From contig JBEWZL010000208.1 of assembly GCA_045837725.1 (NCBI GenBank), positions 62,001 through 126,000 on the forward strand: a stretch of DNA of 64,000 bases. The letters run 5' to 3'. The stretch comes from Vermamoeba vermiformis (Eukaryota). Made by a program: the position numbers and the translations under genes. This document shows positions 1-64,000 of this stretch, in pieces. The stretch's first letter is position 1, and each line of letters starts with the position of its first letter. Below the pieces are notes generated by a model. The model was not told the DNA's origin. It was given only the letters and a program-made list of their open reading frames with translations, and made no database searches.

Positions 1-12
1 TGCATTATGTAG

Positions 13-1040
13 TACGAGATTGACCTGAGAACAGTAGATGACACGCATCCAGCCCCAAGTCAGGGAGGTCTAACGCCCATTGGTCGAGATAAATATGTTT
101 TACTAGTGCTAGGTCCGTCTAAAGTAGGGAAGACGAGCTTAATAGTCCAGTTTGTTCAGAACCGTAAGCAAAATTAATTAAATTATTATAAGAATTGAAT
201 TAAATTTATTTTTAATCAGGTTTTGTCGCGGAAGAGGAGACCACCGTTGAAAACAGTAAGATACAATTTAATAATTTTTAAAATAGTTTTTTTTGTGCGA
301 TCCGACATTTGACATTGAACGTTCTATGTTGGATTGATTTAAACGTACTTCCAACGTTCAATAATAATCATTATGTTGTTTTCAATCACAGCTTACCGCA
401 AGACATGTGTTGTGGATGATAAAAGGGTCCTGACCGACATTGTGGACACAAGTGGCTACGAAGCTTACCAGCCAATGATGGACCAATATGTGCGTAACCC
501 GAATGAAGTTCTATTTTTGGAAATACTATTTGATCCGTATTTCAAGCCTTAAGTGTTTTTCCAGTTGTACTAATTGAAGTTTGAAAATAGATGCGGATGA
601 GCCAAGGCTTCCTAATTGTTTACAGCGTTACCGACCGCAATTCATTCGATCGATGCATTGAAACATATACAAATATATTAAGGTATGGCAATATTAGCTT
701 GCTTAACGCCGGATTCGTTCACTTTCAACAAACTTTTTTTAGTGTTTTTGTTTATCCGGTTAAAATTCATATTGACACACTCGACTTATATAATTATCTG
801 TTACGTAGAGTGAAAGATCAGGATCGCGTTCCAGTAGTACTCGTCGGAACTAAGTCCGATTCAGCAGATCGTGTAGTTTCAAAAGCGCATGGTGAAGAGC
901 TTGCAAAACAGCATGGCTGGTCGTTTTTTGAGACATCGGCAAAATATGGAACTAATGTGGATGAAGCGTTCCACGAGATTGTGCGGCAGATTTCTGACTC
1001 TCGGATCATGACTTCCAACGGGGGAGGCGGCAAGAAATAA
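13..1040 (+). CDS. Ras-family small GTPase domain, 5'-partial (gene continues upstream of the window), at least 5 exons
   Basis: Spliced translation YEIDLRTV...KYVLLVLGPSKVGKTSLIVQFVQN-RFVAEEETTVEN-TYRKTCVVDDKRVLTDIVDTSGYEAYQPMMDQY-MRMSQGFLIVYSV...VLVGTKSD...FFETSAK contains recognisable G1-G5 motifs, with GT-AG introns. Confidence 0.9.
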
Positions 1041-1365
1041 ATGGTAATTATATTTTTATATGCGCTATATTGCAGATACGATACAAGTCTGTAAGTCTTT
1101 ATATCGTTCCGATGCAGATTCAGAATTTCATTTTTTCAGTCGTTGAAAGCGAGCACAATGGACGCGTTCTGCGATAGAAATTCTGCATCTAAGGTATCCA
1201 GTATCTTTAATAACAGGGGGTCAAATTATAGTAACCCCCGAAAAAATTAACGATGAATTTTTCAATTCCGCTTCAATGCAACAGCAATTTATCCTATAAT
1301 GTAATAAAATGGCAACGATGATAATATTTGGTTCCGTTTGATTTTTAAATAAGTATTATAATTTT

Positions 1366-1605
1366 TTATTCGTTGAGCAGGAAACAACTTGGCGGAGCGA
1401 TGTGTAACGTCGATTCTTTCATTATATTATAATCAGCTAATGTCAGATGATTTTCTAATTGTCTGCCTCCGTGAACGAGCTTTTGCTTTTCGGGTGGGAC
1501 ATTGACAACGTCTTGGATCTTAAATTTGACTTCTTCAATCGTGTGCTCTGGCTCAACTTCCAAAGTTATAGTTTTGCCTGTGAGTGTTGCAACAAATATC
1601 TGCAT
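1366..1605 (-). CDS. Ubiquitin-like protein lacking the C-terminal di-Gly
   Basis: [19 protein letters not shown]...[14 protein letters not shown] aligns to ubiquitin but ends [10 protein letters not shown] instead of LRLRGG; intronless. Confidence 0.85.
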
Positions 1606-1769
1606 TGATACAACTTCACTTGTGTTGCTCTTTGCCTAAAATGAAAAAAAGAGGCCATCACCATACTGATGAATGTCAAACATGCCACTCAGTACAATCT
1701 GTTTTATTCAAATGGGCTGTTGAATAACAGCAAATACATAGCAATGTCTTCAATCTCTAGCAGTACATT

Positions 1770-2609
1770 CTAAAGAGCTGCTTCTTTGGTCAATAACATG
1801 CTTTGAATAAGAGAGGAGGCAACTCTGTAGGTGACATCACCTTCCTCAAACTTTTGCTGCAACACTCCCTCAGCAGTGAGGTATGCAAGCATCTGTGCAT
1901 TGTTTGCATCTTGCAACACTGGCTGATCTCCATGCAAGAAATATTTAACAACAAACTCTCTGACATCTGGCTTATCCATACAACTAACTAGCTTAGCCAT
2001 TGCAGACAAGCCATTAGAGTCTGTTATCAAGTCAACTGGCAGTTTAGGTGCATAAGCCAACCAGGCCTCATAGGAATTTAGCTTGTTTTGCCACCCTTCA
2101 TCAATGCTTTTCTCAATCATCTTGCCACAGTAACAAACCAAGCCAGCATGGCCAGCAGTTCTCTCATAAATATCCTCAATCAGTTCATTTGGCAGTGTAA
2201 TCAGTCTTGAGGCAGCAAATTCAGCGAATAGCTGAAACACTTCTTCTTTAGTAAAGCTGGAAACCTGAATTGCCTCTGTGGCAGTGAATGGGGTGGAGGT
2301 CTCACTCGTCAGCGTCAGAATGCTGTATGGACCAACTCCTAACACAGCCCACAAACAGCCAGGCTCCTGTCGCAAAGAACGTAGGGCACCAAGAAAACCA
2401 TCTTTAACAGCTTGACTGGCTTGGTAGAGCTTGTCAAATTCGTCAATAATCAGCACAACCTTTGGTGTTTCTGGAATTGAGGCAGTCTTGAAAATGAAGT
2501 TCGTTGGATCTGATAGCCACATCCGAAAAGTCGCTGCGCTGCTAATGGGAAAGGAGAGGTAGAGTGCGCGGCCCCCAAAGCATTGTAGGCGCGAGAGGCA
2601 ACGAGGCAC
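1770..2609 (-). pseudogene. Truncated or decayed AAA+/P-loop NTPase fragment (Crinkler/AAA_35-like)
   Basis: Walker B-like VVLIIDEFD and helical motif IEDIYERTAGHAGLV; no ATG start and no intact Walker A; intronless; 3' part lacks CpG. Confidence 0.6.
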
Positions 2610-2730
2610 CGGCGAGCCGGAACGCGCGCCCGAGCGGGGGCGGACCGGGGGGCCCGAACCCGAGCCCCGCGTGGAACGGAGGACGCCCCCCCGCGAATCA
2701 GGAGGAGAACACAGAGCGGAGGCGCGGGGA
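2610..2730. other. GC-rich island abutting the 5' end of the NTPase fragment
   Basis: Very GC-rich, nearly T-free on the + strand, ending abruptly in AATTAATTA repeats. Confidence 0.6.
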
Positions 2731-3245
2731 GAATTAATTAATTACACTGATAATTATTTGTAAATAATTAGAATTGATTTTGAACGCTAATTAATTATTG
2801 TTAATTATTCGTCATCTCGAGGCATTAATAAATAATTGTCTAATTAATTTGAAAAATTAAAAAGAAAAATCCAAATCCCGTACCGAGTCGTCATTTTGGT
2901 TGCTTTTCAACACTAATAATGTTTTGCGTACACCGCATATGTTATTTCGAACAAAAACAAACGCAAAACTGTTGCACTTCTTGTTTCCGATCGCAGCGGA
3001 AATCTTTCCTTTGCATGTTGGCGCCAATCGAAGTTTTGTTGATTTAAATTTATTTGCTAGGAATCAACTACAATAGAGCATTTCAATCTTGGTGATGAAA
3101 ATGCTCGAAAAGGTTAAAATTGGTTATTTTTTGTTTTTGTATCAATGATCGGCGGGGTTATTTTACACGTTATAATTAATATACTGCTTGGGTTATTGTT
3201 AAATGAGGGTGGTTATTAATATATTAACAGTATAATTACTTATTT

Positions 3246-6097
3246 TTAGTCATGGCCCACATCCTCCATCCACTCGTTGAAATCGGTATTTACATCGTTC
3301 TTTTCGTCTTTGATAGCAGACCCATCAAAATATTCGCCATTATGCGGGGAAAAATAAGGCGAACTCATCGGCTCATTTGCACCACCAGAAGGACTTCCTT
3401 TGTTCAATTTTTTGTTGGGTGGTCCGTCATCGTCACCTCGTCTGTTAGCACTTCTTCGTCGCTTGTTTGCAGCTGCAGTATTTGCAGCCGACGCCCTCGT
3501 GCTCGGGTTGTTATTAGGGGCATTAGAAGGTGACGTGCCGTTCGCCTCATGATCCGAACTTTGTGGATTTGGATCGATCAGCGAAGGACCTGTTGAGACG
3601 CCAGGAGGCAATGAAAGCGATGAATAATAACTCGAGGCTCCATTTTGTGACGGTGGTGATTGTAGCAACAAATGTTTCATCTCTTTGTGATATTTCTCAA
3701 GCGACTCTAAAGAGTTGAAAAAACCGGTTAGAAAATTTCCTTTTATGGAAAATTCGTCTTAAGTAATCTCCAGCGCCGCACCCACGATTAAATTTTGCAA
3801 ATTTTAGAGCAGTTATAATAAGCATTGTTCCGAGCTCGAGGTTAAAAGTTTGAGGTGCGCATCCGTAGTTTTTGACTTACCTAAAGGACTGCAATTACGC
3901 TCTGTACTGAAATCTATTAAATCTTTCATATAGCTCGTGACTTCTGCAATCTATAAAAGCAAGGTATTAGTTTTACTATTGCATCTTAAAGCAAAAAAAA
4001 TGAAGGTTCGGATCTGGTCGAAAGGCGCGTGCCACGCACACTACGGTTACTTCTGTATATATTCTATATAGTAATATAACGTACCTCGAAACACCTCATG
4101 AGCGGTGGCGGCAATCCAAACTCATTAACTAGTGTCTGTCCTTCTTTGCTGCCATTTGAATGTTGTGCAGCCTGCGTACTTGTCAGATCCAAAACTCAAA
4201 TAGAACTCAATATTAAGCCTAATTACCTCTTCTCTATTCTTAAGCACGAGTTCATCGTGCGATGTGCCTTCAAATTCCCATAAAAGAACTTTTAGCCGGT
4301 TGCAAAATGTTACTCGAAGGTAACCTGTCACGAAGATAAAAATTTCGTTAGTTCAGCCCAAAAACAGATTAATCCTCCGTTATTATTATGCAAAAATAAT
4401 ATCCTTATTCGATAGTATCCTTTGTATATTTTGATTTTTGAAAAAGAGCGACCATTTCGAAGACGGAATAACGTAAAATCCAGTCTCGAGGTATTATTTC
4501 TTATGAAGATTTAAAAAGTAAATCTATTCGCCATTCGTAGTATTATTGCAGTATTAAAGGCGCATAAGTAAGTTTAAAAAAGTCTGCGGACTATGTTATA
4601 TTTTTGTTTTTGGCGGCTTACCTGTAATATGGACTTCAGTTCCGTTTTCATATAGCATAAATACTTTGGTCTTCGTGCTGATCAATAAATATGTTCTGTC
4701 GTTGATTGAGTATTCGCGAGGGTTTTCCATAAAATACATGATCTGTCGAACACCCGAGGCATAAGTGACTTGATACATTCTAGGCAAAGCCTCCGTGCCC
4801 AGTTCTATATTTAAAACAATTAGTATGATATCAAGAAGTCGAAAATGTGATAAACTCAAGCGCACATTTGAAGATCCAGCGGCAAAATTTGAACGTTAAT
4901 GAAAATCGAATTAAAGATCTTTGCAAAGGGACCTCATATTAATATCATTCTCTATTTATCGTTAATTGCCTAATATAAATTCGGACGCTATATTAATTTT
5001 ATGGAGAGCTCAAGAATTTGTCCGTTTATGGTATTAAGTACCCAAGCGATCCCGCAAAACAAATAATCAAGGCAAAGCTATACGTTGGACTTTAGTGTTA
5101 TAATCAAAGATTGTCAAATTTAGCCGAGAAACTAGAGCGGATGTCGGGATCCTGTCCGTCAAAAAAGATTGAACTTACCGAACTTGCGAACCTCGCGCTT
5201 GTTATTAACCCATACTATATGTTTATAAACTGCGTTTTCGTTGAAAAATTCTCGTACGAAGCCCTCCCAAAACTCTATGCTGTTCTCCTGTAATCAAAAA
5301 TATTTGCGTTAGATCGGGGATCTGGTATAGTAATTGCTGAAGGCTTGATCTCAAATTGCTCCGATATATATAAATTAGATTGTCATCTGAATGTTAAATA
5401 ATAGCTGATCTGACGCCTAGGCGCGTATAAAATCGAAAAATTTACAACGATCTACGTGTAAACGAAATAAATTAGGCGGTAAATTCGATGCGATTGAAAA
5501 ACTAGATGCAGCTATATATTTAATAAATATTTGATATTGTAATTATATTTTAGAATCGACGCTCGGTAAGCAAGCATCCGTTTGGCAAGATCAACAGCCT
5601 TCAACTGCTTTATTGTTCAGCAGAAATTTTTAGAGCCACGTTATTAGCTATATTTTCGATATTAGAAGCATCAAATAAATTCTTACGCGTCTCGGATGAA
5701 ATATCGAGTGGCATTCGTTGATTTGAGCGATGCGCAAAACTAGCTGTCCTACTCCAACAGGACTAATGACAATAATTATATTAGCAAATATATTATCGAG
5801 GAGTAACGCCATTTTGAGGTTAGCGGATGAGACACTTACCCAACGACGGACATCCTAAGTAAAAACTATATTGCAAGCCAAATACAATATGGTTATACAA
5901 TCATAGCCGGGCGTACTTGAGGGACCTTTGATGTGCCTCAGCGTCAATAATAATAATTTTTTTTATTTTTTTGGACAGAGCAGAAAGTCAACAAAAAAAA
6001 AACTAGCGCAATTCTTCTACCTTTCCGGATGTGACCTCCACGATGCCCTATCAAGCACTAAATGAGCATGGCAATATATAACCGACTTGTAATCCAT
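3246..6097 (-). CDS. LIM-domain-binding (LDB1/SEUSS/Mfg1/Adn1) family transcriptional co-regulator, about 8 exons
   Basis: Spliced ENSIEFWEGFVREFFNENA...ELGTEALPRMYQVTYASGV...MLYENGTEVHITGYLRVTF...LLWEFEGTSHDELV...FGLPPPLMRCFEIAEVTSYMKDLI matches the LIM_bind domain, followed by a low-complexity tail with NLS-like KRRR. An alternative in-frame ATG lies at 5853. Confidence 0.85.
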
Positions 6098-6375
6098 AGT
6101 ATCTCCGTTGGGTGAATCATAAAACGGCTAGTAAGGTAACGTGAATCTATGTCTTGCTTGTAATGTCGCGATTTCAAAACATTACTGTGACAATTTTAAG
6201 ACTAATTTCTTCTTTAAATATTGTCTGGACTATTTTTTGCACGATAGATCGACTCTGAATCTAATTTTTATCTGTTAAAATTGCGAGGCCCTTAGCAATT
6301 TCTATTTCTACTAATACAACGATCTAAGTTCAATGTGCCTTTAAGATTACCCGGCATATTGACCAATTCGCTTTT

Positions 6376-8351
6376 TTAGAACAAGGAGATCAAGAGCGAG
6401 AACACGGCAACAAGGAACGAGGCTTGAACAGCAACGCTAGAGTTGACATTGGAGCAGGTACCGTCCTCTAAAATTACTATATATGTTAGTACGATGCACG
6501 AGTGAGACCGTTCAAATTCGATATTCCAAAGTTGGAGGATCGAACGATCTTAGATTCGGCTTTGCAACTTACCAACAGAGATGGTGTATTGAGCACCGCT
6601 ATCAGTGTACAATCCGTAGAACTTGCGGTTTGTGTTCGCACCAGCAGGGACGCAAGCATAGTTAGTGCTGTAGGAGGAAGGAGTTTGAGTGGTGGAGGCA
6701 GCACCGCAGTCAGTGCCGTAAGAAACAAGAGCAACGCCACCATTACCGCCAGTACGACGAGCAACGACGCGCTAAATATGATAAATGAGTAAAGGTTGCT
6801 TTGTGAGGCTTTGGTGGGTTGAAAAAGTTGCCGGATGTACCTTAGGAACAGCGGTGGTGTCGTAAGCATCAGCTCCGTAGATTCTGTAGCCAGAGGAGAG
6901 AGAGTCGCTGAGTCTGTCAGCTTTGTAGACCAACAAGCCGTCTAGAAAAGGTGAGGTAAGTTAACTATCAAAAACCGAGAGTTGTTTGATGCTTGATCTC
7001 GATCTAATCGTTACTTACTGTAGGTAGCAGTGTTGAGGGTGTAAGCTCCCGAAGCGGTACCAGGGAATGCACCGATGATGGCAGTGGTAGCAGAAGTGCT
7101 GCTGCTGCACAAGGTAAGCATACCAGATCCACTCAACGTGGAATCAGCAGTGGTAGCGGTGGGGATGTTGTTGCTAGATAAATGAGGCAATTAGTGGCAT
7201 TCATAAGAGACACCAAGAGTAGTATTGCTAAGCAAATCCTGGCTCGCGTACTGACTTTTGAGCTAATTTTTGATGGTCAAAAAATGTGCGCCAGAAATTT
7301 GACGGGCAAATAGACGCGAAGAATGAGAGCTGGAATTCGCTCCAAACTTACGTTGAAACACCAAAAGTTGCGCCGTTAGGACCAGTAACGTCAACAGTGA
7401 CGAAGTTGCTAGCAGGGACAGACAAATCGAAGTACTTGTTGGTGTTGGCGGTCAAAGAGCCAGAGGAAGATTGGCCGATGGTCAAAGAAGTGCTCGAGAC
7501 TAATGCAATTGTTAGCATAAATACTGTTAAGTTAGGTGGAATGCAGGTAATCTTACTGGGTGCGGCAGTAATGGTAACAGGGAAGCATCCGTACCTAAAT
7601 AATTTAAATTTTGGTTAATTATCTGAGCTTTATCGATCATCAAAAGAATTATAAAAAGTTACCAGTTGCCTCCAGTGTAACCCCAGTGCTATTGAAAGTA
7701 AATTCGGTCAGATCATGCGTCCCACCATGTGTCACATTAAAATCGAATCACGTACCCATTGCATGTAGTAAGTGCCCGGGTCTTGAGTAATGAAAATGTG
7801 GGCAGTTTGAGACTTGCCAGAAGGGCAGTCAAGGGTTTTGAGCACGGTTCCGGCAGAAAAGCCAGATGCAGTAGCAGTTGTTCCAAGAGTGTAGTTGCAT
7901 TTGCCGTTAGGATGACCACCTCCGTTAGTAAAGTTGGAAACCAAGTTGCTAACGTCATGAATATTAGCAATCGAATCATGGGAGCGGATAGGAGATTCGA
8001 TTTTCCTTTCTGACCGCAAAACTTACGTGAACTTTTGCACGGTGATAGTAGTAGGACCCACGCCATGACCGCAAGGATTGGTGGAGTTAGCAGAGTTTTG
8101 ATTGTCACCTGTAAAATATTTAGTAAGTGGATTACAGGGTCTTGCAGCGTCGAGTTAATTTATTATTTTCAACGTTAAGGCAACATACCTTGGTAATTAG
8201 CAGCAACGGGGCCAGTTAACCAGCTAAACAAGTTTATTTTAGTTTCCGGTAACGTATTTATTGTTATCAATAAAAATTATTACCCGTGACCACTGACAAG
8301 GGCGAGTTGGACGGCAATAACAGCGAATACGACGATAATAGACTTATTCAT
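6376..8351 (-). CDS. Secreted, GPI-anchored LPMO-like (His-brace copper) protein with C-terminal beta-sandwich modules, about 11 exons
   Basis: MNKSIIVVFAVIAVQLALVSG|HGWLTGP...NPCG...GGGHPNGKC...YYMQWHWGYTGGNWYGCFPVTI; C-terminus NSSVAVQASFLVAVFSLLISLF*. Confidence 0.75.
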
Positions 8352-8384
8352 TATGGTCTTGCGTGTTTAACGGTGCAAGGAAGA

Positions 8385-8390
8385 TTTATA
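8385..8390 (-). promoter_or_regulatory. Possible TATA box (TATAAA) for the LPMO-like gene
   Basis: TATAAA on the minus strand about 35 nt upstream of the ATG at 8351. Confidence 0.35.
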
Positions 8391-8419
8391 AACAGAGAAA
8401 ATCTTCAGTTTTCGACACC

Positions 8420-8660
8420 CGGTCGGGGACGTTGTTCGGGGGTGAAAAACCGACGTCGATTCCGCTTGCGGGCCGGCTGCACCCACCATCTCATGGGAAT
8501 TGGAAGTAGAGTGATAAAAAATTGGTGATCGACCCCCAAGCGCGAAGATAGGATGCCCACAAGAAGGTTAGGGGGGGGCCCGAGGGGAGGGGGTTGTGGG
8601 CGGTGTACGTCCGTTCCAGTCCGGCCCGATTTACATAAACGGGCCCCCCCGGTCGTGACA
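8420..8660. promoter_or_regulatory. GC-rich element with G-tracts and inverted repeats in the divergent LPMO-like/GT92 intergenic region
   Basis: GGGGGGGGCCCG (8571) and CGGGCCCCCCC (8640) form an inverted repeat; G8-G4-G5-G3 runs at 8571-8600. Confidence 0.45.
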
Positions 8661-8984
8661 ACTGACAGCTCAAGTAAAACGCTGTAGAACGCAATTAATT
8701 GCGGGTAATTTAATATGAACTATTAAATAAATGTTGCTGCCGAGGTATACCGCGAGCAGGTAAGCAATCATAATTATGGCGTTGCAAGGCTGGATCAGAT
8801 CTCAACATTATTTTAAATCAAATATTGCAATTGCTCCCGCAAGATAAAGTTAATGAGTACAATAGGCGTTGTAACTTGACGTTTATCGATTCTGCTGACG
8901 TCAGGCTGAATGAACGATCTGTGCTTTTACGGTGCAATTGTACGCGGCTAAAAGTAAAACACTCGGAAAGGAGAACCTCAACCA

Positions 8985-11359
8985 ATGGTTGCAAGGTAAG
9001 ATCAATTCAAGGACTATTTGCTAAATTTACCTAGCGGCAGTACCTGGCGTGCTCACTAACTAACGTGTTTGGATTAGGACTCGCATCAGCCTGACGCACG
9101 TAGCCGTTGTGCTATTTGCATGTATATTTTTATTTCAATTGTATTATTTTACCCGAGACCAATCAACAGGAGGTAAGCAGATTTAAAAAACGGAAAAATA
9201 ATAATATTTCTGAAATAATCATAATATCATTAAAATATCAGTGGAGGTCGCTCGCGTTAGCTACCGGTGTAATTATATTAATATTTAATTAATAATTTTC
9301 GGTTCAGGATCTCCCAAACCTAAACCCGCGCCTGTTGCTCGACCTCCTAAACCAAAGGTCGTAATTAAAGAACCTCCACCAGACAAAGAAGAGCATAAGA
9401 ATGAAGACAATAATAATAACAACGAAAATGAAAACAACGAAGAGGAAAATACCGATCTGAATAATGAGGAGGAGAATCCACAAGACGAAGAAAATACAGA
9501 AGAGAACACAAATAACGAAGAGGAGAATAAGAATGAGGAAAATAACGAAGAAAATAACACCAATAACGACGATACTAAGACTCCCTCCGCGACCGTCAAG
9601 TACTATTTAGACTTGCCTCTAACCACACCTCCGTTTATCGCTAAAACTGCCGCCAATAACTTCGACGAATACGTTCAAAGGTGCATATTAAATTAACATA
9701 ATAATATAATGCTAATATGATTACAGAGCCAAGACGATCGATTCGGATTGGCAGATGACTGGCGACAACAAGATGTTCGTGTACAGCTCTCACATGCATC
9801 TTGGAGGTAATATTGTGACCAAGTTATTATGGTAGGCAATGTCGTTAATATGATGGTAATGATAGGCAATCAAGTTGTTAGCATTGTGATGCACGAAGGC
9901 GAGACTCACAAGTGGCTCAAACAAACGCACTTCGATCACACGAAGATGCAATCTCCCAAGGACCGAAAAATTCACTGTGTGTTCCCAGACAAAACGATTT
10001 CGCTTGGCAAGCTCGAGGAGTGGGTCTTTGAGTCCGAGTTCCTGTGGTTGATTAAGTGCGCTGCCAGTCGTCAAGTTCAAGACACTTTCATTCGTCATGG
10101 TCGTGTCAATTACTTGCTTGTTGATGCTCCAGAGTCTGTCACTGAGTCCAGTGACATTTCTCAATATGTCGTAGCTAATATCGTTGTGAGGGTAAGTTTA
10201 AATCATTCACGAAAACCAGTTGCTAACGTGCACATTTACAAGGCTGACGACAGATCCAACCCTGACCAACCCATCAATTTGATGTTGTGCTCGTCAGCGC
10301 TTAGCGATTCAAAGGTAATGCAATAGTGTTGACATGTGCTGAGCGCTAATGGTTATTCTAGGCACCTTATTTGAAAGAGTGGATCGAGTTCTATCGTATG
10401 ATGGGAGTCGAATACTTTGCCATCTACGATAAAAGCATGGCTCAAAATAGCATGAATGTGTTGGATCCTTACATCAAAGCAGGCATGGTAAGTTGTGCGT
10501 GCTTGTGTTACTCTCTCTCTAACTTCATTCAAGGTGCGCATCCACAAGTGGACAACACCTGGTTATGATGACACTCATCGCGCAGCTCAAGTAAGGATAT
10601 CCTTAGTATTGTAGAGCATGCGTTCTAATAGTTCATATAGATCCCCGCTCATAACGATTGTTTGTATCGCTACAAAGATGTTGCGCAGTGGCTGCTCTAC
10701 GTCGATGTTGACGAGTTTATGTTCCCAATGAAACACAACACATTGACTGAGCTCTTGCATGAGTATGATAACATGGTTATTGGCAGCATTGGCGTGCGAG
10801 GTATGTGCTTACGTACTCATTTCAAGCGGTTCTTAACACGTGCCCAGGTATGCTGTTTGGTGGATCTCCCGGCAGTGGCGAGTTAGTCATGGAGAAGTTC
10901 ACATCGTAAGTAAATAATAAGTACTATCAATGTGCACGAGAAAGGTCGCTAATAAACTTTGCACAGACGCGGCACAGCTCCTCTTCGCAGACACTGGAGA
11001 TCCAAGTTCATCGCACGTGCGGCGTACATGTCAATTACAGCTGTGCACTGGGGTGAAGGAGGACGCGAGATAGATATCAATCCCAACACCACGCTGCGCA
11101 TGAACCATTACTACAATGCTCACGGAGTACGATGTAAGTAGTTTTTTATGCAACCCAGATCTTGCCCTACAACTTGACACGTAGGACATAAACAGTTACT
11201 ACTATGTGTAATAATAGTGCTCACTATGAAGATGTTCTAACAAGAGTTAATTTGTCAGATCCTATGGACGGAGAGCCAACGCCAGTGAAGGACACGACAA
11301 TGCCTGAAAAGTTCGCTAGTGCCCTTAAGGACCGACTTCGCAAACCACCTGGTCTTTAA
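8985..11359 (+). CDS. Glycosyltransferase family 92 (DUF23) type II membrane protein, multi-exon
   Basis: MVARTRISLTHVAVVLFACIFLFQLYYF (TM), N/E-rich stem, then LKEWIEFYRMMGVEYFAIYD, NDCLYRYKDVAQWLLYVDVDEFMFP and SK...VHW...LRMNHY motifs. Confidence 0.85.
9395..9570 (+). repeat. Coding low-complexity N/E-rich (NEEE) repeats, stem of the GT92 protein
   Basis: Repeated AAC/AAT GAA GAA units. Confidence 0.7.
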
Positions 11360-11558
11360 TATATTTAATAATGTGTATTGTATTTGTTACATACTGTAAA
11401 AGTTGTTTTATACCACATCCGCGACTGTTATTGTTAACGCCGATTCGAATATTCTTCATCTGAGTGTTATAGTGATCGTACATTGAGATTCGTTGTAAGT
11501 TGGTCTGGGTCTGTTTCAGCGTCGAAGAAAAAATTTATTGTTGTTTTTGGATGTCGAG

Positions 11559-13448
11559 ATGAGCACAACGATTGCGCCATTGCCTCAACAGCAGTCAGCA
11601 GCGGCCATTAAAAACCGCGAGCTCACTAAAGAGGTCTCGGCGGCCCTTCAAAATGTCAATATAAATACAATCAAAGCAGCTTTAAAGGTCGGCAAGTTCA
11701 ATCCGACGAGTAACGCGAAGGCAGCGCTCATCCAGAACTTTGAGGACGTAGTAATCAAGCAAGGCATATCAGAATTCGTTTCTAGACTACAGAGAAAGAC
11801 CCTAAAAATAACCTGCAGAGCCTGCGAGATAGAGAACCCAAGACAACGAGCGTTAGCTGATGAGATCTTACGGGTCGGCATTGCAGACTTCCTCTCAATT
11901 AAATGCGACGTAAATTTATTAAGAGAATTTGGAAAAGTATTGGGATTGGACAAAGACCCTGTAGTGAAGTATTTGGACAAGTCGGCGACAGATTTGGAAC
12001 GAGAAATTGCTGATGAAATTATGCTTATCGGAATGGAACACTTTTTGAGGAAAATGCCTCTAGAATTAGTCAAGGTAATTATTTCGCTGATTACTGATTT
12101 TTAGCAAATTATTAAATATTTAATTTTACGTTTATGGCTGCACACGCTCAAAAGGCCAAAAAAATATTTTTACGAATAATTGAGCAAATGTACATATATA
12201 CAGGATTTTTGAAATAATTTTTGACCGTAATAAATAATAAATTTATTTTTCACAATTACGGAATTTTTACGGATCCTATTTAATAGGCCACTACACATCA
12301 ATTATACTCAAAAACTTATGGATTATTTTTACGTCGTGAATATTGCTAATATTTCAATACAGGATATTTGCAAAGATCTCGCCTTAACACCCCAAGGCAA
12401 GTCCCAGGCAGACTATATTGACCGCGTCATGACGCATTTTTTCAATTTGGAGCCACAAGACAAATTCCGACGACTTGAAGAGGAGAAAAGATTGCAAGCG
12501 AACGGCGTCAATGGTTCATTTTTGTCTGGCTACGACGAAACCAGTGACGGCGGCGCTAAGGGCGGTGCTAAGCTTGAATACTCAGACTTGATGCAAAGCG
12601 ACAATATGAACTATGATTATGAAGATGAGGAAGAAGATGAAGAGGACGACGATGAGAAAGAATTTGTTCCTCCGAAGAGTGTCATGAAGAAGGCTAAAAC
12701 ACCTAGAAGAAGCCTCGAAAAAGATCTTAACAGCAGTGAAAGCAGTGGCAGTGAGGACTCTGAAGTGATCAACGCGAAGAAACGGAAGTACGATGAAATG
12801 AAGGTAAGCCACAGTGTCGAAAAATTGACACTTGACACGCGCTCTTTGGACACGTGGATCTCAGATCCACTATGACCCATTAATGTAGCACATAATGCTT
12901 CAATACATAGATGCCAAGCTAACACATATGATGTACTATAGGAGTCAGATGAAGATAATAGTGAGGTGAGCGAGAAGGATGAAGACAACGACGACGAAGA
13001 AGTATCACGAAAGGCTAAGCGAGGCAAATACATCTCTCCTCCCCTAAGGTAATTAATAACAATAGTATTATACGCGATTTTATTGCCGTAACACTAATGT
13101 GCTATGTTGTGCAGTAATATCAAGAAGGGAATCACGGGCGATGATCTGCAAAACTTGTACAATCTCACAGACTTGCAAGAGTACTGCAAACAAAACGACA
13201 TTATTCACACGGGCAAGAAGCCACAGTTGATCAAGCGAATCATTCAGTATTTGGAGACCGGTCAAAAGACACCAAAGAAACCGAAGGGCAAGCGATCACG
13301 TGGCGCTAAGAGGAAGTCTGAAGAGGTAAGCAATACAAGGCTTCAGTACATTTTTAGTTTACTAATACTACATCGTGACTAGTCTGAGAGAGGAGACGGA
13401 CAAGATGACGATAAAAGTTCGAGGAGCGGTGACGAAGAGGATTCCTAA
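11559..13448 (+). CDS. Acidic/basic nuclear protein with SAP-like motif(s), about 5 exons
   Basis: LYNLTDLQEYCKQNDIIHTGKKPQLIKRIIQYL is SAP-like; a second weaker copy DICKDLALTPQGKSQADYIDRVM; D/E tracts and K/R-rich NLS-like segments. Confidence 0.6.
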
Positions 13449-13614
13449 AAAAAGAACACCGTGCTCGACTGACACCATTTGTACAACAACATGCTCGTTT
13501 GATAATGAATGTTATATAAATAGAATATCAATTACACGAAGAAGTAAGTTGGTTAAGATTTATTTTTAATGAGAAAGACAAGTTGGTTTGAAGAAGGTGC
13601 ACCTTTTCGTGACC

Positions 13615-16600
13615 TCACGGATGAGGGTACATCGAAGCCATTTGATTAAATAGGGACTCCATTTTCTGATCGTTCTCCTCTTCGACTGCTTCGTTGAAAG
13701 TGTTTTTGATGCGAGTATCAATTTTTCTGCGGAGCTTCTGAATCGCGTGGCGCACTTGCAGCACTTTTGTTGCAGAAATGCACTCTTTCAGCCGTTTTTC
13801 CATTTCAAGCGCTTCGTCTCGAATCTTCACCAGTTCTTCTCTTATCGTTAAGGCATTTTCAGAATTTTGAAGCGGCAGGCTTTGAAACTTGGATTTCAAC
13901 TCTGTTAATTTGTCACACACGCTCTCTAAAATCTGGACGGAAATGTCGTCTAATGCAAGCAGTGGGTTCTGTTCTTCTGCTGGTGTCTCGGTCGGCTCCG
14001 GAGAAGGTTCGGGCAATGCTAGTGGAGTGTTGTTGGCGGGCATCTTCATTCGGGCAATGCCTTGTTGAGTCAGCTCAACACTTTCATATGCTATCATATT
14101 CATTCGAGAAAGAAGCAATGTCGGGACTGAATTGTCTTCGACATCGCCCACCCTGAGGATGTAATCCGTGCTGTCTTCTGAGGTGTAGATAATCATTGTG
14201 AACTCGAAGCACAAGCACATGGCAGACAGCATGACTAGATCGGGAACAACGTCGCTTGTACATTCTTCAAGTCGCTTAATTCGTTCGTCCCAATCGTTCC
14301 AAGCGTCCTTGAATTTTAATCCCATCGGGTTGCTAGGCTTGTTGCTGTTCTCTTTTAACCAAGTCGCCAATTTTCTTCGCACCATCTTTGTTGCAGCCAC
14401 ATTGGCTACTGGGTCAATCAGGGTAGGATTGCGCTTGTATAACTCGAAGGCAATTATCGAGTACAGCTTGTTGCTATCTTGGTCTGCAAAGTGAATCAAT
14501 TTTTGTCGCATGAAATGTTGCTCGAGTCTGTCTTGCAGTCTTTTGGTTGCATTTGTTTGCACTTCAGCATAATCTTCACCTTCGGAGTCAGTGCTTTCAT
14601 CTGTAAGAGAGCTATCCAAGCTTGCGTCGTCATCACTGCCATCGTCGTCATCGTCATCGTCATCGCCAGATGGGCTATGGGTCTTTGCTGGCTTTCTTCG
14701 TAGGAGTCGATCTCGAATTTTTGAGCCAAAATTCAGTAAATCCTGCTGGCTGGCCAAAAAGTACGCGTCAGTGACGATGTCGAGGATGAACCCCAGAATT
14801 CTGTACGGCAGCAACTTTGAAACGTATCCGAACATCTGAGCAACGATGCCTCCTTTGAGCACTTCCGTAACTGACTTTTTTGGATTGGCGATGCGTTGAA
14901 TGATCAACTCGGCAAGCAGTGCGATGGCAAAGCCAATGATTGCGGGGAAAGCGAACATTGCAGTGAAGCCTAGCTTGGCCTGAAGTGCGCCGTACAGCAC
15001 GTGATAAAGAACTTTTCTTGCAAGGGAGAAGAGTGTGCTGTAAAATGTCGCTGAAGCCGAATGTTGAGCCAAAAACTGAACTCTTTCGCCAAGCGAATTG
15101 AACTTGGACCAATTGATCACGAGGTACACTGAGTTCTGACGAATAGAAGCTAACAAGTTGCCCTTCACTTCAGACATAAGTATATCTTCGTAATACTTCT
15201 GTCTCGCTTGATGCTCTTGCTTTTGGTACTCCTTTTCGTTCGCCTTGACATTCTCTTCGTACTGCTCTTTCTTTTGTTGGTTCTCCGTGTCGACTTTGGC
15301 TTTCTCTCGTTGATAGTTTTCTTGCTGCTCTCGTTGTCTTTGATTGAATTCGTTCTGTGCCGCTTGCTTGCGTGCCTCATTTTCGTTTCTTTTTTGTTCG
15401 ATATGGCGAGCAAGCTGGGCCTCTGCCAAAGCTCTTGCTGCTGCTTCATCATTGTGCCTCGCTCCAGGTCTAGCAATCAGGTTGCCATTTGCATCGTACA
15501 CAGCTGCGTAAGCGGCACCTCTGCCGCCAAAGGGTCTTTTTCGACCTCTTTCTATTTTAATTTGATAAGACTCTCTGAATATGGAAGGGTCATCATTAAA
15601 TTGAAATTGGCCAGGCTGAGGTTGCTGAACGGTGTTGAAAACAGGCTGTTCGATGACGGTTTGTTGCGGAAGCGTTAAAGTCGGAAGCTGCGAGGAGACT
15701 ACGTCAACAATACGATTGAATGCACGTTGACTAGTATCGGTCCATTGATGTTGGCTTATCTCTTTCAATCTGTCAACGTTGCGTTTCATTGCCTCGTCGA
15801 TCTTGTTCTTCATCGCAGTTTTTTCCATCCATCCAGCCATGGCGGTAGCAACGCGTTCGCTTGCAATCGAAACTGCGCGCTGGAAGAAGAATTCATCGAC
15901 AAAGAGTCCTCGCAATTGTTTGTTAGTCAGGTCTGCAATCCCTTGCTTGATGTACCAGTTGAAGTTTTCGTTGAGCTTCTTATCCCTAACTTTTTCGATC
16001 TTCTTCTTGATCTTTTCTCTGAACTCGGCATCAAGCAAATTGATTGCATCGTTGTGAATATCTAGCGCTCTCTTCAAGGCATTGTTGATTTCGGTGTAAT
16101 TGCTTGGAATTTTAATTCTCTGCAGCGAAATCTCGATGGCGTCCATTAATTGATAGTACGTTTGCTCGCTGACGTGCCGCAACCGCAATGGCAGATTAGA
16201 CGTGAAGAACGCTTGAATGGCTCCGTTGTTATCGAGACTGTCCATGATCGAAGTCCAAATGTGATGAATGTCGGGTCCGTAAAATGGAACTGCAGTGGCT
16301 AGATAGGTGTTGACCACTTGGGCGAAGTTGTTCAAAGCCAGGGTGAATTCAGGTACGATGTTCTGCGCAACGTGCAAGTCAACGTCAATCCGAGCGTTAC
16401 ACGGTCGAGGGAAGGAAAAGCATCTAAATCGAATCACTTAGCATTGTTGCAATAGAATAGCTTAGCGATTAAAGTAAAACTTACTGACTGGGAGGTACCA
16501 AAATTCCTGTCCGATGAATGTAAGTACCAAGATTGTCCCAATTAGGTTCTTTGTCTCGTTGAACTAAATAGAAAGCAGTGCTCATGGCAAGGATCCGCTT

Positions 16601-17068
16601 CTTGTCCTTCAACATTCTGTCCAGAAATTCGCGGAACTTGTCCAACACTTGAAAAGTAGCTGCGAGGCGCTCCTTGAAACCATCCACTTTTCCTTTGAAG
16701 TTGTAGATGATGGCATTACTAACGCTGAATACCAGATGCAAAATCAAATTGTCGTGTTTGTCGTTTTCTCCTATTCCTTGAGTGTCGATAAACATTCTAT
16801 CAGGTTTGGCGGGGTCGCGAGAGGGAACTATGATGACAAAGATGCCCTTTGTTTGGGCTTCCGCACGGTGACCGGGAGCAAAAGCGTCGCATCCAGACAA
16901 AATGTTGAGTAAGGTGGACTTGCCGGTTCCAACATCTCCTATGATGCTAATTACATGGCAGCGGTTGGCCAATTGCAAAAAATCATGAGCTACACTGGAG
17001 TTGTATACCAGATCTTCATCTTTCACGACGAACGCGGCGGTAGACTTCCACCTCGGGTTGCCTTCCAT
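13615..17068 (-). CDS. GBP/atlastin-like large GTPase with coiled coil, TM segments and a degenerate OTU-like domain (2 exons; intron about 16437-16488)
   Basis: VISIIGDVGTGKSTLLNIL (G1), TKGIF (G2), FIDTQG (G3), LVQRD (G4, GBP/atlastin type), then RCFSFPRP; hydrophobic FTAMFAFPAIIGFAIALLAELII; DQDSNKLYSIIAFELY...LVMLSAMCLCFEFTMIIY...AYESV. Confidence 0.8.
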
Positions 17069-17582
17069 TGTTTCTAAATGATAAGAATTAACACAAAATG
17101 AAAAGACTTATTTATATTCTGAAATATCTCGTCAATATCTGAAGCGATAAATGGCAGAAAAAACGTTGATTTCATGAAATTATGTCAAAAGCGAATTGTC
17201 CGGTGCACAAAGAATTAATCAATGAAATTTAATAATGTGCAATACGCGGTGATTTGTCGCTTATTTCCTAAATTTGATGTTTCTTGTCCACTGCCATAAA
17301 ATAAATGTCGGGCTGCAACCGAAAAGAATAACACAAACAATTAATTAATGCAACAATATACAAAGAATTGAGATAAGGAGTAGTTGATTTTCTGCTTACC
17401 ATTAGCTAAAGTTGCAATGGCTTATAAGGTCCTAATTAGTCGGCGGAGTTTTTTTGGTCAGAGATCCGTAATGTTCCTTCGTAGTAACGAATTTTAGTGA
17501 ATAACATTTATTAGTATTAACAAGCACGTAACTTTGTTTTGTGGGTCTTTTAGTTACGAGAAACAGATGAGTCGTGGGTGTC

Positions 17583-19186
17583 TTATTTAGGAGGTGCTTG
17601 ACCAGCAGCGGCGGCGGCAGCGGCAGCCTAAAAAAATTTATTACTTATGTGCAATATAGAAATGAAATTAAGCTTTTCGAAGCTTGATCCAACTGGATGT
17701 AGCCAGATCGAACAAACTGATATTCGAGTTCTAATAGCAGTAATCAATAATAATAGTGCTTACCTCTTTCTTCTTTCGCTCTTCTTCTTCAAACCAAGCA
17801 ACGTCCTTGTAATAATAAAATGCGCCTTGAGTTCTCAGTTCTTCTGGACCACCTTCAACAACGTGCACGCGAGTGTGACCCAAGCTTTCTAAGAATTCAG
17901 CGAACTGTTTTTGGAATAGAAGGTCAGACCTGCAAACGAAATAACGGCAAAGAATCGTTTCAATCGATTTTGGTCAAATTGTGCAAATGCGCCAAACCAT
18001 CGACACGAAAAAAATTAACGACGCGCCTAGAATCTCACGTGGAGATATTTCATCACGTGCTATGTTATTACTAAATATAGTAATGTAATTATCATCATTT
18101 GCGAGTTCCTTACTTGAAGAGCTTTGACCATGTCAGGGCCAGAAACGGTGTGTACGTAGATAGGTCTAGTCTTGGGCATCTGAATACAAACTACAGTTAG
18201 AAACAGCATATAATACGTGTTATTATAATATATTGTGCATAATAACGAATAAAATTGAAAGAGAGTCAATTTTCTCGCGAAAAAGTTTCGTTGTTGGATC
18301 GCGAGTTTGAACGATTGAAATGTTCTTTGTAATTTCCAAATAAGGCAATAACATACATCAGCCACGTGTTCCTTAGTAGTGCTGCTGAAAGGCAAGTTGA
18401 TTGTGCCCAAAATATGGAACTTCTCGTGTTCAAGAGGCTCGCGAACATCGAGGATGAGTGGGCTTTCGAGATCACGAACAGATCTGTTCAACTCTTGTGG
18501 CTTAACACGAGGTATAGTGTACTATAATATAGTATAACAATTATTAGTCTTTTAATCATTTCAGATAGGGTCTGCCGGATCTAAGACGATCGCGAAAATT
18601 GTGGATCGAGCGTTCGGTCTCGTTATCGTATATTTATGGTTTTATGCTCGTTATTATTTTAAATATTATTTAATTATTTTTGCAACTAATACTTACGACG
18701 TTGATTGGCTTGGGAGCAAACTCCGAGGGCTTATCAGCGTAAGAACGAACAAAAATGCTGCCAGCCATTACATTCTATAGAATAAATCCACTTATTATTA
18801 ACATATAATTGAGGGTATAATTATAGTCGTCTGTGAGTTTAGTGACGCGAGCAGATGCGATCAAAATTATTAAATTTTATTCTTACCTTGCTACCACGAG
18901 AAGCCTTGGCAAAAATTGATTTTCTTGCTATATAATTAAAATAAATGGTAAATAATTATTTTGAGGCCTACAGTAATTATTGTAATAATTATTATTTACC
19001 TGAGGTTCGAGATGTGGTGCTAATACGAGTTGACAATCGTCCCAAAGCGCCAAAGAAGCTATTCTAAATATTGTAAAATAATATTAACAATGTATCGGGT
19101 GCTAGAAGCTGAAGCTGATATTTGTTTGGATGTCGCAATCCACGTTGAAATAAATATCTCTGACAAATCACAAATTAACTTACCAT
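17583..19186 (-). CDS. Mitochondrially targeted rhodanese-like protein (catalytic Cys absent), about 8 exons
   Basis: MNSFFGALGRLSTRISTTSRTSARKS...RSY presequence; LILDVREPLEHEKFHILGTINLP; loop YVHTVSG; LESLGHTRVHVVEGG. Confidence 0.75.
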
Positions 19187-19333
19187 TATTGTATTTTTAT
19201 ATGGTCCGATAATAAACTACCACTAACAGAGCTTTCATTAAATTTCATCGTAGTTTCAGCTCCGTAAAATTTCTTCGGAGCACGATATTTTCTCGCCGTC
19301 CAGGTCTTCTGCCATAAATTAACCAATTTCAAT

Positions 19334-21506
19334 ATGGATTACACGGGCTTATCAAAGAGAGGTATAGAGCTTGTGCCGAAAGAGCCAAATCCGCTGGTGA
19401 TCTACCTGAACGAGTACGGCAAAGATCCTTTCGATGGAGAAACCAATCCTAAAGGGATTATTGACTGTGGTGTGGCTGAAAACGACGTAAGCATAATTTT
19501 CAGCTTGGTTTAATCAATAAGGCACCCATTATAAAGTTGCAATGTCACCTTTACAGATCGTGCCAATTAAAAACTTTTTAAAATTAATGTCAAATATTGC
19601 ATTTTCGCGATATTTAAGCATCTAATTATAGGTAGTATCGGACATAATCTTAGAAAAATTAAAAGAAGTGCACCAAAAACTAAGACCGGTAGATCTTCGT
19701 TATACCAACTTTCAGGGCAACCCTGACCTTAGAAACGCGTATGTTAGCCTAATTTTCGTAATTTAATGATGCATAATGCCGATTTAATTCGAAAAACGTC
19801 TTTGCACAAGGCATGGCTAAATCGATTGTTTGTTTTTAGGATCTCTTCTTTTTTCAATCGACATTTCAATGTAAACACAAATCCAGAGCATATCATCATT
19901 ACTGATGGCACGGGGACAGCTCTGAATAATTTAGCGACGGTATTATGCGATCCTAATGACGGAATTTTGCTGCCGGCTCCGTAAGTGTAGCTAAATACGA
20001 GATCCTCCTTTTATTTGGAACCAAATTAATACGACATATCATTTTTATGGTACCATGAGGTACCAATGCTACTATGGAAGCCGCATGAATAATTTTCTGA
20101 ATTTAGCTTTTATGGCGCGTATTTACTTGATATGACTTTGCTGCCCAAAACGAAGATAATAACAGGTATACGATATCAAAAATGATAGAACAGCATTTTT
20201 ACTTGTTTTATCAGTCCCAACTCGATACGAAGACAAATTCACTCTTTCGATGGATACACTGACCCAGGTCTATGATGAGAAGACAAGTCAAGGTAATATT
20301 AATACACCAATTAATATATCTATTAAGAAAGTATAAGATTATATTTAAGTTTTTGAATTATTCTCTGCCGTCTAGATTTTTTGAAAATCTAACCTGAACC
20401 CGCTTTCTTAGGCGAGACTATAAAAGCACTACTAATCACAAATCCTAATAATCCTACTGGTGTGGGTCACAGTCCTGAGGAATTAATGCAGCTCGTTGAT
20501 TGGGCCAAACAACGACGCGTACATTTAATCATGAACGAAATCTACGCTTTGTCTTCATTCAAACGACCCCACTCTACTATTCTGAAGGTGCTAGATGCAA
20601 GTAAGTAATGTTAATACCTTTTTCATTGCTGCACAAGTCAAGAACACAATGCAAGTGCAGATCCGGATCCTAGAGTAACCGTTTAACGTGATCTGATTTT
20701 GGCTTAAACAAGATGTTTTTGAGCTCAAAATTTATTTGCAGCACTATAATTATACATTAATATCCATTTGCAAGCTTTATAGCACGTATTCTAACGGTAA
20801 CTATTTTTATCAGTGAAGGATGACGAGTTCGTGCATCACTACGTACACTTCACGTACGGTTTCGCGAAAGATTTTGGTGTTTCTGGACTACGCTTGTCGT
20901 TCGCATATTCACTGAACGAGCACGTGGTTGCAGCGATGGGCCAGTCGTTGAGTTTTTTCACGACAAGTTCACGTCAGACACAAGCATGCTTCACTCATAT
21001 CCTGAACGATAAACAGTGGATGGATTATTATACTAAAGGTGAGGGTATTATATAAGAATATATCATACAGATATTGATCTAAAGTGATTTCTCGATTGTC
21101 ACAAAAAATTGGATCTGCCATCGAAGTTACTTTTTCTTTTCTGGGTCTAGCTGCATCTTTTAGCTTTGCAATATTATGCTAATTGCATTATATAGAGCTG
21201 AAGGAGAGATTAGTTCGTGCAAGCTCTTTAGTGAAGGATAAATTGGATGCAGAACAGATCAAGTACATCGAACCAGAAGGAGGACTATTCATCGTATTAG
21301 ACCTGCGTTCATATTTGAAAGAGAAGACATTCGAAGCAGAGAAGGACTTATTCGAGCATTTGTTCTACAAGCACAAGATCTACATCAATTACGGCCATAG
21401 TTTCGGTTTCACTGAACCAGGTTTCTTTCGCGTCATTTTTTCGCGGTTAAAACCAACTATGGAAGAAGCTGTAAATAGAATTGCTGCTGGATTAAAATCT
21501 TACTAG
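19334..21506 (+). CDS. ACC-synthase-like PLP-dependent class I/II aminotransferase, multi-exon
   Basis: PFDGETNPKGIIDCGVAEND, LLPAPFY, ITNPNNPTG, YGFAKDFGVSGLR (PLP lysine), EPGFFRVIF. Confidence 0.85.
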
Positions 21507-21851
21507 TTGAAGGTTCGCTGTATTTGGATGCTCTTGTTTGGTACGTTTCTTGTACAAGCCGTATTACTTCCTACTAGCCATTCATGGAATTCTTAATTTA
21601 TCCTATCTACAACTTGACACGTTCATTTTCATATGGCTCTAGAGTCATCTACATAGGTCAATTTACGGGTAGCCGATTGAAGAGAATTTTACCAGAAGAT
21701 GACATGAATTGACAGCGGGACGAGAAACTCCAAACAAATGAGTTCACAACGGTTTCGTAGAAATTTTTTTTTTTTCCCTTTTTTTTTTTTTTTTTAAACA
21801 AAAAAAAAAAAAATTCCCGACTGTTCCGTCATTTTCGTAAAACACAAAACT

Positions 21852-23277
21852 ATGAACGTAATGAAGAGATTGGGCAGCTGGGCTTTTGGTAGCGGTGACA
21901 AATCGCAAGATCCGAGAACAAACGAAGAATCAAGCGGTCCTACAGAAGTCGCAAACTTAGAAAATATTCCCCTTGAAATTATTTGCATTATTGCATCATA
22001 TTTACCATTCAGACAATTTATGGCGTTATTACAAGCAAATACTAAATTTAAAAAATTGTTGGATCAAAATGGTAAGCTTAATTAAGTATTGAACCAAATT
22101 CATTTACCTTATAATACGCAGTATTTAAATAAGATTTTTTGTTCAGATTTATGGAGTTGTCAGATCGAAAATTTCTTTCTGACATCCACGCACCGTAAGA
22201 AGCCAAATTGTCGAAGGACATTTAAATATATCTACCAGAATAGAAAGCGTAAGTAGAAGCAATTAAATACAAATCAGGATTCATTCATAGCGTTTATTAG
22301 AGCTCGCACCAGCTAAGTTAGCCGGTTTCAAATCAGCGTACGTGCCAACAAAGATTTCGCAGAAATCTGATGACAGTGGTATGTATAGTGAGTTTTAGGA
22401 AGTTAAATAAATTTCCTGAAGCAAAAATGTCAAGTAAGGCCTGTACTAATCTTCCGCCTTGCAGAGGAGAATGACCTACGAAATATTATTCTGGATGATA
22501 CTCTGTTCGTTTACGAAACAAAAAAATCGCATAATGTAAATGTTGTGCTCTCAACTTACAACGGAAGACCGTACTTTGTCAGATCGATCAAAATTTCGGA
22601 CGCACTGAACAAGATGTACGTTACACAAGTGCACTTAATTCCATTTTAAATTTCAATGCGATAGGTGGTACCATACACCCGTTCTAAGTGCTGGATTGAT
22701 TTTCTTGTTCGACGAAGAACCGGATCTTGCTAAATTATCAAAGTACGACTCGTTTACAAAGAAGCAGTGGGAAGAGTTATCCGCACAATATGAAAGCATC
22801 GAGTAAGTCGTAGTATTTTACTAACTAAGTGCAATAATTAAATTTTGATTGAAGAGCGTTACAACGAGCCGGATGTCCAGTGGTTTATTTTGAAGGCTTG
22901 GAGAAGGAACTTGACGGCAAATTATTCATCAATTTTGATTTGCCTTGTCTTGTAGCCACGCACTTTGTCCTAAGTAAGTTGCAAGCTAACCCTCGATGAG
23001 GTGGATCCGAATTTAGTTTTACCTATACTCCGAATACTAACCTTCCCAGAAATGCTCCGATCTTGCGACGAAAGCAAAGAAGGAATGAATGTGGCTAATT
23101 TTATTCTCTACGGTGGTCTGGCTGAAGGTACGCAAAATTCCTTACTGATTTACAATGTTTTTAAACGTTCATGAATCAGCCACCAACACTACTACGACTT
23201 GGATGTCCAATGCTGAGCCTGATGACATTGATATGGGTGGTTTAAGCGATTACGATGATTATGGTGACTTTGAGTAA
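21852..23277 (+). CDS. F-box protein, multi-exon, acidic C-terminus
   Basis: LENIPLEIICIIASYLPFRQFMALLQANTKFKKLLDQN-DLW; downstream exons with GT-AG junctions ending DYDDYGDFE*. Confidence 0.7.
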
Positions 23278-23368
23278 TCGGAATTTCGTATCAAGAAGCC
23301 AGATCTACATTCGTTTTTAGATCCGCCGTAGATTCGGATATTACATACTAAACAGATCTGTTTTATTT

Positions 23369-24979
23369 TTATTGCTGCGGTTTGATGCATTGTAAATGAA
23401 AAATAAACGCTTCTAGTCCGCCGATATTTACAAAGTACTTGTACTTAGTTTTCAACTTCCTATTCAATTTCTGCACACTTTTCAACATTAAATTCTTTTT
23501 GCTCGTTAATAACACAATATTGCCCTCGTGTTTTGTGACATGCCACATCTCCGCTAACATCTCGACATACAACTCTGGATTCATTTTGTGTCGCTTGCCA
23601 AACGGTACATCTGACACGATACTATCAACACTACTATCTTTTAGGGTCATATCTAAGATAAAATCACAAGTTAGTTGTCGGATGTGATCTCAAAAGATCT
23701 CAACTTACGTGAAGCGTCCATTTGCATAACTGTTATCCTGTCGTTTAATTTCAGAGTATTTACATTGGTATTTGCCTGTTGTATTTGATTTTCATCAAGA
23801 TCAGAGGCAATAAATTTGATTGTTGGATCTGACCAAGAGGTCGCTATTGGACGAATTAGAACTCATACAGTCTATATTTATATAACCAGAACGCACCTGC
23901 TTCTAATAATACTACGCCATTGCCGCACATAGGATCCATCATTACTATATTTGGCAATTAGACTCAGAGAAAATAGAGCGCGAACAGGTACCTGAACCGG
24001 GCTTCAGATCTGCAAGTCTGCACATGCAATACGCTATTGAAGATTTCAATAAGCCCTTGCCTAGTATAACATTATTAATTGAGAATATGTTCAGGTTAAT
24101 TAATTAACCGTACCAGCATCGTTATAGCGCCAAGATAAAAGTTCATCGGTCAATGCAATTCCAAAAATCATTTCATCTTCACGCACGTGAATGTAGACCT
24201 CTAAAGTGTGCTTATGAAGATCAACAGGCCATTTATATTTGTCTATCAATGCGCCACCGATATATTTTGCTATGTCTACGCTGGATCCGTATTCGCCTTT
24301 TGAACTGACGCCTGATCGTTTGCAAGTGACTCTAAAGCGAATTTCTTCCTGAAATAAAAATAATGTTAATAATTTTCTTTCAAGCTTGGTTTATCTTACA
24401 TTTGGATGCAGTTCTCGCCAGATTTCGAGTGCGCGATCCCAGTTCCAATTTTTTGCTCGGTTCATTAGCTGTTCCAATTGTTCTGTAGGTGACTTATTTT
24501 CTGTGCTAAAATTTTTTAATTGATTTGGATCGAATTCACTCTGTTCTACGTGCACCAAGGAATAAACGCGATCGACCGCTTTCAGATCGCAAAGCTACTG
24601 ACACAAAAAAATTAATCGATGCCGAATTATTGTTTTAATATATCGTTACCTTATTTTGCACGTCATTAGCTTCGAAAATAATTTTGCCTCGTCTTTTTTC
24701 TTTCATAACTGGATGTAATTTCTCTTCCACTTCGTCTAACGCGAATGTTTCTATAAAATACCAATCTTAATATATGTGAATACACAAATGTAGGTGTACA
24801 TACCGAGGCCTGTTGATAAAGTCGCGAAATAAACCGGATTTGGCTTGCGGTTCAGTTCCTCAGGCTTTGTGCGTTCTTCAACTGATTACAGGCTTCTCCT
24901 TCTTGGGCTTATTTTTCTTAACATATCCATATTTAGGATTTGCTAGCTTTTTTTCCTCATCTGTTGTGTTTTGCTCCAT
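23369..24979 (-). CDS. THUMP-domain RNA m2G methyltransferase (THUMPD2/THUMPD3-like); 1-nt frame break near 24880
   Basis: YFATLSTGLETFALDEV; FRVTCKRSG; WPVDL; LLKSSIAYCM; MDPMCGNG (SAM motif); DSIVSDVPFGKR. Confidence 0.85.
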
Positions 24980-25469
24980 AGAAATGATAGACTCGACAAT
25001 TGAAAGATAGCTGAGTTAAATAGGCAACCAATTAAGGGTTTACACGAATATTTATTTTATACTGACCCTTTCTTATGGCTTGGTCAATTTTCTAGAGCGA
25101 ACGCCCTCTGTTGTGCGTGACACGAGCCAAAAGTTTTATGAAATTTATCAGCTTTTTACACACGAACATCGCCAACGGTTATTTAATAACAAGCTAGTGC
25201 AATACCAAAGAGCAGTCGCTATATCTATATATAAAGCGCATTATTTTGGTTTTACAAGTGTTTAATCGTGTTATGGCGGGCAAGATCATGGCCGAAATAG
25301 TCCAAAGAAAATATTAAATTAAAGGTATGATAATATCAATAGAAAAACTTGACGTCATATGTTACCTATAAATATATATTTATAGTTATAACATCGTGAT
25401 TTTTATTCGCACCAACCCCTCATCTCGTAAATTAATTTTATCTGACTTTTTTTACGTAGCTTCCTTCAA

Positions 25470-26844
25470 ATGCAACAGTCTACAGTCTTAAGTGTGGAAA
25501 AGAAGCGAAAAAATATTTACAAAGCCGAATCGGATGAGGAAGCAAGTAGATCTGCCAAAAAGCCGAAGTTTGTATCAGATGCAGCTTCTTTTAAATCATT
25601 AGACGTTCAGCCGCAAAGAAAACAAGAAATAGATATCAAAAATGATATAGAGTCTAAATATATCGATATTAAGCATGAAGGCGATAGTGAAGCGAACGAT
25701 TCAATCGCAGACCAGATTCAACAGATCAAACTTGACGAAGATCTGCGACAAATTCCGGATCCGAACCTTCTGCAGCTCCTTATAAAAATACTCAATGCTA
25801 GAAATATGGTGAATAAGGACTTAGCAGATGAATTGCGGTACCCGACAAGTAGAATCCGTTATTATACGACAGGATCGAAACGTGCATCCGGATGGAACCG
25901 ATTTGAAATGCAATTATTACAGTGGATGCATAGTAGTATTAGTCATATTAAAGAGGAGCATAAATACGCCACAAAAAACGAGATCCGTTTGCAGCAAGAT
26001 CCGATCGAAAAAGAAGACCAAAGTGAAGCGTTATCGGAGTTAGATGCTCAAATACAATCCTACGATACATTTGATACATTTGAACCGGAAAATTATACGG
26101 AGGATATGGAATGGACGAATACAAATGAAGAAAAGAAAGTTCAACTTTTGCCTGATTCTAATTTAACTCGCCTATCGACTGCCTAAATATATGTAAGCAA
26201 CATATAATTATATTAGCCGCATTGAACAATATTATTAACGAATTTAATATTATTAGGCTTGGATCCAACGAGCCAAAAACGGATCTGCGTCATTGATCCG
26301 TTGCCGACATTTACACTTGCATTGCCTCAGACTAATACTGGCCTTGAACTAGATTATACGTACATGCCATATTTACGACCTCCAAAGCCGAGCGAAATTC
26401 CATCAGCGAATGAAGATCAAGCAAGTCGATTTATTTATGAAAAAATGCTAGAGGCTTGGCAAGGAGATAATGAATTTCAAAGCGAAGCAAAAAAACCACC
26501 TTCAAATACACCAAAATATACTCAAGGACCGCAGCGAAATGGCGACAAGCCTAATTACAGGTAAATTCATTTTGAAATTTCTAGAAATTTTATTCGGATG
26601 CGTCTAACCTTTTGAACTTAGTGCTAAAGAAGCTGCGTTTGTAGTACTAAAAAATGCTGGAAAACCGCTTAGTATTCAAGAAGTGGTCAGACTAAGCATA
26701 AAACAAGGTTATTACGAGGACCTAAACTCGAAAGTCAAGACATTGGCCGCAGCGATCTATCGAGATATAAAGATAAAAGAAGATAAATCTTGGTTTGTTA
26801 GAGTTGGCGTTAACCGATATACCATCAATCCAAGCTTTAGTTGA
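25470..26844 (+). CDS. Putative DNA-binding protein: Cro/CUTL-like HTH plus C-terminal HARE-HTH; 1-nt frame break near 26163
   Basis: LIKILNARNMVNKDLADELRYPTSRIRYYTTGSKRASGWNRFEMQLLQWM; last exon SAKEAAFVVLKNAGKPLSIQEVVRLSIKQGYY...TLAAAIYRDIKIKEDKSWFVRVGVNRYTI is HARE-HTH-like. Confidence 0.7.
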
Positions 26845-27208
26845 GGTCGGCTAAATTCTGAAGGTAAGTTTCGATCCGGATCTTAAATTAAATTCTATTT
26901 GATCGAAATTGACTATTATGAACTAAGGACGTATTCTAGCAATTTTCATTTTGGCTTTAATTACAATATTATTTTATTTTTTGGATGCTAATCTTTTTCC
27001 ACCGACAGATGCATTACTTGTAGCTAAACCAGATCTGACCAATAATGAGCCCAGTCATGCGACAAATCTAAAATTCAACTGACTCAGTACCTCTAAACTC
27101 GGTAGTTGGCTTTAGCTTGGCAAATTCCCTTTTTGGTTATTTTTAGCTAAAAGAGATCGAGCACCAAGCCAGTCAAGCCTTTGCGAAAGACATCTGAAAG
27201 CCGAAACT

Positions 27209-28642
27209 ATGGCAGAAGTTGATAACTATACCTTTTCAAGCATCAGCGATGAAAATGCTGCGTTTCATATTGTAGGGTAAGTTCGCGGCAATACCAAAAA
27301 TTTGAAAAAAAAATCCTTAAATATTTTTAAAATAGAGCGGATCTGGCGACAATGGAGTTGGTATGTGGCGAAGGTAGGCTAAGCTATATAATTAAATTTT
27401 AAAATTAAAGAAACATTTTCTGACACACGGCATTGCTCTTAGCGTTGAATCCAACTGCCTTATTCATTGACGCGCCTATGAATATGGAAGATGTTGCCCA
27501 AAGAAGCGTCTCTCTATTAGTAGAACCAATGAATAATACTTCTTCTCAACTAGAAAAGGCGGACATAACGTCTTCGACTATCAACAACGACGATCTTCAA
27601 AGCGTCAGATCTGAGCCTGGTCCTGAAGAAGTGCCGAAGAAAATTGAAACTAATACGCCAAGCGTGCTTATCAACAATGAAGCTACGATTCAAGCGAAAG
27701 AGATCCTCGATCCGTCGGTTGAATCGACATCCATCAAACCGATCGACGAAAACTCAGTCAGCCAACAGCCGAAGATTACTGCGCCAATCATCTCGAAGAG
27801 AAACTCTCGCAAAGCCTCGCAAAGAGGAGCCGAAGTCCTTGCTGCTGAAAGACCAACAAAGAAAATGAAAAGTCTTGCGGATTTGACTCCAGAACAACTC
27901 GACGTTATTATGGAACGCGCGGAACTGACTGAATATCTCGTCATTGGAGATACAGAATCTCTTGATGCCAAAAATAGCACTTTGGAGAATTTCCCTAACC
28001 AGAGCCTTGACGCAGAAGGAATGACACGTGACGACCAACAAAACCCCGAAACTGTCGAAAATATCTCACAAGTTGAAATTTCCAAAGAAAACGTCGAGTC
28101 TGAGCAGAACAAGAAAAATTTACGTTCAAGGCGCAGAACAACGTCATTGACTGACCGAGATAAAGAAGCAAAAAATGAAGATCCGGCTACAGTTGAGCTC
28201 CGTCAAGAAGAATCTTCGCCTCATTATACCACGAACAGACCTAATGCAACATTGGCCAAGGCAATGAAAGAAGCGTTGAAGGCGTTGAATAAAACACAGC
28301 GCCAATGGGCTCATGAAGTTGACTTGCCTGAAGTTGAGCTCAGCAAGTACTTCAATAACTATTACAACGCACGTGGCTGGACTAGTTTTGAAGCCGCGCT
28401 GAAGACGTGGCTCAAGAAACACGCTCCAAGCGACATACTGCGAAAGATACAACGCTCTGTTATGCAAGGTTGAAGACGGATCCGCTTCACTACCTCAACA
28501 ATCCGCAGAACCCCATATGAATGATAACATTAAGGACATGACTGACTGTCATAAGGCACAAGAAGTAATGACCAATAATGTCGAGATTATGAGCTCTATA
28601 TCCGAAGATCAAGGCGTGAACACGAGCTTGGAAGAAGCCTAG
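27209..28642 (+). CDS. Disordered protein with a Cro/CUTL-like HTH; the ORF stops at 28473 but the +1 frame stays open to 28642
   Basis: LAKAMKEALKALNKTQRQWAHEVDLPEVELSKYFNNYYNARGWTSFEAALKTWLKK; short 5' exons from ATG 27209 (start uncertain). Confidence 0.6.
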
Positions 28643-29050
28643 CTAAAAGAGCGGACAAGAGAAAAGTGCCGCTTGCATTTCATGAAGTGCTCGTACTTGA
28701 TCTATTGCAAGAGCTGATTGACGTCAAGAACAGTTCATCGTTGAGCACCACTAATTGTATTTCTGTAACGGAGAGCGTGCGCAACATGAAGATCTACATG
28801 CATGGGGTGACGAAAGGCACGAGAGCTAGCAACTGTCATAACGTCTTGATGTAATTACATGCACAATTTTTTGTTAAAAACATGTTTTTACCTGTTTTGG
28901 TTTATCAAATTCTTTAATCGTTTCCACGCCCAAAATAGTTACGAAAATGCTTGGGAAAGTACCGCAATGAAACGAAACGGGGCTAGTGCCTTCTACTAGT
29001 ATACTAGAATCTATAATTAAGTAGGTTGATCGGGTTTATACATCTGTCTG

Positions 29051-29908
29051 TTACAAGTTTAACAGCGACAAGGATGCTGATTGCAAGGGCAATCTCTCAG
29101 CCTCTGCCGAGTTCAATACAGGCTTACAATAGGAAGGAGGAATAAAAATAGACGAATCTATCACTTTAGGAATAAATTCGGTGAAATGAAGCACGCCTGT
29201 TTTGCCGGTTTTAGGATCCGTGTTGGTTATGTAGATAAGGGTATTTCCATCGAAACAAAAAGTTCCTGGATGTCCCTCTGTTAATGATAATCAGTACACT
29301 ACTTTAATACTGATTATTTCCAATTAGAAGAACAAATCCGATCCGGTTCAACTTTTCTCAAAATTAAAAAGAAGAGACGCTTACGGTAAGTGGTGGCCCA
29401 CAAATTGCAATATTTGCCATACTCGTATTGCGAGTTTCCTGCAAACGTAGCGTTGTCCATATCGCTCCAGGAGCTTACCCAAGGGTGCTTATAAATTTTG
29501 CAAACAGCAAAATCCGGGTAGTAGTGATAAATGTTGTCCTAATTAATAAGAGAATATTACTATCTTTGAATTACTTAAATTTCGCCGCGAAAGGGCGGAT
29601 TCGTACGTTTAAGGCAAATTGATCGAAAGCAGGAAGAAAACCAACCGCTACTCTGTCGACTCTGAATCTAAATTACTTTGTTAATATCTAATATGGTGAT
29701 ATTCGTTATTTTACGAATTGGCTTACTTTTGATTGTCATTATCGGCGTAGATGCGGTAACGGATGCGTTGATCTGTTGCATTTGTCTCACCTTCTTTCCA
29801 CGCAGCAGCGGTGTACTTCGGAGGAAGAGTTGGCTTAACTTGAGCAAGGTTGAGCGCTGCAAGGCTTAGCAGCACGATAACTACGCAAATTGTACTGTGT
29901 TGCCTCAT
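29051..29908 (-). CDS. Secreted ependymin-related (EPDR-like) protein; 1-nt frame break near 29224
   Basis: Signal peptide MRQHSTICVVIVLLSLAALNLA, KPTLPPKYTA, IYADNDNQKFRVD, CNLW, and HFTEFIPKVIDSSIFIPPSYC (FxPPxxC signature); internal exon structure partly uncertain. Confidence 0.6.
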
Positions 29909-30234
29909 TTCTGTAATTAGTTGTAGTGTGTTGTGTTGCAAGCCAGCTAGTATTACTTTTAACTCGCTTAAATCAACGCGTCTCCATTCGAATGGAAAAA
30001 TCCAAGTCACGTGGCAGTTCTTCGAACGTACCCAAAAATAGAAGTTGTACTCGTACTAGAAACTTCTTTACCCATATTTTTCGGAATACGAGAAGAAAAG
30101 CGCGCGCTTCTGAATGCTTTCTGTGGGATCCGAATCTAATCTACATCTACAAGAGGATTCATAATCCGGCTTTTCGAAATCTGTTTATTTCGTGTTCTAT
30201 TAACCAGTTAATTAATAGTAACAAAAGAAACTAA

Positions 30235-32643
30235 TTAGTTTTTGATCAACCAGAACTCGTCGTCAACATGACCAGTATCAAATCGACGCATCTCGTAGTG
30301 CAAGTGAGTCGAGTTGATAAAGTTCATGTTACCGTAGCCCCAAGTAGAAGCTCTGTTAGCTGACCAAGACGGTTGAGGGTCTTAAAAAAGATTAAATTAG
30401 TCACCGAAGTCGGTCGGATCTCGCACCATTTTTTCAGCTACTAACCTAAGAACTTATAAGGCAGATCCAATATAATGCCAGAGTTGCCTTGAACAACATG
30501 AACAGGGGCACCAGGGTTCGTGTAAACATTGCCAATCTGTTGTGGCACACCGTTAATGACGGGGTGGACACGCTCGTACCTATTGAAATACGCCACGGTT
30601 ATTCAGAGACATTAACACTGACAATATTATAGTACTTACATATGCATATGACCACACAGGTACAAATCAACGCCATACTTGAGCATCAAAGGCTCGATGT
30701 TCTGTTGGAACCAACCTCCTAAAAAGTAGCACATCCGTTAGCTCCAAACAACAAAAAAATTGCTTTATCTTAAGCTTAAAATCGACTTTAAAATTATAAT
30801 CATCTTATAATTACCTTCGTGATGGTCACCCCACTCATCCTTATCACTGCAGTACATAGGACGATGACCCGACATGATGATCCAAGGAGTCTTTCCACGA
30901 TTAGCAGCAGCGCGTTGCAAATCTTGTTCGAGCCAAATACGTTGAGGGAATCCATCGCCCAATGGATGTTCGGTGGAAAATGCAACCACGTGGACATTGC
31001 CGTAGTCCATGGACCACCAGAAATTTCCTTCGCCTCCGCTTTGAAGACCAGGCATAGTGAAGCGATGACGGAATGAGGTGTAGTTGTAGTACTTCTCGTG
31101 GTTACCAACTGCAAACATATAACTATATTATTGAAGCAATATTAGTATCAAATATTCAGGATCCAAGATCAAGATGCGATTTTTAGAATGCCTCTTGTGA
31201 GGTCTACTTACGGAACAATGCTGCCCAAGTTGTTCATTTGGTCGCACCAGAGATCCCAAACTTCCTAAATAGGCAATAATTAGTACTCGAAAGTTTGTTA
31301 CAGCATCCAGATCGTGCACGTACTTCAATTTCCCATTCCTTGCCAGTACCAGCATAAGCAACATCACCAGCATGCAAAACGAAGTTGAAGGGGTCAACGC
31401 TGTTGTCACCAATGATCTGGTTAGTAACACCCCAGCCCATAGGCAAGATCTACATCCAAACAAAAAAAAATTAGTACAAATGGACCACACCTTAAGAATA
31501 CAATAGTCTATACGTACACCCATATCAGCTACAGTAGCGATACGAACGCCAGGAGTACCAACAGTAGGAGCTGTAGTAAAGAAATAATCGATGGACCAGT
31601 CTTGTCCATTACCAACTTTGTAATAGTACTTAGTGCTAGGACGCAAGTTGGTTAAAGTGACTGTGTGGATAACACCTCGCCATCCTACATATTAAATTTT
31701 CGTTAATTTGTTTTTCTTGGCTCATGTAACGGCTGATCAGATCTTCATGAAAAAAATTCGGATCTTATCCGGAGTTATTTTAATAAGTGATAATTACCAT
31801 CAATACCAGCGTCATAAGTGCTAGTGGTTCCAGTAGCATTCATATTGTAATAGCCCATAGTAGTGCTATAAAGGACAATGCTTTGTTTAGCGCCTAAAAA
31901 TAAACGACCTTAAGCGTCTGATACTATATTATTATGATCTTATTATTAACAACTTACTAGCAGTGACCCACATAACGACCATTTGAGTCGGATCTCCGGT
32001 CAAAGAGAGATGCACTTGTTGGGGATGCTGTTGAAGAGCACAAAAACAAAGTATTAAAGTCTGTAAAATGAACTCACATCATATATATGTAACGTACAGG
32101 TTGAAGAGGGTAGAATTGAGTCGTTTTCGCGCCAGGCATGACTGCATCCACAAACTCTTGGAAACTGATCGTTTGCGAACGGTCGCGGTCAAGATATTTC
32201 ATAGCAGTTTCGGCCTAACAATGCCTTATCAGTAAATTATAACATCATATAATATGAAGGCGTACCTGTTCAATGCTACCACAGTCGGAGTGAGACGAGT
32301 GGGCACATCCGAATTTTCTGACACAAAATTAGAATTAACGACCAAGATTTTAGTTATAACATATCATAAATATCCTTATTAAATTTTACTTGTCTACGTA
32401 TCTATATTAAAATTTGGAAAGGAAAATCGTGATTGTTTAGATATTCCTCCGTTGAATAATTGATAATTTAAACATTTTCTGATTATCAAGCACTTACAAT
32501 ATTTCGTGATTATCAACAGCACCATCACGATTTACGTCCATCAAGTTATCAAACACCCATCTCGCATCTCTGAGCGGGCTTTCTTTAACAGCGCTGCAAA
32601 GGCCCACAGCGAAGAGGATCAAAAATGCCACGTAAAGTCGCAT
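30235..32643 (-). CDS. Secreted purple acid phosphatase with an N-terminal EF-hand pair, multi-exon
   Basis: Signal peptide; PQQVHLSLTGDPTQMVVMWVT (FN3-like PAP_N); metal motifs ADMG, GDVAY, GNHE, SGH, CGHMH. Confidence 0.92.
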
Positions 32644-34024
32644 GTTGTTTCAGAAAAAATAATAAACAAACAATTCAATCAAAAGCCACGCGAAAAATCA
32701 TGCTCGAACTTACACACCAAATTTAGACCTGAAGAACAGGTGACATTACATTCAATTAAAGGACTGTATTATTTTACAAGTTGTATACGTTTCAGGTGCC
32801 TTATTTAAACTCGCATACTAATTGGTTGTGGTTCAAGTTGGACAGATCTACTTTTGATACGATGGTGTTCGCGAACCAGGAAGCGTAAGATGACACGATC
32901 GCTTTGGATCCATTCAAATAATGTGCAGTAGCAGCAGCTTCAGTTGAATGAGCCAAAAAGTGATGTTTAACAGCAACCGAGTTGTTACTTTGAAGGCCTA
33001 GTTTTAGCTTGGTAATTATTCCACTTTTGCAATTGTTCGGATTAAGCTTGTAGGCGTCGCCTTCGCATCATTGAAATGTAGGATCGGTGAAATTGCCTCT
33101 GTGGCTCTGGTATCTTTCTTCCACAAGCACGTGATCCACAACAGTTCAGAACACGTGTCCAAAATCAAACGGAGCAGTTAGTTGAGTTCCATTTATCTAG
33201 ATCTTTTTCTCTATCAAAGCAACTAGGAACATTAGAGCTGGAGAGGTAACGGCAGGTTTCTCTTCTACGATCTCGAGATCCATCCAAAATGATTCTTGCC
33301 AAAAACCATAAAAATTCGTTAAAGGGATTTAATTAATACAAATGACATCCAAGAGACTTATTCTGGCACTCCTCGTTCTTTGAGCGCATGTGATCCGCTT
33401 CCACAAAACCGAGTGAATTTCGGTTTAAACAATTATTAATGGTCTACTAGCATAGGACTTACACCGTTATTAACCTGTAATAGCGCGAGTTGTAGAATAG
33501 CCCGCATTTTACAAAACACAACAGATCTGTGATATCTTGCGTACGCAAGCGGAGTTTCGCCTGCCAATATACTAACGAAGTAGTACGTGCATGTTCGTTA
33601 TGTATAATAGAAAAAAAATTCGACTGCAGAAGTCGCTGGCGAAAAATCGTCCATTAAATTAACGCCAAATTTAGACTAAATAGGAGCACTGACATGTCTG
33701 CTAGATATTAATCGGAACGCCTGCTCATGATTGTGGTTAAATAATTTACATACGTTGAGGTGATGGGCGGTTTGTTACCGGTGGGATCCGATCTGCAACA
33801 TTAAATGAAAGCTCCATCAGATCCCTACAAGCCTCCTTCAGTTTAAACTCATTGGCGGATCCGTTGTCTAAATTGCTTCGCCGGAGCGGTGGTAATAACT
33901 CAGCCCCGAGGCACGTGGTTCACGCATCAATTGTGATTCATCATGAGTGTCAAAGGGAAACGGTTTCGCTCGCGTAATAACTTTTTCATTTATCTACACA
34001 AACCGCACAGAACAACACACAACA

Positions 34025-35623
34025 ATGCGCGTTCAGTTGGCTGTATTGTCAGCCTTCCTCTTTGTCACTGCTCTCGTCGCTGGCGTTAATGCCACTTGCA
34101 GCGCAGGTGCATCTCTTGAAGTGACCAACCAAGCTGACTTGAATGGCGTTGTTTACATTGAGAAATTGGTCATTAACAGCCAATGGAACTTTTCTTTCGT
34201 TGAGGTAAGTTGCTTTAATTAAACAAATTCAGACTGGGATGTCATTGCAAATCCCACCACAAAAAAACGGAGATGCGCTCTTAGTTTCCGTTCTTTAAGC
34301 ATTGTAAACAGTGGACAACGTTCTATCGTATCCCGGATTCTTATTCCAATAGCGATCTGGCCTAAACTAACTTTTTTTGTGTTTTTAGGGTGCTGCTCTC
34401 AAGCTCGTTTTTGACGGATCTGATAGCGGATCTGTTTCTGCCAGCTGGTCTGCCGATAACACTACTTTGACCGCTACTTTTGCCATTGCTGCTGGCGGAA
34501 ACACTCCATCCGACGGCATTACTTATACCCCGCGCCCAAGAAGACAAATCATTTCTTCGGCCTCTTCAAACGGCATTGTTGGTCTTAACACCATTATCAC
34601 TTTGGTTACAGGTATTATATTGCTATGCCAATTGTTAGTTAATTGATGTCATCGGCGAAATTATGACGGGTCGCCGTGACATCCAAATTGTTTTGGAATT
34701 AGAATTCCCTTTATGGGCATCATTGTTTCAAAATTGCATTATTTATGAAATATTTTCATTAATATAGTACCATTGTACTATTGTTTCTAACAGTAAACAT
34801 TTGACAGGACTTTTGGTCGCCAGATCCAACAAGAGAGGTAATTTATTAACGTTAATTATTATTTTAATATACCTGGTCAACTTAATAACCAACCGCAATT
34901 GAATATGCGCAAGATACAATAAGAGAAATTTCCAGCGTTATTTGTTGTTTCCAAAGTTTTCAGAAATGCGCAACGGATCTTGTGATCTGACCCGATATTT
35001 CTTATTTAGGTCTAGTTATGCTTGCTGTTGCTTTCTTGGTGCTCTCTGTTACTATGGAGACTACTATGGCTCAAACTGTTGAATGCCCCAGCGCCACCAT
35101 CACCGCTACCATTCCTCGCGGTCTCGTTCGCAGGATCTGTGTGAACAACGTCGATGACTGCCAATGCGGCCCTGGTTTCTCTGGTGCCAACTGCGACCCT
35201 GAAGTTGTGGTCCCTGTTGCCGAACCTGTCGCTACTCCAGTTTCCACTCCTGTTGCTGCTCCTGTCACCGCCCCTGTGACCGCTCCAGTCGCAGCCCCTG
35301 TTACCCCTCCTGTGGCCGCTCCTGTCACTCCTCCTGTCGCTGCCCCCGTCACTCCCCCTGTTACTCCTCCAGTGACTCCTCCTGTTGCTGCTCCTGTTGC
35401 CGCTCCTGTTGAGCCTCCAGTGACCCCTCCTGTCACCCCTCCAGTTACTGCCCCCGTTACTCCTCCTGTGGCTGCTCCTGTCGATCCTCCAGTCACTCCT
35501 GTTGCCGCTCCCGTCGACCCTCCAGTGACACCTGTTGCTGCCCCTGTCGATGTCCCTGTTGCTACCCCTGTTGATGTCCCTGCTGCTGCCCCTGTTGATA
35601 CTCCTACTGGAACTCCAATGTAA
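34025..35623 (+). CDS. Secreted or surface protein with a Cys-rich/EGF-like segment and a Pro/Val/Thr/Ala repeat tail
   Basis: MRVQLAVLSAFLFVTALVAGVNA signal peptide; CQCGPGFSGANC EGF-like motif; (PVAA/PVTP)n. Confidence 0.75.
35212..35610 (+). repeat. Coding tandem 12-bp repeats (PVAA/PVTP/PVDP)
   Basis: About 30 degenerate CCN GTN RCN SCN-type units. Confidence 0.85.
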
Positions 35624-35687
35624 TGCGGTAACAAATGCGAACTATATAAATAATTTTGTACTATCAACAAGCCTTAACGCTTGTCCT

Positions 35688-40811
<5,124 letters not shown>

Positions 40812-41015
40812 TTGGATCTGCCTGAAACTATCGAGCTAAGGATAAAGAGACTCTTTAAGTTATTATAGGCTCCTGTGGGCAACTATTTTATAGTTCAGCC
40901 TTGGTTATAACGAATGACGTTCGGCAACAAAAGGTTCGAAAATTGTTTCAGCAATACTTGTTTCTGAAACGCAATCAATAGCACAAATAAGGCCAATTTA
41001 TTATTAACATCATAA

Positions 41016-41781
41016 ATGTCGTCCAAAACCTCGGTTATGAAGTATACTAGCTTCAAGGGTATGGTTTAAACGGATACGCGATCGAGATCCGACAAAAAAT
41101 CTTCTTCGCTAATCAAGGCTTTTATAAATTGCTAATATATTCTTATCACAGACTTCTATCCTTTCTATTTGACTGAGCACTCAGATCCAATCAATAGGTA
41201 ATGAGATTTTTTTGTGTCCGCTCTGTGGTCCCCTTCGTGTAGAATCAATTTATTAATTATTTTTATAATTATAGAAGCCTCCACTTCGTTGGCACTACCC
41301 TCTCCATCATTCTTCTCACCTTAATCTTATTCACCCAATCATGGAATAGATTGTACGTGGTTCTGTTGACTGGGTACGTTAAAACTAATAATTTAACAAT
41401 GCATTAATTAAAATCACTAATTTTTAATCAAATAGATACGGTTTCGCTTGGGTTGGTAAGATCTGTCACAAATTTGAAAACGCATCTCAACAAAACTGAA
41501 CTTAACCTCTTCTAGGCCACTTCTTCTTCGAGAAAAACAGACCTGCTACTTTCAAGTACCCTTTCTACAGTTTCGCTGGTAAGTCTTCTATTTTCATGAA
41601 CGAGCGAGTGTCAGAAATTTTGAAGAAGCGGATCTTTTTTTGCTCCGCCCTTCACTACGAAGAATGTTATAATAATGTTTAAAGTTATTCATTAATTCTA
41701 TCATCAGGCGACTTCAAAATGTGGTACGGTTTGCTCACTGGCAAATTACAATTTAACCCGAAGAAGAAACCCGTCTTCTAA
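41016..41781 (+). CDS. DUF962/Mpo1-like small membrane protein, 6 exons
   Basis: MSSKTSVMKYTSFKDFYPFYLTEHSDPINRSLHFVGT...GYGFAWVGHFFFEKNRPATFKYPFYSFAGDFKMW. Confidence 0.9.
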
Positions 41782-42116
41782 TCTAATCAGCGGATCGTAT
41801 GCAAGTACTTTATAATTTTAGCCTTAATATACGATATAACGAATAATGTAATATATAACATTATTAACTCGCTTTGAATAAATCTTCTTGAAAGGTTTAT
41901 CAAAGTCACTGGATCGGTCTTTTATTGGCTACGAGCCTCCGTATAACGGGTATTTTTACTTTAATGTTGTCTTGAGTTAACTGTGTCACAGCAAATTTGC
42001 CAATTTAGGAAATACACATGTGACCGTGACTTACTGGACTAAAAACCAAATTTGTCCTCATTTCCGATTCGCTTAAATCTTATCAAATTTTATTTGGCAC
42101 AAACGAACACGAAGCG

Positions 42117-45100
42117 ATGAAAATCGAACTATTCGTTTCGTTTTTGCTATTTTTTACTTGCTTGGCGCAAGCCGCGTTCATCGGCAACTTCGATCTGAAA
42201 AGTACCGATCTACGATTGAATTCAGAGGTGAAAGTAAGTATTCTTCCTTCCGTCATATAATCAGACAATATGGTTAAAATAATATTAGGCCACAATTACC
42301 TTCGAAGAAGCTCAAGTGACCGTACCCAGGTTGTCGATCTCGGGCACTGCCGATACATCACTGGATAGAATCTTATCTGAAGACTCTCAAGGCGTCATTA
42401 TTATCAAGGTATTATTTTAACTGATTTCTGGCTTTGATTTAATTTTAGTAAACGAAGGCACCATCCCTCGGAGTTTCGAGCGCCAATTCGTTTGTACAAA
42501 ATAGCGGCCTTTATTTAACGAGCGCAATAACGTCTGTATTGACTTCACGATTGAATTTGCCAAGCCATGCCGCTCTTGGAATTGCCGCACTGGGTAAGTA
42601 CCCCACCTCAACAAAATAAATTATGTAGGTGTCGTATCGTAAAGCTTATTATTATTTATAGGACTTCTATCGACGGTTCGCTCTGATTCAGCTTTCGAGG
42701 TTCAAGTACGTTTCAGTATTTACGTTTAAATTTAACCGTAATCGAAGATACGAATTTCCTTTTTTGTAGATAGATAACTTACTAAATTTTAACTATGTAC
42801 TATTTAGATTATAGTCCAATACCCTGCAGGATATCGATTTAACTCGATAGAATTCAATCTTGCTGATGGTTCCGTTGCATCCAGTCAACAACTGAACGTC
42901 GGAGGTCTTGACATTAATGTCGGTCAATCTGGCTCCGTTGACATGAAAAATGTTGCTATTGGCTCTAACGTCAATATCAATGCACCAGTATCAGTGACGC
43001 TCTCACAGATAGCAATCTCGCAGGACTCAAGTTTGGATGTGCAATCCAACGGTGATATCTTTATGTCATTCTTACAGGTGGGGAGTAACTCCGATGCAAG
43101 ATAGTTCATATTAATAGTCATGTATAGGGCTTCGAGTTTTACGGCTCTTATTCAGTAAAGGGCAATCAGGTGGATCTACCTGCCAATTGTTCGGGCTACT
43201 TCGCAGAACAATCTACGCACTGGAACGTGCTTCAATTCTAATTCTGGCTCGCTGAATGCCCAGTCGTCATCGGGCACTGTCACCATTCACTTCTTGACAG
43301 CTGATCAAGTCGAAGGATACTGCACAAACTTCGCGACAAGTGACTTCGTTCCACCGATGCCAGAAGTCACTCCCATCACAACTCTTCCCGCTCAGTCGTG
43401 GAATACTATGAACACTTCTACTTGGCGAGGAACTGCACGTGGTTACTTGGCCTTGCAGTCTAATCAAATAGCCGGTGTCATGACGGCCACAAAGAACTCG
43501 TGGAACAATCCTATCATGTTGTTACAAGACGACGGAGAGTTCCTGCCTCACGGACTCAATCCTAGCAGAAGATACAGGCTCACTTTCTCGCTCAAATTCG
43601 GTCTTGACTTCACTCCAAACTTCAATTTGACAGCTCGTATCATGGCGTACGATGAACTCAATACATTTGACGATAATGAGGTATGCTATTACTTGGTACT
43701 TTGCAACTTATAATGCTTGTTGTAGGAAAGGGGTATTGACTGGAGCGAGGATCCAAAAGACGGAACTGTTGGTCGTGCTTTGGTCGAGTCAGATCCACTA
43801 CCTTTGGACGGTTGGACCACAACCAGCTGGAAGACTTTCTCCTATGAGTTCACACCTTCAGCCATGTCCCAGCGAGCCTACGCTGCTGTGTGGATAAGCG
43901 ACTTCCCTGACACCACCGTGTCCATCAAGGATGTCGTATTTGAGGTCTTTGAAACTCCGTACTCGATCCCAAATTTCTACGATGGGCATTACCGTGCTGC
44001 CTACATCCCTACAATGCCAGTAGAACTCGAGTCTAATCCCCGACAAAACTGTCCGCACTTACAAGACGGTCTCAAACGTTGGGAAGACGCCTCGACCTGG
44101 CGTAAGTACCGTGCAATGTTGATGACAGTTCCTTGCATTAACACATTGTTTTTAGCGAACGGCGTCCCTGCAGCCGGATCGTCGGTCACATTGCCTGCCA
44201 ACACTAAAGTTTTGGTCGGTCCTTGTTCATTTACCTCCAAAACTCCTTTCACTGAAATCACTGTACCCGAATCAAGCGAATTGATCTTCGCTGACGCCCC
44301 CATTGACATGCACGTTAAAACTATTTGGGTCAATGGTGCATTGAGGTAGGTTACAATCTGTTAGCAGGCGAGGGCGAAGCTAACTTTGAACAGAATGGGC
44401 TCAGAGACATGTCGCTTGTTCTCGAAGATTTCCATTACCTTTTATGGTACTCGACAAGAGACAGCCAATATGGGCAAAGGAATCGTTGTCTCAGAAACAG
44501 GTACGCTAGATATTCACGGCAAACAGTACAACCCAACTTGGACTCGTCTTGCCGCACCTGTCTTTCCAGGTGACACACGAATCTACTTGCAACATCCCGT
44601 CAACTGGGAGGCAGGCCAAAAGATCATGTTGACAACATCAGGCCTCTTTGATTTGTACTACGACATGAACGAAGTGTTGACAATCAAATCAGTCAACCAA
44701 AAAGTCGTGGATCTCGTAACACCGGCACTGCGATATCACCACGCCGGTCCTGAGTACCAGAATGAAGTGGCACTATTGACACGAAGAATTCTGTTACAAG
44801 GTGCCGAGGACTCTGTTAGCGGAGCATTTGGAGGTCACGTGATGATCATGGGTGAAGGCCGAGTACGTGGCGTTGAGACGTTCAGAATGGGTCAAAACAA
44901 CACGCTTGCTCGCTATCCAGTAAGTTAATTAGCATACTATGCATCTGTTCATTTCCAAATATAGTAACCGTCTTTACAGTTCCACTTCCACATGATGGGC
45001 GTGGCACCCGAGTCATACTTCATGGACAATAGTGTGCACGACAGTTACTTCAGATGTTACACTGTGCACGGCACTTCCAACGTCACTGTCGCGAGAAATG

Positions 45101-47266
45101 TTGCGTTCAGAACTACCGGCCATTGTTTCTATTTGGAAGACGTGAGTCATTCGTACAAGCATATCTTTGCACAAATTCTGAATTTTCCTTATTTAGGGAG
45201 TCGAAGAAAACAACACCATCGAGTACAACTTGGCAGCTCATGTCAATATTATAGCCCCCATTGCCACTGATTTTGCACAGTTCATGAAGGATATGCCCGA
45301 AACACCAGATCGTACGTGACACTTTTTGACACCTGTCAAGCACGAGCTGACACTTCCAATTGATAGGTCACCTTCCAGCTGATTCTGCTGCGTCAGGATT
45401 CTATATTTCTAACGCCTGGAATATCGTGCGTGGTAACGCAGCATCAGGAGGTTGGGCTGGATTCGCTTATGTAAGTTTTAGCGGCTGAATTATTGACGCA
45501 CAAGCACTAATGTCACTGAATACAGCCACTGTTCAAAGAGCCCATGGGTCTCAGCAAAGGAACGGCCTTTGAAGTGCCGCCTAAGAACAAGCCTTCGCTC
45601 GTCTTCGACGGCAACACTGCTCACTCGTCAGGCGCGTACTGGAAAATATTTGCAGGCTGCGTCTATTCAGGAGGAAGTACGTACATATGTCACCTAAAAG
45701 CCTGCGCAATATTTTCTAACCAAATTATCTTACAGCGTTGTTTTACGATGATAACGGTGTTTTGACCTACAATGGAGGCCGAACAATGGGCGCTAGCGCC
45801 AAAGACCCGCAAATCTGGTTAGGCGGAAACAACTTCAAGATCGTTAACTTCACCATTACCAACTTGAAAGTGTGGTCGTGTGGTCAAGGTATCAACCATT
45901 GGGGCAACAACGTCTTGTTCCAAAACAGCGAAGTTTTCGACACAGGTCGAGGCATGACAATGTTTGGTCCTACATATGTTTACGACAGTATCATCACTGC
46001 TCGCACTTCTAATCCAATGGGCTACCTTAAAGTGGGCCAGCAAGGATGGCAGTTCGTAAGTCCTCGACAGCGATATTTTGACAGGTGTCACCCCTTATAC
46101 TTGCGACAAATCATGACACGTGTCACGCAAAGAATGATGTCTAATTTTTTTTTTGTTTCAAGTACGACGTGTGGAGCTCTGCCTTATTGAACAACGTGAC
46201 CTTCGTCAACTTCCACCGCGACACACCACCAATATCCGACCCGAATTCTGCGACTAACTGTTTGACTGTGCTGAACAACGGACCGAACCCTCCGTACTCG
46301 CGTAACACTGGCATTAGCGGCGTAGCTGATTTGCACTTTGAAAGTACGTGTAACATCTGTGCAACATTTTGAATGACACGTGTCAAATGCTAACTCCGTT
46401 TTGTCTTCAGATACCGATGTAGAAGTTCGTGTACAAATGACGAACGAATCGAATCGCAGAACATCAAACATTATTGACTTTGACGGCTCTTTGACTGGCA
46501 TCAGCCAGGGAGCTGTGGTTGGGTCAGATCAACCTTTCTGGAAGGTCGGCTCTGATTGCACTTTTCGCAGCGACTGGCTCGCGTGGGTCTGTCCTTTGAC
46601 CTCGGTAAGTATAAGCTATATCTACTCATATTCTTATCTTTCTAATATTTGCTTGTTGCTCAGACCCGCACTCAAATCAGTGTTGGCGCCAAGTCCGGCA
46701 GTACTGGTCTGAGCGGTACAGTTAGTCTTTTTGGCGTCGATAGCGAACTAGGTACTCGTACAGTCGAATTCAATTCTGATGAATATGGTGCCACTGGTCT
46801 TAATAGTGAAGGTTGGTACTTCAACTTCGGATCTGCCACGCCAAACCCGGTGACTTTTCTACCCGAAAAAATACCTCCCGGTTACAAAGTCATAGTTGGC
46901 GTGAGTTACCCTGCCGGCTCCACTTTCAATATATGCTTACGGAGTTGGTTGGGCGGACCCTAACGGTGTGTACACGAAGGTAAGTGCCTGGTCAACGTTG
47001 GTCAAATATTCGCATTTTTTTGAGAATTTCTGTAGGTTAATAGCATCAATGATGTTAAGAACACCTTGTTCTCGTATTACTTTGATGGTACTAACCTGTT
47101 CTTCTCGCTCCATAATTATTTCATCAATCCATATTACCACCATGAAGATCTGTATGGCCGTGGTGATATTATTTACGGAACTGATGGCCAAGAATCAGTA
47201 GTCATTATTAATGCTTCTTGCGCGCCTTGTAATGCTAATTTTAACCTACCAGCCAGTCTCAATTAG
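42117..47266 (+). CDS. Large secreted G8-domain/beta-helix protein (fibrocystin-L/TMEM2/CEMIP-like); 1-nt frame breaks near 43200 and 46960
   Basis: Signal peptide; WEDASTW-NGVPAAGSSVTLP...IWVNGALRMGSETC...GTLDIHGKQYNPTWTRLA (G8); MGQNNTLARYPFHFH; SVHDSYFRCYTVHGT; GHCFYLEDGVEENN. Confidence 0.9.
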
Positions 47267-47369
47267 AATAAACTGTTAGTCGTAGAATGATCCAGATCTG
47301 ACCAGCTCCCGTTTTGCTCTTTGTAATTATTTATAAAGATTCTAACTAAGTACTATAGCGTCTTTGCCC

Positions 47370-48812
47370 TTACATAGATACAAATAAACATACAAAGCCG
47401 ACGAATGTTGCTACAAAATCGGTGCGAGATCCAAGTGAGACAATTGAAGATGAAGGTGTCACCTGCGTTGGAGCTGTACCCTGACTAGGAGTGTTACCAG
47501 TGGACACAGGTGCTGTTTGAGGAGAGGTACTCTGAGGTGTTGACGTGTCGATTGGAGTAGCTAAAGGTGGGCTAGCAGGGACTTGAGATGCAACTGGTGC
47601 ACTGGGTGGTTCTACCATTATTGGTTTTACTAGCCTGTCCCAGTAGCATCGAGCACGTGCAGCTTGTTGTGGTGTAAATTGATGTTGACAGCTCGCAGGT
47701 GTGTATGCCATGTAGTTGTCTTGCGGCAACAAGCGTCAAGTTTGTAGGGTACTTCTCTTTGTTGCAATCATAATCTGTATGGTCTATTAGGCGGGTGCTA
47801 TACTATGCTATATGCCTCGTAGTCTTAGACTTGCCTTGAATGCTGAGTGAATTACACGAAAATGACTTCCAAACAGGTTTTGTATCGCTGCAATAATCTC
47901 CAACTACGTCCAAATTTGTGGAGTTATTGTTCTCGCTACACGCCGTGCAATACTCGGTGAATGAGTGGAGAAGGCCTAATAAACGAGAATTGTAAAAAAC
48001 GTGTTTTGAGAATTCACATCCAGAAGATTTGATCAAGCAAGCTTTATGTTAGCCTGTTTCTCGAATAAAACTTTGAATACCTAACATATGACCAGCTTCA
48101 TGTAACAATGCGGTTCCTTTGGGCGAAATCCCTCTTGCCAAATCGATCGCGGCAAACAAATGCTGTGGATGAGCCACAAGATCAATCGCTTGAGGCATGA
48201 ACGAGAATCCTAATAAATTATCGGGATTTGGGCTAAATACGCTTAATAAAACCGTTATGGATCCCCGAACAAAGTATTCTGAAGCAAGTTGCAAAGGCAA
48301 GACCTTTGTTTGTGAGGTTCAGCGTTTGATATCGATCGGTAATGACTGTGGTATTGATATTCCAGGTTATGTTCATATGTTTTCCGTACTCTTGTTGAAA
48401 GAACGCTATCTGGAAGCGACATCCGTTAAACGAAGCACGAAACGCAATAAAAAGGAATCAAATTACCTGTGCGTCGTACGTTGTCTTCGCAGTACCAGAT
48501 AATTGTCCAAAATATATTACATTCAAGTTAATGGTTATCAGCGGAGACTGGCTATTGAGCAGATACTGATCTCTATTTTTCAGTCGTTAAATCTAGTGCC
48601 AACTATCAAAAAATGGATTTTATAGCCACTTACCTTATAGAAGGATCATCGCATGCATGTCCAACGCAAGATTGTAGTGCTTTACCAACTCTATGAGAGC
48701 TTGCGGGATGGCTTGGATGTTCTGTACCGCACATAGCGCCAACAGTTTGGGTAAAGCAGCACAGCGATACTAAAACCAATACGATAATAAATGCAGCGCT
48801 AGTTGTCGACAT
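47370..48812 (-). CDS. M43 (pappalysin/ulilysin-like) metzincin metalloprotease, GPI-anchored, copy 1; 1-nt frame break near 48303
   Basis: Signal peptide, CGTEHP Cys-switch, HEAGHMLGLLHSF, GDYCSDTKP, NYMAYTPASCQHQFTPQQAAR (Met-turn), S/T/P stalk and hydrophobic tail. Confidence 0.85.
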
Positions 48813-49039
48813 CTTGGCAAGCAATAAGTAAAAACATTAACGCAATTCGGCCCCGACAGCTTGGACGGGACCACGTGTCACCTTTCGATTGCCATTGCAA
48901 CGCTCCAAATTGACTTAACTCCGAGTGCAGTAAATCACGTGCATGTATTCGATACTTGGATATAGGCACATGGTCAAGGAATAGCATTAAAACGAACTTT
49001 AAGGTTGAGTAAGTAGGTAGATGCAGATCTCCTGTTTTG

Positions 49040-50406
49040 TTAAAGTGATACAACTAAAAATACAAGGCCTACCAGCATCGCTACAATATCAGCACGAGAA
49101 GCGGTTGAAACGGCTTTAGTCGTAGGTGCCTTGACTGGAGTTTTTCCTCCGGATGTCGGCGAGATGCTGGGCTTGGGTGTGCCAGGAGGAGCTACTACTG
49201 CGAAGCTAAGAAGTCTATCTACGTAGCATCGAGCACGTGCAGCTTGTTGCGGCGTGAATTGGTCTTGACAGCTGTCAGGTGTGTATGCCATGTAGTTGTC
49301 TTGCGGCAACTGAGTCAAGTCCGTAGTGTACTGAACATTATTGCAATCATAATCTGTATGATCTATTAGGCGGGGGCTATACTATGGTATATATAAGAGG
49401 TCCTATACTTACTTCGTGGAGTCAATGCATTGCATTCAAAAGTCATCCAAACAGGTTTCGTGTCGCTGCAATAATCGCCAACAATATCCAAGTTTGGAGA
49501 GTTAACGTTCTCGCTGCAAGAGTCACAAGACGATGTGAATGTATGGAACAGACCTGCGGAATAAAATAAAATTAATAAATTAATTAAAATTGTTAGGATG
49601 ATGAATTCGCCGCGATTAAAAAAGATTTTGTTGTCGTCGTGCAGTCATCAAATTTAGACTATAACGTTATGTTTGTACTTACCTAACATATGGCCGACTT
49701 CATGGAGCAATGTAGTTCCTTGCGACGTGATCGCGTTTTGTAAATCCAAGATACCATACCATCGAGTAGGATCCGTTGCAAAGTCGAGGGATTGCGGCAA
49801 ATAAGCATATCCTAATAGATTATCGGGATTTGGATTAAATACGCTCAATAGAACTGTCGCAGCTCCTGCAACATAATATTCTGAAGCAATCTGCGCGTGG
49901 AAAGCCCTGTCCGACGCATTGACGACTTGATATCGATCCTGAACTACTTTAGTAGCAATGTTCCAACTAATATTCATGTGCTTGGCGTATTCGCTTTTAA
50001 AGAACGCGAGCTGCGAAACAGATGTCGTTATGAGCGTCGAAAATAAGGTAGAAAAATGAATCAAATTACCTGCGCGTTATATCTTGTCAAATTAATGCCT
50101 TCAAGTACACCAAAATAGACAATATTCATGTTAATTGTTACCATCGGAGACTCGCCGTTGAGCAGATACTGTTCTCTAAATATTTTAACCGTCAAATCAA
50201 ATGTTTATTAATATCTATACCTATGATACATACCTTATAGCAGGATCATCACATTCATGGTACCCGCAGGTCGGAACTGCCTTGCCAGCCCCAGATTCAG
50301 GGCGAATTGGATGCTCAGTACCGCAAGTCATGCCAGCAGGCAAGGCAAAGCTCAACGATACTAAGGCTAACACTACAATTAATATAACGCCAGTTGTTGT
50401 CGTCAT
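49040..50406 (-). CDS. M43 metalloprotease, GPI-anchored, copy 2 (tandem paralog)
   Basis: CGTEHP, HEVGHMLGLFHTF, GDYCSDTKP, NYMAYTPDSCQDQFTPQQ, hydrophobic C-terminus. Confidence 0.88.
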
Positions 50407-51628
50407 CTTATTCAACGATTAATGACTGGGCAACTGTCAAAGTTTAAAACATTTCCAAAAATGACAATACTGCGCGGTAATTTTGACGGTAGCTGCGCTT
50501 ATGAAGTTGAAAATCAAATAGATTTATACGCGATATACTATCTAATAGTTCTCATATTGTCAGTCATGCTTTAAGCCGGCTAGTAAAGTTGCAAATCCGA
50601 TCTCGCGTTTGACCCCTTGCAGCAAACATTATTTGCATTAGACAGTCATTTAACTTCGTACTAATAGTTTGTTATAATATATACCACTATGAATTAGATT
50701 TGAAAATTAATATTGGTTGCAAAACAAAAACTTGCGTAGCGCACGCATCCGTGGATTTGGGATCAAAAAATTTAGCCAAGAATTTATGTTAATGACCTCG
50801 CGACTTTGTCATAGAATTGAGGCCGGCCTCTATAATAATGTAACTGTATATTATTGTAATACAGCTAATAGTAAGCGTAGCACATAGCCTCGAAGACGCG
50901 TGCTCGTAACGAACTTATTGCTTGGTTTACTCGCGTCGTTATTGGCATAAAATGCAATAAAATAAGGAATTCATGTTCAACTATTGCAATGACGATATTG
51001 CTAGCAATAAAAATCGAGCAGATTGGGTGCGGAAATAGGTTCAGGGCACAATATGCAGAGCAAGTGCTTGAAATATCATAAAATTGGCGATTTAACTAAT
51101 TTTGTGGATTTTATCGTGTAATTAAGCGGAGTAAAATTTCTGTGTTAAAAAACGGCTCGATGTGATCTTACACAACAGAAAAATAGATAGTGCTCTTACC
51201 TTGATCGATTTCACCATGTAGTGTCGCGTATTGAATTTAGTGTGGGTCTTGGTGTACTTTTTAATCAAAATGAGGCAACATCCAGAGGCCGCGGGGCAAA
51301 AGAGCGAATGTGTGCACTACTGGTCAACTCTACCGCTGCATCAGATCAAATAGGCATTAAAATGGTAGCATATGCACCTATTAGATGCTATTGATGTCAT
51401 TCATCATCGGCTTGTGTGTTTTATGTCGGTTTTTTCGCTTGCAATGTTATTTAGTAATTTGAGCGTGAATAGAGCCCCAATACTCAAAAACTAAACTATT
51501 CCTTAGTATAGTTGTATTTGTATTATTTATTTGTTTAGTTTTTGTGTACTGTTGGAGGTAATAACCTAAATCTATTGATAGATGCGGTTTGGAAATTTAA
51601 TTCGTTTATTTTTATACTAGCTTACAAT

Positions 51629-54600
51629 ATGAGCGGAAAATCAAAAAGAAAAAATGATTCTAGGCAACTCACAGAGGAGATAGAAGACAGAGAGCTCGGC
51701 AAATACGTAAGCGAATATTGTAATTAAATAACGTCTGCACATCTTCAAAAATTTAAATACCGGGGCTACGGAGAATATCTTGAATCATCGTATAGCCAGA
51801 TATTCTCATATTCAAAATATACGAACATATTTGGCAAACGAAAATAACCTAACAAGCAGAGTTTTACAGTAGATTTAAAAAAATAAATATCGAAATAACC
51901 CTTGATATTATTATACAGCACATTGGAGAGGCTCTTGGACGAGGTGCATTCGGAGTTGTATATAAAGGATTGAATTTCGAGACAGGAGAGACTGTAGCAA
52001 TTAAGAGAATTTCAACAGAGAAGATTGCAGCCGATGCGCTTGCCTCAGTCGAAGCCGAGTTAGATCTGCTCAAAAAATTAAATCATCCGAATATTGTCAG
52101 CTATGTTGGATGTCATAGATCAGAGAAGCATCTTAATATCATCTTGGAGTACATCGAGAACGGATCTCTTCAAGCTATCGTCAAGAAGTTTGGAAAGTTT
52201 CCAGAAACACTCGTAGCTGTATATACTATGCAAGTGCTAGAAGGTCTTGAATATTTGCACGAGCAACACGTGGTTCACAGGTACATCTCGAAATGGAAGC
52301 GAAGAAATTATTTTATAATTTTTCTAACACAAATTACGCATTATTTAAGCGGTCATTATCACTACTCAAATATTTTTTACTATAATTCATATTAGATATC
52401 ATTTTTGAACGAAGAGATTGTCCGTCCAATTTTTTTTGCATTGAAAATGCGCGCAATTAACTGTGGCCTATTTTTGTTGAACAATAGGCATTTCTAAATA
52501 ACGATTATACGGAAAATCTTCAGTATAATCACGCGCGGATTTTTAATCTTTTAAAATTAATGTTCAAAAGATTCTTTAACTGCATTCACGGCCATTAATT
52601 ATTTTTAATGAAAAATTCGTATTAACGATGCTAATGACCATATTATTATAGAGATATTAAGGCCGCAAATATTTTGACGACGAAAGAAGGCACGGTAAAA
52701 TTGGCTGATTTTGGTGTCGCGACTCTGGCTAAAGTGGATAATTCAAATGAAGCTGCATTAGGCAGCCCTTATTGGTACGCATTATGAATACGATATATTA
52801 CGCATATTAAGGCATATTATTATAATTGTCGGTTGATTTGCCGTTAAAATTTGATTCAATTGCCAATATTCGCTCATTGGAAATTCTAGAAAAAGCTTAA
52901 TTGCGAATTCAATTCTAATATAGCCTTATTTAGGATGGCACCTGAAATTATCTCGATGAAGGGCGCTCAAACAGCTTCAGATATTTGGAGTTTGGGTTGC
53001 ACGATTATTGAATTGATGACCGGTCAGCCTCCATTTTTCAATTTGCCGCCGTTGTCGGCGCTGTATCATATCGCCGAATCAGATGAGCTGCCGCCCTTCC
53101 CTAAAGTACGTATACTAAATTAGGAATTAATTCCTGCGCGTATCACAAAAAAGAATTCAATCGCGCGACCGGCGCGACCGAATCTCAATGTTGTTACAGC
53201 CAATTACGGCATAGAATAATATACTGATCCTAACATTGATTAGGATATCACTGAAGACCTAACAGACTTTTTGAAACAATGTTTTGAGCGAGATCCATCG
53301 AAGCGCCCAACAGCTGAAGATCTGTTGAGCCACCCATGGATTGACGCAGCTCGTGAACGTAAAGGCGGTTCTGGCTCATTCGGAAAGGCAAGCCAAGCCT
53401 ATTATACTTATGTAAATGGTATGCTAATGATTACATAGGCTGCTGGAAATGCCGTTTTGAACGTGAGCAAGAAGCGAAAAAATCAAAGTCTGCGAGGTCC
53501 CAAAAACGCTAACGGCAAAGCTGATAAGCCTGGTATTTTGCGAAGCGCATCTTCAGCACAGCTAGGCATTTGGTCGTCATTAGAGGAAATCACAAAGCTC
53601 GAAGAACGTACGTGATCCGGAGATTTTGCCGCAGATCCAAAAGTAACCGTTACTTTTTTTGACTAGATCTTGAACAATCCAGAGAAAAGGTTATTTTGGA
53701 AGTCCGAAACAACCGTTTGTTAGAGCAACAGGTCAAGAGGCTAGACAAAAAGATTGAGTTGCTGATCAAGAACAGAATTACACTCGAAGAAGTATTGAAC
53801 ACGCCCAAATCATCACTGCTGTCCAAAACAAAGTTCCGTGGCTCATTGAACGTTGATGAAGCATCGTTGAAAGACCCAAAGATGCTCGAGGTAAGTTGAT
53901 GAGCGACAAAGACAGAAAACAAGGCACAAATCAGTCCGTCACTTTTTAGTGCAGCGAAGTGGTGTGGCTCGTTTTTTTCAAAGCGGCGGATAAGAAATTG
54001 GGCCGTTTAGCTCAGTTGGTTAGAGCATCGTGCTAATAACGCGAGGGTCCCAGGTTCGATCCCTGGAATGGCCAATTATATTTTTTCCTTTTTTGCCTTG
54101 TCAACCCTCTGCCTCCTTTTCTTGCCTCGCACTCCGCCTCACCACCTTACTGAGCTTATCATTAATTAAAGCACGGTTATTAATTTTTTTTTGGTTAGGG
54201 CTACTCCAAGCTGTTCTACGTTCTTCAGGCCAATCCGCAGTATCTTTCCAACTTTATCTTCTTCGAGTTCGATGGTGTTGAAGAGATGATCGAAACTATT
54301 ATTTTGACGCTTTACGGCTACGCCTTTTCAGCCCGAGAAGAGTTTTTGTTGCTGTCTTTCTTAGGATCAGCAATCTCGCGAGAGATTAAGAACTTGAGCG
54401 ATATTACTGCCTTCCAAGAAGGAGCTGCTCTTCTTATTCAAATGGTTATGGCTTATTGCCGGTAAGTTTCGCGGATTTAGATGCGCTCATCTAAGTTACC
54501 GTTACTAACCTGATTTCATTCAGACGTGTACAGGAACAAGAGTTTATTCGCTCTCTTCTAGGCAACGTCATCGAACAGGTGCTTGCTAAGGCGAATGTTA

Positions 54601-57429
54601 GCTTGGAAATTCAACCCATGAAGGTCTATAAGGATCTCATTAACGAGGAAGAAATGACTACAGGAGGTCAAAGTACATTGAATCCTGATGCTACTGAAGC
54701 TGAAGTGCGCAACAATCCACGCGTACAAGAACAGCTCAAGAAGCGAGTACGACAGCTGATCGAGTTGTCGGATTTGTTCATCAATGCTATTATCAACTCC
54801 TTGGACTTCTTCCCTTACGGTCTGCGATGGATCTCGAAGCAGATCCGTATGGCTCTCGGCGACAAGTTTAAGAACGCTACTAATACCGAAATTATGCCTA
54901 TTATTGGGTGAGTACAAGCAAATCCGCGTGCTGTCATAGAATCTCCGCGTCGGACAATTACAATGTACTGACAAAGGCTTTACTTTACTATAGTTACCTT
55001 GTATACTACCGTTTCATGAACCCCGCTATCGTTACTCCTGACGACTACGAAATGGCAGATTCGGTCAGCAATTTGCAACGTACCAACCTCATTAACGTAA
55101 GCTTCGGTTTTATTTCCTATTTTTATCACCTATTCGGTTATTTCATACTCTGCCTATTAACGCAATTTCTTTATTGATTTACCTTCGGATATTTCCTTTG
55201 TGTTAATCTATTTTGTCCCCGCAGATCTCCAAAATTTTGTCGAACATTGTCAACAACAAGTATCTCGAAGGCCGTGGCAGCGAAGTCGAGGAGCTCAATA
55301 GCTACATTAAGAAGAGTAACGAACGATTCTGGAAGTTTTTGGATCAAGTAACGCAAGCGCCAGATCCGATCGAACACCTCCAAGTCAGTACCAACCGACA
55401 ACGAGTCATTATAGGCCTAAGATACTAACATTGCATAATAGATCGATCAAAAGTACATCGAGTACACTCAGACGCAGAAGCCAGTAATTTATATCTCGCC
55501 CAACGAGATCTTCTTGACTCACAAGTTACTGCGAGAACACCTCGACAAACTCGCGCCTAATAAGGACGATCCGTTGAGAAAAGTCATCTCGAGCTTGCCT
55601 GGTAGGATTGCTATTTTTAAACTTTAATTTACATATTTTTAGCTCTTTTTTTGGTAGCGATCATCAATCAAGATTTAATGTGAATTATTTCTAGTGGCAT
55701 TTAAATTACATTACTTAATCAAGGTTAAAAGCCAATATTTCATTACTTAACCATACTCAGTTAATTTATCGATTGGTTTTTAATTTGGAGGTTTAATTCA
55801 TAAGAATGCAAACTCATTTTTTCGAACGGATTTGTCTAATTACTAAATATAGCTCCTCCCCCTATTATCGATGATCCTAAGATGGAGGCCGAGATATCGC
55901 TTACTCTGCAGCCCGAAGATACCCAAGAAGTCGATAGTAAGTCGTGCTGACTTGTTTCCATATCGATTGAACGCGCTAACGGATTCGTTTTTTTAACGCA
56001 GTTCAAGTCAAGCAAGATAAGGAAGAGGTTCATAAGTTCTACTCGTTGACCAAGAAGATGATTTGCGAGATCATTAAGGACAGCTACAAAGAGCACTTGA
56101 ACGAGCTGAACTTGCTCGATCTGCTCACGGGCTCAGATGTGAAAATGAACAGCAAGCTTACTTTGCAAGTCGCTAAGATCTTGGAGAACTTAGAGAAGTT
56201 GGAGAAGAGCAATATGGTCAGCAAGGCTAACTCGTATAAGAAGATTATGGATGACATCCACAAGGTAAACCAGATTCACTAAACGTAAATCAAAAGCTTG
56301 CTGTTGCGATATTAACGTGGATTTTTAGGACGTTGTATCGAAGACGGAGATGCGCGGTAAACTTGAAAAGGAGCTCACTACCTTGAAGAACGTAAGTACC
56401 GCATCTATTTCGCTTAGTGTTGCGATTAGGCCGGGTCTCGGAGACCTTCCGTGCCTCTAAATTTTATTAATAACGTGCTCGTAAAATTTTTCCATTTTTG
56501 TCTATTTTTGCAACAATTTTGCCAACGAGCGCGCAAAATCACCTTTTTTAGATCCGGGGCTCTCTTGCCCGACTTTAACGATTCAAATTTCTTATGCCGG
56601 GTTACTATCTCTACTTCCATCACTAGCGTTTAGCGATCGGTGTTGACTTGCGAAATCCGGGTGCGAATCCGTTACTAACCAACGTTTTTCAGACCATGGA
56701 CAAACTCAAAGAGAAGAAGGATTACCTCGAGAAGCAGTTAAACGAATATAACAACTATGTTAAGGCCTGCTTAGAGCAATCTGTCGTTAAGTAAGTCATT
56801 TCTCGTTGTTGTTGATCGGGTGGATCGAGCATTTACTAAACACCTCGTTTATCACCTATAGGAAGAAGGCTAGCAGCAAGAAGAAGAAGCTGGCGACCTT
56901 GAAGTATACCTGCGCTCAACTGATCAAGAAGGGCGTTATTGTCGAGATCGACATCCCTTCGAACCAGTAAGTCGTTTGGGAACTTGAACTCAATTCCTAA
57001 TTAGTACTGATCAATATACTTTATAGACATTCGTCCGTATCATTAGAACTGAGCGAAACTGATCAAGTTGGCACGTACGAGGCCCAAATCTACTTCGCCG
57101 CCATTAGTGTCGAGAAAATTAAGCTGGAGATTGATGATCTGCTTGAAAAACAAGTAAGTGCATCCGATCCATTAGATCTTATTATCAATATTTATTTATC
57201 AATCGCTAAATCATGCGATAAGCTCCGCTGAGCTTCTAGAAACACAGGCAATCGAATCTGATTGCTTAGTTTTGCTTTTTAAACTCCAACCGTCATCATT
57301 CGAATATATATTGATCTATATATTGTATTATAGTACAACGGCGAGTACTTTGTATATTTGTTGGACAGAAGATGCAAGTTGCGTATTAACTTGCTTATCC
57401 ACATTCTGAATAAGATCGCCGTCCAGTAA
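51629..57429 (+). CDS. Cdc15/Cdc7(SepA)-like STE kinase fused to an IQGAP-like RasGAP-related and RasGAP_C region, multi-exon
   Basis: [38 protein letters not shown]; then [93 protein letters not shown]. Confidence 0.88.
54001..54074 (+). tRNA. trnI: tRNA-Ile, anticodon AAT, inside an intron of the kinase-IQGAP gene
   Basis: GGCCGTT...AATGGCC-A acceptor stem, D-arm TAGCTCAGTTGGTTAGAGC, anticodon loop CTAATAA, T-loop GGTTCGATCC, followed by a T6 Pol III terminator. Confidence 0.96.
54081..54086 (+). terminator. RNA polymerase III terminator (T6) of tRNA-Ile
   Basis: TTTTTT starting 7 nt after the tRNA 3' end. Confidence 0.75.
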
Positions 57430-58671
57430 GAGAAAAGAATAATATATCAAATCAATGTAGAATACCTTGCTGCGCATAGCACTCACGTTTCCACCGAAGT
57501 TTATCGATAGATTCGCCTTGTAGAGATAGATACGAAACAAAAACCCTTTTTTTCAATTATTATTCTTTTCTTATCGTTGTACTTTAATATCTTTTGCAAT
57601 AATCAATTGGATTGACTTTAAATAAAAGAAGATCTGCTTGGTTTCACTTGCGTATCCGGGTCAATTTGCGCGACAAACCCTATAAAACGATAAATCATGC
57701 GTGCATAATTGTCAATCACAAACGTAAACTCGATTTATCCTCGCTTGGCACGGTTTTCGAACTAGGCCGATCCCTCACGGCGAATTGTCTGGTGCAAGGA
57801 CGCCAGTGCCTCCGAACACGAGACCCGACTGAATAATAGCAAAGTTACTTACTTCCATATTTGTCTTTTTTTTGGTTTAAGGAAAGGATTAATTAGATAA
57901 ATCTGGTTACTTCATGCGAATTTATGACAAAAATAGCACTCGTAGATTTCCCTCAGCGTCTTTTGTTTGCTTGGTATTAGTCCGTATTGGAACAAAAGAT
58001 GTATAAGGATCCACGTAAACCATTTTAACTATAAAAATCATCGGAGGTAAATAGTTGCAAAGTCATCCGGTTATTACATCTGTGCGATCTAACCGCATCT
58101 GCTCCAAATAAGTCTGAGCATAGCCACCATCGCGATGCTATTGCGTCATCAACACGCGTTCCTAAGAACTAACCTAAAGTGCAGAAAAAAATTAATTACC
58201 ATAAAAGGCGATTGGATCGATGTTCAGAAATCCATTCACTGAAGCAAAATGGACGTTAATTAAGGGTTTGGAATGTCCGAAAATCCATTGAGCGTATACA
58301 TCACTACCTTGAAGCCACGATTGCACGATCCATAGTCGGGGCATATTTATCGATTATTTGATAAAAATCTGGCGCAGATCCGCCTTTTTTGGCTAGAGCA
58401 TCGGATTTTGAGTTTATCCGCTTATAGAAATTTCGGAGGTTGAATCGCCTGTGCACGCTGAAACTATTTGCCGCATCAGGCGGTCCATAAAAGTCGTTTT
58501 GGAGCACGGTTTGGTTCAGTTCATAAATTCAGAGGTAGATCAACACCACAACAGGCTTTATTAAGCTCGATCCGTACTCGAAAGCCCCTTTATTAATCCA
58601 TAATGTAAGTGGCGATAACTTTTAGACGGGTTTAGCGATAAGGAACTAATAAGAGTCGGTTAGAACCACAA

Positions 58672-59917
58672 ATGGCCACTTCATTTAGTAGCAAGATTCA
58701 GATGCCCCTTAGGTAAGTTATTCATTCAAGCCTAGCGAGCTCGCCGAATACAAACCCTTTAGTCCGTTGATACTTACATTTATTTTTCCAGACCGATCAG
58801 CGACTGTAACTTTTGCAACCCTTTGTACAGTACTAAAGCCCAATACGAATGCGCTTCTTGCACTCGCCAATTTTGCACGTAAGTGGAGTAATCGGTCAAT
58901 ATGTGGCACAAGTTTTGCCTCGCTTTCCATTCACGGACCATCTCCGCGATTTGGAACGGTGATAAAAATAGATCGCAACCCTTATAATCTACTAATGCCC
59001 GAGACACTTTTGTGTATATCCATTAATGGTCCATTTTTTCTAGGTCTCATTTTGCTAACGTCGGAGGACGAGTTTTGACACCCTTATCTCCGATCACCGC
59101 TGATGTTGCCCCACATCTCGCATCTCTAAACAACCGCTCTCGCCTCGACAAAATTATCTGCAACGATTGCGTGCCCTCAAGTGTCTTGGATCTTGTCGTC
59201 GAGCCTCGTTATGCTTCCTACAACTCTTGGAGCAGTTTCTCAAATAATCAGGAAATTGTCTCGAGCGAATCTAGCATCAGTAACCACTCCCCTGCAGTGA
59301 TCAATACTGCCGCCAAGCCACAACTTCATAGCACATCTAGCTCTCAAAAGGAAACTAAAGAAGACAGCGTCCGATCTGACAAACCCAAGCGAAGTGGCAA
59401 AAAGGAATATAAAAACAGAGAGCCGACTCCAAAGGTCAGCCGCGCTGTCAAAGAAACTCTCCGATCAATAGAAAAGAACCAGAAGGAATTAGCTGCTGAA
59501 ATTGGCACAAGGTAAGTTTTCACAAATTTAAGAAAATATCCGATTGAATCCGATCTGACTTTGTTTCTCTTTAGTACGACCACAATCAGCTCTTACTTGA
59601 CTGGAAAAATCCGAAGTAAAGGATGGACCAAGCTCGAGCAAAAACTTCAGCAGTGGATGAAGAAACAAAAGGCACTCAACAACGTATCTGATTTTAGCGA
59701 CGATGTTAGTGACTTGGAGGAGTCAGATCCTCACTCTAATATGGTCCACGATGATGCTTCATCAAGCGAGGGCTCAGAAATCGACAATTCATTCGAGAGC
59801 GAGGGGAGTAATGGCTTTCAGCATCCCTTTCGTCAGGACTGTCAAGTAGATACATATTTCTACGATAATCTGCCTCGACGTGGATCAGAATTCAATTTTG
59901 GTGTCTCTGTTATGTAA
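58672..59917 (+). CDS. Ser-rich protein with a Cro/CUTL-like HTH, 3 exons
   Basis: MATSFSSKIQMPLR-SHFANVGGRVLTPLSP...VSRAVKETLRSIEKNQKELAAEIGTS-TTTISSYLTGKIRSKGWTKLEQKLQQWMKK. Confidence 0.72.
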
Positions 59918-60259
59918 ATTGTGTATTATAGTGCGAAGTAAATTGTAGAATAGAATTGTGAATTGACAAACAAAACCGACCCAAGCTATTTCTTTATAAT
60001 GCATCAAAATTGGTTGATGGACCACGGCATTGCTAAATTTCTAATCGTTCACCTCGTGCTTACGTTGCGGTAAACACGTGTTGGATGGATTAAACTTGGC
60101 CGTGTTTACGAAAGCAAGAGCATCATTTTATCTGGAACAATTTAAAAATTTGCACAAATCTAATCATGGAGTATTCAAGGTAAAATTGAATAAGAAATAA
60201 GGGCTGTTACAAAATTGAAAAATAATCGAAATAATATTTATTTTAGTCTTAATCAAATC

Positions 60260-61844
60260 ATGCTGTCTGTCGTACAACGTAATAAACAATAACATTCATT
60301 ATCGTAAATAATAAATCAGACACCTAAAAATCGTTTATAATGTGATCTTGTTGCGAGATAAATTTCTTAACAACCATTGCTTTAATAGAGATAAATATCT
60401 GGTCATCACAGACGACAAAGATGATACGGTAGACAAAATTATCAAAAAATTGCAAGAGTATTCGCTGTTGAAGGCCGTAATGATAGACAGAGAAATTGAA
60501 CCGCCCTCTGATTTCCTCAAACTATGCCAGGCTATGAATAGTCATCCTCGTATTGAAGCCATTGGATTCGGAAGCTCAAAGCCATCAGAATTGAGTTATT
60601 CATATTGTCGTCAGATCGCGGAGTGGATCAAAACATTGAACACGAAGAAGACTTTCAAACTGCTCCTTCAAAATAGAGAAGCAGATTATGCCAGCTGGGA
60701 GGTCATATTCAACACTATTAATGACAGTAAAGAGATTACTGAATTATTATTTGATTATCAAACTCAGTTCAGTAGCGTGCTAGCAACGTTTGTTACTCAA
60801 ACCATCAGATCTAACACCACTATCAAGACGTTGAAAGTTAAAACGAACGAAAGAGATACGTCAGAATCGATAATTAAGGCATTGATCGACAATAAGACAA
60901 TCACGAGTGTTGCGTTATCGAGATTGGATGACAACGACTGTCACGCAATTCAGACGATGCTGCAAACAAGCACAGCGCTACGATCAATATACATCCACAA
61001 TAGCTCGATCAAAGGTCATGGCCTTAAGCATATTTATGACGTTTTGAAGGACAACACCTCAGTGACATCGTTCGGACTTGGCGGCAACTCCCTCACTGAC
61101 GAAGGGTGTCAATGGATCGTTCAAATACTTAACGACAGAAGATTGAAGGAGCTCCGGTTGCCTAACATCAAATTGACGCCAGAAAACTCCACTATTATTC
61201 TCGAAGCAGTCAAGAACAATAGGACTTTGGAAAAGTTGTGTTTGTCATCGAACGAACTTGACTCCGTGGCGGCACGAATTGGCGAAGTCATCAAATCCAA
61301 TACGACGTTGAAAGATCTTGATTTATCGAGGTGTAACCTTCAAGATAAGATGGAGCTAATTGCCGCTGGATTGGTTGAAAATAAGACCCTGCGAATGTTG
61401 TCACTTGAATGCAACGATCTTCACGTTAAAGATACACTTGTAATATGCGATGCGCTGCTCAAGAACAAAGGACTGACAGGCCTGAATATACATGGATCAG
61501 GGTTCATTCAGTCTAACAGTAAGACGGTTTGCGAGACGGTTGAAAAGTGTAGACATTTGGTGGATGTTCGAGCGAATGTCAAAGGCTGGAAATTTGGCTA
61601 CGACCGCCAGTTGCGCATGGCACTGGAATTCAATTGTGCCCGACAGAATGCAGTTGTATTCAATAGAGTCATAATTATACTCAATATAGCACGAAATAAG
61701 CCACAGCCGTTGTTACCCGAGATCTGGGCATACATATTATCATTTATTGATACACCTGGCATTCATATCAATTGGAGCACTGTCATTAAAGAAGCCTTTG
61801 TGAACCCTCATCGAATAGATGTCGCAAAAAATATGAGACTGTGA
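60260..61844 (+). CDS. RI-like leucine-rich-repeat protein (NLRC3/CARMIL-type repeats), copy 1
   Basis: Repeats of NxTLxxLxLxxNxL; short first exon MLSVVQ (start tentative); C-terminal LLPEIWAYILSFI. Confidence 0.85.
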
Positions 61845-62056
61845 CGTTCAGACGGAAGAATGGCCTTAAGCCTTCGACTAATAAAATGTTAGCATCGTTA
61901 TAATGAATTCCTGTTCTCGTGCACGCACTCAACACTATTTTTTGTTTTTTGACATCCAGTTTCCGTTCGCGACGCGTATCACACCACAAGTCAGCTTGCC
62001 GGAGAAGAATCAATATTAATGATTTAATTGTGCTTCGTGAATATTGCGTCAACATA

Positions 62057-63708
62057 ATGGAATACAAAACGTGAGTGTGGATTTGAAGTTTGGGGCTCGC
62101 CCCCAAAATATTAATCTTCCTATTTTAATTAAAATAAAATTATTGTGCATTACTATTTTATTAAAGCATTAATTTATAAATATTATCAAAAGAGACACGT
62201 TTATTTATTTCTAACGGGTTTTTAGTGCAGATATTCTGACAATTACGGACTCAAAGGAGGCCGATCAATACGATATTGCAGTTAAGGAGCTGCAAGGCCG
62301 ACCATTCTTGAAGGCAGTCGTATTCAAAAGCAAAATCGAACCGTCTTATTCCGATTTCGTTACCTTGTGTCATACGATAGGCACTCATCCTCGTGTTGAA
62401 TGTTTAGGCCTAGTAGAATATCACTCGGAATTAAAAGAAGCCGAGACTAAGCCGCTCGCCGAGTGGATCAGCAAAACAACAAAGCTGAAAAAACTATGTT
62501 TCAAAGATAGACTATTATCAAACGAATGTTGGAAGCTAATGTTCGATACAATTAATAGTAGCACTTCGATAACGAGCCTATCATTCGATTATCAAAATAG
62601 TCAGCGATTAGGTTTTCAGCACGAGTTTAATGGTGTCGAGCACTTGATCCAAACCATCAAAACCAATACAACAATTAGAGCGCTGAGTATTTGTATAAAT
62701 ACGAAACCTCATCGATTAAAGCCTATTACTGCAGCTCTTTTAGAGAACAAAACAATCACGGATGTCAAGTTATCGAAACTCTTTGACAGCGATTGTAACA
62801 CACTTCGGATGATACTCCAGCAGAATGACAAGCTTAAAGCACTTCATATCAATGACAGTATGATTAAGAGTGACGGTGTGAAGATAATATACGATAGTTT
62901 AAGAGAAAACAAGTCTTTGACATCCTTCGGATTCATCGGAAATCCTGTCAGTGACGAAGGATGTCAGTGGATCATACGCATGTTAAGCGACACAAAGTTG
63001 ATAGATTTAACGCTAGAAAATGTTGGATTGACGCCAAAAGCCACGAGGTCAATCCTTCAAGCTGTCAAGTGCCATCGATCATTGAAAAAGTTGAGCCTGG
63101 CAAAGAACGAACTCAACTCACTCGCATCACTTATCTGCGATGTACTTAAAGTTAATACGACACTAGAAGAGCTCGATTTGACGAAGTGTAATCTACAAGG
63201 TCAAATGGAGATTATTGCGAATGGACTGAAGGAGAATAGCACCTTGCAAAAGTTGTTGATCGGCGACAACGAACTCCATGTTGACGACGTGGAACACATC
63301 TGCAGCGCCCTTCACGAGAACAAAGGATTAACCTCACTTAATATGTCAAGATCAGCATTCCTTCAACATAATAGTGGCCAGCTTTGTGCTGCGGTTGAAA
63401 AGAACAAAGCTCTCATTGACGTGGAAGCCAACGTGAAAGGTTGGATTTATGGTTACACTACCAGGTTGAAAAATGCGCTACAAGTCAACCGTAAGCATCA
63501 GAATGCAGTGGTCGTTGAACGAGCCATTATCATTCTTAACATTGCTCGAACGAAGCCACGACCACTCTTGCCCGAGATCTGGATAACAATATTCTCATTC
63601 ATCTCGTCTCCTGGCATTCATATCAACTGGGGTCATGTTATCTCGCAAGCATTCGTCAACCCAAATCGCCTGGACATAACAAAGATCGAGAATAAACGTC
63701 AAGATTAG
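62057..63708 (+). CDS. RI-like LRR protein, copy 2 (tandem paralog)
   Basis: Colinear with copy 1; first exon MEYKT spliced to ADILTITD; C-terminal LLPEIWITIFSFI. Confidence 0.85.
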
Positions 63709-64000
63709 TTTGACATGCAGATGCTGACGTGAGCATCGCCGCTCAACTATTTCCAGGAGGGAATTAATTTATCTATTCATTTACCAAAGGTCAATCAAGC
63801 GAATTACAGCGTTGCCGTGGAAAGCTGCCCGACACTACCAAACTATGGTGACTGTTCATGTGGAGAGAATGCGCCGTCGTAGCCGCAAAACAAATTTAGT
63901 AATATTATTACTAATAATAGGAGTTATAATAGCACGTGTAACGCTGATAGAAGCACCGGATTAGCAAAACTAAAAAAAAGCCGTACTTTGTAAAATTATT

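Follow-up and report, generated by a model that had tools for sequence, protein, structure and literature searches.

A predicted GPI-anchored amoebal protein of the LPMO fold with a putative histidine brace and a tryptophan at the axial position

Introduction

How an active LPMO differs from a histidine-brace copper protein that is inert is still an open question, in which the axial Tyr or Phe and a nearby Glu or Gln are central. In one study, the brace alone is said to give no oxidizing power, Tyr-Glu, Tyr-Gln, and Phe-Glu are the only pairs listed, and no second-sphere residue is universal among LPMOs; the same study places the axial residues of AfAA11B and ScAA10C at positions 141 and 185, the second-sphere Glu of AfAA11B at position 139, and a core tryptophan pair near the copper of AfAA11B (PMC12186267). 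Bim1 and LaX325 carry an Asp on a Gly-rich loop, and Bim1 does not cleave cellulose (PMC7529816); a GPI anchor is found in all X325 and also on AA9, AA14, AA15, and AA16 proteins (PMC8615602). A conserved Trp next to the copper has a precedent in the copper-handling proteins YcnI and CusF (PMC8424229).

Free-living amoebae reportedly use copper against their prey. In the literature, mostly open-access text without supplements, we found no LPMO-like protein from these amoebae and no natural LPMO with an axial Trp. Here we analyze a gene of the amoeba Vermamoeba vermiformis whose product is predicted to display an LPMO-type domain with a candidate histidine brace on the cell surface. Our preferred reading, which we hold tentatively, is that the protein binds copper at the surface and works as X325/Bim1 do, without being an X325 itself.

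Results

A transcribed and spliced gene of 11 small exons

The gene lies on the minus strand of the window, the 64,000-nt stretch of contig JBEWZL010000208.1 that was analyzed, and runs from an ATG at 8351 to a stop codon that ends at 6376. It encodes a 378-aa product in 11 exons, separated by 10 GT..AG introns of 57 to 178 nt (Table 1). The first-pass annotation had placed it at 6376..8351 with about 11 small exons, and both figures proved exact; all of the ORFs of at least 130 aa that overlap the gene are in the wrong frame. The GC content is 51% in the exons versus 21 to 42% in the introns, and the motifs VSG-HGWLTGP (the break marking the predicted cleavage) and QWHW...WYGC cross splice junctions, with GGGHPNGKC also present.

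Spliced contigs from three of four sequencing runs (X1, X2, and X4, belonging to three studies) show every one of the 10 introns as a joint of the predicted length, and two contigs, of 1264 and 1207 nt, each span the transcript. The RNA status of these three runs is deduced and not taken from the run record; since their contigs lack the introns, they can hardly be anything but RNA. Run X24, the fourth, consists of raw RNA reads and yielded five partial reads only, of 90 to 95% identity, which are uninformative on splicing. The same frame recurs in three independent full-length orthologs (P0001, P0002, and P0003, which are 86, 78, and 74% identical), the 78%-identical one being the closest named relative, from V. 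vermiformis. The gene is thereby confirmed as real and expressed. Pfam searches with six single exons returned nothing better than an E value of 0.08, and Pfam and NCBIfam searches with the three orthologs returned nothing significant.

The neighboring genes (Ras-family, AAA-like, and GBP-like) give no clue to function. On the minus strand, at 13615-17107, a GBP-like GTPase frame (PF02263, E of 2e-10) directly precedes an uninterrupted 940-aa frame of no clear Pfam family. On the plus strand, tandem intron-free frames of about 500 aa (60315-61844 and 62215-63708) look by eye like leucine-rich-repeat paralogs, and a large multiexon gene (43159-46190) has, again by eye, the look of a G8-domain/beta-helix surface protein. 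At 34991-35673, a Pro/Val/Ala/Thr-rich tandem repeat follows a signal-like start and a Cys-rich EGF-like piece; this segment is open on both strands.

Table 1. Coordinates of the exons, predicted domains, and candidate metal-site residues
Feature	Window position	Strand	Basis
Exons 1-6	8351-8284, 8223-8189, 8108-8027, 7948-7756, 7688-7663, 7594-7557	-	Frame and splice joints
Exons 7-11	7499-7352, 7173-7019, 6941-6841, 6771-6573, 6467-6376	-	Frame and splice joints
Predicted signal peptide, aa 1-21	8289..8351	-	Val at -3, Gly at -1; helix 3-19 in model
LPMO-fold domain (domain 1), aa 22-147 (126 aa)	7558..8288	-	Structure and profile alignments
Module 2, aa 148-248, PPC/collagen-binding-domain-like beta sandwich	7020..7499	-	Structure match
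Module 3, aa 249-353, second beta sandwich	6454..6941	-	Full-length model
Predicted GPI-type signal, aa 354-378	6379..6453	-	Hydropathy 2.5 over final 15 residues, uncharged, no cytoplasmic tail
His22, predicted mature His1	8286..8288	-	Aligns with first residue of LaX325, TdAA15A, AoAA11, and AA13
His74, mature His53, candidate second brace histidine, in GGGH	7912..7914	-	Profile alignment
Trp135, mature Trp114, at the axial Tyr/Phe position of LPMOs	7594..7664	-	Codon split by intron 5
Gly-rich hairpin, aa 129-134, in place of X325 Asp and AA11 Glu	7665..7682	-	Sequence register

Predicted termini and the two C-terminal modules

Two beta-rich modules and a GPI-type signal, as proposed in the first-pass annotation, hold on the structure model and on the anatomy of the sequence. 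The anatomy and conservation of the termini point to signal cleavage that leaves His1 at the N terminus and to a GPI anchor at the other end. Among 28 members examined, the residue preceding His1 is Gly or Ala in all 20 that have His1 (seven are truncated and one has Gln), and an uncharged hydrophobic C-terminal tail, matching the anatomy of a predicted GPI anchor, is found in 24. Read by eye, the omega site is likely Asn357 or Ser358. A single hydrophobic stretch lies at the C-terminal end, with no multipass CREST membrane domain and no match to PF13965 in the three orthologs.

Structure comparison relates module 2 almost equally to the ColH CBD (Z of 10.3) and to a PPC domain (Z of 10.2); residues 147-356 fall into a PPC cluster of the ESM Atlas (score, 0.92), and a bacterial PPC protein (P0032) is among the profile matches. 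As a unit, modules 2 and 3 superpose on the ectodomain of SID-1, SIDT1, and SIDT2 (Z of 13.6 to 14.3, 188 to 196 aligned residues, 11 to 12% identity; rmsd of 3.4 at the highest Z), and tandem ColG domains match the modules one at a time only. Module 2 has one Cys and module 3 has three, a distribution that is also that of the SIDT ectodomain domains; one interdomain and one intradomain disulfide are described for SIDT2 (PMC10272179). Unlike SID-1, SIDT1, and SIDT2, the present protein has no 11-helix membrane domain, and our family profile gave nothing significant at the SID-1-like locus of the same genome (L019; best E of 0.5). We treat this model-based likeness as a common architecture and claim no homology. 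The genome does hold a SID-1-family gene with a PF13965 match above the cutoff (contig C157, 51284-52551, minus strand; L016 and L019).

Fold and sequence kinship of the first domain

The structure models are those of the 86%-identical ortholog P0001 and not of the window protein itself, with a pLDDT of 91.8 for mature domain 1 and of 89 over the full length. The suggested comparison by Foldseek and structure alignment with the LPMO families and X325 yielded brace proteins aligned from residue 1: domain 1 superposes over about 120 of its 126 residues with X325, AA9, AA10, AA11, AA15, and AA16, and also with AA13. The top structural match is LaX325 (Z of 12.4, rmsd of 2.9, 120 aligned, 14% identity), tied with TdAA15A (Z of 11.7, rmsd of 2.7, 123 aligned); AA11 and AA10 structures follow (Z of 10.5, with 21 to 23% identity for AA11), then AA9 and AA16, and the best unrelated matches reach a Z of 9.2 to 9.4. 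In Foldseek, AfAA11B ranks first (E of 1.3e-5, TM of 0.69), and the best 10 matches are all AA9, AA10, or AA11. No LPMO chain among the 50 structural matches listed is as short as domain 1. A viral fold library gave generic beta-sandwich matches only, with TM to the query of 0.30 or less.

Sequence profiles single out AA11. The family profile matches AoAA11 at an E of 2e-8 to 4e-8 and AfAA11B at 1e-6 to 4e-6, compared with 0.003 at best for AA16 and 1.0 for AA15; the three orthologs alone match AA11 at an E of only 0.6. LaX325 is absent from the family profile matches, and P0019 alone likewise did not reach it by sequence. With the Pfam X325/Bim1 model (PF20238), the three orthologs gave no match at an E of ≤5, and the best family member scored 23 bits against a cutoff of 27. 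None of 25 members matched LPMO_10 (PF03067) at an E of ≤0.1, the three orthologs had no NCBIfam match at an E of ≤5, and three of the 25 members matched NF043005 (the SCE4755 family) at an E of ≤0.1 (best, 0.0012), with no convincing score. The SCE4755 family and AA16 (7ZE9) are thus weak matches, and their ESM Atlas features (0.85 to 0.88) serve as leads only. The Atlas cluster nearest to domain 1 has a length of 158 aa and is eukaryotic, with molluscs predominating and 36% of its members BIM1-like (0.88, also a lead only).

On the model, domain 1 thus adopts the LPMO superfamily fold, a beta sandwich that starts at His1 and carries two histidines at positions equivalent to those of the brace; this bears out the proposed LPMO/X325 fold (Z of 12.4 to LaX325 and E of 2e-8 to AA11). 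It has four conserved Cys residues (47, 79, 103, and 138) in the AA11 pattern.

The candidate metal site

A residue occupies position 22 in 24 of the aligned rows and is His in 23 of these; position 74 is His in 30 of 32 rows and falls on the histidine of HGG in three AA11 structures. These are the only conserved histidines, and they are the pair named in the first-pass annotation (the His after VSG, given the predicted cleavage, and that of GGGHPNGKC). His22 would furnish the amine and imidazole ligands of a copper ion. We also considered His49, His112, and His127 as ligands and rejected them, as none is conserved and His49 and His112 vary between strains. A protein that binds no copper, either through cleavage elsewhere or through a collapsed site, and that resembles brace proteins in fold only, appears very improbable: both the cleavage site and the brace geometry are predictions, but a small residue precedes His1 in 20 of 20 members, the two histidines are conserved and are lost together, and His1 aligns with the first residue of solved brace proteins.

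The closing motif QWHW...WYGC is present as described, although its key aromatic residue is the Trp that precedes the Tyr of WYGC and not that Tyr. In the profile alignment, the family W-Y-x-C lies ungapped over the Y-M-N-C of AA11, which places Trp135 on AA11 Tyr140/141. The structure alignments give the same register if residues are counted backward from where the last strand ends, on the assumption that this strand is gap free: residue 140 of AoAA11, mature residue 141 of AfAA11B, and mature residue 185 of ScAA10C (Phe185), as well as residues 187 of CBP21 and 184 of TdAA15A. We take CBP21 187 and TdAA15A Tyr184 to be the axial residues of these two proteins. Of 31 members, 26 have Trp at the axial position, 3 have Tyr, and one each has Phe and Val. 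The position of AfAA11B Glu139 is Gly133 here and is never Glu in the 31 members (Ser, 18; Thr, 6; Gly, 3; Asn, 2; Ile, 1; Gln, 1), the lone Gln belonging to a member that lacks the second His.

The Asp of X325 is presumably Asp122, and through that number and the strand register we equate the Gly-rich hairpin with the X325 loop. The window protein has neither Asp nor Glu within aa 119-147, which leaves the fourth copper position apparently open, as it is in the enzymes; a Gly-Asp is found on the hairpin in 12 of 31 relatives. Gln38 might serve as a second-sphere residue from another loop, judging from the alignment, in which 16 of 26 rows have Gln or Glu there. Trp126 and Trp128 (the W-x-W strand) correspond to the core tryptophans that AA11 has close to its copper. 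Since Trp135 is kept in members without a brace (the paralog on contig C28 and the P0010 cluster), it may be structural.

The open fourth site, together with AA11 as the nearest kin, makes a true LPMO or peroxygenase the main rival to a copper carrier. The protein would then found a new AA11-related family with an axial Trp and Gln38 in its second sphere. It would cut chitin, chito-oligomers, glucans, or further glycans, whether in the walls of prey or in the coat or cyst of the amoeba itself. We consider this reading possible, if rather unlikely. The AA11 match extends over the whole domain with both Cys pairs, the core Trp pair is that of AfAA11B, Foldseek returns AA9, AA10, and AA11 for its best 10 matches, and the Gln or Glu at position 38 may be weighed together with the report that second-sphere residues are not universal; yet the Tyr/Phe-Glu/Gln pair is missing, the domain is very small, and no known CBM accompanies it. 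The genome (43.3 Mb in 309 contigs), searched exon by exon with profiles, gave no match to PF03067 (LPMO_10), PF03142, or PF03552 and hence neither a chitin nor a cellulose synthase, which is a weak test. The data lend no support to the original suggestion that chitin, cellulose, or the cyst wall is attacked oxidatively: the axial position holds Trp, the AA11 Glu is missing, the domain measures only 126 aa, and, as weak evidence, these synthases gave no match.

Comparison with the described families

The AA11 proteins (AoAA11, 4MAH/4MAI; AfAA11B, 9EXJ/9HDG; AfAA11A, 7P3U) share with the window protein His1, the HGG histidine, two Cys pairs, and the W-x-W strand. Unlike them, it has Trp for Tyr140/141, Gly for Glu138/139 (mostly Ser or Thr in the family), and a shorter hairpin; and AA11 is fungal, whereas this protein is amoebal, with two PPC-like modules and a GPI-type tail. 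The family profile thus shows sequence homology to AA11 over the domain, but the axial Tyr and second-sphere Glu are lacking. With X325/Bim1 (LaX325, 6IBH/6IBI; PF20238) it has in common the small domain, the brace residues, and the Gly-rich hairpin, and its predicted GPI anchor would be a further likeness. It differs in having no Asp, in scoring below the Pfam cutoff, in having folded modules instead of a simple linker, and in the Trp under the site. The AA15 protein TdAA15A (5MSZ) is a near tie with X325 by structure, but the present domain is about 70 residues shorter and has Trp at the place of position 184; the axial Phe or Tyr of AA10 and AA15 is here Trp135. YcnI (DUF1775) and CusF offer an analogy only: both have a conserved Trp beside the copper site, and YcnI has an N-terminal His, but its site consists of one His and a Glu on a cupredoxin fold. 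By the features compared, the product is outside AA11, AA10, AA15, and X325, with the fold and the brace residues common to all, and its proposed unclassified status accordingly stands with respect to AA11, AA15, and X325.

Family, paralogs, and strain variation

The protein falls into a so far unnamed family, which comprises about 30 clusters and whose named members are amoebae. A HMMER search over 1.84 billion representatives gave 46 matches at an E of ≤0.001, compared with only 3, 3, and 8 proteins from word-based homolog searches. The 31 rows counted above comprise the 28 of these 46 matches that cover the closing strands of domain 1 plus 3 from the word-based search; the 18 left out are fragments, unspliced translations, and long proteins matching short parts of modules 2 and 3, of which 6 were read (3 are bacterial-type repeat or PPC proteins) and the others judged by length and matched range. 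A look-up of 30 proteins attached organism names to 2, one from V. vermiformis and one from Flabellula baltica (both species are Tubulinea), and the remaining relatives lie on short contigs of about one transcript in length. A pattern search of metagenome contigs gave 249 matches, none of which was confirmed.

Within the genome, a predicted paralog on contig C91 (about 24700-26490, minus strand; L002) is 42% identical and shares the architecture and all 10 intron phases; it retains both histidines and the Trp and has a very short hairpin. A further member on contig C28 (from about 19690; L021), whose gene model is likewise predicted from sequence, keeps the Trp without either histidine and has a 97% copy on contig C36 (L022), the two being either haplotypes or a recent duplicate. 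The P0010 cluster also lacks both histidines.

Differences between strains cluster in domain 1, at 7786-7883 and 8065-8071 of the window, and are mostly nonsynonymous. Eight nonsynonymous and four synonymous codon changes fall in domain 1, against none and eight elsewhere (Fisher P of 0.005, or 0.026 if codons 84-90 are counted as one event), in a variant table built from two runs (X1 and X4) with sites near exon ends left out. None of the changes hits a metal-site residue. Between species domain 1 shows no excess, the domain identities to P0001 being 83, 85, and 87%.

These data bear on the possibility that an LPMO scaffold serves here as a surface receptor or adhesin, which would mainly bind prey, a virus, or another cell and in which copper would be accessory or serve H2O2 production only. 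The histidine-less third family gene and the P0010 cluster fit such a role, as do the confinement of the strain amino acid changes to domain 1 (eight versus none elsewhere) and the likeness of modules 2 and 3 to binding modules. We nonetheless regard it as unlikely, given that most members keep both histidines (23 of 24 and 30 of 32 rows), that the excess is not seen between species, and that the variant table stems from two runs.

An equally improbable but farther-reaching conjecture is an undescribed, amoeba-wide LPMO family, active with an axial Trp, without the canonical Glu/Gln, and on a SID-1-like stalk, that would open up the walls or glycocalyx of prey inside the food vacuole; its Asp-bearing and histidine-less members would trace a path among enzyme, carrier, and receptor and link AA11 and X325.

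Discussion

We return to the reading that we tentatively prefer, that of a surface copper-binding protein. Signal cleavage would expose His1, which with His53 would form a histidine brace for a single copper ion, placed at the tip of the LPMO-type sandwich. The two PPC-like modules may act as a rigid stalk off the membrane, with the GPI anchor displaying the site on the outer face of the plasma or food-vacuole membrane. Since the Tyr/Phe plus Glu/Gln set of the catalytic LPMOs is missing, and with it the residues by which H2O2 is positioned in the LPMOs studied, and since a Trp would lie under the metal, the site would most likely capture or buffer copper. Copper taken up in this way at the surface or in the food vacuole might be handed on, for instance, to a Ctr importer.

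Several observations agree with a copper carrier. LaX325 is the top match by structure, 26 of 31 members have the axial Trp, none of the 31 has the AA11 Glu, 12 of 31 have the Gly-Asp, and the domain is very small; YcnI and CusF provide a precedent for Trp beside copper, and the predicted GPI anchor would be as in X325. Ctr-family matches above the cutoff occur at two loci of the genome, but neither adjoins the gene. On the sequence side, the hairpin of this protein lacks Asp and Glu, the domain is far closer to AA11, and PF20238 scores remain below the cutoff. A PF20238 search of the genome gave no match, but its control found nothing either, and the result does not show absence. GPI anchors occur on AA9, AA14, AA15, and AA16 proteins too, the core Trp pair is AA11-like, Gln38 offers a second-sphere option, and the axial Trp is shared by brace-less members. 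The copper-acquisition role raised in the first-pass annotation thus fits somewhat better than oxidative action, but the Asp of X325/Bim1 on which the parallel would draw is missing here.

The family offers natural versions of one small scaffold, with an axial Trp, with or without the X325-type Asp, and without the brace, which can be compared directly in asking what makes a histidine-brace protein an LPMO. It also places histidine-brace proteins, by prediction, on the surface of free-living amoebae.

Follow-up and report, generated by a model that had tools for sequence, protein, structure and literature searches.

A spliced Vermamoeba vermiformis gene encoding a predicted membrane-anchored GBP-type GTPase with a probable, probably inactive OTU-like domain

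A two-exon gene on the minus strand of Vermamoeba vermiformis contig JBEWZL010000208.1 encodes a 1130-aa protein in which a divergent GBP-type GTPase is predicted to be anchored in a membrane and to be followed by a segment that is probably homologous to OTU domains and probably catalytically dead. The gene spans positions 13615-17068 of the window, i.e., the whole stretch of 64,000 nucleotides that we analysed (assembly GCA_045837725.1, contig positions 62,001 to 126,000). It is lineage-restricted and transcribed, the spliced transcript coming from a related organism, and its product is a multidomain protein. The putative domain order, from the N- to the C-terminus, is a GBP-type GTPase, a helical then charged region, a transmembrane (TM) anchor, an acidic linker, a dead OTU domain, a Pro/Glu linker and a helical tail. 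We tentatively explain this architecture as a GBP-type GTPase that is held in a membrane by its TM helix and whose dead OTU domain would link membrane assembly to a ubiquitin-type mark; as a whole, we give this explanation slightly less than an even chance of being right.

Two open reading frames occupy the locus, one of 195 aa (16481..17068, minus strand) and one of 940 aa (13615..16437, minus strand). Exon 1 (16485..17068, minus strand) carries codons 1-194 and two bases of codon 195 and encodes the N-terminal half of the GTPase domain, and exon 2 (13615..16423, minus strand) runs from the remainder of codon 195 through the stop codon at 13615-13617. The exons are separated by a 61-nt GT..AG intron (16424..16484, minus strand; GTAAGT...TAG) with the junction sequence CA/GTAAGT...TTTAG/A, and the CDS obtained by joining them is 3393 nt long, or 1130 aa. 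That the two exons are spliced together had been proposed in an earlier interpretation of the DNA letters (the sequence-only reading) and was borne out by a contig of 3508 nt from a related organism (the X4 contig). This contig aligns to 13548-16423 and 16485-17131 and omits precisely the 61 bases 16424-16484, which have CT..AC ends on the plus strand, thereby joining the exons exactly at the predicted junction. Both GT..AG introns of the adjoining gene are likewise missing from X4 contigs. The two-exon gene is real, spliced and eukaryotic. The nearby genes are SAP, Ras, G8/CEMIP-like and RasGAP genes with introns of roughly 60 nt, and the DNA can be recognised as eukaryotic from these neighbours and their intron length.

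Over the last 355 codons, 21 synonymous and 13 non-synonymous differences yield a pN/pS of about 0.16, and the gene is under purifying selection. The indels between the X4 contig and the window total multiples of 3 and all preserve the frame, which runs uninterrupted through its 1130 codons, and two further sources yield a prediction of the same protein (P0003 and P0004; 95% identical). Together with the spliced transcript of the related organism, these observations argue against the locus being a decaying fusion or pseudogene without function. Such decay would fit the narrow distribution of the gene and the count of 0 reads on it from three RNA runs labelled with the species of the window, runs that placed only 2, 4 and 5 reads overall and say little about expression; we find it barely credible.

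The family is so far limited to near-identical orthologues. A word-indexed search with exon 2 retrieved only the orthologue among the 8000 proteins scored, and an exhaustive phmmer search with the C-terminal 319 aa as the query and 1.84 billion representatives as the target returned a single match, again the orthologue itself. None of the 822 candidates from the comparison of exon 1 with longer proteins matched at E<=0.001, and the 31 candidates obtained with the OTU-like segment gave no match at E<=10. Pattern matches were found in metagenome contigs (598) and in viral contigs (4 for the C-terminus and 6 for exon 1), none of which was confirmed, and the window contains no paralogue. The sequence-only reading had found the architecture unfamiliar, and indeed the combination of a GBP-type GTPase with an OTU domain turned up in no other protein of the sequence databases searched and nowhere in a literature search.

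The N-terminus is, as judged by sequence similarity, a divergent GBP-type large GTPase. Exon 1 matches the Pfam GBP profile PF02263 with 40.7 bits (gathering cutoff 21.1; E 2e-10), the match extending over residues 19-129 (16682..17014, minus strand) and profile positions 3-118 of 264, and a sequence search of the PDB returned GBP2, GBP5 and GBP1 chains at E 2e-9 to 5e-8 (best 2.2e-9). In the alignment with GBP2 (6vkj_A), the P-loop GDVGTGKS (residues 44-51; 16916..16939, minus strand) is in register with GLYRTGKS, the switch-I Thr of TKGIF with that of TKGIW, and the G3 motif DTQG (residues 95-98; 16775..16786, minus strand) with DTEG. Motifs G1-G3 are intact. The sequence-only reading, which had already called a GBP-type GTPase here, had also placed an RD dipeptide in G4. 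The dipeptide was found at residues 171-172 (16553..16558, minus strand), in a VQRD (residues 169-172) whose spacing is plausible for a G4 (T/L)xRD motif, but it lies outside every Pfam and PDB alignment and is kept as a candidate G4. The GBP alignment is confined to residues 19-129 and lends no support to the remainder of the G domain or to the RD. Residues 110-194 and the whole of exon 2 retrieved no GBP chain in PDB sequence searches, and the initial 150-200 residues of exon 2 matched no GBP chain in the PDB and neither the GBP nor the GBP_C model of Pfam. A CFxFxRP motif in exon 2 is one that we take to resemble GBP1.

GBP1, GBP2 and GBP5 (PF02263) thus provide the best sequence matches to residues 19-130 and share with the protein the P-loop, the switch-I Thr TKGI[WF] and DT[EQ]G. 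Unlike in these proteins, the P-loop arginine finger is missing, Gly47 standing opposite the Arg of GBP2 that plays this role in GBPs, the C-terminal helical domain of GBPs is not detected by Pfam, and a pseudo-OTU domain and a helical tail are added. GBP1, GBP2 and GBP5 are isoprenylated, whereas the present protein ends in MYPHP, has no C-terminal CaaX box and carries a TM helix instead. The general plan of the protein is that of the Atlastin/Sey1/RHD3 proteins, in which a G domain of the GBP clan is likewise followed by a helical stalk and, towards the C-terminus, by a membrane anchor. Only weak matches to these proteins were obtained (Sey1 in the PDB, E 0.015; RHD3_GTPase in Pfam, E 0.034); the G domain is closer in sequence to GBPs. 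Members of that group have a TM pair, whereas we find one strong TM helix and about 375 residues after the anchor. RNF112 chains were not among the best 60 of 80 PDB matches at E<=1. RNF112 (neurolastin), an atlastin-like GTPase, is described as also having a ubiquitin-system domain and, besides an amphipathic helix, a predicted TM helix, and so shares with our protein the presence of a large GTPase and a ubiquitin-system domain in one chain with a membrane helix (PMC12012479). The two differ in that RNF112 has an active N-terminal RING E3, whereas the domain described here is C-terminal, follows the TM helix and appears catalytically dead.

Hydropathy and an insertion scale point to one TM helix as the membrane anchor of the protein. 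This helix (residues 679-703; 14899..14973, minus strand) has a Kyte-Doolittle peak of 2.41, and residues 681-699 sum to -0.13 on the insertion scale, all other segments in 601-789 scoring at least 7.3. The flanking hydrophobic stretches at residues 645-675 and 721-753 score 7.3-8.8, below TM strength, and their hydrophobic moments are under the reporting threshold of 0.45, i.e., they are not strongly amphipathic. Where the sequence-only reading had several hydrophobic helices, one strong TM helix is therefore retained and the two flanking stretches fall short. The coiled-coil region that it had described upstream corresponds to residues 520-612 (15172..15450, minus strand), which are rich in E/Q/A/K and probably helical and coiled-coil-like, to judge by composition.

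Because only one TM helix is clear, the OTU-like domain could sit across the membrane from the GTPase. The protein would then be single-pass, with a cytosolic GTPase and with the linker, the OTU-like domain and the tail exposed to the lumen or the exterior, where they would meet a ligand other than ubiquitin. Residues 679-703 being the sole TM-scoring helix speaks for this topology, as do the scores of the next-best, not strongly amphipathic segments and the absence of an N-terminal hydrophobic signal from the protein sequence. We know of no OTU domain outside the cytosol or nucleus, however, and the charge of +3 on each side of the TM helix is uninformative on orientation. Additionally, in relatives such as atlastin and RNF112 the two termini remain in the cytosol by means of paired TM or amphipathic elements (PMC12012479). 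We consider the single-pass topology unlikely, and in our favoured explanation the OTU-like domain would face the cytosol.

The homology of residues 826-990 (14038..14532, minus strand) to OTU domains is probable and is indicated by profile similarity of modest strength. The aligned core comprises residues 842-979 (14071-14484, minus strand). When compared by hhalign with a profile of 41 OTU sequences, the segment scored 30.2, with a probability of 71% and a P of 3.7e-5, in an alignment that extends from DGNC to HY and comprises 124 columns; no shuffled sequence out of 300 reached this score (best 21.8). A second hhalign run returned a P of 4.8e-4 (probability 32%, 123 columns), compared with a P of 0.52 for the adjacent 140 aa, and an earlier profile of 17 OTU sequences gave a P of just 0.011-0.017. 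With HMMER and its filters off, the segment obtained 11.3 bits, a value reached by 0 of 2000 shuffles (best 8.8), and outscored every other one of the 104 natural tiles into which the window was cut; an unrelated tile from a RasGAP_C region attained 8.3 bits. The HMMER domain score was only 5.2 bits when the segment was scored inside the whole protein. Finally, a language-model feature search of the ESM Atlas gave OTU clusters as 29 of its 30 named matches, the best having a score of 0.94 and 192 of 256 features in common.

Folding was less informative. The AlphaFold model of the last 319 aa built from a two-sequence alignment had a mean pLDDT of 45.6 and was too poor for a fold search. A model guided by an OTU alignment reached a pLDDT of 81.9 and resembled 43 PDB chains (E<=0.001), among them the CCHFV OTU, OTUD1 and OTUD3, a resemblance that is circular because the alignment was picked by the hypothesis. 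Since unbiased folding failed, the OTU fold is probable, not proven. The OTU-like segment that the sequence-only reading had located at 14070-14490 thus stands on similarity above shuffled and natural controls, but it earned neither a Pfam call nor an unbiased fold model. The resemblance may alternatively be convergent or due to chance, in which case the C-terminal 350 residues would be an orphan domain on a membrane GBP-like GTPase. Pfam OTU (PF02338) was indeed unreported at E<=1 with exon 2 and at E<=10 with the C-terminal 319 aa, the identity of the segment to OTUs is 8-21%, one of the hhalign probabilities is the 32% given above, and neither intermediate homologues nor an unbiased fold could be obtained. 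Pairwise phmmer comparisons of the segment with 25 viral OTUs were not significant, and no OTU chain was returned by a PDB sequence search with exon 2. Against chance stand the shuffle controls, the independent language-model search and the collinearity of four conserved OTU blocks over about 124 columns in three aligners (MAFFT, HMMER and hhalign). We hold a convergent or fortuitous resemblance to be improbable.

If homologous to OTU domains, the segment has probably lost catalysis, as its motifs suggest. The same three aligners agree in pairing DSNK (residues 844-847; 14467..14478, minus strand) with DGNC and AY (residues 973-974; 14086..14091, minus strand) with HY of true OTUs, confirming what the sequence-only reading had noted, so that Lys847 replaces the catalytic Cys and Ala973 the catalytic His. 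In the MAFFT alignment of 38 rows, the D and N of DSNK occupy columns that are invariant throughout, and the Cys column holds Lys847 here and Cys in all 37 OTUs. The order and spacing of blocks is that of canonical OTUs (PF02338; OTUD1, OTUD3, OTUD5 and viral), namely a D-x-N-[C] helix, an R-containing helix, a 'W-G-x-x-E-x-x-A' helix, beta strands and [H]-Y. The segment differs from them not only in the substitutions Cys to Lys and His to Ala but also in Ser for the Gly of DGNC, in Val-Pro for the Trp-Gly of the WG block and in a score below Pfam detection. The orthologues P0003 and P0004 keep Lys at the Cys position and Ala at the His position, and the motif Asp is replaced by Glu in the 95%-identical orthologue (ESNK versus DSNK).

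In the explanation that we favour, the G domain would bind GTP and dimerise or oligomerise on the membrane, by analogy with GBPs, atlastins and RNF112. The dead OTU domain may serve as a non-catalytic binding module, its likeliest ligands being ubiquitin, a ubiquitin-like protein or an E2, and GTPase-driven assembly or membrane remodelling would thereby be coupled to a ubiquitin-type mark. Ubiquitin binding by the pseudo-OTU and an immune role, both suggested by the sequence-only reading, are pure inference, and nothing in the analysis spoke for a protist anti-pathogen function. A ubiquitin-reading GBP, whose dead OTU would recognise ubiquitin or a UBL coating a membrane that is damaged or encloses a pathogen, and would so position the TM-anchored GTPase for GTP-driven assembly or for remodelling of the membrane, strikes us as decidedly improbable.

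The same architecture could also accommodate a dead OTU that is a ubiquitin-independent protein-interaction scaffold with no link to ubiquitin signalling, which we consider rather unlikely while taking it seriously. OTULINL, the one characterised membrane-associated pseudo-OTU, is reported to have neither catalytic activity nor ubiquitin interaction and to reside at the ER and nuclear envelope (PMC7862380). OTULINL (FAM105A) shares with our protein an OTU-class domain that has lost its catalytic residues and is held at a membrane (same source). It differs in being small and stand-alone, without a GTPase, and in belonging to the OTULIN branch, whereas our alignment-guided, and hence biased, model resembles viral OTU, OTUD1 and OTUD3 domains. 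The catalytic positions occupied by Lys and Ala in both the window and the orthologue, together with the Asp/Glu change in the motif, indicate relaxed constraint at the active site and also agree with a scaffold. Nothing speaks directly against a scaffold, purifying selection fitting it and a ubiquitin-binding domain alike.

The acidic linker announced by the sequence-only reading is a stretch rich in Asp and Ser (residues 776-825; 14533..14682, minus strand) with 16 Asp, the same count being obtained over residues 776-826. Another linker, rich in Pro and Glu, leads from the OTU-like domain to the C-terminal region (residues 1018-1130; 13618..13956, minus strand), which forms three long helices in a low-confidence AlphaFold model (block pLDDT 58-67). 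A helical bundle at the C-terminus is consistent with this model, but its proposed likeness to BAG was rejected, no Pfam BAG match being found in the C-terminal 319 aa at E<=10. The sole sub-threshold Pfam match of these 319 aa, Psu (E 0.0022, under its cutoff), was put down to chance, as were those to Presenilin and Ureide_permease; all are below cutoff and lie over charged or hydrophobic stretches.

In animals, cell-autonomous defence and the quality control of organelles involve GBP-family GTPases working together with the ubiquitin system, the two being separate proteins. Only for RNF112 has the fusion of a ubiquitin-system domain to an atlastin-like GTPase been described (PMC12012479). 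Because the family so far consists only of near-identical orthologues, the present protein will have limited general importance as long as neither relatives nor a phenotype have come to light. If our explanation is true, the union of a GBP-type GTPase with a dead OTU through a membrane anchor would have evolved independently as the second link of this sort, and the pseudo-deubiquitinases would gain a new member. Should the pseudo-OTU not bind ubiquitin, it would represent another enzyme fold reused as a scaffold; should it bind ubiquitin, the protein would offer a compact system for learning what guides the assembly of a GTPase to membranes that carry a mark. And if it were a ubiquitin-reading GBP, a single protein would do the job for which animals use separate ubiquitin ligases and soluble GBPs.

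The gene lies on the minus strand in two long ORFs, one of 195 aa (16481..17068) and one of 940 aa (13615..16437), whose junction reads ...CCCAGTCA/GTAAGTTTT...GATTTAG/ATGCTTT. Taking out the 61 nt at 16484-16424 leaves a single frame with a CDS of 3393 nt, or 1130 codons. The sequence-only reading depended on the two exons being spliced together, and a 3508-nt contig from X4, a sequencing run of a related organism, confirms this: it covers 13548-16423 and 16485-17131 and lacks exactly the 61-nt intron between them, which has CT..AC ends on the plus strand. The contig differs from the window at 103 letters across both pieces (its source being the related organism), and its indels within the CDS (+6, +15, -15, -3, a cluster totalling -15, and -3) all keep the frame. 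The X4 library type was taken as RNA by guess only; because X4 contigs also lack both GT..AG introns of the plus-strand neighbour gene (13047-13112 and 13324-13380), they are spliced transcripts, and the splice at 16484-16424 is backed by the contig, beyond prediction. That neighbour, a convergent gene at 12318-13489, encodes a SAP domain (Pfam SAP_new25, E 4.9e-11, ORF 13104-13379); its contig ends at 13489 and the GTPase transcript contig at 13548, leaving a gap of ~59 nt. Three RNA-seq runs labelled with the species of the window (X21-X23) gave no reads on the GTPase gene and only 2, 4 and 5 reads on the whole 4.6-kb stretch (13000-17600), which is weak evidence, whereas the runs of the related organism assemble the full transcript. 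Either the gene is expressed only under certain conditions or those libraries contain little of the organism.

The GBP-type GTPase recognized earlier is well supported. Exon 1 scores 40.7 bits against Pfam GBP (cutoff 21.1, E 2e-10), the match being limited to residues 19-129, i.e., profile positions 3-118 of 264. Among the best 60 of 80 PDB matches to exon 1, the closest structures are those of GBP2, GBP5 and GBP1 (E 2.2e-9 to 5e-8) and no atlastin or RNF112 chain occurs; Sey1 is a far weaker match (E 0.015). In the GBP2 alignment, GDVGTGKS lies over GLYRTGKS, TKGIF over TKGIW and DTQG over DTEG; G1, G3 and the switch-I Thr are thus preserved, but a Gly stands at the P-loop Arg of GBP2. This Arg is the catalytic finger of GBPs. 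The RD formerly assigned to G4 does exist (residues 171-172, window 16553-16558) and follows a hydrophobic strand at a plausible spacing, but it falls outside every Pfam and PDB alignment. No GBP chain or model matched the start of exon 2 (its first 150-200 residues). That the G domain carries on across the junction rests on the splice and on the motif CFSFPRP in exon 2, which we take to resemble a GBP1 motif. On its G domain, as judged by sequence, the protein belongs to the GBP family.

Residues 290-440, which have no Pfam match, are taken as helical only by analogy; Q and P are abundant in residues 436-500, and E, Q, A and K in residues 520-612, a candidate coiled coil. Hydrophobic stretches do follow, as had been noted, but the insertion scale gives one clear transmembrane helix instead of several. 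This single predicted helix spans residues 679-703 (Kyte-Doolittle peak 2.41; insertion-scale sum -0.13 for residues 681-699), and its hydrophobic flanks, 645-675 and 721-753, have sums of 7.3-8.8 and are not markedly amphipathic. The charge is +3 on each side of the helix. The protein may be single-pass or may form a two-pass hairpin, and on this depends whether the C-terminal 375 residues face the cytosol.

Pfam makes no OTU call on the OTU-like segment (residues 826-990), and an AlphaFold model from a two-sequence alignment was unusable (mean pLDDT 45.6), so a reference set of OTU sequences was assembled. A pattern coding for DGNCLFRA was scanned for in viral contigs (33 loci) and metagenome contigs (120 stretches, 80 with DNA). 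Seventeen of the 25 non-redundant viral ORFs scored above the Pfam OTU cutoff, and against their profile hhalign aligned only 38-39 columns surrounding the Cys helix, at P 0.011-0.017; the local score was reached by 1 of 200 shuffles and the global score by none of 200. Metagenome sequences were then added, vetted by an in-house viral OTU HMM rather than Pfam: 94 hits were reduced to 51 extending to the His block and to 41 after redundancy removal, four of these 41 being viral sequences below or outside the Pfam cutoff. The signal was stronger with this larger set. HMMER with filters off aligned positions 33-133 of the 136 in the profile, AY lying under HY, and gave 11.3 bits, a score reached by none of 2000 shuffles (maximum 8.8; reversed sequence 1.5), and falling to 5.2 bits for the domain when the segment is scored inside the whole protein. 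The hhalign match, which runs from DSNK/DGNC to AY/HY across 124 columns, scored 30.2 (probability 71%, P 3.7e-5), and none of 300 shuffles came as high (maximum 21.8); a separate hhalign run with the profile as query aligned 123 columns at P 4.8e-4 and a probability of 32%, against P 0.52 for the neighbouring 140 aa. By both methods the segment scores highest of the 104 natural ORF tiles taken from the window, the top unrelated tile, from a RasGAP_C region, reaching 8.3 bits and an hhalign score of 17.6. This best chance score belongs to a helical piece of an IQGAP-like gene (54495-56279, plus strand), whose separate ORF pieces match RasGAP (E 5.3e-29) and, weakly and below cutoff, RasGAP_C (E 1e-4); just upstream of the RasGAP ORF sits a tRNA-Ile gene (anticodon AAT, 54001-54074, plus strand), called by Rfam (65.4 bits) as well as ARAGORN.

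In the MAFFT alignment by itself, D844 and N846 fall in columns that do not vary over all 38 rows, K847 stands under the catalytic Cys and A973 under the His. An independent language-model feature search on the segment alone gave 30 named hits, 29 of them to OTU-bearing clusters (best score 0.94, 192 of 256 features shared); within the top three clusters, OTU occurs in no more than 19-35% of members. AlphaFold fed the OTU alignment gave pLDDT 81.9 and pTM 0.77, and 43 PDB chains matched at E<=0.001, the best all OTU domains (e.g., CCHFV OTU, OTUD1, OTUD3); as this alignment presupposes the answer, the model speaks for compatibility only. Altogether, MAFFT, HMMER and hhalign bear out an OTU-like segment with DSNK for DGNC and AY for HY, and its homology to OTU domains is quite probable. 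Lys stands in place of the nucleophile and Ala in place of the general base in the window protein and its orthologue alike, while the motif Asp is Glu in the orthologue entries P0003 and P0004. Judged by these residues, the usual cysteine-protease activity would be impossible, and the protein carries a probable catalytically dead OTU homologue. Beyond a Pro/Glu-rich stretch (residues 986-1017), a low-confidence model (block pLDDT 58-67) shows three long helices at residues 1018-1130; no Pfam family, BAG included, matched the C-terminus, leaving the suggested BAG-like tail without support.

The orthologue, 95% identical, has one entry from Logan (P0003) and one from ENA (P0004). It was the one protein retrieved with exon 2 among 8000 scored, and the only hit when the last 319 aa were compared with 1.84 billion representatives. 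None of 822 candidates among longer proteins matched exon 1, none of 31 matched the OTU-like segment at E<=10, and the metagenome and viral contig scans yielded no relatives. The protein is so far confined to one narrow lineage. No paralogue occurs within the 64-kb window. Elsewhere in the window, the plus strand carries an ORF at 591-1037 for the C-terminal portion of a small GTPase of the Ras family (Pfam Ras, E 1e-21, profile positions 97-161 of 162), presumably one exon of a split gene; two adjacent ORFs at 43780-44925 holding the halves of a G8 domain, the second also starting a CEMIP-type beta-helix, which together look like one gene, split by an intron, that encodes a G8/CEMIP-like protein; and two long ORFs (500 and 466 aa) at 60342-63705 with sub-threshold LRR_6 matches only. 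A weak Rhodanese match, under its cutoff, lies at 18063-18491 on the minus strand.

RNF112 is the nearest analogue in logic; PMC12012479 describes a RING, an atlastin-like GTPase, a three-helix middle domain, a predicted transmembrane helix and an amphipathic helix, with E3 and GTPase activities reported as independent of each other. For the tail the nearest analogue is OTULINL, a membrane-associated pseudo-OTU reported to bind neither ubiquitin nor LUBAC (PMC7862380). Among the titles that literature searches listed, none was relevant to a GBP-OTU combination or to a GTPase with an inactive OTU, which does not prove absence but agrees with the architecture having been called unfamiliar. The observation thus stands, its architectural reading is borne out, and the protein is a new combination of known parts, a GBP-family G domain and a probable dead OTU homologue. 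The ubiquitin binding, immune role and protist origin suggested from the sequence are hypothetical. Between 13618 and 14682, 34 substitutions are listed, 21 synonymous and 13 non-synonymous, giving a pN/pS of ~0.16 if the 40 rows of differences listed, in positional order to 14682, are complete for that stretch, 63 further rows falling outside this listing. The C-terminal third is under purifying selection, and the dead OTU-like domain would therefore be kept for some other role.

Follow-up and report, generated by a model that had tools for sequence, protein, structure and literature searches.

In budding yeast, the small GTPase Tem1 recruits the kinase Cdc15. The same MEN (mitotic exit network) GTPase is described as binding the GRD and RGCt regions of the IQGAP protein Iqg1 (PMC4571329). 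Cdc15 belongs with Cdc7 of the fission yeast SIN, SepH of Aspergillus, septase of Dictyostelium and MAP3K-epsilon of plants to a family in which the kinase domain is N-terminal and an ARM-type tail (PF24768 in many kinase matches) is located at the C-terminus. This tail ties Cdc15 and Cdc7 to spindle-pole signalling. Null mutants of septase, the Dictyostelium Cdc7 homologue, are reported to be delayed in cytokinesis (PMC9016623).

In the IQGAPs, Thr replaces the catalytic Arg at the finger position, the GAP-related domain (GRD) is described as a pseudo-RasGAP and RGCT as the GTP-dependent Cdc42-binding domain of IQGAP1/2 (PMC9408373). The Dictyostelium proteins DGAP1 (rgaA) and GAPA are reported to bind active Rac1 and cortexillins and to be required for cytokinesis (PMC13628810, PMC3296274). 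These short forms, as well as the 'rgaA'-like protein P0299 of Balamuthia, consist of a coiled coil, GRD, RasGAP_C and C-terminal domain and lack a CH domain and canonical IQ motifs (PMC3296274). The locus reported here unites in one chain the domain types of both Tem1 partners, whereas Cdc15 and Iqg1 of yeast are separate polypeptides; by Rosetta-stone logic, such a protein would point to a link between the two families.

Gene structure and transcripts across the kinase/IQGAP junction

The window, i.e., the whole stretch of 64,000 nt of Vermamoeba vermiformis DNA that was analysed (GCA_045837725.1 JBEWZL010000208.1:62001-126000), contains a gene of 19 exons (Table 1). The gene model was derived from coordinates alone, and its rebuilding gave a span identical to that of the original prediction. 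An in-frame stop is located 30 codons 5' of the ATG, the frame from ATG to TAA is open solely with the 19-exon splicing pattern, and 17 of the 18 introns are GT-AG, intron 5 being the exception. The product is identical in 1029 of 1058 residues to P0001 and in 1031 of 1058 to P0129, a EukProt Vermamoeba transcript protein. Judged by its sequence, the gene belongs to V. vermiformis or to an amoeba very close to it (Amoebozoa, Tubulinea, Echinamoebida).

Table 1. Features of the kinase-IQGAP locus (positions counted from the first nucleotide of the window)
Feature	Position	Strand	Residues and remarks
Gene	51629-57429	+	1058 aa, CDS 3177 nt
Start codon ATG	51629	+	
Stop codon TAA	57427-57429	+	
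Exons 1-7	51629-51706, 51919-52280, 52652-52774, 52934-53105, 53244-53387, 53439-53607, 53667-53890	+	
Exons 8-13	54199-54461, 54524-54907, 54994-55096, 55225-55383, 55442-55601, 55853-55936	+	
Exons 14-19	56002-56264, 56329-56391, 56693-56790, 56862-56966, 57027-57153, 57334-57429	+	
Protein kinase domain	51704..53342	+	aa 26-278, exons 1-5; Cdc15/Cdc7/SepH/MAP3K-epsilon type
Linker	53343..53567	+	aa 279-336; variable, basic, Gly/Ser/Lys-rich, predicted disordered; contains intron 5
Intron 5	53388-53438	+	51 nt, GC-AG, CTAAT branch-like motif
In-frame TAG	53436-53438	+	within intron 5
L-R-[ST]-x-S-S motif	53538..53555	+	aa 327-332; conserved within otherwise variable linker
Long helix/coiled-coil segment	53568..53770	+	aa 337-384; contains intron 6; start of IQGAP homology
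GRD, IQGAP type	53876..55863	+	aa 420-784, exons 7-13
Intron 7	53891-54198	+	
tRNA-Ile gene	54001-54074	+	anticodon AAT; nested in intron 7; outside the protein
FQEG	54412..54423	+	aa 496-499
Glu498	54418-54420	+	arginine-finger position
YYR	55004..55012	+	aa 644-646; in place of RasGAP FLR motif
RasGAP_C (RGCT) region	56172..56952	+	includes long helix aa 888-948
C-terminal beta-rich domain	56896..57426	+	aa 962-1058; equivalent to IQGAP extreme C-terminal domain

The junction between the kinase and IQGAP halves hinges on the splicing of intron 5, inside which an in-frame TAG is located. The locus might then be read as two adjoining genes, a kinase ending at TAG 53436 and an IQGAP downstream, the fusion being an artefact of the gene model or of read-through. 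This TAG follows the kinase domain and is bypassed only via a non-canonical GC-AG intron (the sole in-frame GT alternative to the GC donor gives a 27-nt intron), and in the X21 data set reads cover the IQGAP exons, with coverage climbing toward the 3' end, while the kinase exons have no reads and the intron-5 joint is absent from the raw reads. However, the 51-nt splice was observed in three studies (one contig in X1, one contig in X4 and five raw RNA reads with four start sites in X23), where X1 and X4 are classed as RNA by software guess only, although their contigs are spliced, and raw-read support is thin, as most X21 and X23 reads are just 90-95% alike to the window and come from a relative. 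The joint was recorded as 53385>53437 with 51 nt skipped and four ambiguous letters, which is the same as the intron 5 of the model.

In X1, a spliced contig of 2807 nt extends unbroken from exon 2 to exon 14, leading from the kinase exons into RasGAP_C in exact agreement with the gene model, and the X4 contig (835 nt) extends from exon 2 to exon 6. Fifteen of the 18 model introns are listed as transcript joints, with nine further joints beyond those listed. In addition, contigs of transcript size (3.4-4.0 kb) encode proteins of 1058 aa with an identical junction, the EukProt Vermamoeba Trinity ORF has the same kinase/IQGAP junction, and P0001 also contains it (...GK/AAGN...). Even the broken variants P0126 and P0139 of the same clusters run from the kinase into the GRD. 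A separate IQGAP gene would also have to start elsewhere: exons 6-7, which are IQGAP-homologous, contain no Met, and after residue 216 the next Met is residue 422, past the conserved coiled coil. The two-gene reading is further opposed by 14 additional proteins that keep the architecture at identities of 50-56% and by the congruent trees of the two halves (see below). Of the 40 strain differences listed, 38 leave the amino acid unchanged and 37 affect the third position of a codon, a sign of selection on the protein.

It is confirmed that kinase and IQGAP constitute one expressed gene with one mRNA, as anticipated in the original prediction of a contiguous spliced frame, for which RNA across the junction had been proposed as the check. 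The two-gene alternative, largely refuted by the junction-crossing spliced RNA, is extremely improbable; an extra, shorter transcript from the fusion gene may exist.

Domain composition of the two halves

A per-exon search located Pfam Pkinase over exons 2-5, covering positions 3-263 of the 263-position profile. The motifs GRGAFG, VAIK, HRDIKAAN, DFG and APE (positions 33, 52, 146, 166, and 190) are all intact, indicating a catalytically competent kinase domain, and HRDIKAAN, DFG and SPYWMAPE are kept in every fusion sequence that covers them. Identity to named Cdc15, MEN kinase, SepH and MAP3K-epsilon proteins is 52-60% (331-388 bits), versus at most 191 bits for the solved STE kinases (MAP3K2, STK25, MST1, and others); after the fusions themselves, the best named matches are 'Protein kinase of the Mitotic Exit Network', 'cytokinesis protein sepH' and 'MAP3K epsilon'. 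Likewise, in a poorly rooted kinase tree the fusion kinases fall among Cdc15/SepH/MAP3K-epsilon proteins.

Pfam searches for the ARM-type tail (PF24768) gave no match in the window exons or in any of 16 fusion entries. Of 80 kinase-only metagenome loci, 25 do have the tail, among them the closest loci (L034, L037, and L045; 58-63% identity), which carry a Cdc15-type ARM tail downstream of the kinase. The IQGAP module is thus found where canonical Cdc15-type kinases have the ARM-repeat tail, which supports a refinement of the original prediction in which this tail was replaced in the fusion.

The linker between the halves, with pLDDT <50 over aa 284-323, differs in length and sequence among the 18 fusion proteins. 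Across these 18, S331 and S332 of the L-R-[ST]-x-S-S motif do not vary and L327 and R328 hardly do; the motif is a candidate basophilic phosphorylation site. The structure model contains a helix at 337-384, a segment that aligns to Balamuthia-type short IQGAPs, and IQGAP-only matches begin at query residues 323-350; kinase domain and linker occupy the place of the ~100-150 N-terminal residues of short IQGAPs. The whole-protein model is modest (mean pLDDT 66.5, pTM 0.40, kinase residues 104-200 <50) and uninformative on contacts between the halves.

The remainder of the protein is a complete short IQGAP module of coiled coil, GRD, RGCT and C-terminal domain. Residues 420-784 of P0001 match residues 8-378 of the IQGAP2 GRD (chain 5cjp_E) with E 1.9e-75, corresponding to 258 bits, with 231 bits to the IQGAP1 GRD; in the window, exon 8 alone matches IQGAP2 (3.6e-12), Pfam RasGAP is detected in exons 9-10 (1.8e-27 and 6.6e-07), and pLDDT is 80-94 across most of the domain. 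Pfam RasGAP_C was found in exons 14, 16, and 17, and PF03836 is precomputed for P0001. The C-terminal domain of P0002, a 70%-identical relative, matches IQGAP1 1x0h (1.3e-15), IQGAP3 3isu and IQGAP2 3iez; the C-terminal tail of the window protein is conserved with P0002 and forms strands at 962-1044 in the structure model. CH (PF00307) and IQ (PF00612) were found neither in any exon nor in the precomputed Pfam of P0001, and a regular expression for the IQ consensus had no match over the window protein.

The IQGAP half shares ~35% identity with DGAP1, GAPA and P0299 and has their domain order, which supports its assignment, finer than that of the original prediction, to the short DGAP1/GAPA-like amoebozoan kind. 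One fusion member bears the NCBI pipeline name 'rgaA'. Human IQGAP1/2/3 (30-33% identity) also combine a non-arginine finger residue with YYR, but their finger residue is Thr instead of Glu and their CH, WW and IQ regions are all missing from the fusion.

Alignment of exon 8 with the GRD structures of IQGAP1/2 pairs the E of FQEG with the T of IVTG. None of the 18 fusion proteins has Arg at this position (Glu, or Asp/Glu in relatives), and the FLR motif reads YYR in 17 and YHR in one, the aligned position in IQGAP1/2 being YYRYMNPAIV; the catalytic RasGAPs p120GAP and neurofibromin, in contrast, have an arginine finger and FLR. It could be argued that the GRD is nevertheless an active GAP with non-arginine catalysis, the protein combining a kinase with a true GTPase off-switch, since GAPs of other Ras-superfamily members are said to use non-arginine catalytic residues in some cases (PMC9408373). 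This is very unlikely considering the substitutions in all 18 proteins, the closest structural relatives, which are IQGAP GRDs, and the scores of the P0002 GRD, just 29 bits to p120GAP and 21-23 bits to neurofibromin; moreover, PMC9408373 describes the IQGAP1 GRD as inactive on eight Ras-family GTPases, even with T1046R. Instead, the fusion GRD would bind small GTPases without switching them off, like other IQGAP GRDs.

Altogether, the domains proposed originally held up: an intact Cdc15/Cdc7-like STE kinase, an IQGAP-type coiled coil, GRD and RasGAP_C with FQEG and YYR at the expected places, and the absence of a CH/IQ region.

Distribution and origin of the fusion

The fusion family comprises the window protein and 17 others, including Echinamoeba. 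When 1.84 billion representative proteins were searched, this kinase-IQGAP family supplied the only fusions among the best 150. In the matches listed, 16 proteins besides the query have at least 47% identity to the IQGAP half; the combination Pkinase+RasGAP+RasGAP_C, which the original prediction had suggested searching for, occurs in 15 of them, the sole exception being the fragment P0002, whose cluster contains the full-length P0135.

In the tree of the IQGAP half, all 18 fusions form one clade (SH-aLRT 100) with a long stem branch (0.7). DGAP1-like short forms are the nearest relatives that have the IQGAP part only. In the tree of the kinase half, 10 of 10 fusions and the fragment P0157 form one group (SH-aLRT 87), in a tree that is not cleanly rooted, with three of six unlabelled outgroup rows placed inside. 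The fusion originated once, and a small clade with Echinamoeba among its members has retained it, catalytic motifs intact; by its occurrence in the sequences searched the domain combination appears confined to a small amoeba group. A literature search did not find a paper on a kinase-IQGAP fusion.

Possible role of the kinase-IQGAP protein

Rac1 and cortexillin binding is known for DGAP1 and GAPA. By analogy, and in line with the Rac/Cdc42-binding cortical scaffold of the original prediction, GRD-RGCT-CT of the fusion would bind a Rac-like GTPase of the Rho family in its GTP-loaded state, and probably also cortical actin cross-linkers; through this binding, the kinase would reach the cell cortex or the cleavage furrow and possibly become active, and its substrates there may belong to a MEN/SIN/Hippo-like or a cytoskeletal pathway. 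It can be hypothesized that a cortical Rho-type GTPase recruits or activates the intact-motif kinase, probably in cytokinesis, and that a Cdc15-type kinase has been hard-wired to small-GTPase control via the IQGAP module. A single fusion gene with a GTPase-controlled Cdc15-type kinase is the explanation that we consider probable. Because identity to non-fused IQGAPs is just 31-39% and the stem branch is long, the partners of the fusion may have changed.

The fusion might alternatively be real and serve Rac-driven motility, adhesion or phagocytosis/macropinocytosis by direct cytoskeletal phosphorylation, with no MEN/SIN/Hippo-like cascade. The ARM tail is lost in the fusion, Dictyostelium IQGAP-related proteins are reported to serve also in migration, chemotaxis and macroendocytosis (PMC13628810, PMC3296274) and septase to govern cell-substrate adhesion as well (PMC9016623). 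Cytokinesis roles are, however, documented for both parental families and represent the simplest shared process, though not the sole one. No result of the analysis speaks against this alternative, which is possible but rather unlikely.

Returning to the GTPase-controlled kinase, a more far-reaching version, which we regard as doubtful, is that the fusion is a self-contained GTPase-to-kinase switch preserving in a single chain an ancient physical coupling between the top kinase of MEN/SIN/Hippo and IQGAP. GRD-RGCT would then bind the GTPase controlling the kinase, which would be either a Tem1/Spg1-like GTPase (as with Iqg1 and Cdc15 in yeast) or Rac, and GTPase-induced pairing of IQGAP modules would allow two kinase domains to trans-activate at the cleavage furrow. 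If so, in other eukaryotes, where Cdc15-type kinases and IQGAPs are separate proteins, the two would share one complex and one GTPase.

Aside from the protein, the tRNA-Ile gene located on the same strand within intron 7 was called by ARAGORN and scored 65.4 bits with the Rfam tRNA model.

Gene model and transcript support

The kinase-IQGAP gene lies in eukaryotic, intron-rich surroundings. Exons were built from coordinates alone, joining open stretches of the + strand via frame-preserving GT/GC..AG pairs, and the resulting model has 19 exons and a CDS of 3177 nt encoding a product of 1058 aa, with exactly the ends that the original prediction had assigned to the gene (see the table). The reading frame is closed by a stop codon 30 codons before the ATG. 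Seventeen introns are GT-AG; six measure only 51-62 nt, and a branch-like motif, CT[AG]A[CT], occurs in 11 of the 18, its A preceding the 3' splice site by 10-26 nt.

Coordinates of the features in and around the kinase-IQGAP gene
Feature	Position	Strand	Details
Kinase-IQGAP gene	51629-57429	+	ATG 51629; TAA 57427-57429
Intron 5	53388-53438 (51 nt)	+	GC-AG; AAG/GCAAGC ... CTAAT ... TAG; in-frame TAG 53436-53438 inside
Linker motif L-R-[ST]-x-S-S	53538-53555	+	aa 327-332
tRNA-Ile(AAT)	54001-54074	+	Intact; inside intron 7 (53891-54198), same strand as gene; T run follows
Pkinase	exons 2-5	+	Per-exon Pfam, profile 3-263 of 263
RasGAP	exons 9-10	+	Per-exon Pfam
RasGAP_C	exons 14, 16, 17	+	Per-exon Pfam
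HExxH stretch, first	47370-48318	-	
HExxH stretch, second	49040-50076	-	
Open frame, first	60315-61844	+	509 aa
Open frame, second	62215-63708	+	497 aa

A contiguous spliced frame across the kinase/IQGAP junction had been proposed, with this spot flagged for verification, and the 51-nt intron-5 joint is indeed present in RNA. Four public runs were aligned over window 51500-57600. One of them (X1) provided a single 2807-nt contig, spliced and unbroken from exon 2 to exon 14, whose record positions equal the model exon lengths exactly (e.g., the 313 nt between exons 4 and 7 correspond to exons 5+6), and an 835-nt contig from X4 spans exon 2 to exon 6; both runs were classed as RNA by guess only, their contigs being nonetheless spliced. 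The joint, recorded as 53385>53437 ("skips 51") with four ambiguous letters and thus equal to intron 5 of the model, was found in X1, X4 and five raw RNA-seq reads (four start sites) of X23, and was not seen in X21, which has zero reads anywhere on 51500-53131. At least 15 of the 18 model introns were recovered among the 15 joints listed, nine more joints being present in the data. RNA depth was low, climbing toward the 3' end, and the raw reads are mostly 90-95% alike and therefore derived from a relative. Reads over the tRNA-Ile differ from the window in both flanking sequences, and therefore come from other tRNA-Ile copies.

Termination at TAG 53436 and the sole other in-frame option, an implausible 27-nt GT-AG intron from 53412, were both ruled out by the 51-nt skip in RNA, which corresponds to a GC-AG intron, and by the matching junction of the database protein P0001. 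The same junction (...GK/AAGN...) occurs in the 1058-aa database proteins, which are 97% identical to the window product (P0001, 1029/1058; P0129, 1031/1058) and are encoded on contigs of transcript size (3.4-4.0 kb); one of these matches is a EukProt Trinity ORF labelled Vermamoeba vermiformis. Broken variants in the same clusters (P0126 and P0139) still extend from the kinase into the GAP-related domain (GRD). On the 3' side of the junction, exons 6 and 7, where IQGAP homology starts, contain no Met, and the next Met in the product after residue 216 is residue 422. Of the 40 strain differences with the best support, 38 are silent and 37 affect the third position of a codon; at the sequence level, the fusion is kept under purifying selection. 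Within the P0001 cluster, a 380-aa C-terminal fragment (P0127) is annotated by its source as "valyl-tRNA synthetase".

Domain architecture and junction

Pfam, searched exon by exon, located a kinase followed by RasGAP and RasGAP_C domains. The window product has the full set of kinase motifs (GRGAFG, VAIK, HRDIKAAN, DFG, and APE), and HRDIKAAN, DFG and SPYWMAPE are conserved across all aligned fusion proteins covering them. Compared with solved structures, the GRD scored 258 bits to that of IQGAP2 and 231 bits to that of IQGAP1. With exon 8 aligned to these structures, the Glu of FQEG falls on the Thr of IVTG in IQGAP1/2, which places FQEG at the arginine-finger position as anticipated; in IQGAPs this Thr replaces the catalytic Arg and the GRD is a pseudo-RasGAP, according to the available portion of PMC9408373. 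Likewise, YYR stands in the place of FLR (aa 644-646). The CH/IQ region had been described as missing, and neither a CH domain nor an IQ motif was found in the window product by per-exon Pfam, precomputed Pfam of P0001 or regular expression.

IQGAP homology begins at the coiled coil (~residue 340) in the alignment with short IQGAPs. Whereas the latter have ~100-150 N-terminal residues, the fusion has the kinase plus a variable linker there instead, and it carries the IQGAP module in the place occupied by an ARM tail in the canonical Cdc15-type family. Between the two halves, the L-R-[ST]-x-S-S motif is kept in 18/18 fusion proteins amid unalignable surroundings and looks like a candidate phosphorylation site for a basophilic kinase. 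A protein atlas search with linker and coiled coil as query gave no usable match. The AlphaFold model of the whole protein (mean pLDDT 66.5, pTM 0.40) was used for domain boundaries only; confidence is low over residues 284-323, residues 337-384 form a long helix, the GRD is helical and confidently predicted, and a 60-residue helix (888-948) leads to a C-terminal domain rich in beta strands. A shallow alignment left the kinase part poorly modelled.

Relatives and origin of the fusion

The 16 top entries listed in the P0001 search comprise the query, 14 homologues (911-1081 aa, 50-54% identity) and the fragment P0002, and all except P0002 contain Pkinase, RasGAP, and RasGAP_C. A sharp drop in score, from 950 to 388 bits, separates the fusion entries from the kinase-only proteins that come next, with names such as "Protein kinase of the Mitotic Exit Network", "cytokinesis protein sepH" and "MAP3K epsilon". 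The best 150 of 1.84 billion representative proteins include just two fusions (P0006 and the fragment P0150); RasGAP was absent from 19/19 long multi-stretch matches among these 150, and those 19 matches carry repeated kinase domains. With the IQGAP half as query, all proteins of at least 47% identity were fusions or fusion fragments, followed by an "rgaA"-like short IQGAP of Balamuthia (35%) and then by CH+filamin IQGAPs and vertebrate IQGAP3 (30-33%).

In the IQGAP-half tree 18/18 fusions form a single clade (SH-aLRT 100, stem 0.7), and in the kinase-half tree 10/10 fusions plus the fragment P0157 fall in one group (SH-aLRT 87), in a tree that is not cleanly rooted, as three of six unlabelled lower-identity outgroup kinases fell inside, and from which no sister-group claim is drawn. 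Since the trees of both halves each group the fusions, the data fit a single origin of the fusion. A metagenome scan for related loci, using kinase motifs as patterns, kept 80 loci; the IQGAP half was found in 0/80 of these kinase-selected loci, and a Cdc15-type ARM tail lies downstream in 25/80, including the closest kinase-only loci (58-63% identity). Among ten of the closest kinase-only and IQGAP-only representatives, a single one has a taxon label, Rhodelphis.

The labelled fusion members belong to Vermamoeba and Echinamoeba (both Echinamoebida), plus one NCBI record under a locust. The latter (P0010; XP_049850344.1 and isoforms, 366-kb contig) is filed as RefSeq "rgaA" of Schistocerca gregaria; it covers the fusion in full length, is ~50% identical and groups within the amoebal fusion clade in both trees, and its contig probably comes not from the insect but from an associated or contaminating amoebozoan. 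Public records mislabel the fusion family, and do so inconsistently: as "IQGAP2/3", "serine/threonine protein kinase" or, under the locust name, "rgaA", besides the "valyl-tRNA synthetase" label of P0127. The architecture is built from two well-known domain kinds and limited to a small amoebal clade, and is not surprising in kind.

Possible function and neighboring genes

Roles in cytokinesis have long been studied in the MEN/SIN kinases and in the IQGAPs Iqg1, Rng2, DGAP1, and GAPA. In yeast, MEN controls Iqg1 through Cdc14; the link between the two families is indirect there, because it consists of this action via Cdc14 and of the binding of Tem1 to Iqg1. In the available portions of the sources cited here, the MEN GTPase Tem1 is bound by the GRD+RGCt of Iqg1 (PMC4571329), cytokinesis requires DGAP1 and GAPA, which bind cortexillins and active Rac1 (PMC13628810; PMC3296274; PMC2139833; PMC2978108), IQGAP1/2 bind Cdc42 in a GTP-dependent manner through the RGCT and GRD dimerisation induced by Cdc42 has been proposed (PMC9408373), and loss of septase, the Dictyostelium Cdc7 homologue, delays cytokinesis (PMC9016623). 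From these homologue functions we infer that the fusion protein is probably an active Cdc15-type kinase that a small GTPase would recruit, via the kinase's own IQGAP module, to the cortex or furrow, and that the GTPase may also activate. A serious rival to this proposal is that the fusion protein acts in motility or phagocytosis.

As a conserved natural fusion, the protein provides independent comparative evidence that both families serve one process, perhaps one GTPase; in organisms with separate proteins, a Cdc15-type kinase and an IQGAP might conceivably share a GTPase-dependent complex. A kinase also joins the list of N-terminal modules carried by IQGAP scaffolds. No description of a kinase-IQGAP fusion was found in the literature searched, supplements aside, including term look-ups in the available portions of PMC13299636 and PMC4177888.

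Upstream of the gene, two paralogous open stretches with HExxH zinc-metalloprotease motifs (HEAGHMLG/HEVGHMLG) each have, after the motif, a Pro/Ser/Thr-rich part and then a hydrophobic tail, and look like two metalloprotease-like genes, membrane-anchored and arranged in tandem. Downstream, two long intron-free open frames are clearly paralogous: both show a leucine-rich-repeat-like periodicity, and their C-terminal ends are nearly identical. They are a tandem duplicate.
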